A DNA stretch of 64,000 nt. Origin: Narcine bancroftii (lineage: Eukaryota). The notes under the pieces are model-generated. The model made no database searches. It saw only the letters and a list, made by a program, of their open reading frames with translations, and was not told where the DNA came from. A program made the position numbers and the translations under genes. Below, piece by piece: positions 1-64,000 of the stretch. Numbering within the stretch: the first letter of the stretch is position 1; the number at the start of each line of letters is the position of its first letter. Location of the stretch: positions 178,436,001 through 178,500,000 of the forward strand of contig NC_091470.1 of NCBI RefSeq assembly GCF_036971445.1, written 5' to 3'.

Positions 1-121
1 GTAAAGCAGGTAGGGAGGCAGGGAGAGGAGTAGAGGCCCGCAGACAATGGATTGGAAGTTGGAGATGGAGAGCAGCCCAGGAGAGAGGGAAGGTGAGGAT
101 TGACTGGAGGTAGGAAGGGCC

Positions 122-1083
122 CAGTGGTTCTCAACCTTTATCTTCCCATCTAAACCAGATATTAAATAAAATTACAAAAAACAATATACCAAAAAACCCA
201 GAGATCTTCCTCCTAAGTAACATAAAAAACAAAGAATTTGGACTTGATTTGGATGGTGCACAAAAAAGATTTGTTAAGATAGCTCTAGCCGTAGCAAAAA
301 AATGATTTATGTCAACCTGGAAATTAGAAGATAATTTGAGAATACAACAATGGTATATAGAAATGAATAAATGTATTCCATTAGAAAAAATAACATATAA
401 TTTAAGAAATAATATTGAAATATTTGAACAAATATGGGAGCCAATAATGAAACACAATAGAGAAAACCTACCGGGGACATCTACCACCTAAAATAACGAG
501 AGGAGAAGGAAATTAAAAGAATTGACTCAGTGGAATTTCTTGTTTATTTTTATTGAATGACAACATTGTTTGACTGGTTTAATGTATCTTAGATTTTGTA
601 CTTTAAATGAATGGGGGGGGGAGGTAGGGAGGGTGGGATGGGAGGGGGGAGGGGAAATGACACTGTATATATTTGAAAAGGAAAATGTATGTATCTTGGT
701 TAATGTGGTTTATGGTGTGAAAAATAAAAAATTTTAAAAAAACCTTTATCTTCCCACTCACATCCCACTTTAAGTAATCCCTACACTCTGTGATTAGTAA
801 GGGGTTGCTTAAGGAGAGATGTGAGTGGGAAGGGAAGGTTAAGCATCACTGCTCTAGACCCAATTGTTATTTTCCGTGAGAAAAATGGTCGTTGGCCCAT
901 TTCCTTTGGAGTCCTGAAACCCTGCACCTAATGAGTCAAAGAGGACAATTAAAACAGGTGGCTTCAAACTTTTTCTTACCACCCACATCCCACCTTAAGC
1001 AACCTTACTAATCACAGAGCCCTGATGGCCTAAGGATTACTTAAAGTGGAATGTGAGTGGAAAGAAAAGGTTGAGAACCACTG
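122..1083. mobile_element. Non-autonomous hAT-like DNA transposon (MITE), interrupted by an L1 fragment
   Basis: Perfect 17-bp TIRs CAGTGGTTCTCAACCTT (122-138) and AAGGTTGAGAACCACTG (1067-1083); no transposase ORF; no clear 8-bp TSD. Confidence 0.75.
149..740 (+). mobile_element. 5'-truncated L1 LINE (ORF2 C-terminus, 3'UTR, A-rich tail)
   Basis: Encodes MSTWKLEDNLRIQQWYIEMNKCIPLEK, nearly identical to the L1 ORF2 end at 30670; 16-bp TSD AACCTTTATCTTCCCA at 133-148 and 741-756. Confidence 0.92.
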
Positions 1084-1094
1084 AGATAGGAAGG

Positions 1095-1125
<31 letters not shown>

Positions 1126-1224
1126 CTAGGGATAGATGTGGGGGGGGGGGGGGGGGGGAATCCAGAGAAGTCGATGATGTGGACGTGGATAAGGAAGAGC
1201 TGATGACACTAGAATCTGGCACTT

Positions 1225-2365
1225 AGAACATAGGACATTATATCACAGTACAGGCTTTTTGGCCCTCGAATGTTGTGTCGGCCTATATAAACCTAACAAA
1301 AAAATACTAACTCCTCCCTACCCCTTAACCCTCTATTAACCTTCCATCCATGGGCCTGTCCAACAGTCTCTTAAATGCTCCTAATGTTCCAGCCTCCACC
1401 ACCACCCCTGGCAAGGCATTCCGGGCCCCCACAACTCTCTGTGTAAAAACAACCTTACCCCTGACGTCTCCCTTAAACTTCCCTCCCTTCACTTTGTACA
1501 CATGTCCTCGTGTTTGCTGATCCTGCCCTGGGAAACAGGCGCTGGCTGTCCACCCTATCTTTGCCTCTCAGAATCTTGTTGACCTCTTGTCCTTCTTTGC
1601 TCCAGAGAGAAAAGTCCCAGCTCTGCTAACCTTGTATTATTTCCTAATCCAGACAACATTCTGCCCCCCTCTCCACAGCTTCTACATCCTTCCTGTAATG
1701 AGGCAACCAGAAATGAACACAATCCTCCAAATGGGATCTCACCAGAGCTGCAACATGACCTCTTGATTCTTGAACTCAACCCCCAACTAATGAAGCCTGG
1801 CATCCCATAGGCCTTCACAGCGACCTTGAGGGATGTGTGGATTTGGATCCCAAGGTCCATCTGTTCATCCACACTCTTAATTAACTGATCATTAACCCTG
1901 TCCTCAGCTGTCTGGTTTGTCCTTCCAAAAGTATCACCTCACACTGATCTGGAATGAATCAGAAGTAGGATTTAACGTCATGAACAAGTCTTGAAATTCA
2001 GTGTATTTGCAGCAATGTGAAACATTAATATTAAAATCATCTAACCATCTTACAACCTTACTATAAAAATAATTGTTCACGAAAAGTAAGGCCGTGTCTG
2101 TGGTCATTGATCATTCAGGAATCTGATGGCCGTGGCAGGGATGGGGGGGCAGGGGGGGGGGGAAGAAGCCATCCTTGTGCCGCTAGGCGCTCATCTTCAG
2201 GCTCCTGGACCTTTTTTCCAATGGTAGCAGAATGAAGAGGGCCTGGCCTCCATCTGCCACTTCTCTGCCCAACTCTTGTCTATATCCTTCCACAACTTGT
2301 GACAACATTCAGCAACACCCACAACTTCTCCAAACTTTGAGTCATCTGCAAACTTACTGACCCAT
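1225..2365 (-). mobile_element. Degenerate CR1 (HER1-like) LINE 3' fragments with a Rex1/Babar-like fragment inserted (~1955-2250)
   Basis: Minus-strand peptides SKFADDSKFGEVV and RLAELGLFSLEQRR; CR1-type tail near 1225. Confidence 0.7.
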
Positions 2366-2781
2366 GTTACGGGCCCAGAGGACCTCAAAATCCAGTAGCA
2401 ATCGAAATTCACCAACACACATGGTTATTTAAACAAAGGTTACTTTTTCTTTAAACATAAAAACAGGATCAACACCTCACCTTCCTGATCCGGAACCCTC
2501 CAACCGGACGGTATTAACATCGACTTTTCTGGTTTCCGTTAGAAACCCACCCCTTTCCTCAGCACTCTCTCTCTTCTCTTTTCTCTCTATCTCCTTTTCC
2601 CCCAGAGCGACACCCCCTATCCCCACCCAATCAATTCTCATCTTTCCGCTCTCCTACTTTGGTCTCTGAATTATTTCCATTGTCTGTTGGTCCGTGTTCC
2701 TCCCCCTGCCCTTCCTTTTAATTCTGATGCCTGCCTGGCTTTTTATTCATATCTTGGTGAAGGTCTCAGGCCTGGAGCGTA

Positions 2782-3080
2782 GAAGGATGAGAGGAGATTT
2801 TATAGGGGTCTACAAGATTCTGATCAAGTGGTAGACGCCAGAGCCTGTTTCCCAGGGCAGAAACAGGCAGACACCAGAGGATGTCTGTACAAAGTGAAGG
2901 GAGGGGTAAGTGTTGCGGGAGCCTGGAATGCCTCACTGGGGATGTTGGAGGAGGCTGGAACATTGGGGGCATTTGAGAGACTCTTAGACACGTGGATGAG
3001 GTGGGGAGGTGGGAGGTTTATTTTGGTAGATGTATATGGGTCGGCACAACCTCAGGGCCGAAGGGTCTGTACTGTATGTT
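2782..3080 (+). mobile_element. CR1 LINE 3' fragment
   Basis: TRG..YKVKGG-type peptide and GGGCCGAAGGG tail motif shared with other CR1 copies in the window. Confidence 0.65.
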
Positions 3081-3189
3081 GCAGGATGTCAGGCGGTGGG
3101 ATGGGGGGAGAATCTGGCCCCGAGGCTCCAAAAACAAATCAAATTGCAGGCAGGACGTGAGGGGGGAGGGATTTGGTCCGGAAGGGGTG

Positions 3190-3640
3190 AAACCCCTTTC
3201 GTGTTCGCATTGAACAGCGATGGGCGCTGCCTGTCAACAAAGGACATTCCCCGCCCGCTGTGAATGGGGCCGGACCGTTACCGCTGTCTGGCGACGGGGG
3301 GGTCCCGGCCTGCGGAGCTGGGGCAATGGTCGGGTCGAGGACCCCGGGCTCCGGGAAGGGGGTGGAGGGGGAGACTCGGGCATGGGTGGAGATTCGGACA
3401 GCGCGAAGCCGGAAAAGGAGGGGGGTGGCTCGTCCCGTTCGCCATCGCGTCGGCTCCCTCTATGAACCAGACCCCCCAACTAATTACAACCCCCCCACCC
3501 ACCCCCACTCCTCTACCCTCCCCGACCGGGCCTCAGCCCTGGCGATGTGTGTAAACAAATTGGGGCGGTAACTGATGGCGAAACTCGACTTGGACATTTT
3601 GAACGATCCGCAGCCCCCGCAGCCCCCCCCCCCCCGGGTT
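3190..3640. promoter_or_regulatory. CpG-rich non-repetitive segment, putative promoter or enhancer
   Basis: High CpG density; clustered TGTCA, ACAAAG, CATTCC, CCCCGCCC, TGAATG (3232-3266) and TGTAAACAAAT, GGGGCGG (3550-3568); no credible ORF. Confidence 0.45.
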
Positions 3641-3694
3641 CACCGACTTCTATCCTCCCTCACCTATCCTTCCCCCCTCTTCCCTCTCTCCTCC

Positions 3695-4390
3695 CTCCCT
3701 GTCTCCACCGCCCCGTCTCCCCCTTCCCTGTCTCCACCGCCCCGTCTCCCCCTTCCCTGTCTCCCCCTTCCCTGTCTCCACCGCCCCGTCTCCCCCTTCC
3801 CTGTCTCCCCCTTCCCTGTCTCCACCGCCCCGTCTCCCCCTTCCCTGTCTCCACCGCCCCGTCTCCCCCTTCCCTGTCTCCCCCTTCCCTGTCTCCACCG
3901 CCCCGTCTCCCCCTTCCCTGTCTCCACCGCCCCGTCTCCCCCTTCCCTGTCTCCACCGCCCCGTCTCCCCCTTCCCTGTCTCCACCGCCCCGTCTCCCCC
4001 TTCCCTGTCTCCACCGCCCCGTCTCCCCCTTCCCTGTCTCCACCGCCCCGTCTCCCCCTTCCCTGTCTCCACCGCCCCGTCTCCCCCTTCCCTGTCTCCA
4101 CCGCCCCGTCTCCCCCTTCCCTGTCTCCACCGCCCCGTCTCCGTTCCCTGTCTCCTCCCTCCCTGTCTCCCCTTCCCTGTTCTCTCCCTCCCTGTCTCCA
4201 CCGCCCCGTCTCCCCCTTCCCTGTTCCCTCTCTCCTCCCTCCCTGTCTCCAACCCCCGTCTCCCCTTCCCTGTTCTCTCCCTCCCACCCTCCCTGTCTCC
4301 AACCCCCGTCTCCCCTTCCCTGTTCCCTCTCTCCTCCCTCCCTGTCTCCACCGCCCCGTCTCACCCTGTTCCCCCTTGTCTCCCTCCCAC
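3695..4390. repeat. C-rich 29-bp minisatellite (CCTGTCTCCACCGCCCCGTCTCCCCCTTC)n with shorter partial units
   Basis: 29-nt periodicity read directly; explains the overlapping Pro-rich and Gly/Arg-rich ORFs. Confidence 0.92.
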
Positions 4391-5351
4391 CCTCCCTGTC
4401 TCCCCCCACCCCGCTCTCTGCCAGCCCGGAATTAAGGCGATTCGCGCTGCAGGAAAGAATTTTACCTGGAAAGGCTGCGGCAGGGAGAGGACATCAAGGA
4501 CCCAGCAGATCCTCGACAGTCCGGAGAGTGGCCGGTCCCCCAGACCCGCCCACACAGCGAGAGAGAGACGTGGCTGGTCCACCCTACCCTCCTCCTCTAC
4601 CCCCTCGGGATCTTCACAAAACATTAAAGCTGATCTCGCAATTATTAATACGTGTTCTTTTTCATTTTCTGCACAAACTGGATGCAAACCTCCATGGAGG
4701 GAACTATTCCTAATGTTATGAGGAACAAGATGAGTAATTTTGAGGAAGAGATGACCTTCTCTCACCCCTCTGTGGGCTCCCATCCTCCCTGATCCTGTAC
4801 CTGGAACCTGACCAAGTCGTTTATCAGTAACACTCAGGCATTTTAAGCCCACCACGTCCACGTGACTACGGTTGGCACCATAATAAATTAGTTAGGTTTC
4901 TAAAAAAAAATTAGACCTAATAGTCAAGGTGGAATTTGATAAAATGCATGACCTATAAATGAATTATTCTCTTCATCTGTGTGGACCCTTCGGGGATTCC
5001 CTGTGTCTGGGATTCATGTTTACAATACAGACCCCCTTGTTTAGAGGGAGGGGGTAGATTAGTAGGGAGAAAAAAAAATAATTTGTTCCCCCATTTCATT
5101 ATTAAGCCAAATAAGTAAAGGGAGACGGGGTGAACTAACATTGATGCAGTCACAAAGAAGGCTCGCCAGCAGCTGAACTTTGTGAAGTGTCTGGGGAGGT
5201 TTGGTACATCACTGAAGGCTCTCGTAAACATCCGCATGTGGACTGTGGAGAGCATTCTGGCCGATTGCATCACTGCCTGGTACGGAGGCGCCAACTCTCA
5301 GGACAGGAATAAATTCCAGAGGGTTGTGAACTCGGCCTATGACATCGCAGG

Positions 5352-6865
5352 TGTTGGGTACCTCTGCCAGACACCACGTCATGAGGTCACCCTTCCATAT
5401 ATATAACTCTGTGGGTCAGTAGCCAGATTAGTCTAATAGAAGTGAAGGATGAGAAAGTATCAGGTCCCTGAGTCTTAATTGGGTGAGGGCCAACACAACA
5501 GTGGCAACAAAGAATAAAATGAACCCAACACGTTCTCCATGCACCACTCGTGAGAAGGAAAATGACAGAAGGTAGGAAACGACTTCCTAACAACCCCAAC
5601 AAAAGGTCAAGGCGAAAGTGCGCCAAGATGGCAGAGGGAAAGTTCAACGAGGTAGAAGAGAGTTGGGAGAACTACGTCGAACAGTTTAACCACTACTGTG
5701 TAGCCCACAATATTGTGGAAGATCTGGTAAACTACAAACGTGCCCTCCTCCTCCTCAGTAGAATGGGCAGCAAAACATTCAATCTCCTTAAGACCTTGCT
5801 GGCCCCGGAGGATCCAGGGATGAAGACATTCAACGAATTATGCACAGCTCTAAGGAACAATTTAAGCACCAAACTACCAGTTATAGCAGAAAGGCAACGA
5901 TTCTATGAAAGGAGACAAGGACCAGGAGAAACAGTAAGTGAATACCTGGCATCATTGCACAAACTGGCGGAGCACTGTCATTTCGAGCAGTTTCTAAATC
6001 AGGCACTGCGAGACAGATTAATGATGGAGCAAATCGCCATGGCAAAAATTATTAGCAATAGATGAAGACATTACATTACAGATTGTATACAGGGCAGCCT
6101 GTAGCTCAGAAATGGCAGATAAAAACTTAGGGGGAGTCCTTCCTGCCAACAATGCTTCTGTTGTGAGAAATACAACTACTGACCTGAAAACTGTCTCCTC
6201 AAAAATTCTAAATACAACTGTGGATTCTGGGGTCAGCAGGGTGCTCGCACGAAATGACTGACTTCAATTACAGCCTTGGTTGGATTGTTTTTTAATCTAC
6301 AGATTGGGTTACTTTCATTCACCGCTACTACTGAAATGCCATTACATGTAAAGGAACATTTGCTCCCGGTAAAAACAAATGGAATAACTCTAAGACCTGT
6401 TAGACGAGACAGAATCAAAGTGTTTGGAAAAAGTATGGTCCAAGTACAAGTAACAGCAACCAAAAACACTCTCTCTACATCGTAGATATCCAGGGACTAG
6501 CACTCTTCGGAAGAAACTGGCTACAACATTCCCCAAGACTGGCTGTAAACTGGTTCAATACTAAATGTAAATCACACAGATACCTCCCAGCCAGAACTCG
6601 GCTGCTGACCCGACTATCTACAGGGCCAGCACAGCAAACCATGGCGAGGTAAGAGAAAGAAGGCACCCAAACGCTTTAAGGACTATGTGCCCTGGGAAAG
6701 TGTTGCGTACAAGCCAACCATCTGCTGGACACCATGATGCCCAAGTCATGACATCACCCTTCCATATATATAACCCTGTGTGTCAGTGGCCAGATTAGTC
6801 TAATAGAAGTGAAGGATGAGAAAGCATCACATCCCGAGTCTTAATTGTGTGAGGGCCAACACAAC
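5352..6865 (+). mobile_element. Internally deleted Gypsy-like LTR element (LTRs ~5352-5500 and ~6701-6865)
   Basis: Two similar direct repeats starting TGTTG; TGGCAAC PBS-like motif at 5502; gag remnant; RT and integrase core absent; degenerate TSD CAGG/CGGG. Confidence 0.8.
5628..6065 (+). pseudogene. Truncated retrotransposon gag
   Basis: ESWENYVEQF..VIAERQRFYERRQGPGETVSEYLASLHKLAEHC..ALRDRL is a typical Gypsy capsid region; early stop. Confidence 0.8.
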
Positions 6866-7210
6866 GGGTACCAGACTCCACTCCATCGAGGACGCCAACA
6901 TGAGGCGGTGTCTTAAAAAAGCAGCCTCTATCCTGAAAGACCCCACCACCCAGGCCAGGCCCTCTTCACTATGCTACCATTGGGGAAAAGGTCCAGGAGC
7001 CTGAAGACAAAACCCCAGCCACACAAGGATGGCTTCTTTCCCCCCACCCCCCCACCCCCCACCCACCATCAGATTCCCGAATATTCGGTGAACCACAGAC
7101 ACTTTCCCTTATTTTGTAAAATGTAATTTATAGCAATTTTTGCACCTGTAACAGTTTCGGAGAACAACAGATTTTGTGGCATTCTTATGTCAATAAATTC
7201 TGATTCTAAT

Positions 7211-7955
7211 TACAGAAAATGTCCAAAAATACAGATGCCACAAACCCAGACTTGGAGAAAACTCTGGACTGAAATCCAGACCAACCGAGAATCCAGACTT
7301 GGCGAAAACTCTGGACTGAAATCCAGACCACCCGAGAATCTGGACTTGGCGAAAACTCTCGACTGAAATCCAGACCACCCGAGAATCTGGACTTGGCAGA
7401 AACTCTCGACTGAAATCCAGACCACCCGAGAATCCCGACTTGGCGAAAACTCTTGACTGAAATCCAGACCACCTGAGAATCCGGACTTGGTGAAAACTCT
7501 CGACTGAAATCCAGACTACCTGAGAATCTGGACTTGGCAGAAACTCTCGACTGAAATACAGACCACCCGAGAATCCGGACTTGGCGAAAACTCTCGACTG
7601 AAATCCAGACCACCCAAGAATCTGGACTTGGCGGAAACTCTGGACTGAAATCCAGACCACCCAAAAATCCGGACTTGGCGAAAACTCTGGACTGAAATCC
7701 AGACCACCCGAGAATCCGGACTTGGCGAAAACTCTGGGCTGTTGTATGTGTAACTAAAACGCCACAGAGGCAACAAGCCATCATGTGGAAGACACAGAAA
7801 AAATAATTATTTGTGCTTTTATTCTTTGTATTTTATATGAAAAAATATCCTGTTAAACTATCAAAATGTACTTGTTTTAAAAGTGCTGCCTGAGAATCCG
7901 GTAAATCTGGACCAACCCAATCCCTGAGCAGTCCAAATATTTGGACTTCACTGTA
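7211..7955. mobile_element. Tc1/mariner (Tigger-like) non-autonomous relic carrying a minisatellite
   Basis: TA-CAG ... CTG-TA ends with degenerate TIRs (GTCCAAAAAT versus GTCCAAATAT on the reverse strand). Confidence 0.5.
7246..7738. repeat. 47-bp minisatellite, about 10 copies
   Basis: Unit GACTTGGCGAAAACTCTCGACTGAAATCCAGACCACCCGAGAATCCG recurs every 47 nt. Confidence 0.92.
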
Positions 7956-8534
7956 TCTTTTACTTCAAACTGGGAAGAATTACTTCTCAATGTGTAGTTG
8001 TCAGCAGATTACCATCTGATTCCTTGTCCCCGTTACAAATTTTGCCCAGGCATTTGTTCTGTGCCTCTATTCCCTAGGTCGCTAGCTTTCTATTGGGGAC
8101 TGGACTTTTCTCATTCATCACCATGATGCGCTGAGGTAGCAGTGAGCGAGCACAAAGACTGTACAACAGGCTTTATGCAGGTAAAAGTCTGAACACTATT
8201 TCATGCCCTGGTGGCTCCCCATGTGACTGACTCAGGAGGGGATGGCTCAGGTCTATATTCAGGTCAGCTGATCGACAGCCAGCCAGGTGGAGTCAGCCCC
8301 TAGGTGGTCTTCCTGCAGGTACAGAAGTCAGCTGGTGGTCTTATCACTACTCAATGAAGATTAAACGTTGAGCCAATGGAATTCCTCCATGTGTCAATTT
8401 CCAGGTGGGGTTTGCAGACAGCGAGATGAATTGCGAAGCAGTGCTTCCATCTTGTGGCCCCTGTGACACCATTTCGCCTGGAGGTTTCCTGTCCGCAGAG
8501 GAAATGGTGAGATCCGCTCAAACTCTTATCATAA

Positions 8535-9900
8535 TCAGTAAGGCCACGCTTGGAGTATTGTGTTCAGTCCTGGTCACCTCATGATAGGAAGGACATGGAA
8601 TCTACAGAGAGGCTGTAGAGGCGATTTACCAGGATTGCCAGGGCTTGCGCTGATTCCACTGCTGTTCACTCTGCTGACCCAACCAGATCATCAAGTTTGT
8701 TGATGACACAGCCGGGGTGGGCCTGATCGGTAAAAATCAGTGTACAGAGATGAGGTGTGGACGCTAACGGACTGGTGCAGAGCCAACAACCTGTACCTGA
8801 ATGTTAATGAAGGAAAAGAGATGGCTGTTGACTTCAGGAGGGCCCAGGAAGGGACCTCGCTCCACTGACCATTGACAGCTCCACCGTTGAGGTCTCCAAG
8901 AAGATCAAGTTCCTTGGAGTGCACTTGGCGGAGAATCTCATCTGGTCCCTTAACACCAGCTCAAAGCCAAGAAAGCCCAGCAGCGCCTCTACTCTCTGTG
9001 AAGGCTGAGGAAAGTCCATCTCCCATTCTCCATCCTCACTACATTCTACAGGGGATGTATTGAGACCATCCTGTGCATCTGCGTCACTGCCTGGTTTGGA
9101 AGCTGTTCTTCCCCGGACCTCAAAGACCCTGCAGAGGAGAGTGAAGTCAGCGGAAAAGATCATTGGGGCTTCTCTTCCCACTATGAAGGTCTCCTATAAC
9201 ACTCGACACATGTGAAAGGCAATAAACATGGTGAAGGGCTCCACACACCCCTCACATAAATTGTTCTCCCTTCTGCTATCTGGTAGGAGGGACTGTAGCA
9301 CTTGGGCCCTGATGTCCAGATCGGGCAACAGTTTTTCCCACCGAAGCCAACAGGCTCCTGAATTCCAAGAACATTTGGGGGTAGGGTACCATTGTATAAC
9401 ATCTCAATATTTTAATATTACAATGTGTTTAACTTTTCTGATATATTTATATATATCTGCTCCATGCTCCAAGAGAAACATTATCTCGTCTTTACCGTGC
9501 AAGGTATGACTGATAAATAAAGGGGACTTGATGTAATTGGAAAATAAATCTGAGGCCATGTTCACAGAGCTGGGACTTTTCTTTTTGAAGCGAAGGAGAC
9601 TTAATAGAGGTCTCCAACATTCTGAGGGGCGTAGATAAGGCGGACGGCCAGCGTCTGTTTCCCATGGCGGGAGTAGCAAACACCATGGGACGTCTGTACA
9701 AAGTGAAGGGAGGGAAATTTAGGAAGACGTCAGGGGAATTTTTTTTTTTTTAACAGAGCCATGGGGTCCGGAAATGCCTCGCCAGGGGATGGTGTTAGAG
9801 GCTGGAACATTAGGAGGCATTTAAGAGACTCTTAGACAGGCACATGGATGGAAGAAAAATAGAGGGTTACGGGGTGGGGGGGGGGGGTTAATTTTTCTGG
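8535..9900 (+). mobile_element. CR1 fragment interrupted by a Rex1/Babar-like fragment
   Basis: VRPRLEYCVQSWSP-type sequence at 8540-8643 resumes at ~9537. Confidence 0.7.
8644..9536 (+). mobile_element. Rex1/Babar-like LINE fragment (RT C-terminus and downstream domain)
   Basis: IIKFVDDT, DWCRANNLYLNV and KKAQQRLYSL motifs; AATAAA-containing tail. Confidence 0.75.
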
Positions 9901-9937
9901 GTTAGCACACATATGCCGGTCAAGGCCACCCACAGGG

Positions 9938-10135
9938 TGGCACGGTTGTTGCAATACTGTTACAGTGCCAGAGATGCGGACCAGGGCTCAAATCCCATGC
10001 TGTCTGTAAGGAGTTTGTACCTTCTCCCTATGTCTACGTGGGTTTTCCCTGGGGGTGCCGGTTTCCTCCCACTGTTCAAAACATTAATTGGACAGCATGG
10101 ACTCGTGGGCCGGAAGGGCCTGTACCCGTGATGTA
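9938..10135 (+). mobile_element. tRNA-derived SINE (HE1/V-SINE-like)
   Basis: B-box-like GGCTCAAATCCC, core GCTGTCTGTAAGGAGTTTGTAC..GGTTTCCTCCCAC, CR1-like tail GGGCCGGAAGGGCCTGT. Confidence 0.8.
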
Positions 10136-10404
10136 TGTAGGTTGGCGTACACCCTACCAATGGTCTTGCCACTCTCTCTATTAACCACCTGCCTATTTTG
10201 GGCATTCCTGAGCTGGCCCCACTGAAGGGCTGCGGCATAAAGCCTAACATGAGTGGCAGCCGGATCTCTTTTCCCCCCACCCCGGGAATGACCTGAGCTC
10301 CACTTCACGTTGCACGCCATGGGGGATGCTGGAGAGTCATTGGCAAGTTGTGTGCTGGTGAACGGTTGGGGGCTTCTCAAGGTGCATGCAGGGAATCACC
10401 AGTG

Positions 10405-12351
10405 TCTTCTCTTTGGCTTGGCTTCGCGGACGAAGATTTATGGAGGGGTAACGTCCACGTCAGCTGCAGGCTCGTTTGTGGCTGACATGTCCGATGCGGG
10501 ACAGGCAGACACGGTTGCAGCGGTTGCAAGGGAAAATTGGTTGGTTGGAGTTGGGTGTTGGGTTTTTCCTCCTTTGTCTTTTGTCAGTGAGGTGGGCTCT
10601 GCGGTCTTCTTCAAAGGAGGTTGCTGCCCGCCGAACTGTGAGGCACCAAGATGCACGGTTTGAGGCGATATCAGCCCACTGGCGGTGGTCAATGTGGCAG
10701 GAACCAAGAGATTTCTTTAGGCAGTCCTTGTACCTCTTCTTTGATGCACCTCTGTCACGGTGGCCAGTGGAGAGCTCGCCATATAACACGATCTTGGGAA
10801 GGCGATGGTCCTCCATTCTGGAGACGTGACCTACCCAGCGCAGTTGGATCTTCAGCAGCGTGGATTCGATGCTGTCGGTCTCTGCCATCTCGAGTACTTC
10901 GATGTTAGGGATGAAGTCGCTCCAATGAATGTTGAGGATGGAGCGGAGACAACGCTGGTGGAAGCGTTCTAGGAGCCGTAGGTGATGCTGGTAGAGGACC
11001 CATGATTCAGAGCCGAACAGGAGTGTGGATATGACAACGGCTCTGTATACGCTAATCTTTGTGAGGTTTTTCAGTTGGTTATTTTTCCAGACTCTTTTGT
11101 GTAGTCTTCCAAAGGCGCTATTTGCCTTGGCGAGTCTGTTGTCTATCTTGTTGTCGATCCTTGCATCCGATGAAATGGTGCAGCCAAGATAGGTAAACTG
11201 GTTGACTGTTTTGAGTTTTGTGTGCCCGATGGAGATGTGGGGGGGCTGGTAGTCATGGTGGGGAGCTGGCTGATGGAGGACCTCAGTTTTCTTCAGGCTG
11301 ACTTCCAGGCCAAACATTTTGGCAGTTTAGAGCTGGCTCTGAATGGGCAACTAAAGCGGCATCGTCTGCAAAGAGTAGTTCACGGACAAGTTGCTCTTGT
11401 GTCTTGGTGTGAGCTTGCAGGCGCCTCAGATTGAAGAGACTGCCATCCGTGCGGTACCGGATATAAAGAGCGTCTTCATTGTTGAGGTCTTTCATGGCTT
11501 GTTTCAGCATCATGCTGAAGAAGATTGAAAAGAGTGTTGGTGCAAGAATGCAGCCTTGCTTCACGCCATTGCTAATGGAGAAGGGTTCAGAGAGCTCATT
11601 GCTGTATCTGACCCGACCTTGTTGGTTTTCGTCCTCAACCGATGGTCAGAACACTTCCAATCTCTTTTCAGTGCCAACCGCTCAGTCCAAGAATCCGCCC
11701 TACTCCAGCTCCCTCAACAGCCCCTAAGGCTAGAGCTGGATGAGGTCCTCACCCGGGAAGAGACATATAGGGCAATTGAACAACTGAAAAGTGGCAAAGC
11801 AGCAGGTATGGATGGAATCCCCCCCTCAGAGGTCTGGAAGGCTGGCGGCAAAACTCTGCATGCCAAACTGCATGAGTTTTTCAAGCTCTGCTGGGACCAA
11901 GGAAAGCTGCCTCAGGACCTTCGTGATGCCATCATCATCACCCTGTACAAAAACATAGGCGAGAAATCAGACTGCTAAACTACAGGGGAATCACGCTGCT
12001 CTCCATTGCAGGCAAAATCTTCGCTAGGATTCTCCTAAATAGAATAATACCTAGCGTCGCCAAGAATGTTCTCCCAGAATCACAGTGCGGCTTTCGCACA
12101 GAGGAACTACTGACATGGTCTTTGCCCTCAGACAGCTCCTAGATAAGTGCAGAGAACAAAACAAAGGACTCTACATCACCTTTGTTGACCTCACCAAAGC
12201 CTTCGACACCGTGAGCAGGAAAGGGCTTTGGCAAATACTAGAGCGCCTCGGATGCCCCCCAAAGTTCCTCAACATGGTTATCCAACTGCACAAAAACCAA
12301 CAAGGTTGGGTCAGATACAGCAATGAGATCTCTGAACCCTTCTCCATTAAC
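10405..12351 (-). mobile_element. RTE-clade LINE with inverted 5' segment (minus 10405-11632, plus 11632-12351)
   Basis: Minus: KQGCILAP, LLFADD, C-terminal CNRCNRVCLSRIGHVSHKRAC, GAA-type tail. Plus: upstream RT region GKAAGMDG..FVDLTKAFDTV. Frameshifts present. Confidence 0.92.
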
Positions 12352-12589
12352 CACTCTGTCTATGTCCTAACTAACCGGGGAGCTGAGCCTGCACCAGATC
12401 AAGGGCTGGCGGGTACTGTTTGCCGCGTCTTTTCACTGCATTTACCGAGTCGAGTATTTTGGACCAATTTCTTTGGGTGAAATTTGGGGGTGGGGGTGGG
12501 GGTAGGGGGTTGACTTTTACATGGGACATATTTTTGACCACAGTAAATACCTGAGCTGTTCAAGGTGTTGGGAGCTCAAATGGGCTGAT

Positions 12590-12830
12590 AAGTCCACATT
12601 AGGGGAGTCGGGAGCTCGGATGGGCTGGGACTGGCTGGTAGGTCCACATTAGGGGAGTCAGGAGCTCAGATGGGCCCGGACCGGCTGGTAAGTCCACATT
12701 AGGGGAGTCGGAAGCTCGGATGGGCCGGGACCAGCTGGTAAGTCCACATTAGGGGAGTCAGGAACTCGGATGGGCCGGAACCGGCTGGTAAATCCACATT
12801 AGGGGAGTCGGGAACTCGGATGGGCGGCCA
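12590..12830. repeat. 50-bp minisatellite, about 5 copies
   Basis: GTCCACATTAGGGGAGTC recurs at 12592, 12642, 12692, 12742 and 12792. Confidence 0.88.
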
Positions 12831-12834
12831 TATC

Positions 12835-13360
12835 TTCGGTTGACCAAATTAAACAGTTTGGAACATCATTAAGAAGAAACAGTGACTGGTGAGCTCAGGC
12901 ATTGCAAAGGGACTGGTTGGCCAAGGAAGACCTAAGCAGGTCTCTTACTGTTCTATTCTTGTTTATCAGCCTTGTAATGACTTCTTTGACCTTCCTTGGC
13001 ACAACTCTGATCCTCATGTTGAAAAATGGCGACTTCAGGCTCCAAAAGTGATCAAAAGCCTCAAATCCAGCCCAGCTCTCTTCTACCTGCTCGAACAAAG
13101 CCATTAAACACATCTGAGTTCTCACAAACACCTGTAAAGCCAAATGTCCGAACGTTATGGTGCCCTGAAATGGGGAGACTATGTATAAAAAGTGCTGTAA
13201 CTTCCACAAGGTCAAACCCAAATGTTTACAAATAACCATGAATAAATTCCGGATGGTCCACTTTAAGCACATGTGAATTATTTGATGACAAATTCAAAAC
13301 TGTGGAGCACAGGGGAAAATGATGGGGAGGAGGGTCTTTGTCCCAACACGTTATGGAGGG
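12835..13360. mobile_element. Probable Tc1-like transposon terminal fragment
   Basis: Two spaced direct-repeat motifs (TGTCCGAACGTTATGG at 13145; TGTCCCAACACGTTATGG at 13339), as in IR/DR-type Tc1 ends; GRPKQ N-terminal transposase-like remnant. Confidence 0.45.
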
Positions 13361-13474
13361 GGGGGGGTGGTGAGTACCTACACAGGTTTGACTTCCCAGT
13401 TCATGCAGGGTTGAACAATGAGAAGTCTAGGGATTAAATGGGCCCCGTCAATGTTATCAGTGGGTTGACCACCC

Positions 13475-14049
13475 CTACGCCCCCCCCCACCCGCACTCCT
13501 GACGCTGGTCCAGGAGGTCTGACCCCGTCAGGGACCTGGAGCAGATGTGCAGTTGTTTGTTGGTGTCCCAAGTCACAATGAGAGGGTAGAGTTTCTCCGA
13601 GAAGCTGTTGCCACTGTAGGTGTGGAGATGAGACCTGGTGTCCACACCATAAAACATGATGGTTCCAGACTCGTAGCTGAGGTAGACTCCCACCTTCTGG
13701 GGGATGGGGTCAGCACGGAGATTGGTTTCAGGGATGGTGAAGGCACAGAATTCATTTCCCAACCGCCTGATGCTCCAGAATCCATTCTCCGGGACCATTT
13801 GGACCACATCCTTCCTTGCCACAGATTCAGCAGCGACTCCCAGCCGCCAACCTCGATTCCCTGTCACCTCCACCTCCCAGTAGTGCTTCCCCGAGGCAAA
13901 TCCCTCCGATCCCAGCACGCAAAACCAGGCCATGAACCTCTTCTCATTGTTCGGGACCTCTCTCCAGGCTCCAGTGTCTGTCACACTCTTCCCATCCTTG
14001 GACACCTTGAGCCGCTGGTGGGCTGTGTCCACGTCCAGAGAGATGGAGG
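13475..14049 (-). CDS. Butyrophilin-like gene, terminal exon: B30.2 (PRY/SPRY) domain
   Basis: (A)SISLDVDTAHQRL..GKHYWEVEV..PENGFW..KVGVYLSYESG..LYP; acceptor ccacttccag; stop TAG at 13475-13477. Confidence 0.95.
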
Positions 14050-15065
14050 CTGGAAGTGGTGAGAGAAGGAGAGAGTCCATTGGGGTCCAGTTGGGGGGGA
14101 GGGGGTCAGGCAGTAGAGGTGTATCTCCAGGTGGAGATGCTCAGACAGAAACAGCCCCGGGGTCTCGCATAGAGGGGATAGAAGGGGGTGAAGGCTGAGT
14201 GGTCAGTATTATTGAAGGGGCATGGCGATTGAGGAACGAGGGTGGCTGGGGATGCAGGAGGGGGAAAAGTGAGGTGGGGAGGAGGGGGAGGTTGTATTTT
14301 GAAGGGGAGAGGGTGGGTGGACACGGGTGATTGGGGGAGTGAGGGAGGAGGTAGAGGATGGAGGTGGGTTGAGGTAAGATGAAGGAGAGGTGGGGAGGAG
14401 TGGGAGGGAGGAGGGAGAGAGGGTGGGCTGTGGAGGAGTGGCTAAGGGGAGATCGAGAGGTGGAAAAGGGGGTGAGGGGAGATCGAGGGGTGAGAGGGGA
14501 AATTGAAGGGGAGGGGGTGAAGGGAGATTGAGGGGTGAGGGGGGGAGATTGAGGGGAGAAGGAGATTGAGGGGAAGAGGGGGTGAGGAGATCGAGGGGAG
14601 GAGGTGAGAGATTGAGGGGAGGAGGGAGTGAGGGGAGATCAAGGGTTGAGGGGGTAAGGGGAGATCAAAAGGGGAAGGGGAGATTGGGGAGAAGAGGGGG
14701 TGAGGGGAGATCGAGGGGGAGGGGGTGAAGGAAGATCGAGAGGAAGAGGGGAAGAGAGATTGAGGGGAGGAGGAGGTGAGGGGAGATTGAGGGGGGAGAT
14801 CGGGGGTGAGGGGAGATTGGTGGGAAACTGAGGCAGTTAATCTGGGGATGAACGGGAGACAGGGGATGTGTGGCATTCCGAGAGTGGGGCAGGGAGAAAT
14901 CAAGTGTTGGATGGAGAGACTTGAAGGAGGAGGGGGATGAGGGTGAAGGAGAGAATGAGGGGTAGCTCGGGGGGGGGGGGAGACATTGAGGAGCATGGGG
15001 TGAAGGGCAGGTTCATGGATAAACAGAAGGGTAGTGGGGCAACAGAGGGAACGTTCTGCACTTAC

Positions 15066-15092
15066 CATAATTTATTCTCACTTCTTTGTAAC
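15066..15092 (-). CDS. Butyrophilin-like gene, 27-nt exon (G)YKEVRINY
   Basis: tcttgtgcag|..|gtaagt; phase 1-1; joins in frame to B30.2. Confidence 0.85.
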
Positions 15093-16316
15093 CTGCACAA
15101 GACAGAAAGGTGGTGGTGGAAATTACAGAGGATAATGTGTTGGATATGAAGGCGGGGGGGAGGTGGTCGGTGAGGACAAGGGAAACCCTGTGTCCGCCGT
15201 GTCTGGGGATGGAAGGGGAAAGTCGAAAAAATGAGATGAGACTGGGAGGACAGAGAGGCTGTAATAGGGAGGCTTTGCGGCTCTGGCCTTGGGGGAATTT
15301 GTGGCTGTCGGGGTTGCCTCGTGCACCTGTGATGGGCTCGTCACTTCGTTCACTCTGCTGCCAATCTCAAATTCTCTGTCTTGGGAGACAAGCTTTCTAC
15401 AGATGTGTTTTATAAACCCACAACTACCTGGACTTGCACGTCCTCACACCCAGTCACCTGTATGGTGATATGTAATTACACCACTACGTCACCAGGGGGC
15501 ATCCCAGTGACCTTGTATATAAAGTAGTCCAGAGTTGCAGTCTACCCTTCCAGGTTCGTCTTGCAGAGAGACAAGACCTCTTAGTGTACATATTAGTTTA
15601 TTAAAGCTGTCTTATACTCACACTGCTGGTGTGGTTATTGTCAGTACAATTTAACAAACTAATATTATAGCTACTAGGATGGAAGCTGCTTCTGCTCTGA
15701 CGCACATTCCCAACCACCTGGAGACTCATCCTGAGGAGGAATCCGAGGGCGACCAGCACACACGTGCATCCGAGGACAGAGACGGCAAGGGACTGCTGTA
15801 CTGGACTCGTGGTGGAATGCGGGATAGACCATAGAAGTAAGAAATGGCCAAGAGCCCTGCCTGCCCATGGGTTCGCCAGTACAGGTGCCACTGACCCTAA
15901 ACCCCGGTCCAATCAGAAAGGGGCCACTACAAGCGCGGGTGGAAGGATCTCTACAAGTTGTGCTCCCAATCGCCACGTATGTGCAGAATTCCTGACCACT
16001 CCAGAGCCAAGGAAAGCAGACTCCGCTACCGTCACTCCCCCAACAGCAGTTTCCCCAGTACCATGGAGACCTGATGCTACCGCTGGGATCCCCCCTAAAT
16101 CCGCTGCAAACGTCCCAAAGCCAGAGACTCAGCCAACAGCCCAAAGCACCCAGGTTACTCTTCCAGCAGACACAAGCCCCACAGAGGCTCTACCAGCAGC
16201 TCCCAGTACCCCAGGGTCCGCCCTTGCTACACCTAGACCCAGAGACCACGTGGAGACAAGGAACGACTCCTGGGGTGTCCCCACATTACCTAAGGGACCA
16301 GAGACTGCAGCTTAGA

Positions 16317-19300
16317 CATGTGCTGCGACCAGACAGGCTGGAGCTCGACCCCAGAAATCCTGGAGCTGGTACGCACTTCGGCCACTGGCAGAAATGCTTT
16401 CTGAATTATGTGGAGGGTGCGGAGGCATTGGATAAAGAGCTATTAATGCTGCTGTTAGTGCAGCTGGGAGACCACCCTTACTCCTTGACACAGGATGTCA
16501 GGTCCTACCAAGAGGCAATGAGCACTTTACAGAGGCATTACAGTAAGGGGCATAGTGAACTCCACTCCCGGTACAGACTCATGACCAGGTCACAACAAGT
16601 AGGGGAATCTGCCAGAGACTTTATACTCTCTCTGAAAGACCTGGCGAGAGGCTGCAATTTTAAAGCAGTATCAGCTCAGGAGTATGTGGAGGACCTTATT
16701 AGCGACAGAATTGTTGCGGGCATACGGTCCACTAAGATGAGACATTGATTGCTGGAGAAAGGAATGGTGGGGCTAGATGAGGCAGAGACTATTGCAGAAG
16801 CTTTAGAAAGCACCAGGAAAGAATTGGAGGAGTACTCACAGGAGCCTGGGGCTGGGACTGGGACAAATGTCACACTGCTGGACTCTAGCCCCACGAAAAG
16901 AAAAGTATGCTGCCTCTGTACTGACAATAACCACACCTGCAGTGCGTGTATAAGACAGCTTTAATAAACTAATATGTACACTAAGACGTCTTGTCTCTCT
17001 GCAAGACGAACCTGGAAGGCTAGACTGTAGCTCTGGATTGCTTTATATACAAGGTTACCGGGATGCCCCCTGGTGACCTAGTGGTGTAATTACATTTCAC
17101 CACAGTCTTGCAAGAATTCACAGCAGCAGCAACACACCTTGAGGGTCCCAAGTGCTTTTTCTGTGGACAAAGAAAGGACCCCAGAGCCCTCTGCCCTGCC
17201 AGAGAAAATGTCTGTTCCAACTGTGGAAAACGTGGGCATAATGCAAAAGTCTGCAGAAGCCCCAAGGCCACAGCCAAGGCCCATTCTCATGCTAAGGAGA
17301 GATGTGAAAGCTCTTCTTTCTTCACAGACATACAGAAGAAGAATGCCATGTGCAGCCAGCCATCTTGGACAAATGCTACAGAGCAGAAGACACAGTCTTC
17401 AGGAGAGGAACATGACGTCAAGTACTATCGGATGGAAGGACACGAAGGACACGCCAGTCTCGCTTCCCTATGTATGAATTGGGTGAGTCCACACAATTTA
17501 TCTGATGCCACTGTGTGCATCAAAATTAATGATGTAAAGGTAAATTGCTTAATAGATAGTGGAAGCACAGAAAGTTTTATTGACCAGGGGTTAGTCAACC
17601 GCCTTGCCCTCCCCACACGCCCGAGTGAGCACTGGATCCTGTTAGCAGCCAGCAGCCTTGCGGCTGAGGTAAAATAGTTTTGCAGGATTACTCTGGAAAT
17701 CCAGAGCACAAAATACGAAGGGTTCAAATGACTAGTACTCCCTCACCTCTGTGCCCCGGTACTATTGGGGTTAGATTTTCAGTGCCTGTTAGAAAGCACA
17801 ATGGGGCTCACCCCCCACTACGCCTTACAATGAAACAACACTGCAGCCTGTCTGTCCTGAACATAGAACCCTCTCCACTGTTCACCCACCTGACCCCAGA
17901 ATGCACACCATAAGCCACAAAGAGCAGGAGGTACAGCCCGAGGGACAGAGCCTTCATTAGGACAGAGGTCTGCAGGCTACTACAGGAGGGGGTCATAGAG
18001 CAGAGCACCAGCCCTTGGAGAGCCCAGACAGTTGTAGTAAAGTCAAGAGAAAAACTGCGCGTGATAGTGGATTACAGCCAGATAATCAACAAATTTACAC
18101 AAGTGGATGCCTACCCCCTGCCACGCATAGCAGACATGGTCAACAACATTGCGCAGAATAAGGTGTTCTCCACTTGAAGGCAGCATACCACCAACTGCCC
18201 ATTCGAAACAACGATCACATTTACACGGTATTTGAGGCAGATGGCAGGCTGTATCAATTTCTGTGACTCCCCTTCGGTGTCACCAATGGAGTGTCCCTGT
18301 TTCAGAGAGAAATGGACCGAATAGTAGATGAGTTCCAACTGAAAGTGGTGTTCCCCTACTTAGACAATGTGACAATCTGTGGCCACACTCAGGAGGATGA
18401 CATAATTTAAAACGCTTCTTCCAGGCAGCCAAGGAAAGGAAACAAACATAGAACAGGGACAAATGCATCTTCAGCACCAGGAAGTTGCCAATCATGGACT
18501 ACATAGTACAGAAAAGGGAAATCAGCCCAGACCCAGCCTGTATGCGCCCTCTCCTAGACCTCCCAGTGCCACACACACTGAAAGCACTAAAAAGATGTTT
18601 GGGACTGTTCACTTACTACACCCAATGGGTCCCCAACTACGCCAACAGGGCCCACCCACTTATAAAAGCCTCAGTTTTCCCACTGTGCCCAGCAGCCACC
18701 AGAGCATTCAGGGACATTAGGGACCATATCACTAAAGCTACCAAGCGGTCCATAGATGAGTCGATCCCGTTTCAAGTAGAAATGGATGCATCCGATGTGG
18801 CTCTGGCAGCCACCCTAAACCAAGATGAACGACTGGTGGCCTTTTTCTTGCAAACCCTACAGGGGTCAGACGTAAGACACTCAGCAGTAGAGAAGGAGGC
18901 CCTAGCCATTGTGGAAGCAGTAAGGCACTGGCGACATTATCTGGCGTGCAAACACTTCACCCTCGTCATGGACCAACGGTCTGTCGCTTTTATGTTCGAT
19001 AACCAGAACAGAGGGAGAATTAAGAACGACAAAATCCTGCGCTGGTGGATAGAATTGTCTACATTTAACTACGACATTCTATACCACCCTGGGAGACTCA
19101 ACGAGCCCCTGGACGCGCTGTCCAGAGGCACTTGTGCCATCCTTAACCCCATGTCCCAGTTGCAGAACGTGCACAACGAGCTGGGACACCCAGTGGTCGC
19201 TAGACTGTTTCACTTCATTAAAACTCAAAACCTCCCATTTTCGGTCGAGGAAGTGAGGTCAGTGAACAAGAGCTGCCTCATCTGTGCAGAATGCAAACCG

Positions 19301-20359
19301 CAATTTTACCGGCCAAACAAAGCCACCCTGATAAAAGCTACCAAACCTTTTGAGCGCCTCAGCCTCGATTTTAAAGGCCCGCTCCTGTCCAATAATAGAA
19401 ATGTCTATTTCCTAAACGTAATCGATGAATATTCCCATTTCCCCATCGCAATCCCGTGTTCTGATGTATCAGCAGCCACTGTTATAAAATGCCTCCAACC
19501 CATCTTCAGCATATTTGGGTACCTGAACTACATACACACAGACAGGGGGGTTGCATTCATGAGCACAGAAGTACAGCAGTACCTGCACGAGAGAGGGATT
19601 GCTACCAGCCGCACTACAAGTTACAATCCCAGGGGGAATGGACAAGTCGAAAGGGAAAATGCCACTATCTGGAAAACAGTCCTCTTGACCTTAAAAGCAA
19701 AAGACCTGCCTGTTACTAGATGGCAAGAAGTGTTGCCAGAAGCCCTACACTCTATATGTTCTTTGTTGTGTACTGCCACTAACATGATACCACATGACTG
19801 TATCTTTTCTTTCACAAGGAAACCCACCTCGGGCACATTGCTGCCTAAATGGATGATGACACCGGGACCTGTTCTCCTCCGGAAACACTGCAGACCCCAC
19901 AAAGCGGACCTGCTGGTGGTTCAAGTGGAGTTGAGGCACGCGAACCCTCAGTATGCCTTCGTCACATTCCCATGGAAAAGAAGACTCGGTGACCACCAGG
20001 GATCTCACGCCAGCCGGATGTGTGAACAACGCGGAGGAAATACAGATGTCTACGATTCAACAAGGAGCGCAGCAGCCGTCACTGGAACAGTCGTCCATCG
20101 AGTCACCCCAGAGGACTCCACCACCCACTCCGGAAATCAGGATCCTGGGTACACCCGCCCCACAAAATATCACCACCCTAGACGATGGCAGGACCTAATC
20201 CCATACAAGAGGATCCCCAGCCCACACGGCCATCTAGTACTTCCCACTCCCACACCTCCACCAAGAAAGGCCGAAAGGCAGACTGCACTCTCCCTCCATA
20301 TACCACTACCGAGGAGGTCCAGAAGGCAATGGAAACCACAAAAAATTTTGGACTTATGA
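16317..20359 (+). pseudogene. Gypsy gag-pol remnants
   Basis: Gag VLRPDRLELDP; knuckle CSNCGKRGHNAKVC; protease LIDSGS; RT YLDN; RNase H DASD..EKEALA; integrase DFKGP/DRG/GNGQVER in the open 18485-20359 segment; multiple stops and frameshifts. Confidence 0.92.
16917..17104 (-). mobile_element. Solo LTR of the same family, inserted antisense in the Gypsy gag
   Basis: Reverse complement matches 15461-15648; TG..CA ends; degenerate TSD GCCTC/GTCTT. Confidence 0.92.
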
Positions 20360-21844
20360 ACTTACAAACAAGGGAAGGAGAACAGGGGGGGGGATAACAA
20401 TTTTTTAAGGGAGGTGAATGCGGTGATATGTAATTACACCACTAGGTCACCAGGGGTCACCCCAGTGACCTTGTCTATAAAGCAGTCCAGAGCTACAGTC
20501 TAGCCTTCCAGGTCTGTCTTGCAGAGACAAGACCTCTTAGTGTACATATTAGTTTATTAAAGCTGTCTTATACTCGCACTGCTGGTGTAGTTATTGTCAG
20601 TACAACCTGCAAGGATTCCATCCCCTTCTCTCAAATTCCCCGACTCCGCCGCATCTGTTCCCAAGATGGGGTCTTCCGGAAGGTCCTCCATCTTCCACAA
20701 ACATGGCTTCCCCTCCACCACCATCAGCTCAGCCCTCACCCACATCTCCACCATTTCCCACTCATCTACCCTTGCTCTTCCGCACCCCCCAGACATAAGG
20801 ACAGGATTCCCCTTGTCCTCACTTACCACCCCACCAGCCTCCACATCCAACACATCCTCCTCCAGAATTTCTGGCACTTACAACAGGATCCCACCACCAG
20901 ATACATCTTCCCCTCTCCGACTTCTGTAGGGACTCTCCCTCCATCATTTCCTTGCCCACTCATCCCTGCCCACCAATTGCCCCCTTGGCACCTTCCCCTG
21001 TGACCACTAGGTGCCACTCTTGCGCCCACACCTCCTGCCCCACCAACGTTCGGGGTCCCAAACAGCCCGTCCAAGTGAAGCAACACTTCCCTTGTGTGTC
21101 TGCGGGAGTCATCTACTGCGTCTGGTGATCTCGTTATGGCCCCCTCTACGTCGGGACTGGGAAATCGTTTCGCTGAGCACCTTCACTCTATCTGCATCAG
21201 TGACGGGGATCTCCCAGGGCCCAACCACTCAATTCTGCACCCCCACTCGCAGGCCGATATTTCTGTCCATAGAAATTGGAGGGGCAACACCTTATTTTCC
21301 GGATGGGTCCCTCCCCAAACGGACAGCATTAACATCAACTTCTCCGCTTTCTGCCAGCCCACTCCCCATTCCCCATCCCTCCATCTCCTTCCCTCCCCAT
21401 TCACAGAGTTGTCCCCCCTCCTCCTGTTCGCTGCTGTGCCCTCCCTCCCTTATCCACCTATTACCCCCTCCCCATGGGACTGTGCTCCTCCCCTAAACCC
21501 CCCCCCCTCACCATTTTGTTCAGATGTCTGCTGATATCTTGCTTGTACCTTGATGGAACTAAAGAACAGAAATAATCCCCTTGGCCCTTCTAGTCTGTGC
21601 TGAAATCGGGCGCCTGCCTAAATTTTGGTTGTACCTTGATGAAGGCCTCAGGCCTGAAACGTCGGTGATTTATCATTACCTCCTGTGGATGCTGCGAGAC
21701 CAGTCGAGTTCCTACAGCATTTCTGTGTTTTTACTACAGTCACAGCATCTGCAGACTGTCGTGTTTCACTTCCAAACTTTGCATGGTTCATTTCCTAATA
21801 AGTCAGCCTTTTTTTTTCTGGCTCAGACAGCTCGCCAGTGATAA

Positions 21845-22365
21845 TATTTCATTAGGTGATTGAGGAGATTCGGTCTGTCACCAAAAACACTCGCAAACCT
21901 CTCCAGGTGGACTGTGGGGAGCATCCTGGCCGGTTGCATCACTGCCTGGTACGGAGGCACCAACTCTCAGGACAGGAATGAACTCCAGAGGGTTGTGAAC
22001 TCGGCCTGCGACATCACGGGCACCAGATTCCATCTGATGAAGACATCTAAATGAGGCAGTGTCTTAAAAAGGCAGCCTCTATCCTCAAGGACCCCCACCA
22101 CCCAGGGCCATGCCCTCTTCACTCTGCTACCATTGGGGAAAAGGTACAGGAGCCTGAAGACGAGCACTCAGCAGCACAAGGACAGCTTCTTCCTTCCTCC
22201 CACCCCCCACCCCGACATCAGATTCCCGAACGGTCAATGAATCACAGACACGGCCTGTTTGACTTTCTATGGACTATTTTTAAATATTGTTGTAAGACGG
22301 ATTATATAAATGTTTACACTGTGACGCTGCTGCAAAATTTCGTGACTCGCTTGAGACAATAAATT
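21845..22365 (+). mobile_element. Rex1/Babar-like LINE 3' fragment
   Basis: GSILAGCITAWYGG..LQRVVNSA and CLKKAASILKDPHHP. Confidence 0.75.
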
Positions 22366-23135
22366 CAGTTTCTGTTTGAGTTGAGGACGCTGGAGTGAAA
22401 GAATGTGTGGGGTTGAGGGTGGCTTTATTGAGGGAAGAGTGAGGAGTGCAGGCATGGCGGGGGGAGAACATGAGGAGAGAGAATCCTCAGTAGTCCTACT
22501 GAGACAGGGGCAGGAAGGAAATCTTGTAAAAGCACGAGCAGGGGAACTCACACTACCCGTGGGATATATGACCAGCGTTTCAGGCCTGAGGCCTTCCTCA
22601 AGGTACAAGCGAAGAACAGGAAGGCACCTGAATAAAGACTGAAGGCCGGCAACAAACAATCTGCAGGAGGATCTCAGGGGGTCCAGCAGCAAGAGAATTA
22701 GAACGGTAAACGTTTCGGGTCAGAACCCCTCGAGATCTAAATCAAGGCTTCCAATACGAAATGTTGGCCATTCGACCGGCTGAGTTGCTCCAGGTACCGC
22801 CACCTGCGCGGTCTCTGGCGCAAATCCAGGGAGATATAGACAGGTTGAGAGAGTGGGTAACATTGCTGTGCAAATGCATGGAGGGGGTTAGCACCCAAGG
22901 CCCTCAACGCTCTGGTGCGGCACGTTGGGCCCGTGTAGTGATGAATGAAACACAAAAGTCTGTGACTGTAATAGAGACCCAGAGATACTGGAGGAGTTCA
23001 CAGCATCATATATCACCGATGTTTCGGGCCACTGGTCTAATAGGGAGCAGAGTAGTGGGAATAGGATGACAGGGATGGGGGGGGGGGGGGTGGAGGGGGA
23101 GGTCGGGAAATGTTTCTCTGACGTGCAGTATTTAC

Positions 23136-23162
23136 CTTCCAAACTGCAAAACAACTGGAGTT
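23136..23162 (-). CDS. Butyrophilin-like gene, 27-nt exon (E)LQLFCSLE
   Basis: tgtttttcag|..|gtaaat; phase 1-1; size typical of BTN heptad exons. Confidence 0.85.
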
Positions 23163-23681
23163 CTGAAAAACAAAAAGCAAGACATTGTCAGTGGGCGAGA
23201 GCTGTAGGTATTTCAACACTGTACACAGACAGAGTACGATTCACATGATCCCCACCGGGTTCCCTGGCAGTGGAAGAGGGCGCCCTCAACTACTGGCCCA
23301 TGTGCTGACTACTGTGATGTCAACTTTCTATAGGAGCTCCATCGAGAGCATCCCGGCCGGCTGCATCGCAGTGTGGGGTACGGTCGCTGCGGAGAAATGG
23401 ATCGCAGGTCAATCCATAGGACCATAAGAGTGGCAGAGAGGATCACTGGGGTCTCCCTCCACCCCCCCCCCCCCACCACCTACCATCTACATGATCTACC
23501 AGGATCGTTTGACTGATGAGGGTGCACGAAATCATTGAGGACCCGTCGGGAAAGAGATACAGGAAGATCAGAGCCAGCCCCACCAGGCTGAGGAACAGCT
23601 TCTCCCCATGGGCAGCAAGAACGACCAAAGGAACCGCCCGCAATGACTGCCTGAGACTCTTGTATTCATAAAACAATAACT

Positions 23682-23716
<35 letters not shown>

Positions 23717-23726
23717 AGGACTTTTT

Positions 23727-23950
23727 GGTTAGCCTAGCAGTTAGCACAATGCTGTTACAGAGCCAGCGACTGGGACCGGGGTTTGAGTCTACGCTGTCTA
23801 TAAGGAGTCTGTACGTTCTCCCCGTGCCTGTGTGAAGCTTCCATTTCCTTCCACCCTTCAAAACGTACCAGGGGTGTAGATCAATTGGGCGGCACAGACT
23901 CGTGGGCCGGAAGGGCCCATTACTGTGCTGTATGTCTAAATTTAAAAAAA
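23727..23950 (+). mobile_element. HE1-like SINE
   Basis: Same head, core and tail as 9938-10135. Confidence 0.75.
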
Positions 23951-24424
23951 ATATGAATACCTGTCCTGCATCTGTACTGTTTGTGTGTGTGTGTGTGGGC
24001 CATTATATCTGGGTGTGTGTCTGCGTTCTTTGCACCGAGGACTGGAGGACGCTGCGTCGCCGTACAATAAACTTGAGTTGCTTCAGCTGGTTCTTGAAGC
24101 GGTCCTATCTATTGCATCACTAACCACAAGCAACGTCCCAGTTGCAGTTGCTTTTTGCAGCCAGGGTGTGAAAACCCCACTCACCTCACTGCCTTTGTTA
24201 TCATTTGCACGCCCTCAGTTTCCTGTGTTATACTGTGTATCATTCTGGGATTAACCTCAGCAAATGTTCCACCCCTGAGTTAAATCACGCCCCTGGTCAA
24301 TTTCATCTGTTATTTTCATTCAAAGTTCAGATTTATTGTCGAGGACCTAAGTTACATCACATATAACCCTAAGATTCTATTTTCCTGTGGGCCAGACATA
24401 ATTACCACTTATTAGTAGTGCAAT

Positions 24425-25210
24425 CTCCATCAGTACCGGAGAATCACAGGACTGCGTTCTTAGCTCGACTCACTTCACCTACGACTGTGTGGCTCGTTAC
24501 GACAACAACAACAACCTCACACTCAATATCACCAGAATTAAGGAGCTGATTGTTGCCTTCAGGAAGGGAAAGCCAGGGTTTACGATCCAGTGATCATTGG
24601 GAGATCAAAAGTGGGGAGGGTGAGTCACAATCTCGGAGGATCTTTCCTGGATCCAACACTAGTGGCATCGTCTCGACTTCCTCAGGAGTTTGCAGAGGTT
24701 CAGTACGACACCAGAAACCCTGGCTAATTTCTACAGATGACCGGCTGCATCACGGTCTGGTACAAGACCAATACCCCTGACCGTAAAGCCCTGCAAAAGG
24801 TGTGGACACAGCCCAGGACGTCACAGGCGAAACCCTCCCCACCATCGAGAATATCTATGGGGAACGCTGCCGTCGGAGAGTAGTAGTGATCACCAAGGAT
24901 CCACGCTTTGTTCTCATTGCTGCCATCAGGAAAGAGGTGTCGGCATCACAAGACCCACGCCCACCAGGTTCATGAACAGTGGCTCCCCCTCCACCGTCAG
25001 ACTCCTCAACGACAAACTCAATGAGGACTCGTTTAAGGATTCTGACTCGGGCACTTTATTGATTTTTTTTCTCTCCATATTGTAGTTTGTTTACATTTCT
25101 TTATTTGTTTACTTGTGTATTTTTTTTTGCACGACTAATAAGTGGTAATTCTGCCGCGCCCAGTGGAAAAGGAATCTCAGGTTTGTATGTCCTCTGTCAG
25201 TAAATCTGAA
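24425..25210 (+). mobile_element. Rex1/Babar-like LINE fragment, internally deleted
   Basis: STG..QDCVLS, NNLTLNI and RKALQKV motifs; tail TAAATCTGAA. Confidence 0.65.
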
Positions 25211-25660
25211 GCCCACAAAAAAAACTACTCAAGAAAATATACATGTACAAAAGAAAATGTTGAACGACCAAAGGAACTGCTCGCACTGACCCTCTGTGAC
25301 TCATTTTCATGAAACAATATTGATTTGGATAGATGAATTCTTGTCCTGTATGTGTGTTACGTCAAGCTGTGTGTCCTCGTGTGTTGCATCGAGGACCGGA
25401 GAATGCTGTTTCGTCAGGTTGTACTTGTACAATCGGGGTGAGAATAAACCCCGACAGACTCCCACTTTCCAGCTGTTCTGGATTTATCTTCGCTGACCTT
25501 TCGGCCGTTAATTCCAGACCTTTCATGGTGCGCGTGTGAAAAGACATTTTCCCACTTTCCTTCGACTGCCACCCTCCCTCCCCCCCGCAATGTTGTCGGC
25601 CAGTGAGAAGCGCTCCTCTCTCCTCCATCCGAGTGTTGGGGAAGGGGTGCCAGCTGGAGG

Positions 25661-25840
25661 GCAGCACGGTTAGCGAAATGCCAGTGACCGGGGTTCAAGT
25701 CTGCAACGAGCTTGTATGTTCTGCCTGTGTGGGTTTTCCCCGGCGGCTCCCAACCTCCAAAACGTACCGGGGGTTTGGCAGTAAGTTAATTGGGAGGCAC
25801 GGGTCCATGGGCCTGTTACTGTGCTTGTTTTTCTAAATCT
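25661..25840 (+). mobile_element. HE1-like SINE
   Basis: GGCAGCACGGTTAGC head, GGTTCAAGT B box, GGGCCTGTTACTGTGC tail. Confidence 0.7.
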
Positions 25841-26186
25841 ATATTAATTTTAATGACATTTATTCTGGTGATGAGGAAAAATTGCTCCATCTCTGAAAAT
25901 CTGATTTCACCTGGTCAACGAGAGAAGTAACTTTTTTTAAATTAGGAGGTTGGGGAATGTATGATTGATGTTTAAACCCAGGAAAGGTGATCTACTAAAG
26001 TGAAAAGGCAGAGGGGACTGGTTAAGTCACAGACCTGCTGCGTCGATGAGGCCTGTCTCCTCATCCACACTAACATTGCCCAGACTTCAGTCCAGTCCGA
26101 CCCCTGCGAGAAATTCTGCACACAAATGCTGGAGTTTTACCACCCTCGTTAATCCACTCCTGCTTCTCCGCACTTTGTGTTCCTAC

Positions 26187-26306
26187 CTTTAATATCTTTG
26201 TCTTCCCGTCTGTGAATCTTTTCATTAAAAGCAGCTGCTATGACCACGAGGCTAGCGAACACCCAGAAAATCACCAGCCAGACGTCGACTTTGGGGAAAA
26301 ATTCAT
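26187..26306 (-). CDS. Butyrophilin-like gene, transmembrane exon
   Basis: (D)EFFPKVDVWLVIFWVFASLVVIAAAFNEKIHRREDKDIK; tttttttag|..|gtagga; phase 1-1; absent from the ORF track. Confidence 0.92.
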
Positions 26307-26399
26307 CTAAAAAAAAGTTCATAAAGGTTTGTGAAGCCTGATGCAGACAGTGAGCTCTGATTCTACCCCTTGTGGATAGTTAGCAGTAGTCTCAGTGAA

Positions 26400-27790
26400 T
26401 AATCTCATGGAGCCTTTGATGGCTCTTGGCCTGGACTCATTGGAATTTAGGAGAATGGGGGGGGGGGGGGGGGGTAATCTCTCTGAAACATTTCGAATGT
26501 TGAAAGGGCATGGACAGATTAGATGTAGAAAGGTTGTTTCCCACGGTGGGAGTGACCAGGACAAGAGGATTGAAGGGCATCCGCTTAGAACAGAGATGTG
26601 GAGGAATTTCTTTGGCCAGTAGGCAGTGAATCTGTGGTGATTGTGGAGGCCGGGTCATTGGGTGTATTTAAAGCAGGGCATCAAAGATTATAGGGAGAAG
26701 GCTGGGCAGTGGGGCTGAGTGGGGAAATGGATCAGCTCATGATTAAATGATGGGGCAGGCTCGATGGGCTGAATAAGAACAAGAAATAGGAGCAGGTGTC
26801 GGCTATCCGGCCCGTTGAGCCCTGCTCTGCCATTCAATGAGATCACATATGATCTGATGATGGGCTCATCTCCACCCACCTGCCTTTTCTCCATATCCCT
26901 TAATTTCCCCACGATGTAAAAATCTACCCAACTTTATCTTAAATATATTTACTGAGGTCGCCTCCACTGCTTCAATGGGCAGTGAATTCCACAGACTGTG
27001 GAAAGAACGGCCAAGCAGAAAGGATACGAATGAGCCCTTAGATATCTGACAACCCTAAAAATCGTAATGCCAGGGGGCAAGATAAAGAACAAGGGAGCAG
27101 GAGTTGGCCATCCGGCCCATCAACCCTGCCCCGCCAGTCAATGAGATCGTGGCTGATCTGATCATTGACTCAGCTCCACCCACCTGCCTTTTCCCCATAT
27201 CCCTTCATTCCTTTTTTATGTAAGAATCTATTGAACTGAACCTTAAATGTTTAATGAAGTCACCTCAACTGTTTCCCTGGGCAGAGAATTCCACAGATTC
27301 ACGACTCTCTGGGATAAACAGTTTTTCCTCATCTCTGTCTTAAATCTACTCCCCTGAATCTTGAGGCTGTGTCCTCCTAGTTCTGGTCTCACCTCCCAGT
27401 GAAAACAATTTTCCTGGCTCTACCTTATCTCTCCCTTTCATAATTTTATATGTTTCTATAAGTTCTCCTCCCATTCTTCTGAATCCGAGTGAGTATAATC
27501 CCAGGGGATTTAGTCTCTCCTCGTACGTCAACCCCTTCATCTCCGGGATCAACCTGGAGATCTTCCTCTGGACAACTCCAAGGCCAGTCTCTCCTTCCCC
27601 AAGTACGGAGACCAGAACTGTACCCAGCTCTCCAGGTGTGGCCTCACCAGGGCCTTGTATAGTTGCAGCATGATCTCCCTGCTCTTGAATCCAATTCCTC
27701 TGGCGATGAAGGCCAATGCTCCATTTATCTTCTTAATAACCTGTTATACCTGCAACCCAACATTTTGTGATTCATGGACAAGTCCTTCTG
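26400..27790. mobile_element. Cluster of CR1 3' fragments on both strands
   Basis: MIPEMKGLTYEERLNPLGLYSLGFRRMGGELIETYKIMKG (minus) and LGLDSLEFRRM (plus). Confidence 0.75.
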
Positions 27791-30700
27791 CACAACAGCA
27801 GAAAGACTGCTGTCATAAATCTCGTTGTATAACTTGTACAATGACAATAAAAAGCTATTTGATTTGATATTTGATTTATTTGAGGTTGTAAAACAACTGT
27901 TGGTTTGTGAGACATTGTAGATATGCCAAGTGGATAACGCCAACGTTTTGTTGTATATGAGAATAGCAACAATGGGTTTAACTGTTTGTTGTATAAATAT
28001 ATTACTGAGAGAATTTGTAAAAAGGGAAATGGTCCGGGAGTCTTGGTGGGGGGGGGGGGGTGGGGTGGGGGTGGTGAGGGTGGAAAGGTGTGGGTGGTGG
28101 ATGGATACAAAATGCACAGCTTGTGGTGAGGAGGGGATGATGATGACTTGGAGGGTGAAGTCACCAGAGGCAGGGGGGTGGGGGGAGGGAGGATTAAAGG
28201 GAAGGAGATATAGATGGGGAATGTATGTGATTTGGTTGGGGTTTGTTGCACTATTATGTGTTGTCTTTATTTTCCCCTTTTCTATTGTTTGGTATTTTTT
28301 TCTCTTTTAACTATCTTTCTCCAGCTTTCCCACTGACGAGATCCAAGTAGACGAGGGTGCCTGTTATCTCCAGCCCAGTTTGTATTAGCCATGGAGTTGC
28401 TGGCCGAAGCCATTTGCCAGGATCCAGACCTCAAGGGTTTTAGAGAAGGCCAGGAAGAACATAAATTTATTTGCTGACGACGAACTGATATATCTGACAG
28501 ACCCAGCAAACTCGTTGTCCAAACTGCGTTCTACTCTGGAGGTCTGTGGGGAGATCTCCAGGTATAAGGTCAATTGGAAGCTAACCATACCACTTACTAA
28601 GGGGGATTACAGTCAATATCAAGAAAACAGTTATTTAAAGTGGTCACAAAACATGATCAAATATCCAGGAGTTAGAATAGACAATAACTTGAATAACTTA
28701 AATAAACTAAATTATACCCCCTTGTTTGGGAGAATTGAGGAGGTGGATGTCCCTGCCCATAATGTTAGTGGGCAGGGTCAACTGTGTTAAAATGATTGTG
28801 TTGCTGAGACTTCAGTGCCTCTTTAGTCGCCCCGGGGATTCTTCCAAAATTTGCTCTCATGAATAAGGACATTTCTATGGAATGGAAAGGTGGCCAGGGT
28901 CTCCATGGGGAAAAATTGACCTGGGATTACAGTCTGGATGAACTACAAATGCCAGACTTCAAGAAATACTATTGGGCAGCCCAGTGGAGATACATCACTT
29001 CACTCTTCAGGGGCGGGGGGGGGGGGGGGGGGGGGTACCATCCTGGGCATAAATAGGTGAGAAGGTGGCAGAGGACTTTATTTATAAATGGGACGTTAAA
29101 TTGTTATCTGGGAAAATGGGCAGCCCTATACTAAAACAAATAATCTCCATTTGGAATAAAATTAACCAGTATGTAGGAAACAAAGTGGGGCTGTCCCCAA
29201 AAATACCCTGGACTCCAAATAGATTAATACCATTGGTAGTGGGTAACAAGATCCTGGACACCTGGCGCTGTAATGGCATCAGGTGATTGAGGACTGTTTT
29301 GAGTAGGAGCAGCTAATGTCATTTAAGCAACTTAGGAATAAGTATGATTTATCAAATAAGATGTTCCAATGCTACCTTCAGGTAAGATCTTTTCTACAGG
29401 ACAAATTAGGTCCAACTATGACCCTGGCAGTGTGCAGTGATGTAGAGGCCACAATTCGAAGAAGGGGGGTGACACGGAAGTTCACCTTCTTCTCAACCAG
29501 GCCTTCATAAATCAAGGCAGAGGTGGGAGTTGGACTTAGCAATAGATGAGTGGTGCTGGTCCGACCCGTGTCAGACCAGCAGGACTGCAATCATTAATGC
29601 GCAGTACAGGCTGGTACAGTTCAATTTTCTGCACCTGCTGTACCTGACGCTGCAAAAATCAAACAGACCTAAACCAGAATTGTCAGGTCAAGGCTTCAGA
29701 TGTAACGTTGAGACAGAATCCTTTCTACATACCATATAACCAAATAACCACTTACAGCACAGAACAGGCCAGTTCGGCCCTACTAGTCCATGCCGTAACA
29801 AATTCCCACCCTCCTAGTCCCACTGACCAGCACCCGGTCCATACCCCTCCAGTCCTCTCCTCTCCATGTAACTATCCAGTCTTTCCTTAAATGTAACCAA
29901 TGATCCCGCCTCGACCACGTCTGCCAGAAGCTCATTCCACATCCCAACCACCCTTTGCGTAAAGAAATTTCCCCTCATGTTCCCCTTATAATTTTCCCCT
30001 TCAATCTTAAACCATGCCCTCTAGTTTGAATCTCCCCCACTCTTAATTGAAAAAGCCTATCCACATTTACTCTGTCTGTCCCTTTTAAAATCTTAAACAC
30101 CTCTATCAAGTCCCCCCTCAATCTTCTACGCTCCAGAGAAAAAAGCCCTAGTTTGCAAACCTTTCCCTGTAACTCAAACCTTGAAATCCTGTCAACATTC
30201 TCATGAACCTTCTCTGCACTCTCTCTATTTTGTTTATATCTTTCCTATAATTTGGTGTCAAAAACTGTAAACAGTACTCCAAATTTGGCCTCACCAATGC
30301 CAAATAACCTCATAACCTCCCTACTCTTGAATTCAATACTCCGATTTATGAAGGTCAACATTCCAAATGCCTTCTTCACCACACCATCTACCTGAGTATC
30401 AGCCTTTTTTTTTTTAAAATTTTTTATTTTTCACACCATAAATCACAATAGCCATGATATACACTTTTTCTTTTCCACACATTTACAGTGACTTTTTCTC
30501 CCTCCCCCCTCTCTCCTCCCAAGCCACCCCCCCATCCCCCCCCCCTCTCATCCATTTTAGTTATACAATCTAGGTTGCATTAATTCAGTTAGACAATGTT
30601 GTCATTCAACAAAAATACACCAGAAATTCTACTGAGTCCATTCTTTTCTTTTCTTCTCCTTCCATCAACTTAGGTAATGTTTGTTCCCGGTAGGTTTTCG

Positions 30701-32467
30701 CTATTGTATTTAATGTAAGGCTCCCATACTTGTTCGAATATTTCAATATTATTTCTTAAACTATATGTTATTTTTTCTAATGGAATACATTTATTCATTT
30801 CTATATACCATTGTTGTATTTTCAAATTATCTTCCAATTTCCAGGTTGACATAATACATTTTTTTGCTACAGCTAGGGCTATCTTAACAAATCTTTTTTG
30901 TGCATCCTCCAAGTCAATTCCAAATTCTTTATTTTTTATGTTACTTAGGAGAAAGATCTCTGGATTCTTTGGTATATTGTTTTCTGTTATTTTATTTAAT
31001 ATCTGATTGAGATCATCCCAAAATTTTTCTACTCTCTCACATGTCCAGATTGCATGAATTGTTGTTCCCCTTTCTTTTTTACATCGAAAACATCTATCAG
31101 ATACTGTTGGGTCCCATTTATTTAACTTTTGCGGTGTAATGTATAGTCTGTGTAACCAATTATATTGTATCATACGCAGCCTCGTATTTATTGTATTTCT
31201 CATCGTTCCAGAGCATAACTTCTCCCATGTTTCCTTTTTTATCTTTATATTTAAATCTTGTTCCCATTTTTGTTTAGTTTTACCATTTGTTTCCTCATTT
31301 TCCTTTTCTTGCAGTTTAATATACATATTTTTTATAAATCTTTTGATTAACATTGTATCTGTAATCACATATTCAAGGTTACTTCCCTCTGGTAAACTCA
31401 AGTTGCTTCCTAATTTATCTTTCAAGTAGGATCTCAGTTGGTAATATGCCAGCGCTGTATCTCCCGTTATATTGTACTTATCTCTCATTTGTTCAAAGGA
31501 TAAGAATCTACTTCCTGAAAAACAATTTTCTATTCTTTTAATCCCTTTTTTTTCCCATTTTCTAAAGGCAAGGTTGTCTATTGTAAAAGGGAGTAGCTTA
31601 TTTTGCGTCAATATTAGTTTTGGTATTTGGTAATTTATTTTATTTCTTTCTACATGAATCTTCTTCCATATATTGAGGAGATGGTGTAATACTGGAGAAG
31701 TTCTATGTTGTACCAATTTTTTGTCCCATTTATATAATATGTGTTCAGGTATCTTTTCCCCTATTTTATCTAATTCTAGTCTCGTCCAGTCTGGTTTTTC
31801 CCTTGTTTGATAAAAATCTGATAGGTACCTTAATTGTGCGGCTCTATAATAATTTTTGAAGTTTGGCAATTGTAAGCCTCCTTGTTTATACCATTCTGTT
31901 AATTTGTCTAGTGCTATCCTCGGTTTCCCCCCTCTCCATAAAAATCTCCTTATTATTTTCTTTAACTCTTTGAAGAATTTTTCTGTCAGTTGTATTGGCA
32001 ATGCCTGAAATAAGTATAGTATCCTTGGAAAAATGTTCATTTTAATACAGTTTATCCTTCCTATCAGTGTTAGTGGTAGCTCTTTCCAATGCTCTAAATC
32101 GTCCTGTAATTTTTTCATTAGTGGATTGTAATTGAGTTTATATAATTGGCCTAGATTTTTGTTTATTTGCACACCTAGGTATCTTATTGCCTGCGTTTGC
32201 CATCTGAATGGGGATTCCTCCTTAAATTTTGAGAAATCCGCGTTATTCATAGGCATTGCTTCACTTTTATTTACGTTTATCTTGTATCCCGACACTTCTC
32301 CATATTCCTTCAATTTCTTATATAGTTCTTTTATTGATAGTTCTGGTTCTGTTAAGTACACTATCACATCATCCGCAAACAGACTGATTTTATATTCCCT
32401 GTCTTTTATTTTTATTCCTTTTATATTATTATCTCTTCTTATCGATTCTGCTAGTGGTTCTATAGCT

Positions 32468-35404
32468 TTTTTTTTTTTTTCTTTGGCTTGGCTTCGCGGA
32501 CGAAGATTTATGGAGGGGGTAAAAAGTCCACGTCAGCTGCAGGCTCGTTTGTGGCTGACCAGTCCGATGCGGGACAGGCAGACACGATTGCAGCGGTTGC
32601 AAGGGAAAATTGGTTGGTTGGGGTTGGGTGTTGGGTTTTTCCTCCTTTGCCTTTTGTCAGTGAGGTGGGCTCTGCGGTCTTCTTCAAAGGAGGCTGCTGC
32701 CCGCCAAACTGTGAGGCGCCAAGATGCACGGTTTGAGGCGTTATTAGCCCACTGGCGGTGGTCAATGTGGCAGGCACCAAGAGATTTCTTTAGGCAGTCC
32801 TTGTACCTTTTCTTTGGTGCACCTCTGTCACGGTGGCCAGTGGAGAGCTCGCCATATAATACGATCTTGGGAAGGCGATGGTCCTCCATTCTGGAGACGT
32901 GACCCATCCAGCGCAGCTGGATCTTCAGCAGCGTGGACTCGATGCTGTCGACCTCTGCCATCTTGAGTACCTTGACGTTAGGGGTGTGAGCGCTCCAATG
33001 GATGTTGAGGATGGAGCGGAGACAACGCTGGTGGAAGCGTTCTAGGAGCCGTAGGTGGTGCCGGTAGAGGACCCATGATTCGGAGCCGAACAGGAGTGTG
33101 GGTATGACAACGGCTCTGTATACGCTTATCTTTGTGAGGTTTTTCAGTTGGTTGTTTTTCCAGACTCTTTTGTGTAGTCTTCCAAAGGCGCTATTTGCCT
33201 TGGCGAGTCTGTTGTCTATCTCATTGTCGATCCTTGCATCTGATGAAATGGTGCAGCCGAGATAGGTAAACTGGTTGACCGTTTTGAGTTTTGTGTGCCC
33301 GATGGAGATGTGGGGGGGCTGGTAGTCATGGTGGGGAGCTGGCTGATGGAGGACCTCAGTTTTCTTCAGGCTGACTTCCAGGCCAAACATTTTGGCAGTT
33401 TCCGCAAAGCAGGACGTCAAGCGCTGAAGAGCTGGCTCTGAATGGGCAACTAAAGCGGCATCATCTGCAAAGAGTAGTTCACGGACAAGTTTCTCTTGTG
33501 TCTTGGTGTGAGCTTGCAGGCGCCTCAGATTGAAGAATCACAGTGCGGCTTTCGCGCTAACAGAGGAACCACTGACATGGTCTTTGCCCTCAGACAGCTC
33601 CAAGAAAAGTGTAGAGAACAAAACAAAGGACTCTACATCACCTTTGTTGACCTCACCAAAGCCTTCGACACCGTGAGCAGGAAAGGGCTTTGGCAAATAC
33701 TAGAGCGCATCGGATGTCCCCCAAAGTTCCTCAACATGATTATCCAACTGCACGAAAACCAACAAGGTCGGGTCAGATACAGCAATGAGCTCTCTGAACC
33801 CTTCTCCATTAACAATGGCGTGAAGCCATTGCCAATACAACTGACAGAAAAATTCTTCAAAGAGTTAAAGAAAATAATAAGGAGATTTTTATGGAGAGGG
33901 GGGAAACCGAGGATAGCACTAGACAAATTAACAGAATGGTATAAACAAGGAGGCTTACAATTGCCAAACTTCAAAAATTATTATAGAGCCGCACAATTAA
34001 GGTACCTATCAGATTTTTATCAAACAAGGGAAAAACCAGACTGGACGAGACTAGAATTAGATAAAATAGGGGAAAAGATACCTGAACACATATTATATAA
34101 ATGGGACGAAAAATTGGTACAACATAGAACTTCTCCAGTATTACACCATCTCCTCAATATATGGAAGAAGATACATGTAGAAAGAAATAAAATAAATTAC
34201 CAAATACCAAAACTAATATTGACGCAAAATAAGCTACTCCCTTTTACAATAGACAACCTTGCCTTTAGAAAATGGGAAAAAAAAGGGATTAAAAGAATAG
34301 AAAATTGTTTTTCAGGAAGTAGATTCTTATCCTTTGAACAAATGAGAGATAAGTACAATATAACGGGAGATACAGCGCTGGCATATTACCAACTGAGATC
34401 CTACTTGAAAGATAAATTAGGAAGCAACTTGAGTTTACCAGAGGGAAGTAACCTTGAATATGTGATTACAGATACAATGTTAATCAAAAGATTTATAAAA
34501 AATATGTATATTAAACTGCAAGAAAAGGAAAATGAGGAAACAAATGGTAAAACTAAACAAAAATGGGAACAAGATTTAAATATAAAGATAAAAAAGGAAA
34601 CATGGGAGAAGTTATGCTCTGGAACGATGAGAAATACAATAAATACGAGGCTGCGTATGATACAATATAATTGGTTACACAGACTATACATTACACCGCA
34701 AAAGTTAAATAAATGGGACCCAACAGTATCTGATAGATGTTTTCGATGTAAAAAAGAAAGGGGAACAACAATTCATGCAATCTGGACATGTGAGAGAGTA
34801 GAAAAATTTTGGGATGATCTCAATCAGATATTAAATAAAATAACAGAAAACAATATACCAAAGAATCCAGAGATCTTTCTCCTAAGTAACATAAAAAATA
34901 AAGAATTTGGAATTGACTTGGAGGATGCACAAAAAAGATTTGTTAAGATAGCCCTAGCTGTAGCAAAAAAATGTATTATGTCAACCTGGAAATTGGAAGA
35001 TAATTTGAAAATACAACAATGGTATATAGAAATGAATAAATGTATTCCATTAGAAAAAATAACATATAGTTTAAGAAATAATATCGAAATATTCGAACAA
35101 GTATGGGATCCTTACATTAAATACAATAGCGAAAACCTACCGGGAACAAACATTACCTAAGTTGATGGAAGGAGAAGAGAAGAAAAAAATGGACTCAGTA
35201 GAATTTCTGGTGTATTTTTGTTGAATGACAACATTGTCTAACTGAATTAATGCAACCTAGATTGTATAACTAAAATGGATGAGAGGGGGGAGGGATGGGG
35301 GGGTGGCTTGGGAGGAGGGAGGGGGGAGGGAGAAAAAGTCACTGTAAATGTGTGGAAAAGAAAAAGTGTATATCATGGCTATTGTGATTTATGGTGTGAA
35401 AAAT

Positions 35405-35435
<31 letters not shown>

Positions 35436-35513
35436 TGGCGTGAAGCAAGGCTGTGTTCTCGCACCAACCCTCTTTTCAATCTTCTTCAGCATGATGCTGA
35501 ACCAAGCCATGAA
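32468..35513 (-). mobile_element. RTE-clade LINE with inverted 5' segment, inserted in L1 ORF2
   Basis: 12-bp TSD GGTTCTATAGCT (32456-32467, 35514-35525); minus piece 32468-33533; plus piece 33534-33826 and 35434-35513; poly(A) tail. Confidence 0.95.
33827..35433 (+). mobile_element. 5'-truncated young L1 inserted in the inverted RTE segment
   Basis: 13-bp TSD AATGGCGTGAAGC (33814-33826, 35434-35446); long poly(A); near-identical to the reverse complement of 30407-32003. Confidence 0.96.
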
Positions 35514-38124
35514 GGTTCTATAGCTAGCGCAAACAATAATGGTGATAGTGGGCATCCCTGCCGCGTTGACCTGCTTAAGTTAAATTGCTTTGATACATGT
35601 CCATTTACTGTCACTTTCGCTAACGGTCCCTTATATAATGCTTTAATCCAATTAATAAACTTCTCCGGTAAACTGAATTTTTGCAATACTTTGAACAAGT
35701 AATTCCATTCTACTCTGTCGAAGGCCTTCTCTGCGTCTAAAGCAACTGCTACTGCCGGTGCTTTATTTCCTTCTACTGCATGAATTAAGTTAATAAATTT
35801 ACAAATATTGTCTGTTGTGCGTCTTTTTTTGATAAATCCAGTTTGGTCTAAATTTACCATTTTCGGTACCTGTTCTGCTAATCTGTTCGCTAATAGTTTA
35901 GCTATTATCTTATAATCTGTGTTTAGCAGAGATATTGGTCTATATGACGCTGGTGAGAGTGGATCTTTCCCTTGTTTTAGTATCACTGTAATTATTGCTG
36001 TTTTACATGAATCTGGTAAGTTTTGTGTCTCATCAATCTGGTTGATTACATCCAGGAGGGGCGGTATTATTAGGTCTTTAAATGTTTTGTAGAATTCTAT
36101 TGGGAGTCCATCCTCTCCTGGTGTCTTATTATTTGGTAAATTTTTTATTATCTCTTGTATTTCTACTGTTCCAAATGGTTCTGTTAATTTATTTTGTTCC
36201 TCTATTTGTAGTTTTGGTAGTTCAATTTTAGTCAAAAATTCATCTATTTTCCCTTCTTTCCCTTCGTTTTCGGTTCGGTATAATTGTTCATAGAATTCTC
36301 TGAAGTTTTCCTTAATTTCTTTTGGATTATATGTAATTTGTTTGTCTTTTTTCCTTGTTGCCAATACCATTTTCTTAGTTTGCTCTGTCTTAAGCTGCCA
36401 TGCTAGGATTTTGTGTGTTTTTTCCCCTAGTTCATAATATTTCTGTTTTGTCTTCATTATATTCTTCTCCACCTTATATGTTTGTAATGTTTCATATTTT
36501 ATTTTTTTATCCGCCAATTCTCTTCTTTTGGTTGTATCTTCCTTTATTGCTAATTTTTTTTCTATGTTTATTATTTCCCTTTCCAACTGCTCTGTTTCCT
36601 GATTATAGTCCTTCTTCATCTTGGTTGCATAACTTATTATTTGCCCTCTAATGAATGCTTTCATTGCGTCCCATAGTATAAACTTATCTTCCACTGATTC
36701 CGTATTTACTTCAAAGTACATTTTTAATTGTTTTTCAATAAATTCTCTAAAATCCTGTCTTTTAAGTAGCATGGGGTTTAATCTCCATCTATACATTCTT
36801 GGAGGGATGTCTTCTAGCTCTATTGCCAATAACAGGGGTGAGTGGTCCGATAATAGTCTAGCTTTATATTCCGTTTTCCTAACTCTCCCTTGTATGTGGG
36901 CTGATAACAGGAATAGGTCTATCCTTGAGTATGTTTTATGTCTAGTCGAGTAGTATGAGTATTCCTTTTCTTTTGGGTTTTGTTTCCTCCATATGTCCAC
37001 AAGTTTCATTTCTTGCATTGATTTAATTATAAATTTGGTTACTTTGTTCTTCCTGTTAATTTTTTTCCCCGTTTTATCCATATTTGGATCTAAATTCAGA
37101 TTGAAATCCCCTCCTATTAGTATGTTCCCTTGCGTATTAGCTACCTTCAAAAAGATATCTTGCATAAACTTTTGATCTTCTTCGTTAGGTGAATATATAT
37201 TAAGTAGATTCCAAAGCTCTGAATATATCTGACATTTTATCATAACATATCTCCCTGCTGGATCTATTATTTCCTCTTCTATTTTAAATGGCACATTTTT
37301 GCTAATTAATATAGCCACTCCTCTTGCTTTTGAATTATACGATGCTGCTGTTACATGTCCTACCCAATCTCTCTTTAATTTCTTGTGCTCCAATTCAGTT
37401 AAGTGTGTTTCTTGGACAAATGCTATATCTATTTTTTCCTTTTTCAGTAAATTTAGTAGTTTCTTCCTTTTAATTTGGTTATGTATTCCATTAATATTTA
37501 GAGTCATATAGTTCAGCGTAGCCATTTTATATTTTGTTTATCTTCTCTTTCCGTTTTTCCATCATTACCTTTCCTCCTTTTCCATTTCTGTTTTCTTATT
37601 TTCAACTTTTTACCAGACAACATTCCTACAACATCCAACATTTTCCTTATTCTCCTATTTCTATCTTCTTTATCCCCAATCTCCCCTTCCCCTCCTGAGT
37701 TGCCCTTTATCCCTTGTCGGACAACCACATCTCCCCTCTCCATTTGGATTTGCGAATCCACTCGCAAGCGTCAACTGATTTTGCAGTGACCGCTCTTTTC
37801 CCCCACCCAGCCCCCCCCAGAAAAGATTTCGTTTTTTATATGTCACAAAGGTCACTCTTTTAGTTCCCTCCTTATTCTCTCTATTCCATTACCTTCCCTT
37901 ATTAATTCTTGTCTATACTCTCTATGTTTTCCTCTAATTACAGATACTTTCACATATGCCCATTGTCTCTATTCACTCTTATACCTCTTTACCCGCATAC
38001 ATATCAATCGTGGTCATTTTTACCCTCCTTACCCGTCTTCATCCCTCAGTCTATTTTTGTCTTTACCCACATACATATCAATCGTGATAATTTTAACTCT
38101 CATTACCCGTCTTCATCCCTCAGT

Positions 38125-39599
38125 CTATTTTTGTAATTGTTCTGCAAATTTTCGTGCTTCTTCTGGATCCGAGAATAGTCTGTTTTGTTGTCCTGGAATA
38201 AATATTTTCAATACCGCAGGATGCTTCAGTGTAAATTTATATCCTTTCTTCCATAAAATCGCTTTTGCTGCATTGAACTCTTTTCTCTTCTTTAGGAGTT
38301 CAAAGCTTATATCTGGATAAATGAAGATTTTTTGCCCTTTATACTCCAGTGGTTTGTTGCCCTCTCTTACTTTTTCCATTGTCTTCTCCAGTACCTTTTC
38401 TCTTGTAGTATATCTTAGGAATTTTACTACAATAGATCTTGGTTTTTGTTGTGGTTGTGGTTTAGGGGCCAATGCTCTATGTGCCCTTTCTATTTCCATT
38501 TCTTGCTGTAGTTCTGGACATCCTAGGGCCTTAGGGATCCATTCTTTTATAAACTCCCTCATATTCTTGCCTTCTACATCTTCCTTAAGGCCCACTATCT
38601 TTATGTTATTTCTTCTGTTATAATTTTCCATTATATCTATTTTTTGGGCTAGTAATTCTTGTGTCTCTTTAGTTTTTTTATTAGATTCCTCCAATTTCTT
38701 TTTTAAGTCTTCTACCTCCATTTCTGCTGCTATTGCCCGTTCTTCCATCTTGTCCATTTTTTTCCCCATTTCTGTTAAGGTCATATCCATTTTATTTATT
38801 TTCTTTTCTGTGTTGTTTATTCTTCTTCTTAAATCATTGAATTCCTGTGTTTGCCATTCTTTAAATGACTCCATGTATCCTCTAACAAGAGCAAGTACCT
38901 CCTTTACCTTGCCTTTCTTTTCTTCTTCTATTTCCCTGTACTCTTCCTGTGATAGTACAGATCTATCACCAATGTACATAGTGTATATAGTTACTGTATC
39001 TAGACTGTGCTTACAGCGATTGGCTGAGAGCTAAGCCACACCTATTGTTTGGGCCTTAAAGGGTTGTGTCCCTAGCCAGGTCGGATCATTCCGGACTGGT
39101 CGGCCACCTGTGAAGAGCTCCGGTCTTTTGCTAATAAAAGCCTTGGTTTGGATCAACAAGTCTTTGGTTCTTTCGACGAGCTCTACACTTCCTCTTCCTC
39201 TTCTTCTTCCTCTAGGTTGACCATCTGTTGTTTCTTTGCTGCCCTTTCCTCCTCTTCTTTCTTGTTTCCATTGTCTTCTGTGGTCTCTTCTTGCTGCAGG
39301 TGTTCTGCAGCTGTCGTTGCCGGCTGTGGAGATCGACTCCCCAGCTGGTCCCCCCTCCCGTCGGTGTGTTTTTTTTCATGCGCATCGCGCATGCGCGAGG
39401 AGTCGCGCATGCGCGGTTGCGCACTTTTACTCGGCTCTGTGAGCCATTGTTGTAGTTCTCTTTCTACCGACCTGAGGTAGTGGGGTCTTCTCTCCACAGC
39501 GGGCCTCTTCGGACAGGTAAGGCCTTCACCTTTTTCCTCCGTTGTCTTCTCTTCCTCTCTTCTTTCCGTTGATTTTGATTTTTCTCCTTTTGTCTCCAT
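38125..39599 (-). pseudogene. L1 ORF1 (coiled coil, RRM, CTD) split by a solo LTR
   Basis: ENYNRRNNIKIVGL, IERAHR, IYPDIS motifs; removing 245 nt joins the two ORF-track pieces into 409 aa. Confidence 0.9.
38948..39187 (+). mobile_element. Solo LTR (240 bp) in L1 ORF1
   Basis: TG..CA ends; perfect 5-bp TSD CTTCC; AATAAA at 39133. Confidence 0.92.
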
Positions 39600-42499
39600 C
39601 TTCTTTCCACCTTTATACTCACTTTTCTTTAACTTGTATTTCTGTGCCTTTGTATTTTCTCTTGTTTTTCCCGACTTTTCTGGAGAGGGTTGGAGTTCAC
39701 CGTCCGGCCACTACTCCATCACGTGACTCCTCCTGAGTATCAGCCTTGAGGGTACTATTTACCATCACTTCTAAATCCCTTTGTTGCTCTGCACATCTCA
39801 ATAGCCTACCATTTAATGCATATGACCTATTTAGATTTGCCTTTCCAAAATGAAACACCTCACACTTATCTGTATTAAATTCCATCAGCCATTTCTCAGC
39901 CCACACCTCCAGCCTTCCTAAATCACCTTTTAATTTACGGTAATCTTCCTCACTGTCCACAACACCACCAAACTTTGTATCATCCGCAAACTTGCTTATC
40001 CAATTCTCCACCCCTACTTCCAGATCGTTAATATATATATAACAAACAATAGTGGACCCAGGACCGATCCCTGAGGAACTCCACTAGTCACCGGCCTCCA
40101 ATTGGACAAACAATTTTCTACCACTACTCTCTGACACCTCCCATCCAACCATTGCTGAATCCATTTCACTACCTCCTTATTTAAACCTAATGTCTCCACC
40201 TTTTTTCCTAACCTCCTGTGAGAAACTTTGTCAAAAGCTTTACTAAAGTCTAAATAGACAACATCCACTGCTTTCCCTTCATCAACCTTTTTTGTAACCC
40301 CCTCGAAGAACTCAATCAGGTTTGTCAAGCATATCTGCCCCTGACAAAACCATGCTGATTACTCCCTATCAATCCCTGTACCTCCAAATATTTGTAAATA
40401 CCATCCCTCAGAACACTTTCCATCAACTTACCCACCACAGACATCAGACTCACGGGCCTATAATTCCCAGGTTTACATTTGGACCCTTTTCTTAAACAGC
40501 GGAACAACATGCGCCACCCTCCAATCCTTTGGCACTACTCCTGTGACCAGTGACATCCTAAATATCTCTGTTAATGGCCCCACTATCTGTCCACAAGCCT
40601 CCCTGAGTGTCCTTGGGAATATTTTGTCCGGTCCCGGAGATTTATCCACCTTTATCTTTTTCAACAGCCATCACTACCTCCTCGGTAGTCCTTATATGCT
40701 TCATGACCTCCCCACTATTTTTACTCAGCCTACCTTCGCTATCTACAAGGGGTCCAATTTTATCCCTCACTAATCTTTTACTTTTAATGTACCTATAGAA
40801 ACCCTTTGGATTTATTTTTACTCTGTCTGCCAAAGCCTCTTCGTGCCTTTTTTTGGCCTTTCTAATTTCTTTCTTAAGATTCCTTCTACACTCCTTGTAG
40901 TCCTCCTTCAAACTCTCAGCTCCCTGCTCTTTATAGCTCTTGTACACCTCCCTTTTTCTCCTAACCAAATTTCCAATATTCCTCGAAAACCAAGCCTCCC
41001 TATGACTTCCAGCCTTTCCTTTGATCCTCACTGGGACATATCTACTCTGTACCCTCAAAATTTCTTATTGAATATCCTCCATTTTTCATTTACATCCTTA
41101 CCTGAAAATATCCTGTCTCACTCAATACTCCCCAAATCCCTTCTTATTCCTTCGAAATTTGCTCTTCTCCAATCCAGAACCTCAACTTTAGGCCCCTCCT
41201 TGCTCTTCCCTAAAACTACCCAAAAACTAACAGAGTTATGATCACTCGACCCAATTTGTTCTCCAACATTAATGTCCGATACCTGACCTAGCTCATTCCC
41301 TAACAGGAGTCGGTTCTTCTACTAATTGATTTAAAAAACAATCTTGAACACATTTAACGAACTCTAGCCCATCCAGCCCTCTAACTGTATGGGTATCCCA
41401 ATCAATGTGAGGGAAGTTAAAATCTCCCATGATCACTACCTTATGATTCTCACACATATACGTTATCTCCCTCCAAATTTGTTCCTCTAATTTTCTTGGC
41501 CCATTTGGTGGTCTGTAATACCACACCAGCAACTGTGGAGGCCAGGTTATTGGGTGTGTTTAAGGCAGAGATTGATTGGTACCTGAATAGTCAGGGTGTC
41601 AAAGGTTATTAGCCCTAGTAGCCAACCTGGACATGTACCAAGGTGAGACCCTTTTGGGTGGAACTAGGCCAAGTCCTGGGAAAAACAAACCCATCAGTAA
41701 AGAATTCCCGCAGGACTCAGCGTTGTTCCTGTTGGATAACATAATGGACATAAGACTTATGATGAAAAACTGTCCAAATTCCAAATCCAATTCCTAATGA
41801 TTGCATTGGCCAGGAAGTGCATAGCGGTTACCTGGAAGTCTGACTCCTGCCTCAGCATTAGTCGCTGGAACACAGAAACACAAAGCTGGGGTCCCCTGGA
41901 GAAAATTACTTACAACTTAAAGCAAAATATACAACACTTTCTTGAAAATTTGGCAACCACAGGAGCACGATTATAGTGTGTACCATCGCGCCTTGCCATC
42001 CCACCTTCTCCATCTATCCCTTAAATCGGTGGGTGGGGGTCCATCCCATCCCAACCAGGGAAAGTCAAAAGAAAACAGCCCCGAGCTCTGGCCACCGTGT
42101 CTGTAAAACCCTGATATATGTTACACACCTTTGATGTAAAAGTCCTGAACGTTGTGTGTAACTGTGGTTGGTTAAGTGTTAAACGTGGAGGGGAGGGGGA
42201 GAAGGGACAGAAAAAGCTTCAGCTCTACAGAAAATCTTATATAGAATTAATATTTGTAAACTGTAATAAATGTTGAGGTTGTCACTGATAATAAATTTGG
42301 AAAACTGCAAATAAAATGGTCAGTTCCTGTTCACACGATGATTAGGAACCAGTGAAAAGGGGAAGCGGAAGAAGATGCCAGATGTGTGGGCACGGATGGG
42401 TTTGAAGAGGGACGAAGTTGCTATATGGAAGAGTGATTCCAGAGAATGGTATCTAGGTGGGTAAAGGCTACAGGACACAGAACATTACAGCACAGGATG

Positions 42500-43310
42500 C
42501 ATTGGCCGGGACTTCAGGGACAGAGTTACAGGGAAAGGTTAAACAGGTTCGGACTTTATTCCCTGGAGTGTAGATGAGGGAGATTTGATGGAGGTGTTTA
42601 AAATTATAAGGGGGATAGACAGAGTCGGCTTTTTCCACTGAGGGTGGGTGAAATACAGAGGACGTGGGTTAAGGGTGAAAGGGGAAAAGTTGAGGGGGGA
42701 ACATCTTCACACAGGGAGTGCGGAACAAGCTGCCCGCTGAGGTGGTGAATGCTGGCTCGATTTTAACTGAAGAATTTTGACAGGTACATGGATGGGAGGG
42801 GGATGGAGGGCTATGGTCAGGGTGAGGTTAGTGGGACTAGGTAGAATAATAGTTGGGCACAGACTAGAAGGGCCGAAGGGTCTATTTCTGTGCTGTTCAA
42901 GCCTAGGGTTCCACAAGATGTTGCCTGGATTGGAAAATGTCTATGAGGTGAGGTTAGCAGAGCTGGACTTTTCTCTCTGGAGCCAAGAAGGATGTGAGGA
43001 GCCTTGATAGAGATCGAGAAGATTCTGAGAGGCAGAGATAAAGTGGACAGCCAGAGCCTTTTACCCAGGATGCGAGTAGCAAACAAAGAGAAGGAAGTTT
43101 CGGGGAGACATAAGGGGTAAGGTTTTTACACTGAGAGTTGTGGAGGCCTGGAATGCATCACCGGGGGTGGTGGTGGAGGCTGGAATATTGGGGGCATTTA
43201 AGAGACTCTCAGACGGGCACATGAATGGAAAAATAGAGGATTTCGGGGAAGGGAGGGTTTAGGGAGACACAACATCAAGGGCTGAAGGGCCTGTACTGGG
43301 CTATGATCTA
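42500..43310 (+). mobile_element. Two tandem CR1 3' fragments
   Basis: MLPGLENVYEVRLAEL-type peptide and GGCCGAAGGG tails. Confidence 0.7.
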
Positions 43311-43332
43311 TGATTCCAAACCTCCTACCTAC

Positions 43333-43617
43333 CTGCTATGTGGAGATGGATGGCTTGTGGTTCCGTTGATAGATGATTCTGGATGATACATGAATACTTG
43401 TTGACTGAATCACTTGTGACATCCAAGTGGCTCTGGACAGTGAAGGTCCCTGTGGAGTCCCTGATGAACCGTGTGTCGGACAGATGGGTCACATCTCCTC
43501 CGCCCCCATCCACCCACCATACGTCTGGCTGGGGATACCAGCCGTCGGATTTACACACCAGGTGGACGCCTTGCCAGTTGCTGGGCTCCAAGTGAATCCA
43601 GGGCCGTTTGCCCAACC
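43333..43617 (-). CDS. Butyrophilin-like gene, IgC exon
   Basis: (G)LGKRPWI..LVCKSDGWYPQPDVWW..YSCIIQN; ctactgcag|..|gtaggt; 285 nt, phase 1-1. Confidence 0.95.
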
Positions 43618-44064
43618 CTGCAGTAGAGCAGATATGGCTATTGAATGGTGAAGCATTGGGTGTGGGGGTGTGGAAACAGAATGTCTGTGAGGCAGGTCAA
43701 CAAACAGCACCTTGGGTCTGACGAGCTACAGCGGATGGACCAAGAGCGAATCACTGGCCGGATCCTCGAACACCACCACACAACCCCAACCCCATCATTC
43801 TAGTTTCGAGTTGGGACCCTTTCTTGAGAGGGGTCAATGTTTTGGTTCGTTGTAGAGTCATATAACGTGGACACAGGCCATTTGGTCCAACTTTCCCAAC
43901 GTATCCCACCCACCCTGCTTTTGGCCCATTAACCATCCCACCCACGGATCTGTGCCATTGTTCCTTAATGTTGCAATAATGCCTGCCTCAATCTCCTCCT
44001 CCATAGCCCATTCCATGCACCCCCTCAGGTTCCTGTTAAATCCATCCCCCCTCACCTCTGTCAA

Positions 44065-44930
44065 AGGACATAGAACATTACATTACAGCACAGGCCCTTC
44101 AGCCTCAAAGTCATGCTAACCCATATATCAAAAGGAAACAAACCCACCCTACCCTGTAACCCTCTACATTTTTCTTCTATCCATGCGCCCATCTAAGAGT
44201 CTCTGAAATGCCCCTAATGTTCCAGCCTCCACCATCATGCCCAGCAAGGCATCCCAAGCCCCCCACAACTCTCTGTGTAAAAAAACATACCCCTGACGTC
44301 TCCCCTAAACTTCCCTCCCTTCACTTTGTACAGACGTCCTCTGGTGTTTGCTATTCCCGCCCTGGGAAACAGACGCTGTCCGTCCACCCTAACTCTGCCT
44401 CTTAGAATCTTGTCGATCTCTATCAAGTCTCCTCTCATCCTTCTACGCTCCATAGAGAGAAGTCCCAGCTCTGCTAACCTTGACATAGGACTTATTTTCC
44501 AATCCAGGCAACATCCTGGTAAATCCCCTCTGCCCTCTCTCCACAGCTTCTACATCCTTCCTATAACGAGGTGACCAGAACTGAACACAATACTCCAAGG
44601 GTGGTCTCACCAGAGATTTGTCGAGCTGCAACATGACCTCTCAACTCCTGAACTCGATCCCCTGACTAATGAAGCCTAGCATCCCACAGGCTTTCTTATC
44701 TATCCTACCAACCTGCGCGGTGACCTTGAGGGATGTATGGATTTGGACCCAAGGTCCCTCTGTTCCTCCACATTGTTAAATAACCAACCATGAACCCTGT
44801 CCTCAGCCGTCTAGTTTGTCCTTCCAAGACGCATCACCTCACCCATCCAGATTGAAGTCCATCTGCCACTTTTCTACCCAACTCTGCATCCTGACAATAT
44901 TGTGTTGTGACCTATGACAACCCTCATAAT
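44065..44930 (-). mobile_element. CR1 3' fragment
   Basis: LVRPPLEYCVQFWSP, RRRMRGDLIE. Confidence 0.85.
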
Positions 44931-45134
44931 ATCCTTTGGGTGCCCTCGCAAAAGACTGTGTTCTCGATAAAAGGTCCTGAACTGAAACGTTGACAGACCA
45001 TGGATTCTGCCTCTCATTGTTTGTATCTGACTTAAAACGAGTTGCGATTAGTTTGGCCCAGACTAGATGGGGCTGTTTATGTCCTTCCTTGTTTCTGTGA
45101 ACATTGTCTCACCACAGGCACCAGCAAGGCTCAC

Positions 45135-45482
45135 CTTCAACTTGTAGCGTGATCACTGCCTGCACGTGGAACTTGGTGGACTTGATGGAGCACGTGTAGT
45201 TTCCTCTGTCTGACACCTTTACCCTCTTCAGTTGAAGTGAGGCGTTTCCATAGGGAAACTCTTTCTGGAAAAGTTCCGTCCTCCCCCGATAAGTCCTGTC
45301 CTGCATATCAGGTTGATCCTGCCTGCCGGTGTGCAAGTGTACAGGAGAGTCTGGGCTGGAGGTAAACCAGCGAACCTCCATGCCATCCAGTGAGGTATGT
45401 GGCACCAGCTGACAATCTAATACAGCATCGTCCCCCACCAGAACCACGGTGGGGTAACCCGGCACCATCACAGCGAACTTCC
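45135..45482 (-). CDS. Butyrophilin-like gene, IgV exon
   Basis: VGDDAVLDCQL..MEVRWF..YRGRTELF..GNASLQL..DRGNYTC; tttgctag|..|gtgagc; 348 nt, phase 1-1. Confidence 0.96.
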
Positions 45483-46194
45483 CTAGCAAAATACAAAGTT
45501 ATAAAGTTCAGCATTCTTGCTGTTGGAACTTCAACAAACAAGCATACTAAAAAAGCAAACAATATTAGAGAGGGGAAAAACACTACATTTGGGAACTGAA
45601 AATCTCACGCGGGATCATTTGGGAACTGATTAGAAACAAAGCTTCAGTTCAGGACAGAAATGGGGAATTAGGAGTTCAAGGGGAAGGCATGGAACAGGCC
45701 CAGTGAGAACTTAACCACAAGTAGTGCTGTAATGAGACCAACAAATAGTGGAATAGGGTCGGTATTGTAATGAGAATTTAACCACAAATAGTAGAATTCT
45801 GTAATAGCTCATTTGTTGTCATCTGATTGCACAAGTACAACCTGATTAAGCAGCGTTCTCCGGCCCTCGGTGAGGACGCACATCCAGAAATCACACACGT
45901 ACAGACAAGCAATACATAGGCAGGACAAATATTCGTACATAAAAATAAACAGACTTTGTCTCACAAATAGCAGAGTCTCGGAGGGCTAGGAAGTTCATCA
46001 GCACCGCAGGGTGTCTACACCCTGGCTCATGGCCCTCCTGCGCTGAGATGCATCACGTGGAGCTGTGCAGTTAGCGGTTGCCGCGCGCCATGGAAACTGG
46101 CAGGGTAGCAGAGGGCGGGGACTTTTCACAGGTTGAGGGGTGGAGGGCTTCCATTAGTGAGAAATGGGCTTCAATTGCCAACAGGCTTTTAGAA

Positions 46195-46560
46195 GCAGAA
46201 GCATGCTATTTGGCCCATCGATTCGGCCCCGCCATTCCATCATGAGCTGATCCATTCTCCCACTCAGCCCCCACTCCCTGGCCTTCTCCCCATAACCTTT
46301 GACACCCTGACTATTCAGGTACCAATCAATCTCTGCCTTAAACACACCCAATAACCTGGCCTCCACAGTTGCCAGTGGCAGCAAATTCCAGAGGTTCACT
46401 GCTCCCAGGTAAAGAAATTCCTCTGCATCCCTGTTCTCAGCAGATGCCCTTCAATCCTGAAGTTGTGCCCTCTTGTCTCAGACTCTCCCACCATGGGGAA
46501 CAGCCTTACTACATTTACACTGTCCATGCTTTTCAATGTTCTAAATGTCTCTAAGAGGTC
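46195..46560 (-). mobile_element. CR1 3' fragment
   Basis: TRGHNFRIEG..RNFFT, NLWNLLP..FKAEIDWYL. Confidence 0.8.
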
Positions 46561-47709
46561 GTCTCCACCCCCCCCCCCCCCCCACCATTCTTCTGAAATT
46601 CTGTGGCCATTCGTGCTCACTGAAGTGTCAGTCCTGCTATATATGCAGGATTCAAGGTGGTGGTGGCTGGTTGAACAGGGACATTGAAGGGCTCTCGAGG
46701 TGGATTCAGGGAAGAGAAGAATTACGAGTGTGAGCTCGGGGGAAAACTGGACTGTTGTGGCCGTATCTGTCACTGAATAAATCATCCCAAAATATTTATA
46801 TCAATTATTTACAATTAAATCTCTGTGATTATAAGGAGTTTGTACGTTTTCCACTTGGGCTCAAGTTTCCTCCCACCGTTTGAAATGAATCGCAGGGTCT
46901 AGGCCAACTGGGCGTAACTGGGCGTCACGAGCTCATGGGCCGGAAGGGCCTGTTTCTATCCTGCACTCCTACGTTTAAAAATATCCACAAATGGCGATGC
47001 ACAAGGTTGCGACAGCCAATTTGGCCACTTACACGGCAGAGTCACCAGCTCATTCCGCATTGAACTTGTGCAGTTATATGTAAAGATGTAACAGGGCCCC
47101 AGGAGCTGAGGGTTCCTGATCGTGGCAGAGATTAGGATCCAAGCTCAGGTTGCCGATGGTTTGGACTACATGCAATTTTGTGTAAAATCCATCTGTTTTA
47201 TTAGACGGCAATAGGAGAATCTAGAATCTGGTGATGTGCTCTGTATTGAGTGTGTATACGTGTGCACCACAGTCCGGAGAAACACTGACTTGTCAGGTTG
47301 TGTATGCACAGTCAGATGATAATAAAATTGAACCTCAGCAGGTCAACACAACATTGAGAGCCGAAGGGCCTGTACAGCTTCTACATCCTTCCTATAACCA
47401 CAACCACCAATGTGAACAGAATGAGATTATCTGTTTCAGTCATCTTGACGCGCTGTCCAGTCCTGCTGAGATGTTCTCAGTCGGGGGGAGTGGAGCCTCC
47501 TCAGGACAGTGCTCTATTGCCTCAGCTGAAAGACACCGCCCCCCCCCCACAACACCCCCCTCAGCAGAGCGACGTCCCCTCGCAACTGAACAGGAGCTCC
47601 CACCTCCACCTCTGCACTCGTGGGTCACCAGGGGGTTTGAACCCACGATAACCAACTGTCGGGGGTCACCACGAGGTTTTATCACACAAAGCCGGATCCC
47701 ATGGCTTAC

Positions 47710-47800
47710 CCATCATTCCTGCAGGAAGCAGGAGAAAGATGACAATGCAGTTCGTTCGCTTCATCACTAGGGACCAGGCAGGAGGGGGGGACCCTTTCAT
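47710..47800 (-). CDS. Butyrophilin-like gene, signal-peptide exon
   Basis: MKGSPPPAWSLVMKRTNCIVIFLLLPAGMM(G); two in-frame ATGs (47800, 47764); ctctttccag acceptor and gtaagc donor in phase 1; the acceptor implies an unlocated upstream 5'UTR exon. Confidence 0.8.
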
Positions 47801-47844
47801 CTGGAAAGAGACACCAAGTTCTATTTTATAAAAGGAACTTTACA

Positions 47845-48068
47845 GGCGACGCGGTTAGTCCGACGCTGATAGAGCGCCAGCGACCGGGGCTTCAATCCCG
47901 CGCTGCTTGTGAGGACCCTGTACGTTCTCCCCGTGTCTGCATGGGTTTCCCCCGGGGACTCCGGTTACTTCCACCCTTCAAAACGTACCAGGTTAATTGG
48001 GTGTAAATTGGACAGCACGGGATCGTGAGACAGAAGGGCCTGTTAGCGCGCTGTTCGTCTACATTAAA
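47845..48068 (+). mobile_element. HE1-like SINE directly upstream of the BTN leader exon
   Basis: GGCGACGCGGTTAG head, core GTACGTTCTCCCCGTGTCTGC, GAAGGGCCTGT tail. Confidence 0.75.
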
Positions 48069-48112
48069 AATGAACTAAAATGAAACCAGTTTAGCACTGA
48101 AATCAGTTGTTG

Positions 48113-51100
48113 ACAGTTTCGATGAATCCCATTCTGTGTTCTTCTCACTTCTTCTTCTTCTTTGGCTTGGCTTCGCGGACGAAGATTTACGGAGGGGGTA
48201 AATGTCCACGTCAGCTGCAGGCTTGTTTGTGGCTGACAAGCCCGATGCGGAACAAGCAGACACGGTTGCAGCGGTTGCAGGGGAAAATTGATTGGTTGGG
48301 GTTGGGTGTTGAGTTTTTCCTCCTTTGCCTTTTGTCAGTGAGGTCACTACGGTTCCGGTGAATCCCATTCGGTGTCCTTCCCACCAGGGTTCCGGTGAAT
48401 CCCATTCGGTGTCCTTCCCACCAGGGTTCCGGTGAATCCCATTCGGTGTCCTTCCCACCAGGGTTCCGGTGAATCCCATTCGGTGTCCTTCCCACCAGGG
48501 TTCCGGTGAATCCCATTCGGTGTCCTTCCCACCAGGGTTCCGGTGAATCCCATTCGGTGTCCTTCCCACCAGGGTTCCGGTGAATCCCATTCGGTGTCCT
48601 TCCCACCAGGGTTCCGGTGAATCCCATTCGGTGTCCTTCCCACCAGGGTTCCGGTGAATCCCATTCGGTGTCCTTCCCACCAGGGTTCCGGTGAATCCCA
48701 TTCGGTGTCCTTCCACCAGGGTTCCGGTGAATCCCATTCGGTGTCCTTCCCACCAGGGTTCCGGTGAATCCCATTCGGTGTCCTTCCCACCAGGGTTCCG
48801 GTGAATCCCATTCGGTGTCCTTCCCACCAGGGTTCCGGTGAATCCCATTCGGTGTCCTTCCCACCAGGGTTCCGGTGAATCCCATTCGGTGTCCTTCCCA
48901 CCAGGGTTCCGGTGAATCCCATTCGGTGTCCTTCCCACCAGGGTTCCGGTGAATCCCATTCGGTGTCCTTCCCACCAGGGTTCCGGTGAATCCCATTCGG
49001 TGTCCTTCCCACCAGGGTTCCGGTGAATCCCATTCGGTGTCCTTCCCACCAGGGTTCCGGTGAATCCCATTCGGTGTCCTTCCCACCAGGGTTCCGGTGA
49101 ATCCCATTCGGTGTCCTTCCCACCAGGGTTCCGGTGAATCCCATTCGGTGTCCTTCCCACCAGGGTTCCGGTGAATCCCATTCGGTGTCCTTCCCACCAG
49201 GGTTCCGGTGAATCCCATTCGGTGTCCTTCCCACCAGGGTTCCGGTGAATCCCATTCGGTGTCCTTCCCACCAGGGTTCCGGTGAATCCCATTCGGTGTC
49301 CTTCCCACCAGGGTTCCGGTGAATCCCATTCGGTGTCCTTCCCACCACGGTTCCGGTGAATCCCATTCGGTGTCCTTCCCACCACGGTTCCGGTGAATCC
49401 CATTCAGTGTCCTTCCCACCACGGTTCCGGTGAATCCCATTCGGTGTCCTTCCCACCACGGTTCCGGTGAATCCCATTCGGTGTCCTTCCCACCACGGTT
49501 CCGGTGAATCCCATTCGGTGTCCTTCCCACCACGGTTCCGGTGAATCCCATTCGGTGTCCTTCCCACCACGGTTCCGGTGAATCCCATTCGGTGTCCTTC
49601 CCACCACGGTTCCGGTGAATCCCATTCGGTGTCCTTCCCACCACGGTTCCGGTGAATCCCATTCGGTGTCCTTCCCACCACGGTTCCGGTGAATCCCATT
49701 CGGTGTCCTTCCCACCACGGTTCCGGTGAATCCCATTCGGTGTCCTTCCCACCACGGTTCCGGTGAATCCCATTCGGTGTCCTTCCCACCACGGTTCCGG
49801 TGAATCCCATTCGGTGTCCTTCCCACCACGGTTCCGGTGAATCCCATTCGGTGTCCTTCCCACCACGGTTCCGGTGAATCCCATTCGGTGTCCTTCCCAC
49901 CACGGTTCCGGTGAATCCCATTCGGTGTCCTTCCCACCACGGTTCCGGTGAATCCCATTCGGTGTCCTTCCCACCACGGTTCCGGTGAATCCCATTCGGT
50001 GTTCTTCCCACCACGGTTCCGGTGAATCCCATTCGGTGTTCTTCCCACCACGGTTCCGGTGAATCCCATTCGGTGTTCTTCCCACCACGGTTCCGGTGAA
50101 TCCCATTCGGTGTTCTTCCCACCACGGTTCCGATGAATCCCATTCGGTGTTCTTCCCACCACGGTTCCGATGAATCCCATTCGGTGTTCTTCCCACCACG
50201 GTTCCGATGAATCCCATTCGGCGTTCTTCCCACTACGGTTCCGATGAATCCCATTCGGCGTTCTTCTCACTACGGTTCCGATGAATCCCATTCGGCGTTC
50301 TTCTCACTACAGTTTCGATGAATCCCATTCTGTGTTCTTCTCACTACAGTTTCGATGAATCCCATTCTGTGTTCTTCTCACTACAGTTTCGATGAATCCC
50401 ATTCTGTGTTCTTCTCACTACATTTCCGATGAATCCCATTCGGTGTTCTTCTCACTACAGTTCCGATGAATCCCATTCGGTGTTCTTCTCACTACAGTTC
50501 CGATGAATCCCATTCGGTGTTCTTCTCACTACAGTTCCGATGAATCCCATTCGGTGTTCTTCTCACTACAGTTCCGATGAATCCCATTCGGTGTTCTTCT
50601 CACTACAGTTCCGATGAATCCCATTCGGTGTTCTTCTCACTACAGTTCCGATGAATCCCATTCGGTGTTCTTCTCACTACAGTTCCGATGAATCCCATTC
50701 TGTGTTCTTCTCACTACGGTTTCGATGAATCCCATTCGGTGTTCTTCTCACTACAGTTTCGATGAATCCCATTCTGTGTTCTTCTCACTACAGTTTCGAT
50801 GAATCCCATTCTGTGTTCTTCTCACTACATTTCCGATGAATCCCATTCGGTGTTCTTCTCACTACGGTTCCGATGAATCCCATTCTGTGTTCTTCTCACT
50901 ACAGTTTCGATGAATCCCATTCTGTGTTCTTCTCACTACAGTTTCGATGAATCCCATTCTGTGTTCTTCTCACTACATTTCCGATGAATCCCATTCGGTG
51001 TTCTTCTCACTACAGTTCCGATGAATCCCATTCGGTGTTCTTCTCACTACAGTTCCGATGAATCCCATTCGGTGTTCTTCCCACCACGGTTCCGATGAAT

Positions 51101-52565
51101 CCCATTCGGTGTTCTTCCCACCACGGTTCCGATGAATCCCATTCGGTGTTCTTCCCACCACGGTTCCGATGAATCCCATTCGGTGTTCTTCCCACCACGG
51201 TTCCGATGAATCCCATTCGGCGTTCTTCCCACTACGGTTCCGATGAATCCCATTCGGCGTTCTTCTCACTACGGTTCCGATGAATCCCATTCGGTGTTCT
51301 TCTCACTACAGTTTCGATGAATCCCATTCTGTGTTCTTCTCACTACAGTTTCGATGAATCCCATTCTGTGTTCTTCTCACTACAGTTTCGATGAATCCCA
51401 TTCTGTGTTCTTCTCACTACATTTCCGATGAATCCCATTCGGTGTTCTTCTCACTACAGTTCCGATGAATCCCATTCGGTGTTCTTCTCACTACAGTTCC
51501 GATGAATCCCATTCGGTGTTCTTCTCACTACAGTTCCGATGAATCCCATTCGGTGTTCTTCTCACTACAGTTCCGATGAATCCCATTCGGTGTTCTTCTC
51601 ACTACAGTTCCGATGAATCCCATTCGGTGTTCTTCTCACTACAGTTCCGATGAATCCCATTCGGTGTTCTTCTCACTACAGTTCCGATGAATCCCATTCT
51701 GTGTTCTTCTCACTACGGTTTCGATGAATCCCATTCGGTGTTCTTCTCACTACAGTTTCGATGAATCCCATTCTGTGTTCTTCTCACTACAGTTTCGATG
51801 AATCCCATTCTGTGTTCTTCTCACTACATTTCCGATGAATCCCATTCGGTGTTCTTCTCACTACGGTTCCGATGAATCCCATTCTGTGTTCTTCTCACTA
51901 CAGTTTCGATGAATCCCATTCTGTGTTCTTCTCACTACATTTCCGATGAATCCCATTCTGTGTTCTTCTCACTACAGTTTCGATGAATCCCATTCGGTGT
52001 TCTTCTCACTACATTTCCGATGAATCCCATTCGGTGTTCTTCTCACTACAGTTCCGATGAATCCCATTCGGTGTTCTTCTCACTACAGTTCCGATGAATC
52101 CCATTCGGTGTTCTTCTCACTACAGTTCCGATGAATCCCATTCGGTGTTCTTCTCACTACAGTTCCGATGAATCCCATTCGGTGTTCTTCTCACTACAGT
52201 TCCGATGAATCCCATTCTGTGTTCTTCTCACTACGGTTTCGATGAATCCCATTCGGTGTTCTTCTCACTACAGTTTCGATGAATCCCATTCGGTGTTCTT
52301 CTCACTACAGTTTCGATGAATCCCATTCTGTGTTCTTCTCACTACAGTTTCGATGAATCCCATTCTGTGTTCTTCTCACTACAGTTTCGATGAATCCCAT
52401 TCTGTGTTCTTCTCACTACATTTCCGATGAATCCCATTCAGTGTTCTTCTCACTACGGTTCCGATGAATCCCATTCTGTGTTCTTCTCACTACAGTTTCG
52501 ATGAATCCCATTCTGTGTTCTTCTCACTACATTTCCGATGAATCCCATTCTGTGTTCTTCTCACT
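48113..52565. repeat. 37-bp satellite/VNTR, about 114 units plus one detached monomer (48113-48149)
   Basis: Units GGTTCCGGTGAATCCCATTCGGTGTCCTTCCCACCAG grading to AGTTTCGATGAATCCCATTCTGTGTTCTTCTCACTAC; head-to-tail with no spacers. Confidence 0.97.
48150..48345 (-). mobile_element. Short 5'-truncated RTE copy at the satellite edge
   Basis: LTDKRQRRKN..CNRCNRVCLFRIGLVSH; (GAA)n tail. Confidence 0.92.
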
Positions 52566-52962
52566 CGCCAGTTACAATTCAGCAGCAGATGTTTATGACC
52601 CAATGATTACCGTTTGAAACAAATACCAGGGAGAGAAATCTCACTCAATAACATCTCAGTGGCTCATTTCTTTTTTACTTGAAATTTTAATTTTCTTGGG
52701 ACTCACATACAACAATATTACTTGCGTCTTCTAAATCGTATTTCAAAATTAGAGCCCAAATCCTACTCCCAACTGCTAACATGAAAACATTTGTTCAAAT
52801 ACAAGGGGCGTCTGAGCCTTCATTAATCAGTCCCTGACCTGACTACAGTACAACTCCGATTATCCAAAATCAGATATCCTAATTTATCCAAAATTTAAAA
52901 AAGAATTTTGAATAAATGAGGTGATCTGAAACAATCCAAAATCCTCATTTAATCTGAATTTA

Positions 52963-53162
52963 NNNNNNNNNNNNNNNNNNNNNNNNNNNNNNNNNNNNNN
53001 NNNNNNNNNNNNNNNNNNNNNNNNNNNNNNNNNNNNNNNNNNNNNNNNNNNNNNNNNNNNNNNNNNNNNNNNNNNNNNNNNNNNNNNNNNNNNNNNNNNN
53101 NNNNNNNNNNNNNNNNNNNNNNNNNNNNNNNNNNNNNNNNNNNNNNNNNNNNNNNNNNNNNN
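52963..53162. other. Assembly gap (200 N)
   Basis: Run of N. Confidence 1.
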
Positions 53163-54330
53163 TAGAGGGGTGGGAGAGGGGAGAGGGTGGGAGAGGGGAG
53201 AGGGGTGGGGAGAGGGCTGGGAGAGGGGTGGGAGAGGGGAGAGGGGTGGGAGAGGGGAGAGGGGTGGGAGAGGGGAGAGGGGTGGGGAGAGGGGAGAGGG
53301 GTGGGAGAGGGGAGAGGGTGGGAGAGGGAGAGGGCTGGGGAGAGGGAGAGGGCTGGGGAGAGGGGAGAGGGCTGGGGAGAGGGGAGAGGGCTGGGGAGAG
53401 GGGAGAGGGCTGGGAGAGGGGAGAGGGGTGGGGAGAGGGGCTGGGAGAGGGCTGGGGAGAGGGCTGGGGAGAGGGCTGGGGAGAGGGCTGGGAGAGGGCT
53501 GGGAGAGGGCTGGGGAGAGGGCTGGGAGAGGGCTGGGGAGAGGGCTGGAGAGGGCTGGGAGAGGGCTGGGGAGAGGGCTGGGGAGAGGGCTGGGGAGAGG
53601 GCTGGGGAGAGGCTGGGAGAGGGCTGGGGAGAGGCTGGGGAGAGGGCTGGGGAGAGGGCTGGGAGAGGGCTGGGGAGAGGGCTGGGGAGAGGGGAGAGGG
53701 GTGGGGAGAGGGCTGGGAGAGGGGAGAGGGGTGGGGAGAGGGGAGAGGGGTGGGGAGAGGGGTGGGGAGAGGGGAGAGGGGTGGGGAGAGGGGTGGGGAG
53801 AGGGGAGAGGGTGGGGAGAGGGGAGAGGGGTGGGGAGAGGGAGAGAGGTGGAGAGAGGTGGGGAGAGGGGAGAGAGGTGGGGAGAGGGGAGAGAGGTGGG
53901 GAGAGGGGAGAGAGGTGGGGAGAGGGGAGAGAGGTGGGGAGAGGGGAGAGAGGTGGGGAGAGGGAGAGGCGGGTGGGGAGAGGGAGAGGCGGGTGGGAGA
54001 GGGGAGAGGCGGGTGGGGAGAGGGGAGAGGCGGGTGGGGAGAGGGGAGAGGCGGGTGGGGAGAGGGGCGGGGAGGGAGAGGCGGGGAGGAGAGGCGGGGA
54101 GGGAGAGGCGGGGAGGAGAGGCGGGGAGGAGAGGCGGGGGAGGGAGAGGCGGGAGGGAAGAGGCGGGGAGGGAAGAGGCGGGAGGGAGAGGGGGAGGGAG
54201 AGGGGGGGAGGAGAGGGGGGGAGGGAGAGGGGGGGAGGGAGAGGGGGGAGGAGAGGGGGGAGGGAGAGGGGGGAGAGGTGGGGAGGGAGAGGGGGGAGGG
54301 AGGGAGAGTGGTGGGAGAAAGGGGGTGGGG
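53163..54330. repeat. G-rich low-complexity repeat (GGGAGAGGG variants), G-quadruplex-prone
   Basis: Dense G-runs beside the gap. Confidence 0.9.
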
Positions 54331-54894
54331 GAGAAAGGATGAGAGATGTGAGAAGGTGGTGGAGGGGCAAAGGTGGAAGGAAATTGAGGAGATCTGGGGC
54401 CCTGTGCATCTCCATCCCCCCGTCTCTCCCCATTCTAGTGACCCTCACCCCCCAACATTAGCCCCTCCCCCTTTCTTACCCCCCCCCCCCAACCACTCAG
54501 TGCCAAAGGTGGAAACATACAAAGTGGTCTCCAAGCTGAGAAGTGGGGCACAGGCACATCAGGAGGGTGAAGCCAGTCCCCCAGACAGAGGCCATACCCC
54601 CACCCTCAACATCCCTGAGAGTGCGGGCATGTTGGGGGGTGGGTGGTGTCTACCTGGGACCCCCAGGGGATGGCAAAGGAAAGTGTCCTATGTGGGATTG
54701 GGGTCCAGGAGGGGGAAGGTCACACCCAAAGGGACGGGTGTGAGGGAGAGCCCTGTGTGCGATTCCGGGGGGGGGGGCGGGGTAAGGTGGGTGAGGGAAG
54801 GGTATCCTCAAAGGGGAATGGGTCCCAGCGCAAGGTGGGGGGAACAGGGGATCCTCGAGTGGGGAGGTGCCAAGACAACACATCCTTCTCTCCG

Positions 54895-56850
54895 GGTCAG
54901 AATCGGAGTTTTGTTGTTTTGCAGCAGCGTCACAGACCAAACATTTATCTAAACCACCTTACAAAATAAATAGAAATAGTGAATGATAAGTCAGATGGGG
55001 GAGGGGGGGAAGAAGCCGCCCTTGTGTCTTCAGGCTCCTGGACTTTCTCGCCACTGGTAGCAGAGTGAAGAGGACCTGGCCTGGGGGTGGGGTCCATGAG
55101 AGAGAGAGGCTGCTTTTTTAAGACATTGATTCATGTCGATGTCCTCCATGGAGTGGCGTCTGGTGCCCGTGATGTCACAGGCCAATTTCGCAACCCTCTG
55201 GAGTTTATTCTTGTCCTGAGTGTTGGCGCCTCCGACCCAGACTGTGATGCAGCCAGAATGCTCTCCCCAGTCCAGCGGTAAAAATTTAAATGTAGACATA
55301 CAGCATGGTAACAGGCCCTTTCGGCCCATGAGTCCCTGCCAACCAACTAACCTACAAGCCCTGGTACGATATGAAGGGTGGGAGGATACTAGAGACCCCG
55401 GGGTAAACCAACACAGACATGGGAAGAATGTACAAACTCCTCACAGACAGCATGGGATTCCAACACCAATCCCAATTGCTGGTGCTAAACGCTACGCTGG
55501 AGTCCTGGGTGACGGACCGAATCTCCTCAAATTCCTCAACCTTCTTAGTGTTTAATTTCCCACTGCTGAGCCCTCGATGAGGACTGATTCGTGTTGCCCT
55601 GAAGTCCACAATCACATTGGTATGTTGAGCGCAAGGTTGTTGTCGTCACGCCAGTTAATGAGCTGATCGACCTCCCTCCTGTGCGCTTCCGTTTGTGATT
55701 CTGCCAATAACCGTGGTGTCATCGGCAAACATGTCGATGGTATCGGAATTGTGCCTGGCCACACGGTCGTGGGTGTGTAGTGAGTAGAGCAGTGGGCTAA
55801 GCCCACATCCTTGAGGGGCATCTGAGATGGTCATCAGTGAGGAGGAGACGTGTTTCCAATTCGTTCAGACTGGTCTTCTGATGAGCAAGTCAAAGATCCA
55901 GTTGGAAAGGGGGGCCTAAGGTTGGGAGATTGTTGACCAGGAATGAGGGAATAATGGTGTTGAAGGCCGAGCTGTAGTTGATGAAGAGCAGACGCATGTA
56001 GGAGTTGCTGTTTTCGAAGTGATCCAGAGCTGATTGAGATTGCATCTGCTGTGACATCGGTGAATTGCTGTGGGTCCAGATCTTTGCTTGGGTCACGTTA
56101 ATTACAGTAGAAGTTAGTGCTACTGGGCGTTAGTCATCAAGGTAGCTCCCACTGGGATGATTGATGGCCCTTTGAAGCAGGTGGGAACCTCCGACTGCAG
56201 CAGAGAGAGGTTGAAAATGTCCATGACAACTCCGGCTGGTTGGTTGGCGCAGATCTTCAGTCCCTTGCCAGGTTCGTCTGACTCACTGTGAGGACTCACC
56301 ATCTTGGATGACATCGGCCTCAGAGACAGGAACCCCAGCCTTTTGCGGTGATTCAAATGGGCACAGTTAAATTGTCAGTCTCGAAGTGTGCATAGAATGT
56401 GTTCTGCTCACCGAGCAGAGAAACATCACAGCCGTCTATAGTGGTCACCTCGCTTTGTAGGCCGTACTGCTCTCCCTGCCACAACCGGCGAGGATTGAAG
56501 TCCCCCAAGATGATCAGGAAGGCATCCGGATGTGCTGCCTCGTGGCTGTTAACCATAGGGTCAGTCCCAACATACACGGCGACCAGGATGATGGTGGTGA
56601 ACTCCCTCAGCAGGTAGAATGGGCGACACTTGATCGCCAGATCTTCCAGATCGGGGGAGCTGGACTGGGACACAACCGTCACGTCTGTGCACCTCGATGA
56701 TGACACAAATGTCACCTCCCCTGGTTTATCCAGACGCCGGTGTTCGGTCAGTGTGGTGGAGGGCGTAGCCCACAGGCTGTAGTGACGTGTCTGGAATATA
56801 TCTGCGTTTACGCAAGTTTCTGCGAAGCACATCATACAGCACTTCCTGAA
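54895..56850 (-). mobile_element. Degenerate Rex1/Babar-like LINE (EN-RT remnants) with a SINE inserted at ~55280-55497
   Basis: KCRPFYLLREFT, ILGDFN, LLFINYSSAFNTI, WRDDNNLALN, CITVWVGG. Confidence 0.8.
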
Positions 56851-56854
56851 GTTC

Positions 56855-57115
56855 ATGACAGTGCGGCCTTCCCCCCGGGGTCCGTGACAACGCGGCCTTC
56901 CCCTCGGGGTCTGTGACAATGCGGCCTTCCCCCCGGGGTCTGTAACAAAGCGGACTTCTCCCCGGGGTCCGTGACAATGTGGCCTTCCCCCTGGGGTCTG
57001 TGACAAAGCGGCCTTCTCCCCAGGATCCGTGACAACGTGGCCCTCCCCCCGGGGACCGTGACAACGCGGTCTTCTCCCCGGGGACAGTGACAACACAGCC
57101 TTCTCCCCGAGGTCT
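56855..57115. repeat. 29-bp minisatellite, about 9 copies
   Basis: GTGACAA..GGCCTTCCCCCCGGGGTC every 29 nt (56884, 56913, ... 57087). Confidence 0.88.
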
Positions 57116-58209
57116 GTTCCTGCCATCTGTCTGAAAGGGTGTAGCTGGGATAGAGAAGGGGATGGGAGGTAGAGAGGGAGGGGTGGGGAGTAGAGAGGGC
57201 CAGGGGGAGAAGAAAGATGGGGCAACAATGTACTTTCTTACAATACTTATGAATAACAGAAAAGGTTAAATGGAATTAATTATGATAGATCATTGAAATT
57301 ACGCCCAGTTCTTCACGACAAGATTAAAAAGGTTAGGGAATTAGAACTTGCAAGACCCTTATCTAAGGATCTATGGGACAAGATTCTGAAACTGGTGAAT
57401 ACATCTTCAATATGTGCCTGACATTCATTAATCCATCGTGTTCACAAAAATAAGTTGGCTCATATCCTTTCTCATATTAATCCTACTTGTTTTTTAATAT
57501 TTTATTTATTCAACATATATATTGTCAAGAATTAAGATTATACCAGAAGGATATAATAAAATGCTGAAACTCTATATTTAAATACTAAAATCTAAAAACT
57601 CCTTTTGGCCACCCTCCCCCTAAACTTATCCCAAAACTAAAATACAAGATATTTCATTATAAAACGGTAACAAGTAATTAATTTGGATTGTGTCAGTTGA
57701 CACTCAAAGATCTCAAAAACTTAATAAAGTTATTATACTTTTATGGAAATATTCACTGATCATAAAACCCAACTTGTTTCAGATGCAAATCTGATATTGT
57801 TACTTCGAGAACTATGTTTTGGTCGTGTCCGTCCATAGAAATCGAAATTTTTAATATCTTTTCAACTGTACCCCAAGTGGAGTTATGATCCAGCCCAACA
57901 ACTGCTCTCTTTTGACCCAGATGCAGGGAGTTTCTCTGTCCCTGTGCATCGGGCTGTGGCCTTCTCTACACTGTTGGCTCGAAGAGCCGTCGTACTCAAA
58001 CGGGAAGACTCCAGGCGCCCAATGGTTCTCTGGCATTATGTCCTGTTTAAGTTGAGAAAAAAAACTCGTTATCACGTGTTTGGTGAAATGTGAAGATACA
58101 TGGTGATCTTTTCTGCCTTGTTTTCACTGGATGTAATTTTTTTTAAAAATGTAATTAGATCTTCCAGATGAGATGGTGTCTTAACCTTTGTGTTTTGATT
58201 CACGGTCTG

Positions 58210-58395
58210 TGTGGTGAGATGTAATTACACCACTACGTCACCAGGGGTCATCCCAGTTACCTTGTCTATAAAGCAGTCCAGAGCTACAGTCTGGCCTTCC
58301 AGGTCCGTCTTGCAGAAACAAGACCTCTTAGTGCACATATTAGTTTATTTAAGCTGTCTTATACTAGCACTGCTGGTGTAGTTATTGTCAGTACA
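58210..58395 (+). mobile_element. Solo LTR of the 15461-20604 Gypsy family
   Basis: Matches the LTR end to end; TG..CA; perfect TSD GTCTG. Confidence 0.95.
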
Positions 58396-60079
58396 GTCTG
58401 AATCAAGAGCTACAAAATGTATGCAACCCTCGGGATAAGCTGCTCAGATGTTTTAAATAATAGAATAGGATTTTGACTAATCTTTTGATATCTTCTCTCA
58501 GAGCAGTGGAGGGGTTCCGAGAAAACTGTTTTAAGTTTTATCTTGATATACACATGTGTGATATTGTTTTTCCAATTTTGTTCCATCTGTACCTGTATTT
58601 ATCATAAAAACCAATTTAAAAAAAGATCAAAAGAGAAATAATCGTTCAGAGGGATAAAAGCCAAGCACAGGTACATGGGACTGGTTTAGAGAGGGACTGG
58701 GGGCAGCAGGACTGGTTGAGCTGAAGGGCCTACTTGCACACGTCTCCAATCCAGGGATCTATTTGTTGCCCCCACAAGAGAGGTCTGCTCTTGGGTGGGG
58801 AAATCCCATTTCCTAGGCAGGGGGCCTTGTCGCGCGTGGGAGCTAGGGCAGCAGGGTTGGGTGATTGACGCGCGGGGCAGTGGGCAGACCGAAGCCTTGC
58901 TGGCTGACAGCCCTTGCCTTAGGGAGACCGCACGTCAAGGTAGAGTGGCCGCCCCACCCAACCACCCATCCCCCCACTCACCCAACCAACCACCCAGAGG
59001 GGCACCACTACGGCCCAGGGAGCATTCTACAAGCTGGCCACTCGCTAGATTAAATATGAGGCTTTGCTGGACAGAGAATCCCACAGCTTTGACATTTTAT
59101 TGTCAAGTAATAAAACAGAAATTGTTATTACACAAAGTTCCCTTTAGTCGACTGTAAGGCAGATAAAGATTCACCGTTGGCAGAAATGTCTTGGTGCCCC
59201 TTCCAGTCTCCCCCCCCAGCGTCCATGGGTTCACCTCCAGCTCCCACAGCCTCCAGATCCAAATCTCCGACACGGTCAGGAAGCCCCTTTCTCACATCCC
59301 AGTTCCCCTTCAGCCAGTCCCCGGCCCTCGTCCGAAGTTGCCCGCAGCCACACAGCCCCTGCTGACCTCACCTTTGGGAACCCTCGAGTGACAGGTCCCT
59401 TGCCCTCCTGCCTTGCTTTGCCAATCATCCATCCCACGAGAACCTGGGAAGGCTCCAGGCCCCTTGACTTGCACCCCACCACACTGACACAGGCCCCAAT
59501 TCTCCCCCCTCCCCTGCCAAGGCCCAAGTTCATCCTGCATCCAGGGACCCTTCGTGGAACCATCCTGGGGCTCTCTCAGGAGAGGGAGGTTTCAGGGCAC
59601 TGCGACAAAGCCAGTCAGGAAATAGAAGGTGGGAGGGGTCTGCATTTAACCTGCATTCGCCGTCCGGAAGCAAGGCACAGAGTGGCCGGGGGGCCTGAGG
59701 GGGGTGGGGGGTGAGAGGTCAACGAGGGAGAGCCCTGGAAGGGATGCAGGACCTTCTGTGGCTCTGGTACCGTGATCACCTGTGGGGCGGGGGGGCAGTC
59801 AGCTCTGCCCAGGAGGGGCCAGAGGTTCCCCTTGGCAGGTCGCACAGAGCGCTGCTGGGGTTCCCGTTCCCCGCAGGGGACGGACACCAGGCCGGCCACC
59901 CCACGAGGACCCATCCCCCCTCAGTATGCGAAACAGAGGGAGGTGGTGTATTGGGGAGTGTCGCCCCGTATCTATCCCCCATCCCTTTCTGTGGGACTGA
60001 GTGAGGGAGGAAGAATGACCCCGTACGTACCCTCTCTGTGGGATAGTATCAAGGGATTCAGGGGAGCCAGTGCGAATGG

Positions 60080-60530
60080 GAGGAGGGGGGGTTAGATATA
60101 GAAGTTATCAGAAGAGGCTAGATGAGTGACAGTCAGGACAGGGAAAGAGAACAGGCAGGCAGTGCAGGGCTCCCCTCAATAACATTTTGGATAGTGTTGG
60201 GGGGGAGGAATGACCCACCAGGGACAAGCTACGGTGATCAGGTCTCTGGCACGGAGTCTTCCCTGTGGCTGAGAAGGGAAGAGAGGAGAGGCGAGCTGTA
60301 GTGAGAGGGGATTCCATCGTTAGGGGGACAGATGAGAGGTTCAGTGGAGGGGATCGAGTATCAGGATGGTACGTTGTCTCCCTGGTGCCAGTGTCCGAGA
60401 TAAATTCTATCGAGCTCACGACATCCTCAGGAGGGAAGGTGGTCTATATGGGGACCAATGACGTGGATTGGAAGGGTGAGGAGAGTTTAGGGAGATGGGC
60501 ACTAGGTTGAAGGACAGGACTTCCAGGGTT
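60080..60530 (+). mobile_element. CR1 ORF1 (SGNH esterase-like) remnant
   Basis: RAVVRGDSIVRGTD..MGTND motifs. Confidence 0.7.
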
Positions 60531-60698
60531 TATTCTGTGGGCACTGCTCGTTCCCCAACCTCCACCCCTCACATCTGCCCCCGTCGCACTGCCCCACGGA
60601 AGCCCACCAGGCAGATTAGCCCTGCAGCAGTGCCTAGGATCGCTCCAGGACAGGCCCGGTTAGGCCGTCCCAGAGCCCGCGGCCTTCCCTTGCCCAGT

Positions 60699-60847
60699 TC
60701 ACAGCCACCAGAAGTAGAGGACCATGACAAAGATGCAGACGCCGGTGGCAGCCATCTTGGTGAAGCGAGACCGGGAGTTGAGCTCCTTGGCGTCAGTCTG
60801 GTACTTCTTGGAGAGGCTGGAGAGGTTGCTGGCTTTGGTGTTGAGGG
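60699..60847 (-). CDS. SEC22B: SEC22B-like R-SNARE, last coding exon (SNARE C-half and TM anchor)
   Basis: (A)[48 protein letters not shown]; ctctcctcag acceptor; absent from the ORF track. Confidence 0.92.
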
Positions 60848-61481
60848 CTGAGGAGAGAGGGAGAGAGAGTGGGCCTTAGGGGGCAGGCAGGAGGGAGAGA
60901 GAGAGTGGTCCTTAGGGAGCAGGCAGGAGGGGGAGAGAGAGTGGGCCTTAGGGGCGGGCAGGAGGGGGAGAGAGAGTGGGCCTTAGGGGGCAGGCAGGAG
61001 GGGGAGAGAGAGTGGGCCTTAGGGGCGGGCAGGAGGGGGAGAGAGAGCGGCCCTTGGGGGCGAGCAGGAGGGGGTGCGAGGCCGAGCAGGGGCAGGCAGG
61101 AGGCTGAGAGAGGGCCTGGAGGAGAGAGGTTTAGAGAGGGCCTCAGGGGCAGGAGGCGAGGGGATCCTCAGGGGTGGGAAGAGCAAGGGGGGGAAGAATG
61201 TATAGGGGGAAGGCAGAGGGGAGGGCGGGCAGCTGGGGGGGGTGACAAGTGGGGTCGGAAGGGGCATCGTGTGTGGAGCAAACCCCTGAGAGCTGGAGGA
61301 GCTCAGAGCCTATGTCAGGACCCTTCACCCAGACAGGGATAGGAATGGTCACATCCCCACCAGTGATAGACTCTGCTCCCACACCCCCCCCCCCACCGTC
61401 AAACCCCTATCAGCGGTGAGGTGTCTGTCCGAGCTCAGCTTGGGGGGGGGGGGGGCGGGTCGGGGGTGGGAGCATCCTCAC

Positions 61482-61628
61482 CAGTCAGCGTCTCTCCGCG
61501 CTGCAGCACCTCCTCGATGTTGGTCACCATGATGCGCTGTACGTCCTGGAGCTCGGTGTTGATAGACCCGAGTCTGCGGTGGGACCATGAGTCACTGTAC
61601 GACTTCTTCAGCTTCTGGATGTAGGTGT
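61482..61628 (-). CDS. SEC22B: SEC22B-like R-SNARE, penultimate coding exon
   Basis: (D)[48 protein letters not shown]; ccctgcag|..|gtgagg; 147 nt, phase 1-1. Confidence 0.94.
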
Positions 61629-62461
61629 CTGCAGGGAGGGGGGGGGGGTGGGAGGGAAGGTTAAATCAACGGGAGAGGGGGGTGTTAGACTGGCAGAGGT
61701 GGGGGAATTCCCATGTTGACAGATCGTCCAGTGAACCTCTGATCATCAGATTCTAGATCAGGGAAACAAGCCCTTTGGCCCAATCTGCCCATGCAAGCCA
61801 AGTGACCTTCCTGAGCTGGTACTATTTCTCCACAGTCTGCCCATATCCCCCTCAATCTCATGAGGTGGCGCGAGACACACGAGTCTCAACATGAACAGGA
61901 CGAAGGGGATGATCGTGGATTCATGAGAACTAGAACGACCGCCCTCCACTACTCTGGAGTGGAGAGAACCAAGTTCCTTGGAGTTCACTGAACTAGTGAC
62001 CTGTCGTGAACTCAACATCTCCTCACTTGTCAGGAAGGCGCAACAGAGACTGCACTTCCTGGGTAGACTGAAGCGGGCGAGGCTACCGGCCACCATCATG
62101 TCAAAGAGCTCGATCGTGAGTGTCCCGGCCAGCAGGTCACAGTGGGGGGTACAGTTGCTGCAGAGAAATGGATCAGAGGTCAGTCCACACCAATGATGCA
62201 CCCTAGGCCACATCCCGAGCACCCCCACACCCATTGAATATCGCTGAGCGGAGAGGGGAGGGAGGTTAGTGGTGGCGCTGAGCAGGCGGTAATGACGTCA
62301 ACATAACACGACGGCCAGCAAGACAGCTCTTGTGAGAACGCCTGGTCGCTGTTTATATGGCTCACTTCTGCCACCCCGTGTCTGGCCAGAAAATTACTGC
62401 ACCAACTTCATTCAACCACAGCAAGACTGAAGGTTCGAAACGTCTTTCCCCCCCCCCCCCC

Positions 62462-63163
62462 CACTTTCCCCTCACCGACCCCCCTTTCCCCTCACCGACC
62501 CCCCTTTCCCCTCACCGACCCCCCTTTCCCTCACCGACCCCCCTTTCCCCTCACCGACCCCCCTTTCCCCTCACCGACCCCCCTTTCCCCTCACCGACCC
62601 CCCTTTCCCCTCACCGACCCCCCTTTCCCCTCACCGACCCCCCTTTCCCCTCACCGACCCCCCTTTCCCCCTCACCGACCCCCCTTTCCCCTCACCGACC
62701 CCCCTTTCCCCTCACCGACCCCCCTTTTCCCCTCACCGACCCCCCTTTCCCCTCACCGACCCCCCTTTCCCCTCACCGACCCCCCTTTCCCCTCACCGAC
62801 CCCCCTTTCCCCTCACCGACCCCCCTTTCCCCTCACCGACCCCCCTTTCCCCTCACCGACCCCCCTTTCCCCTCACCGACCCCCCCTTTCCCCTCACCGA
62901 CCCCCCTTTCCCCTCACCGACCCCCCTTTCCCCTCACCGACCCCCCTTTCCCCTCACCGACCCCCCTTTCCCCTCACCGACCCCCCTTTCCCCTCACCGA
63001 CCCCCCTTTCCCCTCACCGACCCCCCTTTCCCCTCACCGACCCCCCTTTCCCCTCACCGACCCCCCTTTCCCCTCACCGACCCCCCCTTTCCCCTCACCG
63101 ACCCCCCCTTTCCCCTCACAGCACCCCCTTTCCCCTCCCAGCACCCCCTTTCCCCTCCCAGCA
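62462..63163. repeat. ~20-bp C-rich minisatellite (TTTCCCCTCACCGACCCCC)n
   Basis: Direct periodicity, running into the gap. Confidence 0.92.
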
Positions 63164-63355
63164 NNNNNNNNNNNNNNNNNNNNNNNNNNNNNNNNNNNNN
63201 NNNNNNNNNNNNNNNNNNNNNNNNNNNNNNNNNNNNNNNNNNNNNNNNNNNNNNNNNNNNNNNNNNNNNNNNNNNNNNNNNNNNNNNNNNNNNNNNNNNN
63301 NNNNNNNNNNNNNNNNNNNNNNNNNNNNNNNNNNNNNNNNNNNNNNNNNNNNNNN
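63164..63355. other. Assembly gap (192 N)
   Basis: Run of N. Confidence 1.
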
Positions 63356-64000
63356 GATTTTTCCATCGCCCCCAGTTGGGCGGCAGTGCCTACTTTGGGA
63401 ATCACTAATCCACAGGATCATCAGAGCAGCAGAGAGGATCAGTGGGGTCTCCCTCCCCACCATCGACAGGATCGTCGACATACAACCATACCCACAGAAC
63501 AAATGCAGGACAAGTATTCATATATAGAAATAAATCAATGTTTTTTGGTAAAAATGACGGTCTTGGGGAGGGTCAGTGTGAGCAGTTCATCATTCTCTCT
63601 GCCCGTGGGAAGAAGCTGTTCCTCAGCCTAGTGGGGCTGGCTCGGATCCTCCCGGATCTCTTCCCCGACGGGAGCAGATGAAAGATGCTGTGTGCGAGGT
63701 GGAAGGGGTCCTCAGTGATTTTACACGCTCTCTTCATACAACGATCCCGGTAGATCCTGTCGATAGGAAGAGGGGTGGGGAAGAATGGTCTCCATGATCC
63801 TCTCAGTTGCTTTTCCACAACTATCCGCATTTCACCTCTCATTTCCCCCATCCTCATTCACCGGGATCTCGCCTCTCACCTCCCCCCATCCTCAATGTGA
63901 AAAATATCCCCTCAGCTTCCTTTTAAATTCTTGCCTTCCAATTTAAACCTATGCCCTCTGGATTGGACTTTAACCCAGGGTTAGGGAAGGTTCATCTTAT

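What the first reader, a model, noticed from the sequence alone, without database searches (positions are those of the whole stretch)
15590..15665. Gypsy element with no tRNA PBS: the PBS position is complementary to its own LTR (candidate self-priming system)
Seen: after the 5' LTR ends (15648) there is no TGG-type PBS. Instead 15650-15665 (TTTAACAAACTAATAT) is the reverse complement, 15 of 16 nt, of LTR 15590-15605 (ATATTAGTTTATTAAA), which contains the poly(A)-like ATTAAA. The LTR strand of this duplex has its 3' end pointing at U5, the geometry a minus-strand primer needs. Known: Tf1/sushi chromoviruses self-prime using the first nucleotides of their transcript. Inference: this element differs. 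No chromodomain is visible, and the TATA-like box at 15516-15523 predicts a start about 40 nt upstream of the paired segment. The primer could be an internally cleaved R segment or the 3' R end of the RNA. The same stem would hide the poly(A) signal only in the 5' LTR. The other Gypsy here (5352) has an ordinary TGGC PBS.
Basis: partly seen in the sequence, partly recalled or inferred. Interest (0 to 1): 0.8.

Follow-up and report, generated by a model that had tools for sequence, protein, structure and literature searches.

The report
Self-priming site in ray Gypsy retrotransposon
A decayed jumping gene in this cartilaginous-fish genome has no tRNA primer site; instead the bases right after its left repeat pair with a stretch of that repeat, and distant relatives keep the pairing with different letters, so the lineage most likely primes its own copying as yeast Tf1 does.

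Summary
The element spans 15461-20604, with 188/186-nt LTRs and a 5-bp target duplication (ACCTG). There is no TGG after the 5' LTR. Positions 15650-15665 complement LTR 15590-15605 at 15 of 16 bases. The single mismatch (C at 15655) is private to this copy: essentially all other copies in four public runs read T, which gives 16 of 16.

The pairing is shared by the whole lineage. In 16 aligned families (this one plus 15 marine metagenome relatives, 39-63% RH-IN identity), an LTR stretch ending in a poly(A)-like hexamer (AUUAAA, GUUAAA, UUUAAA, AAUAAA) pairs with the bases 1-2 nt after the LTR. The core is 13 bp, and 10-13 pairs changed on both sides (0 of 500 shuffles, 0 of 20000 permutations). 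Young intact relatives have the gag ATG at or just after this site, so there is no room for another primer site.

Best reading: Tf1-like self-priming in a lineage without a chromodomain, probably Mag C-clade-like.

Not settled:
- The transcription start, and so whether the primer is the RNA's 5' end or an internal R segment.
- The RT phylogeny.

The scan reached this reading before on two other pieces of this genome (s1-878363, s1-878113).

The parts
15456..15460 (+). left target-site duplication ACCTG
   Evidence: identical to 20605-20609
15461..15648 (+). 5' LTR (188 nt; starts TA, a decayed TG; ends ACA)
   Evidence: LTR alignment; loose ends of other copies at 15463 and 15648; termini match the solo LTRs
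15516..15524 (+). TATA-like box TATATAAAG in the LTR
   Evidence: read directly; TATAAAG is kept in the three other LTR copies in the window; function not tested
15590..15605 (+). LTR arm (candidate self-primer) ATATTAGTTTATTAAA; the last six bases are the poly(A)-like hexamer ATTAAA
   Evidence: complement of 15650-15665; homologous arms in 16 families covary with the PBS arm
15606..15648 (+). 43-nt spacer (presumed end of R plus U5) enclosed by the two arms, with an inner CACAC/GUGUG hairpin in the predicted fold
   Evidence: strand folding: -21.4 kcal/mol, z -3.2
15650..15665 (+). PBS arm TTTAACAAACTAATAT, 1 nt after the LTR end; C at 15655 is a private change
15679..17677 (+). decayed gag and protease region: gag ATG at 15679, CCHC knuckle near 17200, protease about 17507-17648; several stops and frameshifts
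   Evidence: three-frame translation; Pfam Asp_protease_2 / Peptidase_A2B
16917..17104 (-). solo LTR of the same family, inserted in reverse orientation inside the element
   Evidence: 93% identical to the 5' LTR; sequence
17890..18470 (+). reverse transcriptase remnant, split over frames, with catalytic motif YLDN
   Evidence: translation; relatives
18485..20359 (+). RNase H and integrase ORF (624 aa), no chromodomain
   Evidence: Pfam RT_RNaseH and rve; nothing at E<=1 in the last 170 aa
20407..20418 (+). polypurine tract AAGGGAGGTGAA abutting the 3' LTR
   Evidence: same layout in relatives
20419..20604 (+). 3' LTR (186 nt, about 92% identical to the 5' LTR); carries an identical copy of the LTR arm at 20546-20561
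20605..20609 (+). right target-site duplication ACCTG
58210..58395 (+). solo LTR of the same family with target duplication GTCTG; defines the intact LTR termini TGTGG...GTACA

Best explanation
What it is: An old, broken copy of a very abundant Ty3/gypsy LTR retrotransposon family without a chromodomain. The family starts minus-strand DNA synthesis from its own RNA, not from a tRNA.

Proposed mechanism:
1. In the genomic RNA, an LTR segment (15590-15605) folds back over about 44 nt and pairs with the primer-binding position (15650-15665).
2. The element's RNase H is inferred to cut right after the ...UUAAA end of this segment, as shown for Tf1.
3. The new 3'-OH at 15605 is extended across 15649 and U5.
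4. The short product moves to the 3' R and synthesis goes on.

Further inferences:
- When the plus strand copies the RNA primer, the PBS is rewritten from the LTR arm. This would explain why the two arms change together.
- The LTR arm ends in the poly(A)-like hexamer, so the same duplex probably also masks that signal in the 5' copy only.

Shown here: the pairing, its position, its conservation with compensatory change, and the lack of room for another PBS.

Inferred: the cleavage, the strand transfer, the PBS rewriting and the poly(A) masking.

Open: whether the arm begins at the transcription start (as in Tf1) or lies inside R.
For: 1. Pairing in this copy: 15 of 16 here and 16 of 16 in the other copies.
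2. Same layout in relatives: 27 metagenome loci with 39-63% RH-IN identity show it, with one unrelated pattern hit in 732 kb. The arm sequences differ, for example CAAGTTTATTAAA/TTTAATAAACTTG against CAAGTTGATTAAA/TTTAATCAACTTG; TGATTCTAAGCTGTTAAAA/TTTTAACAGCTTAGAATCA; and ATTATGTTGCTGATTAAA/TTTAATCAGCAACATAAT.
3. Covariation:
- Variable positions 6-13 pair 7.5 of 8 within families against 4.6 of 8 across families (0 of 20000 permutations).
- 89% of cells are paired against 68.5% in shuffles, and 13 of 16 pairs changed on both sides. Slid controls give 26-53%.
- RNAalifold on its own predicts a 13-bp helix, with 10 pairs compensated.
4. No shared host primer: The arms differ between families, so no single host RNA could serve all of them.
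5. No room for another PBS: In an intact relative with identical LTRs (L005), a 1213-aa ORF starts inside the end of the PBS arm.
6. Predicted folds: They close the arm duplex, z -2.1 to -7.5.
7. A possible product: One contig of run X6 joins 15605 to 15649 on opposite strands (61 nt fit on the shorter side, depth 19.7), and it is absent from the deeper DNA run X1. That is the sequence a primer-plus-strong-stop product would have.
8. Precedent: Tf1/sushi, plant Tcn1 and plant TAR elements are described as self-priming (PMC6317226; PMC5006619).
Against: - There is no direct evidence of priming, of cleavage after 15605, or of the RNA ends. The runs were available only as contigs.
- The snap-back contig is a single record. 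It comes from a run whose RNA label is a guess, and it could be a cDNA artefact or a genomic rearrangement.
- The TATA-like box lies 72 nt upstream of the arm, which does not fit a Tf1-style start at the arm's first base.
- A subfamily of relatives (L004, L007, L043 and others) spreads with the same mismatch at arm position 13-14. So either the PBS is not always rewritten over the full arm, or the primer is only about 13 nt.
- A hairpin next to the cut site (RCCUA..UAGGY) is seen in only some families. It did not beat shuffles in a crude test.
Confidence: 0.78

Rival explanations
1. The duplex is only a regulatory RNA structure. It would mask the promoter-proximal poly(A) signal, or serve packaging, dimerisation or translation control of gag. 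Reverse transcription would be primed by something else, such as a tRNA fragment or another small RNA.
For: The LTR arm always ends in a poly(A)-like hexamer. The stem encloses U5 and lies just upstream of the gag ATG. HIV-1 uses a hairpin to restrain its 5' poly(A) signal (my own knowledge, not checked here).
Against: - The second arm sits exactly where a PBS must sit, 1-2 nt after the LTR end, in every family.
- No other conserved candidate site exists before the gag ATG.
- The arm sequences differ between families, so a shared host primer is excluded.
- Pairs are almost all Watson-Crick, with very few G-U intermediates. That fits templated rewriting better than slow compensatory selection.
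- The two functions do not exclude each other.
Confidence: 0.1
2. The element primes itself, but not by fold-back of the 5' copy. The primer would come from the 3' LTR copy of the arm, or from the second packaged RNA (in trans), or it would be the 3' end of an RNA cleaved right after the hexamer.
For: The 3' LTR carries an identical arm at 20546-20561. The sequence data cannot tell cis from trans.
Against: - A cleavage and polyadenylation site directly at the end of its own hexamer is not how poly(A) signals work, and no hexamer lies upstream of the arm.
- A poly(A) tail would not pair with the bases upstream of the PBS arm (..ACAA).
- The short, constant 36-68 nt spacing of the arms favours an intramolecular fold.
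Confidence: 0.1
3. The match is a chance complementarity in AT-rich sequence.
For: The arms are AT-rich, and 3 of 2000 shuffles reach the score.
Against: The same architecture with different letters occurs in 16 families, with 0 of 20000 permutations. Other copies pair perfectly.
Confidence: 0.01

Closest known systems
Tf1/Tf2 of Schizosaccharomyces pombe and the Tf1/sushi group (Maggy, Skippy, Cft-1, sushi-ichi)
   Same: - No tRNA PBS.
- The bases just after the 5' LTR pair with an LTR-derived part of the element's own RNA, across U5.
- The geometry lets the LTR strand's 3' end be extended into U5 (PMC6317226, PMC5006619, PMC5445492).
   Different: - No chromodomain.
- LTRs are about 185 nt, against about 570 nt for the Sushi LTR model (PMC3601003).
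- The conserved duplex is 13 bp (up to 19), against the 11 nt I recall for Tf1 (own knowledge).
- The primer arm ends in the poly(A)-like hexamer.
- It is not shown that the arm starts at the first transcribed base.
- RT phylogeny was not run.
Mag lineage C-clade (SURL, Steamer and Steamer-like elements)
   Same: - Short LTRs (153-219 nt in Steamers) with TGT..ACA-type ends.
- Elements of 4-5 kb with a single or fused gag-pol.
- Hosts are marine invertebrates and fishes.
- No chromodomain (PMC8905726, PMC6238403, PMC3601003).
   Different: - Steamer family members have an ordinary tRNA-Leu PBS, TGGTGTCAGAAG. That site is absent here and in all 80 fetched loci.
- Membership in the C-clade is inferred from LTR features and host range, not from a tree.
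Plant Tcn1-clade chromoviruses and Ty1/copia TAR elements (Houba, Osr-1)
   Same: They are predicted self-primers outside the fungal and vertebrate Tf1/sushi elements, which shows the trait is scattered (PMC6317226).
   Different: They have plant hosts and belong to different lineages. Tcn1 carries a chromodomain, and TAR is a copia-type element.

Membership tests
Ty3/gypsy (Metaviridae) LTR retrotransposon | Two LTRs with TG..CA ends, flanked by a short target-site duplication | tested here: met
   188/186-nt LTRs and a 5-bp duplication ACCTG. The intact termini TGTGG..GTACA are seen in the solo LTR.
Ty3/gypsy (Metaviridae) LTR retrotransposon | pol order PR-RT-RH-IN and sequence relationship to Ty3 | tested here: met
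   Pfam domains lie in that order. The best solved-structure match of the full-length relative P0005 is Ty3 Gag-Pol 7q5b, E 2.7e-59.
Tf1/sushi self-priming group | The PBS position is complementary to the element's own LTR RNA instead of a tRNA 3' end | tested here: met
Tf1/sushi self-priming group | The complementary stretch is the first bases of the transcript | tested here: inconclusive
   Only contigs were available, with no RNA ends. A TATA-like box lies 72 nt upstream here, and relatives have no consistent TATA. The conserved 13-bp helix length and one contig that begins at the arm's first base (L072) are weak hints for a start at the arm.
Tf1/sushi self-priming group | Chromodomain at the integrase C-terminus (chromovirus) | tested here: not met
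   No PF00385 in the window ORF, none in its last 170 aa at E<=1, and none in any of the 120 listed relatives or in 4 full-length ones.
Tf1/sushi self-priming group | RT/RH/IN phylogeny places the element inside the group | not tested
   No reference sequences (Tf1, sushi-ichi, GyDB set) could be obtained.
Tf1/sushi self-priming group | RNase H cut of the element's own RNA creates the primer | not testable with these tools
   This needs biochemistry or mapping of intermediates. One snap-back contig, 15605|15649, is only a hint.
Mag lineage C-clade (SURL/Steamer-like) | Short LTRs (about 150-220 nt) with termini like TGTNATRT..AYANAACA | tested here: met
   Here the LTR is 188 nt with TGTGGTGA..CAGTACA. 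Relatives have TGATGTGG..CATAACA and TGTTGTGC..CTACAACA, compared with PMC3601003 Table 3.
Mag lineage C-clade (SURL/Steamer-like) | RT/RNase H phylogeny groups the element with SURL and Steamer | not tested
   No reference sequences were on hand.
Mag lineage C-clade (SURL/Steamer-like) | tRNA-Leu PBS, as described for the Steamer family | tested here: not met
   The site is absent here and in all 80 loci (for the published site).

The most novel reading that the evidence does not exclude
The lineage uses a variant of self-priming that is mechanistically distinct from Tf1:
- The primer is not the capped 5' end. It is an internal R segment whose 3' end is cut exactly behind the poly(A) hexamer.
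- One duplex therefore serves both as the primer-PBS helix and as the switch that silences the 5' poly(A) signal.
- The PBS is rewritten from the LTR at every cycle.
- The trait arose independently of chromoviruses, inside a clade (Mag C-like) whose other branches, such as Steamer, use tRNA-Leu.
Probability: 0.3. Interest if true: 0.7.

Novelty: new variant of a known kind. Interest (0 to 1): 0.55.

Why it matters
- Among Ty3/gypsy elements, self-priming is described in the papers I could search only for chromoviruses (Tf1/sushi, Tcn1). [quoted passage not shown] Here it appears as the rule in a large, widespread animal lineage without a chromodomain, from rays to marine invertebrates, including young intact copies.
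- This bears on whether hairpin priming is ancestral or arose repeatedly.
- It explains why automatic PBS annotation by tRNA matching fails or gives odd calls for such elements.
- It offers a natural series of covarying primer/PBS pairs for studying how RT and RNase H pick a primer.
- The overlap of the primer with the poly(A) hexamer suggests a link between priming and 3'-end control.

Tried and rejected
The LTR/PBS of the shark and ray protein relatives (P0002-P0012) could therefore not be fetched.
- The viral-contig scan found no relative.
- Rfam and ARAGORN found nothing in the window, so there was no local tRNA set to compare with the PBS. A full tRNA and tRNA-fragment comparison was not possible.
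- All sequencing runs were kept as contigs only, so no transcription start, poly(A) site or strand could be read.
- TATA-box spacing across relatives was not consistent, so I dropped it as a predictor of the start.
- The hairpin next to the presumed cut site is clear in about 7 families, but a crude anchored-stem test did not beat shuffles (4.1 against 4.4 bp). I do not claim it as conserved.
- The Steamer PBS was searched in the 80 loci with no match.
- Levin 1995, Lin & Levin 1997 and Springer 1991 (SURL) are not held in the library. What I say about the 11-nt Tf1 primer and the U5-IR stem is from memory.
- No paper in the library links self-priming with SURL, C-clade or Jule. This is absence in an incomplete library, not proof of novelty.
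- I rejected the poly(A)-tailed 3' end as primer and chance complementarity (see the rival explanations).

Full report
**Anatomy**

Direct repeats define two LTRs. Aligning them with their flanks, and comparing them with two solo LTRs of the same family elsewhere in the window (16917-17104 on the minus strand, inside the element; 58210-58395 with target duplication GTCTG), fixes the following layout:
- 5' LTR at 15461-15648 and 3' LTR at 20419-20604.
- Target duplication ACCTG on both sides.
- Polypurine tract AAGGGAGGTGAA abutting the 3' LTR.

The LTRs are about 92% identical. The coding region is broken by stops, frameshifts and the nested solo LTR, but it still reads gag (CCHC), protease, RT, RNase H and integrase in that order. 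So this is an old copy that was inserted by an integrase in the normal way.

**The observation**

After the LTR end (..GTACA, 15648) comes one A and then TTTAACAAACTAATAT (15650-15665). There is no TGG before the gag ATG at 15679. This stretch is the reverse complement of LTR 15590-15605 (ATATTAGTTTATTAAA) at 15 of 16 positions. Only 3 of 2000 shuffles of the post-LTR bases reach that score.

No tRNA gene or Rfam family is present in the window.

**Other copies of the family**

Contigs of four public runs were laid on 15380-16900. They came from two DNA runs of two organisms and two runs guessed to be RNA.
- The family is very abundant. LTR depth is far above internal depth, so there are many solo LTRs.
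- Contigs diverge at 15463 and 15648, which confirms the LTR ends.
- At 15655 this copy has C, but essentially every other copy reads T (X1: depth 55683 of 55698 in 67 contigs; X7: 622 of 622). In the other copies the pairing is therefore 16 of 16, and the mismatch is decay of this copy.

One contig of run X6 joins 15605 on the plus strand to 15649 on the opposite strand, with 61 fitting letters on the shorter side. It is not seen in the deeper DNA run X1. A primer extended into minus-strand DNA would have exactly this sequence. However, it is a single record from a run whose RNA label is a guess, so I count it as a hint only.

**Relatives**

The RNase H-integrase ORF finds elasmobranch proteins at 57-67% identity (Scyliorhinus, Hypanus, Mobula, Narcine) and many marine-invertebrate and metagenome proteins at about 50%. 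None has a chromodomain.

Wherever the 5' LTR junction is present, the same layout appears:
- An LTR stretch of 13-19 nt ends in TTAAA or AATAAA (read as RNA: AUUAAA, GUUAAA, UUUAAA or AAUAAA) and is followed by RCC.
- It lies 36-68 nt before the LTR end.
- It is complementary to the bases that start 1-2 nt after the LTR end (..ACA A TTTAA..).
- The gag ATG follows within about 0-25 nt.

A pattern scan of 732 kb on both strands found this in 27 loci plus the window, and gave only one unrelated hit.

The letters differ between families and change in step. Examples:
- CAAGTTTATTAAA/TTTAATAAACTTG against CAAGTTGATTAAA/TTTAATCAACTTG.
- TTTAGCTAGTTAAA against TTTAGTTAGTTAAA, with the matching change in the PBS arm.
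- 19 of 19 in L005 and 18 of 18 in L022.

**Statistics**
- Anchored on the junction, variable positions 6-13 pair 7.5 of 8 within families against 4.6 of 8 between families. None of 20000 permutations reaches this.
- On a MAFFT alignment of 16 families, 89% of cells pair against 68.5% in shuffles (0 of 500). Thirteen of 16 pairs changed on both sides. Slid controls give 26-53%.
- RNAalifold on its own predicts a 13-bp helix, with compensatory change in 10 pairs.
- Single-sequence folds close the same helix, with z from -2.1 to -7.5.
- Pairing is nearly invariant for 13 bp and decays at positions 14-16.

**What this means**

A host RNA cannot be the primer for all these families, because the PBS arm differs between them. 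There is also no room for another PBS. In L005, whose LTRs are identical and which has one intact 1213-aa ORF, the ATG overlaps the end of the arm.

The simplest reading is self-priming of the Tf1 kind. The LTR-derived RNA segment pairs with the PBS across U5, a cut behind ..UUAAA gives the 3'-OH, and synthesis runs through U5 before transferring to the 3' R. If the plus strand then copies the RNA primer, as it copies the tRNA in other elements, the PBS is rewritten from the LTR arm. That would explain the clean Watson-Crick covariation, with very few G-U pairs.

Because the arm ends in the poly(A)-like hexamer, the same helix would hide that signal in the 5' copy only.

**What is not settled**

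- *Transcription start.* This family has a conserved TATAAAG 72 nt upstream of the arm, which suggests a start near 15545-15550 and hence an internal primer. Relatives have no TATA at a constant distance. The constant 13-bp helix, and one contig (L072) that begins exactly at the arm's first base, weakly favour a start at the arm, as in Tf1. That contig set looks like DNA, so the second hint is weak.
- *Clade.* The best solved-structure match of a full-length relative is Ty3 Gag-Pol. Three features argue against the Tf1/sushi chromoviruses and for the Mag C-clade (SURL/Steamer-like): the lack of a chromodomain, the roughly 185-nt LTRs, and termini like the published Mag C motif (PMC3601003). 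No tree with reference elements could be built. Published Steamer-family elements of the C-clade carry an ordinary tRNA-Leu PBS (PMC8905726), which is absent here and in all 80 loci. If this lineage is in the C-clade, the clade holds both primer types.

**Literature**

In the searchable library, self-priming is described for four groups: Tf1/sushi, plant Tcn1, plant copia TAR (PMC6317226), and, as an open question, Dictyostelium Skipper (PMC5006619). No paper links it with SURL, the C-clade or Jule. The key older papers are not held, so an earlier description cannot be excluded.

Two earlier notes of this scan, on other pieces of the same genome (s1-878363, s1-878113), reached the same reading. 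They are not independent evidence.

**Handling notes**
- The N runs at 52963-53162 and 63164-63355 were left untouched.
I only report which letter other copies carry at 15655.

**Verdict**

The feature is real and has a clear, testable, well-supported function. It is a known mechanism found in a lineage and a layout not described in the papers I could reach.

Noticed in passing
window 18351-18362 (YLDN); proteins P0002-P0120: The RT catalytic box of this lineage is Y[LVI]DN instead of YxDD in 68 of 78 relatives that span the motif, including young copies that look intact. YVDN has been reported for the C. elegans Cer7-12 elements, and whether Asn is tolerated there is an open question (PMC554778).
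   Followed up: partly
window 16917-17104 (minus strand): A solo LTR of the same family sits in reverse orientation inside the element's gag/protease region. Its flanks, GCCTC and GTCTT, match at only 3 of 5 positions.
   Followed up: partly
window 15649 joined back to 15550 (read laying joints): Contigs in DNA runs of both organisms (X1, X7) and in X6 continue from the LTR end back to 15550. This looks like a subfamily or set of copies with the last 100 nt of the LTR duplicated in tandem. Not explained.
   Followed up: no
window 15463 joined to 15676 on opposite strands: Contigs of the two runs guessed to be RNA (X5, X6), but not of the DNA runs, join the inverted LTR start to a point 3 nt before the gag ATG. 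This could be a polymorphic inverted solo-LTR insertion or a replication by-product. Not explained.
   Followed up: no
L019, L022, L025, L037: In these contigs, LTR, PBS arm and gag start lie downstream of integrase, and L022 begins and ends in the same RT sequence. The contigs are circularly permuted with a single LTR. The cause could be assembly collapse of the two LTRs, tandem copies or one-LTR circles.
   Followed up: no
L022 about 2165-2185 and 2314-2332: An 18-nt direct repeat (ACATAATCGTTCGTGTTG) occurs once in the LTR upstream of the arm and again right after the PBS arm. Its function is unknown.
   Followed up: no
L072 position 1: Contig OFEQ01010153.1 starts exactly at the first base of the 13-nt LTR arm. 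This could be coincidence, an assembly break or a molecule end.
   Followed up: no
window 3580-4250, 7149-7806, 12583-12832: Three tandem-repeat arrays lie upstream of the element, with periods of about 14.5, 47 and 50 nt.
   Followed up: no
I saw no obvious LTR end or PBS in this stretch and did not pursue it.
   Followed up: no
PMC11046912 (MchSLE1 of Mytilus chilensis): This Steamer-like element (185-nt LTRs, 4758 bp) is reported with an unusual 'putative PBS for Asn(AAC) tRNA'. It may be worth checking for LTR complementarity of the kind described here.
   Followed up: no
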